A DNA stretch of 64,000 nucleotides from Eledone cirrhosa. Taxonomy: Eukaryota. A program made the position numbers and the translations under genes. The stretch lies in NCBI GenBank assembly GCA_964016885.1, contig OZ024742.1, forward strand, positions 320,974,001 through 321,038,000, written 5' to 3'. This document shows, piece by piece, positions 1-64,000 of the stretch (position 1 is its first letter; the number at the start of each line of letters is the position of its first letter). The notes beneath the pieces are model-generated. The model saw nothing but the letters and a program-made list of their open reading frames with translations. It did no database searches and had not been told where the DNA came from.

Positions 1-26049: not shown

Positions 26050-28320
26050 AAGCAGCGTGTCGTTCGATGCACTCACTGCTGTTACGAGGTCTGTCTTATG
26101 TGGGTTGTATTCCAGAGTTAAGGCGGCTGTAGTGCGCAGAGTGTAAATAGATTAAGTTGCACAAGGGCCATATCGCTTCATTTTCAAAGCCTCCGGGCTC
26201 TTCTCGTGCAGCCCATCACCACCGACACAGCGCACGCAGCGCACTTGCGACTGTAAGAAACGTCTCCGCGACAGTCAACCTCAAACTATTTGAAGACGAC
26301 CTTTCTGCTGCGGTACGTGTGCTGGCCTCCAGCGACACTGTACTCTGACCCTCACCAGACGTCCTAGAAGTGCTCCGTCATAAACATCCGGACATCAAGG
26401 ACGTCCAAGTCCCGGTCAATAACCTCTCCTTGGTCGCGTCTAGTCTGGATGCATTAGCTGCCCAAAGATCTTTCCCAGGGAGCAGTAGTGGCGGAGTGGA
26501 CAGCCTGCGACTCGACCACATCAGTGACCTTATCTCGCCAAATACTGCTGAGACAGGAGCACACCTTCTCCAATCAATCACAGCTTTCCCCAACTGTCTT
26601 CTCCGAACCAACCTGCCCTGCCATGCCCGCGATCCTTTCTTCTCAGCTAGTCTGACCAATGTAGAAGCATCCGTCCCATCGCAATGGGCAACGTCTTCCG
26701 ACAACTTACACGCAAGTTAGTCAAATATGCTCATGCTGCGGCCAGACACTTTATAGAGCTCACGCCATCACCCCACCTCCTAGTGAAGCTGGATATGAGA
26801 AATGCTATCAACAGCGTTAGGTGGGATATCGTCTTAGAGACGTTTTTTAGACGAGCCCCTTCTATATTCCTTCCTGCTCAACTCTCGTACAGAATACCCA
26901 GCATATTCATGTCTGCTGACAAGGTCACTTCGGCTACGTGTGTCAATCAAGAAAATCCACTCGTCCCGCTCCTCTTTTGTCGGTGACGTTGTCCGCTCTG
27001 TCCGGTCGCCCTTCAAAGTCTGGTACCTGGACAACTCGACCATGGGTGGCTCAGCTAAGTCGGTAGTTGAGGACCTTCGGCTAATCATCCCAGCTCTAAA
27101 GCTCCTCGGACTCGAGGTCAACCCATCCAAGTCCGAGATGATAAACGTTAGCTACAGTGAGGCCGGATTCCACGACGCCGTATTCAGCGTCCAACCCGTC
27201 TTCTCTGGGGCCTGGTTAACGCCCAAAGACGTATCCTTCATTCTCGGCTCGCCATTTCTCTCGAAAGCCATACGGGAGTGCCGGGATACCAAACACAGAC
27301 CTGTTGAGGATGACGGAGAGGTTGCACCTCATTGACGCCATGTCACCCTCTCACAGATTGCCTCGATGAGGTCGATGCCACTATCCATACTGTGCGGAAC
27401 TCACCTGCAATGTCAGTTTCGACAACAGCTTGAAGCTCCTTGAGAGGTTTGATGACCTCGGCCTCCGATCCACAATAGATCTAGCACTGCCGTCCTACTT
27501 CCCCTAAATCTCCACCAGTCGCACTGTTATCAGTGAGGTCCTCAGTAAGGTGGCATAACCTGATGTGACCCAAGAACTGGATCAGGCTCTGGCCGACAGG
27601 ACCAGCGATGGCTTCTCCGTCCCCTAGTATACAAATGTCCAACGTAACCGGGATGAAATCATGTGCACGTCTACCTTCAGGCAGATCGAGTCTGGCTTGG
27701 ACCAACACCATCTCATATCCCACCATTCTGCCTACCAGCCAAATAGCAGGGCGTGACTCAATTTGGTGTCCCCCTCATCAACCCTTCTTGATGACGTGTG
27801 CACTCGCAATGGAGTAGCCAAACGTGCGTGATCCACATAAATGCCACTGTGGAGCTGTTGTCGTATGAGTTCGGCCTGCACCCATTATCATGTCGCCAGA
27901 GCGCAGGCCTATGTCACTCTCGACGACATAACGAGAAGGAGCCTAGACGCAGCCGGCTTCCCGTCACAACTAAAGCCCGTAGGTCTCGACCGTGTTGACG
28001 ACAAGCACCTCGACGTAATTACCTTCTTGCCTTTCGAAGGCGGTAAATCCCTCATCTGGGACGCGACATGCTGTGACAGGTTCTCCGCCTCTAACTTGGT
28101 CACCTCGACCTCAAACCTCGGTATTGAGACTCTCAATGCAGAGGACAGAAAGACAAGCTGACCTCCACCGTCAAATCGGATCGATAACAGCCCTTTTAAG
28201 AACGTAACCCTATGAGGTGGCGTGGATGGTGCAGTGTGTGACGTTCGCCACTATCCGCGGAAATGTCTTTGTCATTTTATCGGCGGGAGTACAGTCTGTT
28301 ACCCCCCTTTCCCTCTTTCT
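26050..28320 (+). pseudogene. Decayed CRE-clade non-LTR retrotransposon (RT + restriction-like endonuclease)
   Basis: SSGGVDSLR, VKLDMRNAINSV, WYLDNSTMGG, GKSLIWDATCCD, TIRGN; many frameshifts. Confidence 0.75.
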
Positions 28321-28980
28321 TTGTCTAGCAGTCCTTGCTCTTCCCACCTCCCTTTTCATCTCATTTATGACATTTCTTGTCCTTTCAAATATTGCTTTTT
28401 TTTCTGTATATTTAACCATTTCAGTATAGAAAAGAATTAGAAGTGTATTTAAGGAATCTCCTTTTCTAAAATTCAACAAAAGAGATATTTCTATTTTTGA
28501 AACATCCAGTGATTTTAAGGTTTATTAAATATATTTTAACATTTCAAATAATAATTAGTTTACTTTACACATTGACTTTTCATAATATATAATTTATTAG
28601 ATATATTGTTAATATATTGTAAAATATGTGAATTCAATGTTAAATACAGCTCTGTTCATTTTCATGTTTACTTTTCAGATACACAAATATATACTATCAG
28701 AATGCGAAGGGCTGAAAGTGATACCACAAGGAATTGGATTGGTACTTGATTTATCGACTACGAATGAATGAAAGACAAATTGACCTTGGTGGTATTTCAA
28801 CCCAGAGTGCATAAATCTGAAATAATATTTACAACACTTAACCGCCCTTTAACAAATCTGCCAAATATATTTTGTCTAAATAAAGAAATGTAGGAACTAA
28901 AGAAATATTCAAGCACCCACCCACTCAGCCGACACTTGCAACCCCTTTCCCACTTCCACAACTAATAAAATCCATAAACA

Positions 28981-29067
28981 ACGGAGATCCCGGTTTTGGC
29001 TCATTTCTCCCCGTTTTGGGGCACTTTTTTTCATGGTAGTTTGGGTTTTTAGAGGTTGGTAGGTCTG
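28981..29067. mobile_element. Truncated copy of the CAGACCT MITE
   Basis: ttttggggcactttttttcatggta ... GTTGGTAGGTCTG. Confidence 0.7.
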
Positions 29068-29149
29068 TATACATCCAAGCCGATTAAGAAACCACTAAGT
29101 AGTCGATCAATCTGCTAGAAATAACAGGCAAATATTTCCAATGAATAAA

Positions 29150-29740
29150 AGTATTACCATATTTCTAATAATTTTGAAAAGAATTAAACATTTTGAGGGA
29201 TTTAGTAATATAACTAATTTTCTCATTATTAAGCTGGTGATTAGGACATCTGACAAAGATTCATACATAAAATCACAATGGATGAGTTTTAAATAAATAC
29301 AAATACTTTGCTCATTCCATTATCATTGCTAATGAAATACACTGTCTATAATTAAAAATGATTTTGAAAATAATCAAGAATTTGGTGGGTGGGGACTTAA
29401 TACAAACTGCATTGTCATTAAATTGATGTTTCGAACCTAACGTAGGCTATTATATAAAATTATGATTGAAGGGTTTTAGATAAATATAAACGCTTTAAAA
29501 CAGTTTTGTATCGAAGAACGAAGTCGATTTCGGGTAATTTGGAAGCAAAAGTGTTAAGATAGAGTTTTCTACAAAATATATATATTTGCATATTAAGTTG
29601 GTGGTTTGAACATAACAAAAAGGGTTTATATAAAATTTTGGTGGAAGGATTTTAGATAAATATATACGCTTTAAAACAAACAATATTTTAATCATAGAAC
29701 CAGGGGGTAGTTTCAGGTGGTTTGGTGTCAAAAGGGTTAA
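29150..29740. mobile_element. AT-rich, internally repetitive element ending AAAGGG-TTAA (piggyBac-like terminus)
   Basis: same motifs as 15120-16437; caaaagggttaa at 29729-29740. Confidence 0.5.
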
Positions 29741-30162
29741 ACGAGTTCATATACATAACGATGTCCACTCTCTGGAAAAAGTATTTTTCTTCCTCATCTT
29801 TCGATTTTTTTTTTTTTTTTCTTTTTGACTGGTCTTCTCTCCAATCGTCTTCAGGTGATTGAAACTGGTTGTTGGGTGAACTTTATTTGATAACTTCTGT
29901 TCTGATATTCGGAACAACAGGCCCATTGTCTCCGAAGGACAATAGTGCTGTTATTTCGATGTACTTATACATTAAATTTAAGCTTTTGTCTACATACAGT
30001 TAGTTAGTGTATGTGTGTATTGTATTGACTCATTCAACGTTTGATGGCGTGGAAGCCACTTGGGATAAGTTCAGAGCCATGTTGTAGTGAGTGTTTAAAG
30101 TAGCCTCTTTAATGGGATCACCATTCAGTCTAACGATGAAGTGTCCTCGACCATTGTCTTTC

Positions 30163-30209
30163 ATAGATAGATGAATAGATAGATAGATACATAGATAGAT
30201 AGATAGATA
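30163..30209. repeat. (GATA)n at the 3' flank of Tx1 copy 1
   Basis: direct reading. Confidence 0.95.
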
Positions 30210-30475
30210 TGTTTCTTTTATTTGCCACCAGGGCATCAAAAGTGGGACATGTACAATGGGGGGAGTTTACAAAACAAGGCGTCCTCAGTAAGAAGGAGGC
30301 AATAACAATATATAAAAATAAAATAAAATATAACAAAAAATAAAATTTATAACAAAGTCCTCAATAGAGAGGAGGCGCCTTGGGGGGTCGCACCCCCCCC
30401 CCAAAAAAAAGTGTGCAACCCTTTTCCTCAGGAGCACAGAGAAGGGGTGCTCCCTTGGTCTTTCATCTTCCTCAC

Positions 30476-33400
30476 CTATAGTCTGATGTAGAGTGAAGGC
30501 CCATTCACACGGGCAATTCTCGCCACTTTCACCCATCTTTCATAAAAACGGCTGGGGTGCAGCACCTCTCTCTCCATCCTGATCCTTCTTCCGAAATGAT
30601 ATCGGAAGAAACGGACCAGTTGTTGGCCAGAGGGAAAGGTGTCTGACCTCAGTCCTTTCAGACGCGTCCACCATACAACCTCTTTCGCCATGGCTATTAC
30701 GCACAGAAACACCGCCTCTTCTTCGTTTTTGAAGAGGGGAGGGGGCTTGATCGTTACAATAGACTCGGTGGTCAACCGGATCGGTCCCACCCTTGACAGC
30801 AGTTGTTCGACATAGCCCCACAGATCGGCAATGCCCGAGCAGTGTACCAATGCGTGTGCAATGGTTTCCTCGTCGCACACGCATCTGGAACATATCTTTT
30901 TCGAGGGGTCCCTACCCGGGCGCCCATGTCTGTAGAGCCTTTCTCGAACGGGCAGAGCCCTTCTGTAGCATTGCCAGGCCAGGGACCTCTGGAAGTTATC
31001 CATGGGTCCCGGGCTGAATGTCCTACCGAACAGGTTTGCCAGTTCGTCTTCCTCCATGCCTAGGGCTTCTCCGAGGGCGTCGTCGCACCTGCTAATCACC
31101 AGCCCTCTATAGAATGACGAGGTGGATTCTCCACTGACAGCCGGGTCCGCCTGCTAGAGAGCCGTAAGCGCCTGGGCACACTCGGTGTGCCAGGCGCCCA
31201 GTTTTCTCGGTCTTTGCTTGACCCAGGATTGCAGCTCGGTGAGTGAGACGAGTCTGGGAAAGGCTCGCCTCACAAACGGGGCCCACGCCGGTTGACCGGA
31301 GAGGAATACCTGAAGGTGCCGTAGCCTTAATGCGTGTTTACGTATCATTAGCCACGGCATCCCCAGCCCTCCTTTCGAAGGGTGTTGACAGCAGATGGGT
31401 CTCCTCACCATAGGAGCCCGCTTATTCCAAAGGAATTGGAAGGGTGCGCGCTCCATTTTGGCGAGCGTTTCCCTTGGGCAAGGCACAACGGTCAGGCGGT
31501 AGTAGATGACGGACGCTATATAAGTGTTCGCCACCTCCGCCCGACCTTTCAGGGACAGTTTACACTCGGCCCACTTCTGGGTCAGTGCAAACACCCTGTT
31601 CGTTACCTCACCCCAGTTCTTCTCCACCTGGAGGTCTGGTCCGAACCAGACCCCGAGCAACTTCACCGGGCCCTCCGTCCAGCGCCCGACGACGCCATCG
31701 GAGGGCATCGATCTGCCCCTCCACGTGCCGAGTTGCTGACCGATCGACTTGTCCCGGTTCAGCTTAGCCCCTGTAAACCTTTCGTACTCCTCCAGTAAGG
31801 TGCCGATCGCCCCGATTTCCGAGGCCGTCGACACCATTACTGTTACGTCATCGGCGTAGGCTGACACCGCTTTCCGCAATCCCGGTTCCAACGGGATGCC
31901 CTGCAACAACTCCAACTTCCGCAGCAGTGGCTCTAGAGTCATTACATACAGAAGGGAGGAGAGAGGGCACCCCTGTCGGATGGACCGCGCGATTTCGAAC
32001 GGCTCCGAGAGGTAGCCGTTCACCTTGACCATAGAGCAGATGCGGCTGCTGTGCATGGCATTGATCCAGCCCCTGAAAACGGGTCCGAAGCCTGCCGTCG
32101 CTAGCACCGCATCCAGGTAACCATGGTCGACCCTATCGAATGCCTTAGATTGATCCAAGTTGATCAGGGCCCCAACCCTCTCTATGATGTATCGCATGAG
32201 GTGGAGGTTGTCGTGGATGGACCTGGACGGGATAGCACATGTCTGCGCATCTCCCACCAGGTTTCCCACGACAAGCGCCAACCTCTTTGCTAGCACCTTG
32301 GCCAAAATCTGTAACTCTGTATTTAGCAGAGTTATGGGCCTGAAATTATTTATATCGTCCCCCTTGTTCTCGTCCTTCCTCACTAGCGTGACTACGCCCT
32401 TGGTCACAGCACAGGGAATTCTCCCGTTATGTTGCCAGTTGCAGTAGACCGCCTCGAGGAGATCGGGGAACAAGTCCGGCATAGCTAGATATAGTTCGTA
32501 TGGAAGACCATCGAGACCCGGGTATTTGCGCTTGCCGCATTGGCTCAGCACGTCCTCTATCTCAGCGGCTGAAATCGGCTCCTCGCAGGACTTCGCCTCC
32601 CTGTCCGAGAGACGGACCAGTTGTTGGCCAGAGGCCCCCCGCCCCTTCCGAACAATCCGGCAAAGTGCTTTTGAAAAGCCTCGCACATCTGCTTAGGTTC
32701 AAGGATCACCCGTCCATCCTGATCTCGCAAAGACCGGATAGTGGATCTGCTCCCTCTTTTGGCTTCTGTCACGCGGGCTGAGCTAACAGCTTTGGTCCCC
32801 TCGTTTCTCAGAGCACGTATTTTGCTTCGGACGATGCAGCCTTCGTGTTTCGCGTCGAAGAACTGGCCCAGGGCCGTTCTCGACGCTAGCACTCTGGCCA
32901 CGTCGCCGCTTCTAATTGCCTCTTCTACACTATCTACCAACTCCCTTTCCTTCCTATTTCTATTTGAGGCTAACTCCTTACTAAATTCTATAGAGACTAC
33001 TCTAATCTCTCTTTTGAGAGATCCCCACCACCTGCTGTTGACGATGGCGCCCGTCAACCGCTCCTTAACTAAAGTGCTAATCCGGTCCCTCTAAGCCTTA
33101 CTTGCCGGTAAGGACAAGTTGAGCTTCCAGTAACCGGGTCACTGTCTATGAGTTCTGTCAAGGTTGACCATGCAGGTCACTAACTTGTGGTCTGAATAGT
33201 CAACCATGAACATTTTTGGACAACTTAAAAGTCCTTATCCTTAATTCTAACTAAGAACCTATCTAGGTACGACCTAGATGATCCGCTACGATTTGCCCAA
33301 GTCCAGGTTGGCGCCGTCGGAAAATCTAGTCGATATCTATCGACCAGGTCAAATCGACCAATTAACCCTTTGAGGCCATTACACCCCTCTCTATCGGGAC

Positions 33401-33866
33401 AGGCCCCTACGTAGTCCCAGCGTGCATCTAGGATACCATTCCAGTCCCCCACTAATAGCAAGGAGCGGGACGTCCGTAGAAAAGTCTCCAGACGATGGAA
33501 GAAGTCCGGCCGCATTGACCCGAAAGGGCCGTAGGCGGCTACTAACCTAAACGCTCCGCCTTTACCACTGCCAAGTTCCAGAACCACTAGTCGACCCTCC
33601 GGGTCCAAATGTACCATCTGTGTTGCGAGACCCAGATGTTTTTGCAGCAGAACGACAACTCCACCCCCACCTCCGGGCTGACAGAGAGATGCGTGCATCT
33701 CAAAGTCATCAAAGGTGGGGGCCAGCTGTCGCACGTTGCTGATCCGGGCCTCGCAAATAACCATCACATCTATACGTTGTGACCTGAGGTCATTTAGAAG
33801 CATTGCTTGCTTCCAAGTTGAGCCCAGGCCACGCGCATTTAAACAGCCTACTCTTAGCATAGCCAT
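30476..33866 (-). pseudogene. ORF2 of Tx1 copy 1 (APE endonuclease, RT, C-terminal zinc finger), broken into four pieces
   Basis: GDWN, PGLDG, QGCPLS, AYADD, CSRC..ETIAH...HC; lesions at about 33225, 33092, 32620 and 31154; 21-bp in-frame deletion relative to copy 2. Confidence 0.92.
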
Positions 33867-34068
33867 GTTGGTGGTGAAGAGAAAAGGCACTTACCTCTCT
33901 GCGTCCCGGGTATCGGGCTGCACAATTTCCATTAGGGTGGGGGATGGGTTGATGGGTGGGGTGGTGGTTTGTGGAAGTGTAGGGGCATCAGTGTGTTGTG
34001 TGGTTGGGGAGTTTGGAGTTGTGTGGGTGTTTGGGGAGGGGGTGGGGTAGTTTTTTAGGAGGACGCGG

Positions 34069-35709
34069 TTAATGGGCCCGACGCAGGGGGATGGGGGGGG
34101 GCACGTCCTCTTTAAAATTGTTTTTTAAAGTTTTATAGGTGTCCTGTGGGGCCTTAATCATTTTGAGGTGGGGGAAATCCCCTGCCTGGGTGAAGTTAGG
34201 CCCTTGTGTTTTTATTAGATTGTTGTTGTACACAATGTTTAACAGTTTTTTGTTTCTTGTGTTTATGTATGTGTATGCATGTTTTTGTTTTTGTGTGGTG
34301 TTTTTTGTTTGCTGTTGTTGTGAGCTCTTTTGTGTTGGTGTCAGTGTTATGTTTTGGGGAGGGGTTGTTTTCATTTGTGTGTCTGAGGTGTGTTTTCTTT
34401 TTTTTCTTTTGATTGTGTGGAAGTGCTCCTCCTCGTCTGACGACGAACTAGGGTCATCTTCCGCGTTGGAGAGGAGGGGTAGATTTTCGGGTTGTGTTTG
34501 CGGTGCGGGTGTTTTGGAAATTGTTTTTGTTTTTTGAGTGGAGGGGATGGGTTGGACATTGTTTGGTTTTGGTTTGAGCTGTGGTGGTTGTTTTTGTAGT
34601 GGTAGTTGTGGTGATTGTGTTGGTTGTGCAGTTGTTGGTGGTGTAGGCAGGATTGGGGTTTTCTTATTAAGTTGGGGACAGACAGCCCTCAGGTGACCTC
34701 TGGTTCCGCAGAGGTAACACGAGGGCCACCTACCCTCAACGGTAATGTTGATGAAAGTTAGATCATCCAGTATGACGCGTTCAGGGATCTGGGCGATCCT
34801 TTCGGGCCTCATTTGAACTACAAGTTCGAGGCTCGTTCCACTGAACGCGTCACCCGATGCCTTTCCCATGGACACCAGCATGTCATCATCCAGGTCCAGG
34901 AAACCTGTCAAAACCCACCATATGTCCATAATCGGCAGGATGGTGTGGATTTTTATTTTTTGTGTTCTTCTACCCATGTACGTAGGGTAGAAGGTGTATG
35001 CGGTGGATGTGATTGGTTTGATGGACAGTTTCACTGCTGTGTCCCTGTCCTTCATGAGAATGGATAAACTCCCGTAGAGTCTATCCTTCTGAATGAAGGT
35101 GATGTCCTTCATGACGTCTTTTAAAACCAGCTCTATCTCACTCTGTGATGGTTGAGCTGGTTTTTTGCTTTTATTCAAGATTGTCCTAAACATGACAGTG
35201 TTTAGGAGTCTCTGGCTTTTTAGTTCCGGGGGGGGGGGGGGGGGATGGATCGTGAATGAACCATTTTCCCCGTACACTACATATTTTTTGGCATCTGCCA
35301 GTAGCTCCTTCGCTTTGGTTATATCTACTGGCAGATAGTCGAGGGTTTTCCTTGCCGTCTCGGCGAAGGAGAAATTTTTTTTGTTTGTGTTGCTGTTATA
35401 GTTGGTGGTGTTGTTGTTATCATTGTTGTTGTTGTCACAGTTATTGGTCTTGTTGTTGTTGTTATTGTTATTGGTGTTGTTTTCGTCCGTCGCATTGTTG
35501 GTGTTGTTGCTGTTGCTGGTGCCGCTGGTTCTTTGGGTTGTTGCCATGGCAACGTCAAGTTGTCGGTTAACAGGTGGAGAAAATCCTTCCTCTGGCTGAC
35601 CTTTCTTTTTGACCTCTGCTACTGTGACAGTGGCAGGGGGAAACTGTAAGCTTATCTTCCCCTTTCCTCCTTCGAATTTTGGTGAAGATGCTTCAGCCAT
35701 TTTTATCAA
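34069..35709 (-). CDS. ORF1 (gag-like, single CCHC zinc knuckle) of Tx1 copy 1; true stop probably at 33891 after a homopolymer frameshift at about 34090
   Basis: CYLCGTRGHLRAVC; homologous to the 39711-41627 ORF; another frame continues NRVLLK...MEIVQPDTRDAER. Confidence 0.85.
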   Translation of the reverse strand: MIKMAEASSPKFEGGKGKISLQFPPATVTVAEVKKKGQPEEGFSPPVNRQLDVAMATTQRTSGTSNSNNTNNATDENNTNNNNNNNKTNNCDNNNNDNNNTTNYNSNTNKKNFSFAETARKTLDYLPVDITKAKELLADAKKYVVYGENGSFTIHPPPPPPELKSQRLLNTVMFRTILNKSKKPAQPSQSEIELVLKDVMKDITFIQKDRLYGSLSILMKDRDTAVKLSIKPITSTAYTFYPTYMGRRTQKIKIHTILPIMDIWWVLTGFLDLDDDMLVSMGKASGDAFSGTSLELVVQMRPERIAQIPERVILDDLTFINITVEGRWPSCYLCGTRGHLRAVCPQLNKKTPILPTPPTTAQPTQSPQLPLQKQPPQLKPKPNNVQPIPSTQKTKTISKTPAPQTQPENLPLLSNAEDDPSSSSDEEEHFHTIKRKKRKHTSDTQMKTTPPQNITLTPTQKSSQQQQTKNTTQKQKHAYTYINTRNKKLLNIVYNNNLIKTQGPNFTQAGDFPHLKMIKAPQDTYKTLKNNFKEDVPPPIPLRRAH

Positions 35710-35912
35710 AATAGGATTTTTCGAAATATTAAATGTTTACAACACTATTTCGCCTAAAGGCGTAGAATATTTTGAGAGACTGACCAGATCAAAATTTGAC
35801 CTGGTAGTCCCTCTACAAAATGGTACAAAAATGAAAGTTTACAGTTCACAATTTCCAGTTAAATTTAAACGAAACTTACCGAGCGAGCTCAGCACATGTG
35901 TCCATCGTAAAG

Positions 35913-36001
<89 letters not shown>
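35913..36001. repeat. (GATA)n between the two Tx1 copies
   Basis: pure repeat. Confidence 0.97.
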
Positions 36002-36239
36002 TATTTCTTTATTAGCCACAGGGGCACAAAAGAAGGGGACAAATACAAAGGGGGAAGTTTACATACAATAAAAACGTGTAAAATGTTATCACAGATGGAA
36101 TTTAAAAGTTAGTCGATTTTCCCCAATAGAGGGAGACAGTTTATATGGGTAACACATACCCCCGAAAAAATGTGCAACCCTCATCTCCAGGAGTATGAAG
36201 AGCTTGTACTCCTTTCCTCTCCTCCTCCTTTTCCTCAAT

Positions 36240-39200
36240 CTACAGGCTGATATAGAGAGAAGGCCCATTCACTCGGGCCATTCTCGCCACTTTCACCCAC
36301 CTTTCATAAAACTTGCTGCGGTACAGCACCTCTCTCTCCATCCTGATTCTTCTTCCAAAGTGGTATTTGAAAAAAAGAATCAGTTGTTGGCCGGAGAGAA
36401 AGGTGTCTGACCTCAGCCCTTTCAACCTTGTCCACCATACAACCTCTTTCGCCATAGCTATCACACAAAGGAAAACCGCCTCTCCTTCGTTTTTGAAGGA
36501 GGGTGGCGGTTTGATCATGACAATGGATTCGGTGGTCAACTGGATTGGTCCCACCCGCGACAATAGTCGTTCTACATATCCCCACAGGTCAGTGACGCCC
36601 GGGCAGTGTATGAATGCGTGCGCGACGGTTTCTTCGTCTCGCACGCACCTCGGACAGATCTTTTTTGCAGGGTCCCTGCCCGGGCGCCCATGTCTGTAGA
36701 GCTTGTCTCGAACTGGTAGAGCTCCTCGGTAGCACTGCCAGGCCAGGGACTTTTGGAAGTTGTCCATCGGTCCCGGGCGGAAGGTCCTACCGAACAGACT
36801 GGCCAGTTCATCTTCCTCCACGCCCAGAGTTTCACCGAGCGCGTCGTCGCACTTGCTGCGGACCAACCCTCTATAGAATGACGAAGTGGAGTCTCCACTG
36901 ATCGCCGGGTCCGCCTGCCAGAGGGCTGTGAGCGCCTGAGCACATTCGATGTGCCAGTCGCCCATTTTCCTCGGTCTCTGCTTGACCCAGGACTGCAGCT
37001 CGGTCAGTGAGACGAGTCGTGGGAAGGCTCGCCTCACGAACGGGGCCCACACCGGTTGTCCGGTGAGGAATACGTAGAGATGCCGCAGCCTGAGCGCGTG
37101 TTTGCGCATCGTCAACCACGGCATCCCCAGCCCTCCGTTAGAAGGGTGTTGGCAGCAGATGGATCTTCTTACCAAAGGAGCCCGCCTCTTCCAAAGGAAT
37201 CGGAAGAGGGCGCGCTCCATTTTGGCGAGCGTTTTGGCTGGACAAGGCACGACGGTCAAGCGGTAGTAGATGGCGGACGCTATAAAAGTGTTCGCCACCT
37301 CCGCTCGACCTTTCAAGGATAGTTTGCACTCGGCCCACTTCTGGGTGAGTGCAAACACCTTGGCCGTCACTTCGTTCCAGTTCTTCTCCACCTGGAGGTC
37401 CGGACCAAACCAGACCCCGAGCAGCTTTACCGGTCCTTCCGTCCAGCGTCCGACGACGCCATCGGAAGGCATCGGTCTGCCTCTCCACGATCCGAGTTGC
37501 AAACCGATGGACTTGTCCCGGTTCAGCTTCGCTCCTGTGAGACTTTCGTATTCCTTTAGTAAGGTGCCGACTTTCTCGATTTGCGAGGCGCTCGACACCA
37601 TTACTGTCACGTCGTCGGCGTAGGCCGACGCCGCTTTCCGCAGTCCCGGTTCCAGAGGGATGCCCTGCAATAGCTCCAGCTTCCGCAGTAGTGGCTCGAG
37701 AGTCAGTACGTACAGAAGGGAGGAGAGAGGGCATCCCTGTCGAATGGATCGCGTAATATGGAACGGCTCCGAGAGGTAACCGTTCACCTTGACCCTTGAG
37801 CAGATGTTGCTGTTGTGCATTGCAGCAATCCAGCCCCTGAACACGGGTCCGAAGCCTGCCGCCTCGAGCACCGCATCCAGGTAACGATGGTCAACCCTAT
37901 CGAAAGCCTTAGACTGATCCAAGTTGATCAGGGCCCCACCGAAGCCGGGTTTACACCCTACCCTCTCTATGATGTATCGCATGAGGTGGAGGTTGTCGTG
38001 TATGGACCTGGTCGGGATCGCGCATGTCTGCGCTTCTCCCACCAGGTTCTCGACGACAAGCGCCAGCCTCTTTGCCAACACCTTGGCCAAAATCTGTAAC
38101 TCTGTGTTTAGCAGAGTTATGGGCCGGAAGTTGCCTATGTCATCCCCCTTATTCTCGTCCTTCCTGATTAGTGTGACCACGCCCCCGGTTACAGAACTGG
38201 GAATTCTCCCGTTCTGTTGCCAGTTGCAGTAGACCGCTTCCAGGAGACCGGAGAATAAGTCCGGCATTGCTACGTAAAATTCGTAGGGTAGACCGTCGAG
38301 ACCTGGAGATTTGCGTTTGCCGCATTGGCTCAGCGCGTCCCCTATCTCAGTGGCTGAAATCGGCTTTTCGCAGAACTTCGCCCCGCTGTCCGAGAGTCGC
38401 GGTAGGCCGTCGAGGTATGGACCGAAATCCATAGCCTCTCCCGGCGCGCCGCTCCCCCCGAACAGCCGAGCAAAGTGCCGCTGAAAAGCCGCACACATCT
38501 GCTTCGGCTCACGTATCACGCGTCCGTTTTGGTCCTTCAAAGACCGAATCGTGGACTTGTTGCCACTTTTTGCCTCCGTCACTCGGGCCCAGCTAACAGC
38601 TTTGGCTCCCTCGTTTCCCAGAGCACGTATTTTGCTTCTGACAACGCAGCCCTCGTGCTTTGCGTCGAAGAACTGGTCCAAGGCCGTTCTCGTTGCTAGC
38701 ACGCTGGCTACGTTGCCACTTCTAATAGCCTCTTCTACTTTATCTACCAGTTCCTTCTCGGTTCTATTTCTATCTAACGCTAATTCTTTACTAAAAACTA
38801 TCGAGTCTAATCTAACTGCCCTCTTGAGAGAGTACCACCATCTGTTGTTGACAATGGCCCCTGTCAAGTGCTGTTTAACTAAAGTGCTAATCCGTCTACT
38901 GTAGGCTTTGCTTGTCGGTAACGACAAGTTCAGCTTCCAGTAGCCGGGTCCTTGTCTATGGGTTCTATCAAGGTTGGCCATGCAGGTCACTAGTTTGTGA
39001 TCCGAATAGGCAACCATGAACATTTGTGGACAGCTTAACATGTCCCTATCCTTATTTCTAACTAGAACCCTATCTAGGTACGATCTAGATGTTCCGCTAC
39101 GATTACTCCACGTCCACAGTGGCGCAGTCGGAAAATCTAGTCGATATCTATCGGCCAGGTCAAATCGGTCGATTAACTGTTTGAGGCTGTTACACCCCCC

Positions 39201-49412: not shown

Positions 49413-52400
49413 ATGTTCTTCTGGTTTTATAATTTCACAAAGTTTTACCAATAGAGAGAAAGTCGGTTTCTAACATAGACACAAGACTCTCTCATTGGAA
49501 TTTACACAACATCAACCAACTAGGTAGATATGTATATATGCATGTGTAGATATGGATGTTATTGTATGTGTGGATGTGTATGTTTTGAGTTGTATGTGTG
49601 CATGTGTATATGCTTTGTATCTGTACATGTGTATATGCAGTTATTAGATGTAAAATTTTTGGAATGTTTTACATATTTTTACTGTTCCATTAATGGATTG
49701 TACTTGTAATTGCCTAACTAGTTGTGTTCTTTCTGTTCCTGTGAAGCCTAGCTTCTCAAGATTTGTATTGAGGCAGTTACTGACATATCCCAGTGCCCCA
49801 ATAATCAGAGGTATAAATCTGAAGGTGTAATCAGGGTCGAGTATCTGCAGATTTCTCATCAGTTCTGCATAAATATTCTCCTTTTCACTAATCTTTGATA
49901 TTATATTGGCATCTGATGGGCAGCTAATTTCCACTACTGTGCATGTTTTCTTCTCCTTGTCCCATATCATAATATCTGGTCTGTTATGCCTGCATTTCAT
50001 TGGGGTTTTTACTGGAACATTCCACCAGTACTCTTTCATATTATGTACATGGATGTCTTCCACATTGTTGTAGCTTTTAATGTGTTTATTATCGGGGCTA
50101 TCTTTTTTACGAACTGCATCGTACAGTGTTTTAGCCACTACATCATGCCTCATAGGTAGATAGTACCGCGATGACATCTTTGGACAGCTGCTGATGACAT
50201 GGGTGATATCCTCGATGTTAGTTCTGCAGAGTCTGCACTTGTTATCACATCTAGGTGTTTTGCCTGCATCCCTATCTCTTTTGTGAATCAGGTATTTCGT
50301 GCTAATCTCCTCTTCTTGGATTGCAAAAGCGTATCCTTCAAAGTGGGAGCCAATATAGCGGTTGTTGGTCCAAGATAGACTACTTTCCTTATCTATATTA
50401 CTCTCACTCTGGAGCTTCCTGGCAACATATCCATGCATGATTTTTTGCTGATAGGCATGCAGTTTTTCATCCATGGATTCACTGCGATACTGCTGAGCGA
50501 CATCCCTGGGTGTGAGTTTTTGATTATCACACAGGGAATGTCTCTCAAGGAGTTCCCTCCCAACTCTCATGATCTTATCTGTTTCATGCAGATTGATTTG
50601 CTCGAGAAACGGGCTCCTACGTTTTGAGGTTCGTAGATGTTGTCGGAGAGATATGATGCGACATTCAAATGTTGTCTGGACTGATGTTAGGCCTCTGCCT
50701 CCCTGCTTACGTTTCAAGTAAAGGCGGTCTATGTCACTGTTGATGTGGAAATTTCCGGTGTTGTTCAGTATTTTTCGAGTTCCAACATCAACTGCTCGGA
50801 TTTCGTCTATCGTCCAATTGAGTATTTCAAACGTTGGTGTTAGGACAGGCACAGCAAACACATTGTGAGCCACTGTTTTGTTTTGCGCAGAGAGTTCCGA
50901 TGACCAGATCTTTCTTAATCGGGTGTAGTATTCCCTGGTTACACGTTCTTTATTACAGATACCATTATAGGATATGTTCTCATCTATCCCCAGGTATCTG
51001 TAGGAGTCCTCATCAGATATCGGTGAAACAGTTAGGCCATTGATGACGATGTTGCTAGATTGGGTTGTTGTTTTCCCCCACTTTACAGTCATGTATGAGC
51101 ATTTATCTTGGCCAAACTCCATTCCTATATCCTTTGAGAACGTTGTAACCAGGTCAAGATTTTTCTTCATCCCATCCATGTTCTTGGCATAGAGTTTCAG
51201 ATCGTCCACAAATAAATTATGGGTTAGGTTTGTATTTCTGTCCTCCTGTGAGCCAATGATGTATCCCTCACATTTCTTGAGCAGAAAGGACAAGGGGTTT
51301 AATGACAAGATGAATAATATCACAGAGAGACTGTCCCCCTGAAATATACCCCCTGCAATATTTTATTTTATCAGTGAAAATAGAGGCCCCCCCCCCCACA
51401 CACACACACTCTATCTTTAACCTTAGGATAGTAGCCCAAGAAGAAGACAGCCTCTCTATGGCTCTGACAATAATGTCTGGGACTTTAGCAAGTTGGAGGG
51501 CCTCTATCATCCAAGAGTGGGGAACAGAATCGAAAGCTTTCCTGTAGTCCAGCCAGACTGTAGTCATATTCCTCCTAAGTTGTCGCACCTCCGACATCGC
51601 AGTTTTGTTGATTAGGAGTTGTTCAGCACATCCCCAAACCCCTTTCTTTCCAGCTGCTTGTTCATCTGTGATGATGTTATTATTTTCACAGTGATCTTGG
51701 AGGAATAGTTTCAGGCAGGCTGTATACATCTTATACATCAGGTTCTGGCATGCAATAGGTCGGTAGTTTTTTGCCAAGTGGGTGTCTTTGTTCTTGGGGA
51801 CCAGTAACGTTTGTGCTAATGTCAACCATTCTGGTATAAGTGTATCTCCCTTAAGAACTTGTTGGTAGAGGTCAGTAAGATACCTCCGATAGAATATTAG
51901 TTTTTTGTACCAGTAGCCGACAATCATGTCTCTTCCTGGTATCTTCTTATCTTGGAGTTTTTCTATCACAGTCTCAAGGGTACCCTCACTTATTTCGTAT
52001 GTTTTTGTTGTAGTGTAGTAGCAATAGTTATTTCGGATTTCTCTTAGCCACACTGCATCTTGGTTGAAATTCTTCTTTTCACCCCATATTTTTCTCCAAA
52101 AGGAATCTATGTCTTTCTGGGATGGGGCCTCAGTGACACTTATTATTTTCCCCTTCATATCTCTATAGACTAATGTATGGTTTCGTCTGAATCTTTTATT
52201 AAGCACTTTTCTCTCATCTACCTTCTTCAGGTATCGGCGCTTTTCGCTAACAGCTCTCAATTCTTGTTTGAGGGTGATCAGCTTATATTGGAGAGTTCTG
52301 GTTCTACTGTTACCAAACATCGTCTCTATTTTATTTTTCACTTTTTTTTGGTGAGGAGTGAGGTTTTTTGTGTTTGTTTGCATGTAAGGTGCATTGTCAC

Positions 52401-53514
52401 ATATCCTATGTTTTTTCGTAGGTCAACACTCTTTTTTTCTATTTTAGTTATATATGATGGTATTTTTGGTGGTGTTTTGTTCTTGTTCTCTGCTATCACC
52501 AAGATAATGCTTCACTGTCGTTGATATGGCATATAAACAGGCGTTGATTTGCCAAAATGTTGGGGTTTTTATCCGTCGTAAATATGTATCCTCTATTTCG
52601 TCAATAACACGTAGTATTTCATTATTTGGTTTTTTATTCACCATTGCCGTTTTAACACGTTCAGCAAGAGAGATATTTATACATGAGTTAATTTCTCTCT
52701 GGAAGATTTCGTTGAGGGAAATGTTCAATTGTTTATACTTTTGATTATCATTATCGATAGTATTTTCCACAACAGTCGAGGTAGACGCGGATGGTACACG
52801 TGGTGTCACATTTATTCGATTATTATTATTATCGATAGTGTTTTCCCCAGCATTCGAGATAGACTTAGATGGTACAAGTGGTGTCAAGTTTCTTACAGGC
52901 ATAGTTGTTTCAAGGCGCTGTTCTACCTGGCTGCTAGGAAGTCTAGTAGCATGGCGACCTGTAGCACGTGTTGTTGATAACATGTTTGTTGTTGGGGACT
53001 TACAATTAATAATATTTATCTTATTTTTAGGTTCAACAAACGTCGCTTGTTGGCGTAATTGTTTCGCTGTGAAATAATTTAGCTCTGGGTGCATTTCGTC
53101 CCAGTGTAGCTTCATTCTATTCATATAACCAATAGAGGGATTGCTTTTTGCCATTTTATAACAATTAAATAAATCATTATTAAGTTCGCAACTCCAAGAG
53201 AAATGCGATTTATAATTTCAGTTTCTTCTGTAGCTACAACTGAATAAAGTTTGATTACCTTCCTTGTTATCTGTCTTCGATATTTCCTTAATTGTTTTGT
53301 TGATGTTGTGTTCAGCCATGCTGTTTTTAGTAAATCCTTGTAAAATGAATTATGTAATTAGTCGGATATCTCTGCGAATTCGAATAAAAGGTGTCTTCAG
53401 AAGGGATAGTTAGAAGAATAACCAGTAGTTGTGACATTACTGTCGGAGATAGTATTCATCTTAAATTTAATAAATAGTCTCCCACGCCAAAATATGCGAC
53501 TGATCGCGTTGACT
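49413..53514 (-). mobile_element. Near full-length R4/Dong-clade RLE non-LTR retrotransposon in (CATA)n
   Basis: single broken ORF flanked by UTRs; the same tetranucleotide on both sides. Confidence 0.85.
49644..53319 (-). pseudogene. ORF with Myb-like N-terminus, RT, CCHC and PD-(D/E)xK endonuclease; at least three lesions
   Basis: GYMNRMKLHW...P...QLRQQ; NYRPIAC, LDYRKAFDSVPH, LFVDDLKLY, YRYLGI, GGRGL; CRLC..EDITHVISSC, RHD, RPDI, VEISCP. Confidence 0.88.
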
Positions 53515-53734
53515 GTATGTATATATGTATGTACGTATGTATGTATGCATGTATGTACGTATGTATGTAACTATGTATGTATGTATGTAATGTATGTATG
53601 TGTGTAATGTATGTAATGTATGTAATGTATGTATGTATGTAATGTATGTATGTATGCACGTATATATGTTTGTATACATGCATACATATATATATTATAT
53701 ATCATGTATACATATATCACATCTACCACAGCCG

Positions 53735-53826
<92 letters not shown>
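53515..53826. repeat. (TATG)n then (TA)n
   Basis: direct reading. Confidence 0.95.
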
Positions 53827-53829
<3 letters not shown>

Positions 53830-53893
53830 ATGAAATCGAAAATACAACTGGAGTCTTATTTTAAAAAAATATATATATATATTTATTTGGTTC

Positions 53894-53929
53894 CTTTACC
53901 GGTTTCGCAGTTCTTCTGCTTTTCAAAAG
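53894..53929 (-). ncRNA. Minimal hammerhead motif with U3-A8 core variant
   Basis: minus strand CTT-TTGAAAA-GCAG-aagaa-CTGC-GAAA-CCGG-TA-AAG. Confidence 0.6.
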
Positions 53930-54287
53930 TAGAGTTGAGATGGAGGGTCTGTGATTTTTCTCACATCTGGTTGGTCTTTGAATGTTACTTGTTTTCTATG
54001 GAAAAAGTGACTCGAAATGCCAGGTTTTTAGAGAAGTAATTTGATTGGTTGGTCAATAATTATAATAATTTTCGCGCCAGTTTAGAGAACTTTATGACAA
54101 GTAAAAGATAATGGTGAAGAGAAATGGGATGGGAGAATTGTTCTTGTTCAGTGAATATGGTTAGTTCGCTGGGGGGTCAGAATTCAGATTTTCTATTGAA
54201 TAAAGAAAGTAAAGATATGCATGTTTATTTGTGTGCTTGTGTGTGTGTGTGTTTGAATTTCTTTTTACTTAAAAAAAGGGGCTCACG

Positions 54288-54369
54288 AATCCACCGCCAT
54301 GTCACGTGACATAATAATGGTTTCTTATATAAGAAACCATTATTATGTCACGTGACATGGCGGTGGATT
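54288..54369. repeat. Perfect 82-bp spacerless palindrome at a SINE 5' junction
   Basis: 41-nt arms checked base by base. Confidence 0.92.
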
Positions 54370-54550
54370 GGCAGTATCGGTAGAGAGTCGGACGCCATGC
54401 TTTGACGCATAGAGTTACGGCCCTTGCCATTCTGAGTTCAAATCCCGCCGAGGTTAACTTTGCCTTTCATCCTTACGGGGTCAACAAAATAAAGTACCAG
54501 TAATGCACTGGGATAATTGCTGGCCTTGTGACAAATGTAGAAACAATTAT
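54359..54550 (+). mobile_element. tRNA-derived SINE, candidate TSD attatgtcacgtg
   Basis: consensus match; the motif occurs on both sides. Confidence 0.85.
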
Positions 54551-54559
54551 GTCACGTGG

Positions 54560-55010
54560 CTTAACGCTATCACCAGGCTGGTTCTTTCGTGGTAGGATTA
54601 ATGGCATGTGACTTAACACTATCACCTGATTCAACCTTGAGACTGGTGGCGGAAAGGTATGGAAAAAAATCACAACATATACACTGCTGCAGAAGGAAGT
54701 AATAGAATATAACCAGACTTATGCTTATACCACGTTTTAAAGCAGGACCACATTGCTCTTGGGTGCCATTAGCTGAATTAATTTTGCCATCCGTTTGAAT
54801 ACCAACATGGTAGACTTAGTCCCTCATCAGGTTTAATACCACAACCTGATCCTCAGGTGGTAAACTTTATCTGACATTCTTTAACACCACCGGCACCTGG
54901 CACTTGGTGGTAGCCCTAATATACCACCAGGTTTAATACAACCACTTGTTCCTTGAATGGCAGGCTTAATATGTCATTTAGTTTAATACCATCACATGAC
55001 CCTTAATTGG
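54560..55010. repeat. Highly degenerate tandem repeat
   Basis: recurrent gtttaatacca..acctg..cct...tgg.a units. Confidence 0.4.
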
Positions 55011-55453
55011 TATACACTTGGCTGATTTTAACAGATTCCACGTCGTTCAAGCAAGTATTTGTGCCAGCTCTCCAGGTTGCAGATTCTTTCTTTTTCTTTT
55101 TTTTTTTTTTTGAGGATACCATTTTGCTAAAGATCAATGTACGATGCGTTTTGTAACGCATTGGCTATAGTTGTTTTATAACCAATAACATTTCGATTGG
55201 TTTAAGAATATTTTTGCTATTCGATATTCAGTCGTTTGAATAATCGGCAACATCAAACTCAGAGTTACTATTCAAGAAGATGCAACTTCTAATAAAACAT
55301 ACTTAAATGTTAGAGATTTAAACGTGAATAGAAGACGGTACCCCCCCCCCCCCCAATAGTGTAAACTATATTGTCTATTCAAAGTGGGATTTTACTGTAT
55401 TTCTATAGCTACCCTGTACATAGAGTTCTAGCTTAATTAAACAGTGGTCCCGG

Positions 55454-56021
<568 letters not shown>

Positions 56022-56097
56022 TATTTATGAATACATAGTACTTTTCACCGGATTATCATCACTAAACTTAACATATATTACATGAATTAAAGAACAG

Positions 56098-56596
<499 letters not shown>

Positions 56597-56942
56597 ATCT
56601 ATTTATTGACTGGTTTCGGTCATTGGAGTTTGCTCAGGCTAAGCTACAGCCTTCTATTATAAACTAGATTACAGCAATCGCAGTACTTGTTGTTTTGCTC
56701 CAGGCTGGCTCCGATCAAGCAGATCTATTAGTTTTCTTTTCTTTTCAATTTTTTTTTTTTTTTTTTGCCAGAAAATTGTTCAATGCAGCATTATCAGATA
56801 TGTTCTTCCCCCTTTAGGATGGTAGAGTGTGATTTGTGGAGACTTAGCTGTTATTTTTAGTCAGTAGAGTAACTTCACTGAGACTCCTTTGTTTGCCCAC
56901 ACCAATACATATTTTTTTTAAAAGACTGATATATATGTTATT

Positions 56943-57217
56943 CAGACCTGTCAACTTCTAATAACCCAAACGGGGAGTACCATGAAAAAAAAGTGCCCCA
57001 AAATGGAGAGTACCATGAAAAAAAGTGCCCCAAAATGGGGAGTACCATGAAAAAAAGTGCCCCAAAATGGGGAGAAATGAGACAAAATAGGGATAATGAG
57101 ACAAATTTTTACATAATGAAAGCTATACCCATTTACACAAAAACGGGGAGACGGGCGAGGAGAAATGAGCCAAAACGAGGAGATCTCCCCGTCGGATGGG
57201 GAGAGTTGACAGGTCTG
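56943..57217. mobile_element. MITE with 14-bp TIR CAGACCTGTCAACT, 6-bp TSD GTTATT and three internal 32-33 bp repeats
   Basis: gttatt-CAGACCTGTCAACT ... AGTTGACAGGTCTG-gttatt. Confidence 0.9.
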
Positions 57218-57480
57218 GTTATTGATGGTTGACTAGGCGATAATAAATCCGCTTAACTAAATAAATACCACAATGTATTTAGGTCGAAGTTCTACTCCAT
57301 TCTTCGTTAATTAATAACTAAGCAATTTCATAAAACCTACTAACATACCAACCTAATTAGTCATTATTGCATCCTCATTCCTGTTCTGTTTGGTTGAATT
57401 TCGTAAAAACCTGAACGAAAAAACATGTCGATGCATATTTGTAGAAACTCTGCAAAGCGATTAACTTTACCTTGTATTGT

Positions 57481-57618
<138 letters not shown>

Positions 57619-57619
57619 T

Positions 57620-58145
57620 TTATTTTTTTTGAGTTTATGTTGGTTGTATACCAACACCTCAATATGCAGGATAGAGCACTCGACGAAGTGCGCAGGTTGG
57701 TTTGGTTACTCCGGAGTAATGTAAAATAAAGTTAAATAAAAAGTCAAATGTTTAAAATTTAGCTTCGTTTATTACTGCTATATATATTTCAGTGACAGCC
57801 ATCTTTGGCTGTGACCTCTTCAGGCAGTTTAAATTAGTATGGTATAGACAAGTACATATGTTGTGAAGGTGTATAATATTGTCAATACTCTGATATGCCC
57901 AGTTCCTGGTTGGGTTGTTGTTTCACTGATTCCAGTTCCTCAGTGAAATAACAACCCAACCAGGAACTGGGCATATCAGAGTATTGACAATATTATACAC
58001 CTCAACAACATATGTACTTGTCTATACCATACTAATTCAAACTGCCTGAAGAGGTCACAGCCAAAGATGGCTGTCACTGAAATATATATAGCAGTAATAA
58101 ACGAAGCTAAATTTTAAACATTTGACTTTTTATTTAACTTTATTT

Positions 58146-58147
<2 letters not shown>
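57620..58147. mobile_element. Tail plus fold-back palindrome (57722-57929 / 57940-58147); Penelope-like inverted pseudo-LTR
   Basis: about 208-bp arms, 10-nt spacer, hammerhead, (TA)n flanks. Confidence 0.78.
58041..58095 (+). ncRNA. Type I hammerhead ribozyme motif (mirror copy on the minus strand at about 57774-57828)
   Basis: ACTGC-CTGAAGA-GGTcACAGCCA aaga TGGCTGTcACT-GAAA-TATATA-TA-GCAGT. Confidence 0.82.
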
Positions 58148-58182
<35 letters not shown>

Positions 58183-58187
<5 letters not shown>

Positions 58188-58692
58188 TATTAAAACAATG
58201 AAATTAAACACAAAACTGTTAATTCATAGTAAAACACATTATTTTACGATCGTTTCTGGGGGGTAGTCGTCTGCATGTTCATTTAATTATTGATCTATGT
58301 AAAACATATTACAAAATATCAATAATTAAAAGAATACATACGTCTTCACTACCCGCCGTCTTTCTGAAGACGGCGGGTAGTGAAGATGTATGTATTCTTT
58401 TCTCACTATGATATTTTGTAATATGTTTTACATAGATCAATAATTAAATGAACATGCAGACGACTACCCCCCAGAAACGACCGTAAAATAATGTGTTTTT
58501 CTATGAATTAACAGTTTTGTGTTTAATTTCATTGTTTTAATATTTCTATTTTGACTCTGTATCCAATTGAATTATATCGTTGATAAAAAAATGTTTGTAT
58601 TTTAAACTTTGCTTCACGACATCTTCTACATACGGATTACATTGAGTTCTTTATACGGTTTAGACCCTACCGTTGAGTGGTAGATTTATCTG
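58183..58692. mobile_element. Fold-back palindrome (58183-58362 / 58367-58547) plus tail
   Basis: about 180-bp arms, 4-nt apex tctg; tail contains GTTGAGTGGT. Confidence 0.75.
58361..58488 (+). ncRNA. Hammerhead motif with an about 100-nt stem II; core lies at the palindrome apex
   Basis: TTT-CTGAAGA-(c)GGcGGGTAGT...ACTACCCcCC(a)-GAAA-CGACCG(CGATCG in the other arm)-TA-AAA. Confidence 0.55.
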
Positions 58693-58712
58693 TATATATA
58701 TATATATATATA

Positions 58713-61460
58713 TGAAAAGATTCAGGATCCCTGAAACAATTGTTAATACAGTAAATAAAACCCTTTTTGTACTGTTGACCATGTTATTCTTCACTCTTTC
58801 ACTATTATTACTCCAAGATTAACCTGCATAGGAATTCCTGAGAACTCGCCACCTAACTAAGGAAACCTCTTGTTGAGTCAAAAAACCCCGTTCCTCTAAC
58901 TGGATTACCTATAACGATAATTTGTTATCCCATATACCCGGCTCCCACTAAGTTGAGCAACAACCTTAACGCACGGCACTAACATGGAAAGACACCACAT
59001 AGGCATGTCCTTAAAAAACATACCTATACCTACAAATAGGGAATATACACTCGGTACGATACAACGTACTAATGACTTTATCCGTCGAATCCGATGGAAA
59101 GTATATCATTATTATAAAGGACACGCTAATAATAAAAATGAGGAATTTATTAGTGAAAAATACGGGTTCAAATCCTGCAAAAATCCACCGAATAACCCCC
59201 CAACTTGATGCCTTCGAACTCGACCTCATGAACATGATAAACGGAACCAAATTAAAAAAACGGACACATTACAACAAACTGCAAAAGGACATCAATGTAC
59301 TACTAAACAAAACTACATAACACCAACGGTATTATAGTAAAAGCGGACAAAACATGAAACGTATACACCATGAGCCTTAATACATACAATAACTTTATAC
59401 GCCGTGAACTACACAAAAAATACAAGAAAACTACGGAATCTACACTCACTAACATTAATAAGGAAGAACTTAACATAGTAAAAAAACTGAAAATATCTTA
59501 TAGAACCGAGCCTCTGACCCCTTGTAAACCCACATTTAATCTGAAAGATCATAAATATAACTTCGAAACTGACCCTACTATTAAATTAATATGCTCATCG
59601 AAATCGGATATAGGTAGAATTAACAAGAATATACTAGATAGAATAATAGCACAAATTAAAGACAAACTAATAATTAAGCTTTGGGGTAACACTAACGAAG
59701 CAATAGATTGGTTTAGCAAAATAGACAATAAGAAAACATCCGACTTCATACAGTTTGACATAAATGACTACTACTCCTCCATTTCTCCAGTCACCCTAAA
59801 TAAGGCACTAACCTTTGCACAGAAAAACTCGAACCTATCCTCGTGAGGAAATTAGAATAATACTAACTGCTAAGAGAACTATCATTAGGTTCGATAATAG
59901 TTACTGGGAAAGAAAAAACAGACAGAATAGCTTTGATATCACTATGGGATCTAACGACTCAGCTCAAGTAACAGATATAGTTGGAATATATATAGCACAT
60001 ATCTTACATAAGGAATTTAATAACCTCCAAGGAGGAATTTATAGAGACGATACACTCCTTTTAGCTAAAAACTTAAATAATCAAAACTTGGAAAGATTAC
60101 GTAAAAAGATTAGAATATTCTTCAATAAACTAGGCCTAGGAATCACTTTCGAACTTAATTCGAAAAAAGCTAACTTCTTAGATGTATCACTCAACCTAAA
60201 CACAGGACTAATAGAGCCCTTCCATAAAAATAACGAAAATCTAGCATACATTAGTTATAACTCAAATCACCCTCGCTCCATAATTAACTCCATAGCACAT
60301 AGTGCATCCCTTAGAATTTCACGCTTATCTTCTAACCTAGAGATTTGTAATGAACACGCGAACTACTACAACATAGCTTTACTTAAGGCAGGCCACAAGG
60401 AGAGCTCAAATACATACCAGATACAAACAACAAAAACACACCTAACAACAATAACACCACCCACACATATAGAAATAGCAAATATAGGATTAAACATAGA
60501 AATAGGCAACGAGCACCAGAAATAACTGGACCGAATACTAATATAAGGACCCCTAGGAACTATAGAATATCCAGAGATAGGAAATACTTATTGTTCAATC
60601 CAATATTTAACTCCTCTATAAAAACCAAACTACCTTCTACATTCTTTAAACTAATTGATAAGCACTTCCCTAAACTTCACAAATACCATAAAATCTTTAA
60701 TAGAAAAACTATAAAACTGTCTTACTCTACTGCAGCCAACATAGAATCACACATACATAAAATTAACTATAGAAGAATCTCTAATGAAAATAACCTACAA
60801 ACAAACACCATAACACCAAATACAAAACACAAACACATAACAACATCGCAACCACACACACGTCAGAACGCATCACAGCAAAATATCAACAAACCCAAAT
60901 CTCAACCCATACATAACAACATACAAAACCGCATTGAAGAACCGGCACACAGGAAGTCCTCAAAATGTAACTGTTACTTAGCGGATAAGTGCCCACTACA
61001 AAATAGATGCCTGGAGTCAAATATAGTGTACCTGTGTACTATAAATTCTGGCAACTTAGCATGGCACTACATAGGTTCTACGGCTGGGGAGTTCATAAAA
61101 AGATGGTGTGTCCAGATACTCTATAAATAACCGTAGACTAATGAACACAACAACGCTGGCCAATAAAATCTGGCAGCTTAAGAATACAAACCAAGAATAC
61201 GGGATTAGCTGGTCGAAATTGTCGGGGGCAAAGGCCTACAAAAATGGAATGTCCCACTGCGGACTTTGCAATATGGAGTTGCTCCATATTTTAAAGTATG
61301 ACAAAATGCTGCTTAACAGCAAAATAGAACGGTTAATTTTCTGTAGGCATAAAGCAGCTACTAAATTCGCTAATTTCAAACCAACATGATTCGATCCAAC
61401 AATCCCATAATTCAAACTGAACCACTTAGAGTCTATTATAATAACCCATTATTATTAACT
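58713..61460 (+). mobile_element. Decayed Penelope-like retroelement (RT + C-terminal GIY-YIG)
   Basis: starts after (TA)n with a degenerate hammerhead remnant (GAAACAATTGT). Confidence 0.85.
58984..61389 (+). pseudogene. Penelope-like RT/GIY-YIG ORF in six pieces
   Basis: FIQFDINDYYSSI, ITMGSNDSA, IYRDD, FLDVSL, SNHP, CNC...CPL...C..IVY...YIG...R, CGLC..E, LN, CRHK. Confidence 0.88.
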
Positions 61461-61463
61461 GTC

Positions 61464-61900
61464 AATCGACGCACTCGGAGAGGCTCTGGGCGTCGACGAA
61501 GTCGAACTAACCAGTCTGTTCCGGAGGACTTTCAAGCCGGGGACGATGGATAATTTCCCAAAATCCCTCGCTTGGCAGTGCTACCGGGGGCAATTGCCGG
61601 TTCGAGATAAACTCTACAGGGACGGAAGTGCTGTCAGGCGGACCTGCCCGAGATGCGCGCAGAGCGACGGAACCGTTCTGCACGCACTCGCCCAGTGTCC
61701 GTGCATTACTGACTTGTGGAGTTATGTCGAACAGCTGTTGTCGCGTGTAGAACGGATTCGGCTATCGGCCGAGTCCATAGTGAAGATCGACACGCCGCCT
61801 TCTTTTGGCCAGGAAGGGCAAGCAATTTTCCTCTGTCGAGTGGCAGTAGCGAAAGAGGTTGTATGGTGGACGAGGTTGAAAGGACTGAAGACAGACACTA
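61464..61900 (+). pseudogene. Tx1-like ORF2 C-terminal fragment
   Basis: MDNFPKSLAWQCYRGQLPVRDKLY...CPRC...KEVVWWTRLKGL. Confidence 0.9.
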
Positions 61901-62083
61901 ATTGAAAATTAGAATTGGTGCTCTGATACACTATAAATACACTATATATACATTCATATATATATCGCTATTTCAGAGCACCAATTCTAATTTTCAATTA
62001 TCAATTTTTGCTGTACCGGCAACCGCTTTGTATAATCAGTTCTTGATTATTACTGGAATTCTATAAGAATCCAACATTCATAA

Positions 62084-62175
62084 TTTTCAACAAACAAGGG
62101 GAGTGCTAAGCTCTGAGGAATACCAACAGTATGAAACAGAGATCTGTCACCTTATCTCCCTTTGTTTGTTGAAAA
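62084..62175 (+). ncRNA. Type I hammerhead ribozyme with full stem III, GUC triplet and extended bulged stem I
   Basis: ...GGGAG-tgc-TAAGcT-CTGAGGA-ATAC caaca GTAT-GAAA-CAG agat CTG-TC-AcCTTA-t-CTCCC...; outer ttttcaacaaacaa/ttgtttgttgaaaa. Confidence 0.8.
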
Positions 62176-62267
62176 AAGAAGTAAGTGACATAGTCATTAC
62201 TCTAAAACAATAGCGTAAGGTCTTCAAAATGCTTTTAATTAAGCAAACAGTGTATTGCAAAATACAC

Positions 62268-62277
62268 TATATATACA

Positions 62278-62357
<80 letters not shown>
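62268..62357. repeat. (TA)n
   Basis: direct reading. Confidence 0.95.
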
Positions 62358-62358
<1 letters not shown>

Positions 62359-62414
62359 CTTTGATAGGTTTCAGCCAGTATTGGCCCAGGCCATGTCTTA
62401 GTTGGGCTCTATAG

Positions 62415-64000
62415 GCCACCCCATACACCCATAATGCGCTTCAAAGAATGCCTCAACAGCATTAAATGCTTTATTCAACAGTGCCATTCTAGCAACATAC
62501 TTTTGATGGGAGACTTTAATCTACCCTGTCTCGATTGGTCTACAAACAGTTTGAAACCAGGCACAGCAACCTCAACCACTGGCAAAGAAGCTGTCGAGTC
62601 ACTTCTCGACTTTATGAATGAGCTTTTCTTGTCCCAACTTAGCATCAGAAGAACATTCCGCACCTAGTGTTTACTAACCACACTAACACTATACATAATA
62701 TTACAGTAAAAAAAACCTTCTCTCAGACCATGGTTCTTTGTAACCTGAGATTCCACCAGCCGAAAGCTAATCTTAGGGACTTCTTTCCAGTTCACCCATT
62801 TGATAACATGGATCTCTATAATGCCAACTGGGATGCAACCATGAACGAACTATCACATGTTGACTGGTCTTTTACACACGCACACATTTTCACCAACATC
62901 AAAACATCTTGGCAGATCTTTGTAGACTCTGTCAAAAATATATGTACAAAACGCACCCCACCAAAACCTGTGAACAAAACTAAGTGCAGTATCCCACAAA
63001 ACAGAAAAATAATTATCAGAAAAATAAAAAGAACAAACAAAAAAATTAACACACTAAAATACTGGCAACAGCAATACACACATTCGACGGCTATCGCCCT
63101 GCTTGAATAAAAATAAATATGACCTCCAACAATGCATGAAGACCATCACCAATAATCAGAGAACAGCTGAAGAGAGGTGGGCTATGAGAAAATCAAACTC
63201 AACCCCAAAGTGTTCTTTTCATTTGCTAAAAAAACAGAATGTCACTGTCTCCACTGTTGGCCCTCTAGTTGATAAAAATGGTATACTCCAAGATAATGCC
63301 AAATCCAAGGGCGAGATACTGCAGAAAAAATACTGCTCTGTTTTCAGCAATCCATATATAGCCGATCTGGGCTGTATCAGTGATGTTAATACCCAACACA
63401 CTATATCGGACATAACGTTTGGCGCCCCTGATGTCTTAGCGGCAATAAACGAAATTAAACGCAACTTAGCAGTAGGCCCCGACAGGTTCCCTGCTTGTGT
63501 CTTGAAGGTGTGTCGACACCAACTTGTATCTCCTCTTGCTAATCTGTGGAGGACCTCACTGGATACTGGCTATATTCCTGAAAACTTTCTGTCCCAGTCT
63601 GTTATCCCAGTCTTCAAAATGGGAAATAAGTCCCTTGCAGTGAACTACCGTCCGATCTCACTCACCTCTCATATCATCAAAGTATTTGAGAGGGTGGTGA
63701 GATCACGAATAACCCACTTTCTTGAAAGCAACGGCCTGCTGAAATCTACCAACATGGATTCCGTAATGGAAGGGACTGCCTAACGCAGCTCCTGCATCAC
63801 TTTAACGATGTTTTGAGAGCCTTGGGAGAGGGCTCCAACACTGATGTCATCTACCTTGATTTCAGCAAGGCCTTTGACAGGGTTGATCATAAGATTCTAC
63901 TGAAAAAACTATCCAATATTGGTGTCTCTGGAAAGTTACTACAGTGGATCAAATGTTTCCTGACAGACAGAACCCAACATATTGTACTCGAAGGAGTAAA
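62415..64000 (+). pseudogene. CR1-clade LINE ORF2 fragment (end of APE to RT), frameshifted; runs off the window
   Basis: MGDFNLP..DW, AVGPD, NYRPISLTSHIIKVFER, DVIYLDFSKAFDRVDH. Confidence 0.85.

Follow-up and report, generated by a model that had tools for sequence, protein, structure and literature searches.

The extended type I hammerhead motif at positions 62084-62175 of the 64,000-nt stretch of Eledone cirrhosa DNA analysed here (the window; contig OZ024742.1, positions 320,974,001 to 321,038,000 of the forward strand) is probably one mutated copy of an animal non-LTR retrozyme, a protein-free element of about 318 nt that is likely to have spread as an RNA circle, cut by the hammerhead, re-ligated, and copied into (TA)n DNA by a Penelope-like enzyme. 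The window copy itself is ordinary damaged transposon debris and a dead end, with one ribozyme and a stem I weakened after insertion. The first-pass annotation had called the motif stand-alone, which does not hold, as it sits inside a ~318-nt repeat unit with thousands of relatives. The search for copies and tandem arrangements that it had proposed finds thousands of copies in the genome, mostly dispersed, together with a few dimers and multi-unit loci.

The anatomy first described for 62084-62175 is borne out base by base in core, stems, loops and GUC triplet. Three helices surround a CUGANGA / GAAA / NUH core and stem I is the open one, as in a type I hammerhead. The canonical extended layout is genuine and, as had been claimed, sets the motif apart from the minimal palindromic Penelope-type motifs of the window. 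Its parts are as follows.

62084-62103, + strand: 5' strand of the stem I extension, 20 bp (sequence, fold and compensatory changes)
62104-62112, + strand: TGC strand of the internal loop and 5' strand of proximal stem I (sequence and conservation)
62113-62119, + strand: catalytic core C3-U4-G5-A6-N7-G8-A9, here CTGAGGA
62120-62132, + strand: stem II, ATAC/GTAT, 4 bp, with loop CAACA (three of the four pairs covary across subfamilies)
62133-62148, + strand: GAAA (62133-62136), stem III and GUC (stem III nearly invariant in sequence)
62136-62147, + strand: stem III, ACAG/CTGT, 4 bp, with loop AGAT
62148, + strand: C17, 3' of which the cut is predicted (sequence and covariation)
62149-62175, + strand: 3' strand of stem I and its extension (sequence and fold)
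62150, + strand: G-to-C change breaking the second pair of stem I, private to the window copy

Proximal stem I pairs TAAGCT with ACCTTA (62107-62112/62149-62154), the second pair being the C62111.C62150 mismatch, and beyond the TGC/T internal loop there are 20 more pairs (62084-62103/62156-62175), one of them G.U. A strict type I descriptor matches once in the real window and in none of 100 block-wise dinucleotide shuffles, and the fold of 62060-62200 has a z of -4.7. The U at position 62104 and, in loop II, the C..A show 90-100% conservation among relatives, which is compatible with a tertiary contact between loops I and II. Rfam hammerhead families give no match, whether the whole window is scanned at E<=1 or 62040-62220 at E<=10; in two of six relative-bearing loci scanned, HH9 scores 22 bits, below its gathering threshold of 52. 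The missing score counts only against membership of those sequence-specific Rfam families. The Rfam miRNA matches in the window were rejected as microsatellite artefacts.

The relatives carry G at the mismatch position and the C is private, so the C.C mismatch is post-insertion damage. Genome-wide, a 48-nt core with G at this position has 98 exact matches, against two for a 42-nt version with C, and G is present in 29/29 best relatives and in 219 of 224 aligned segments. The second C-bearing copy has none of the other private changes of the window copy in the compared stretch, and its C is independent. The predicted cost of reaching the active fold is 2.0 kcal/mol with G and 7.1 with C, in a calculation of secondary structure only, with no tertiary terms. 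The window copy is predicted to be a poor candidate for cleavage and its intact siblings good ones; with one ribozyme only, it would in any case release no monomer. The earlier designation of the motif as the best candidate for self-cleavage thus survives for the family, where covariation includes the 3-8 pair, and is doubtful for the window copy, with its mismatch and single ribozyme.

The insertion to which the motif belongs extends well beyond it on both sides.

61900-61926, - strand: inverted, 5'-truncated arm of 27 nt with its 3' end outward (head-to-head; layout as in 100 family pairs)
61927-61934, + strand: short filler between the arm and the forward copy, whose start it repeats (sequence)
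61935-62290, + strand: forward copy, 1.1 circularly permuted units
61966-61991, + strand: conserved "tail" between the two family 3' ends (20-mer with 4,544 exact matches)
62260-62290, + strand: terminal redundancy, a repeat of 61935-61965, ending at the shorter family 3' end
62283-62357, unstranded: (TA)n tract at the 3' end, the usual target or terminus of the family

The unit spacing is 325 nt in the window copy as against 316-321 nt in most relatives, and the copy has a private extra stretch of ~7 nt near 61998-62004. On the left, the insertion interrupts an L1-type fragment (zf-RVT), and other copies diverge beyond 61899. The tail at 61966-61991 is likely to be the region where reverse transcriptase (RT) is recruited or starts. 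Contigs from three runs of one sample, of unrecorded kind, have repeat-like depth, G at 62150 and opposite-strand joints.

Family members were sought in the 3.0-Gb assembly; unit positions count from c1, the base that immediately follows the cut. With a 141-nt query there were 1,818 candidates, and the 40 that were scored included full-length matches at 96-100%; a relaxed core pattern had 3,465 genomic matches (control, 0). All 40 sampled tail-motif loci belong to one superfamily, as members or truncated pieces, while a metagenome scan for the tail motif returned 0 matches. The unit (~318 nt; natural monomers 309-321 nt) has no ORF and one type I hammerhead, and so falls in the 150-450-nt non-coding range of retrozymes. 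No LTR was seen in the element, and any target duplications, which in retrozymes exceed 4 bp when present, are obscured by the (TA)n ends.

The copies have fixed 3' ends and variable 5' ends. At 90 loci chosen by the ribozyme they are circularly permuted: their 3' ends coincide, their 5' ends are scattered, and in no case does a copy continue into coding sequence. For a set independent of the ribozyme, a 35-mer lying downstream of the cut was used; it has 307 exact matches, and of the first 100 of these 99 were recovered, all on contigs C1-C2. The 88 3'-most matches of this set fall into a group of 47 with ends at c131-142, one of 32 at c163-173, and 9 with other ends. There are accordingly two fixed 3' ends, ~140 and ~170 nt beyond the cut site, both at (TA)n. 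The nine copies with other 3' ends were left out of the length analysis (n=79). The cut site is crossed by 69 of the 79 copies, three of them twice, and ends do not pile up at it (3 in 696 nt at risk). An apparent 5'-end pile-up just past the cut among ribozyme-chosen loci is gone in this set. Drop-off rises from 3.9 per kb before one unit length to 14.1 after it (p = 6e-8, n=79). A replicate drawn from 40 loci that had been selected by the 3' motif has 26 termini and gave 4.8 and 10.5 per kb, a difference in the same direction that is not significant (p = 0.17); 14 of these termini cross the cut site. At one locus (L229:~2800) two head-to-head arms join exactly at the AGCT after the cut, as from a cleaved linear end; such joints are not in overall excess.

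Among 291 segments, arms are arranged head-to-head in 100 cases and tail-to-tail in 3. Where sites are polymorphic, the two arms of head-to-head pairs agree in allele in 404 of 433 cases, against a chance expectation of 275, and tandem overlaps in 164/176 (102 expected); such agreement is equally expected from a homogeneous tandem master. Mean divergence is 3.0%. For the tail region, identity is 0.85 within and 0.83 between copies, at n=21 only. Of 302 occurrences of the tail motif, 136 run into (TA)n, 103 lead on into the unit, and the remaining 63 have some other sequence next.

The great majority of copies, that of the window included, have one ribozyme per strand. True same-strand dimers, spaced 317-321 nt, number 7 among 280 cores, with no trimer in those loci; the number of two-ribozyme copies rests on sampled loci and is not a genome-wide count. 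Longer copies occur elsewhere: L321 is a ~3-unit copy with an inverted arm, and L320:1980-4300 (G000:C4:169.09 Mb) is a tandem array of ~7 units that are 8-14% apart and have shared derived changes and broken cores. One turn is therefore no hard limit. In the multi-unit copies L321 and L322 the downstream units appear richer in substitutions than single copies. At L261:2780-3410 there are ~3.9 tandem copies of a 163-nt deletion derivative that lacks the ribozyme and ends in (TA)n at a normal family 3' end; it could be either a ribozyme-less mini-circle or a local duplication.

The structural conservation in homologs on which the case for the motif had been made to depend is present: stems and the 3-8 core pair covary across subfamilies. 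U3/A8 replaces C3/G8 in 1,312 of the 3,465 genomic cores, and a hand count of the first 100 core matches listed gave 60 C3/G8, 34 U3/A8 and 6 mismatched. Covariation was scored on 41 rows hand-picked to span subfamilies (21 CG and 20 UA, mismatched cores not picked). At 0.335, the score exceeds that of shuffles (0.211, 0/500) and of slid controls (0.113 at most), and 92% of the cells in this alignment pair, although related rows inflate cell counts. Both-sided changes are found at three of four stem II pairs and six of 13 pairs of the distal stem; stem III hardly varies. Of four measures based on changes, two, which count pairs and types, are not above shuffles. In a tree of 80 of 132 copies, built with the core removed, U3/A8 needs two changes, and a single row on a long branch accounts for the second. 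In the large U3-A8 lineage stem III is palindromic, a form associated with hammerheads that act as dimers. In some subfamilies loop II is 6 nt long, CAAAUA or CAAAAA, which we take to resemble the loop of the Schistosoma mansoni Sm-alpha hammerhead. A divergent subfamily (L238, L252, L223, L246) has a U3/A8 core and a 4-nt loop II, and in some members an A.A mismatch at the base of stem II. In other hammerheads U3-A8 has been described as a covariant that is active (PMC3088659; PMC4209133). That a tertiary catalytic pair was swapped with compensation and the result then amplified suggests that cleavage or ligation probably matters to the element; together with compensation in stems I and II it implies, as we infer from the sequences, selection on catalysis.

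A life cycle that would account for these copies resembles the one proposed for retrozymes (PMC7229834). Transcripts of the rare copies with two ribozymes would be cleaved at their two GUC sites, releasing a monomer, which would be ligated into a circle by RtcB, by analogy with axolotl and mussel retrozymes. A Penelope-like protein with RT and GIY-YIG domains would bind the conserved tail region and cut AT-rich DNA on both strands. Reverse transcription from an internal start would then produce two arms from one RNA variant, and RT would usually drop off within 1-1.6 turns and rarely after 3 or more. The marks described for Penelope-like elements (PLEs) are fixed internal 3' ends, an optional tail of ~30 nt, inverted 5' arms and (TA)n targets (PMC8557442), and the anole PLE protein is reported to cut and extend both strands from two internal starts downstream of the hammerhead (PMC11167929). 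The present family has the same insertion signature, namely 5' truncation, an inverted 5' arm, the optional tail and a microsatellite target, and a Neptune-like PLE of the same genome has a matching pattern of two 3' ends at (TA)n. Mobilization in trans by a PLE protein is inferred from these Penelope-type ends and their recurrence in the genome's own PLE. Read-through of the cut site requires that the template be either ligated or uncut. The circular unit folds with a z of -5.6.

The read-through fits equally well a non-autonomous, Penelope-dependent element that is copied from an uncut, linear tandem RNA, with its ribozyme acting occasionally or late and no circle being needed. Dimers, a ~3-unit copy and a ~7-unit array do exist, uncut tandem RNA is described as the main in vitro template of the anole PLE, with cleavage not needed (PMC11167929), and a competing helix predicted by folding (below) could hold the ribozyme off. 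However, same-strand pairs are just 7 among 280 cores, with no trimer in those loci, and the ~7-unit array, considered as a master locus, was rejected as a source: it is decayed, and one of its shared changes occurs in just 4 of 270 dispersed copies. The repeats are also alike within each subfamily, for which a monomer bottleneck is a simple explanation, and the compensated core swap implies that catalysis matters. We regard the uncut transcript as an unlikely template and the circle as the probable one, given the rarity of dimers, the failure to find a homogeneous array, the internal homogenization of subfamilies and the apparent selection on catalysis.

The unit might instead be the pseudo-LTR of an autonomous PLE, the copies being its 5'-truncated 3' ends. 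The genome is rich in PLE families, the architecture of the copies is that described for truncated PLEs (PMC8557442), and Xenopus retrozymes are reported to be related to PLE pseudo-LTRs (bioRxiv 10.64898/2026.07.22.740005). Against this, copies longer than one unit enter another unit and never coding sequence, and no collinear RT/GIY-YIG frame lies beside any examined copy, which makes such an origin very improbable. A stand-alone ribozyme used by the host at the window locus, for which the nearly intact canonical layout would speak, is largely refuted and retains next to no credibility: the copy is ~2% from a young repeat family, is flanked by other transposon fragments, and has a private change that breaks a stem.

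How a circle would escape its own ribozyme is a question for which folding models offer a candidate. In many copies the models favour an off-pathway helix between the core Y-U-G and the C-A-G of stem III; in the minimum-energy fold of the window copy the core is predicted to pair with the 5' strand of stem III, which is then not formed. In circle models of 27 natural monomers, whose probabilities scatter widely, the mean predicted probability of the competing helix is 0.48 and that of stem III 0.36 in the window's subfamily (n=14), 0.64 and 0.13 in the U3-A8 lineage (n=9), and 0.52 and 0 in a third group (n=4). Loop III is AGCU in 30 of 39 U3-A8 copies, which lengthens the competing helix, and AGAU in 144 of 150 C3-G8 copies. 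According to PMC7229834, animal retrozyme circles must have a block on self-cleavage, and the predicted helix could be that block. A palindromic stem III that serves dimeric action (PMC4209133), a single ancestral event, or the unreliability that nearest-neighbour models are known to have at three-way junctions could explain the pattern equally well. Read jointly with the insertion ends, the copies would be a fossil record of rolling-circle, double-primed reverse transcription by a Penelope-type enzyme of a viroid-sized circle, with synthesis begun at a fixed internal point and ended after roughly one turn, and self-destruction blocked by a switch between core and stem III that was re-tuned (AGAU to AGCU) when C3-G8 gave way to U3-A8. 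This combined picture is tentative and, taken whole, more doubtful than probable. If true, it would supply the missing "off" mechanism of animal retrozyme circles as well as direct evidence for the class of mobilizer.

Judged by its sequence on most of the features tested, the element is a mostly dispersed variant of known animal non-LTR retrozymes, filed as dispersed because only a few loci are tandem. With the retrozymes described from Acropora, Mytilus and axolotl (PMC7229834; Li, Clavereau & Pollet 2026, bioRxiv 10.64898/2026.07.22.740005) it has in common the helix sizes of a canonical type I hammerhead. As in these retrozymes, the unit is AT-rich, non-coding, 150-450 nt long and present in thousands of copies, PLEs co-occur, and the unit folds in silico into a stable circle. 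Unlike the tandem arrays described for those retrozymes, the copies here are mostly dispersed, 5'-truncated and permuted, of 0.3-1.6 units; head-to-head arms, two fixed 3' ends and a large U3-A8 lineage also distinguish the family from the accounts consulted. High proportions of monomers among retrozymes are reported by Li et al. (bioRxiv 10.64898/2026.07.22.740005), and the supplement of PMC7229834 may hold comparable families. No published account of this family or of end-and-arm statistics for animal retrozymes was found in a search that did not extend to most subscription papers or to repeat databases.

The likenesses to PLEs as described in PMC4209133, PMC8557442 and PMC11167929 are 5' truncation, partial tandems and an inverted 5' arm, to which are added the ~30-nt optional tail between two 3' ends and the (TA)n targets (PMC8557442), 3' ends downstream of the hammerhead cut (PMC11167929), and U3-A8, which is reported from the minimal hammerheads of S. 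mansoni PLEs (PMC4209133). However, there is no RT/GIY-YIG ORF between pseudo-LTRs here, as there is in autonomous PLEs, the motif is the full extended one with a 4-bp stem III and not the minimal palindromic PLE type, and the unit has no sequence in common with the PLE families examined in this genome. The Sm-alpha hammerhead has been described as a non-autonomous retrotransposon (PMC6155905), and type I topology, a bulged stem I and a 4-bp stem II are common to both. The present motif differs in its 4-bp stem III, in the 5-nt loop II of the window's subfamily, and in having no match to Rfam Hammerhead_1. The first-pass annotation had likened it to fast monomeric hammerheads of the Sm-alpha type; such action is a possibility, to be set against the competing helix predicted to occupy the core and the palindromic stem III of the U3-A8 lineage.

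Two questions about retrozymes become testable with this family. One is which enzyme mobilizes animal retrozymes and from what template, on which the Penelope signature of the insertion ends and the read-through of the cut site bear. The other is how the ribozyme is silenced in the circle, for which the competing helix is a prediction. In addition, the U3-A8 core, spread to over a thousand copies, provides a natural series of hammerheads for kinetics and for the design of self-circularizing RNA.

A specific helper was sought among the PLEs of the genome. The two intact families examined, a young one encoding 738 aa and a longer one, which we presume to be Hydra-like and Neptune-like from domain order and not from a tree, have their own, different hammerheads and no sequence in common with the unit. 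On the same grounds of a different hammerhead and no common sequence, the degraded PLE at 59000-61390 was, like these two, rejected as the helper. No PLE ORF (RT/GIY-YIG) is continuous with the unit in the 90 loci or in later loci examined, no chimeric head-to-head PLE/retrozyme pair occurs among the examined loci, and downstream of 76 GIY-YIG ends there is no homology to the tail beyond the retrozyme copies themselves. A PDB sequence search with one PLE protein gave a single weak RT match.

The young 738-aa family has many intact copies that are 99-100% identical. Comparison of L299, L300 and L304 with L302 and L059 delimits a PLE family with frames of up to ~1,290 aa and two 3' ends ~60 nt apart, both at (TA)n. 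The degraded PLE of the window (59000-61390, + strand), with RT followed by GIY-YIG, is kin of the young family and separate from the hammerhead element.

Other parts of the window are also rich in repeats. The palindrome-borne minimal hammerheads at 57719-58150 and 48640-48920 are head-to-head inverted arms, and the first 15 core bases of the motif at 57.7-58.1 kb are common to the pseudo-LTR hammerhead of a PLE family in the genome; because of the inverted arms and this core match, the palindrome-borne hammerheads look like truncated PLE ends. More long, near-perfect inverted repeats lie at 54288-54369 and 58183-58547 and are probably head-to-head insertions of other elements. Several LINE copies occupy 30479-41642 and 49644-53217 (- strand), with a 1,150-aa frame for endonuclease, RT and zf-RVT and frameshifted relatives of it. 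At 16400-25800, ~9 kb of an extremely skewed GT-rich simple repeat gives rise to spurious long frames.
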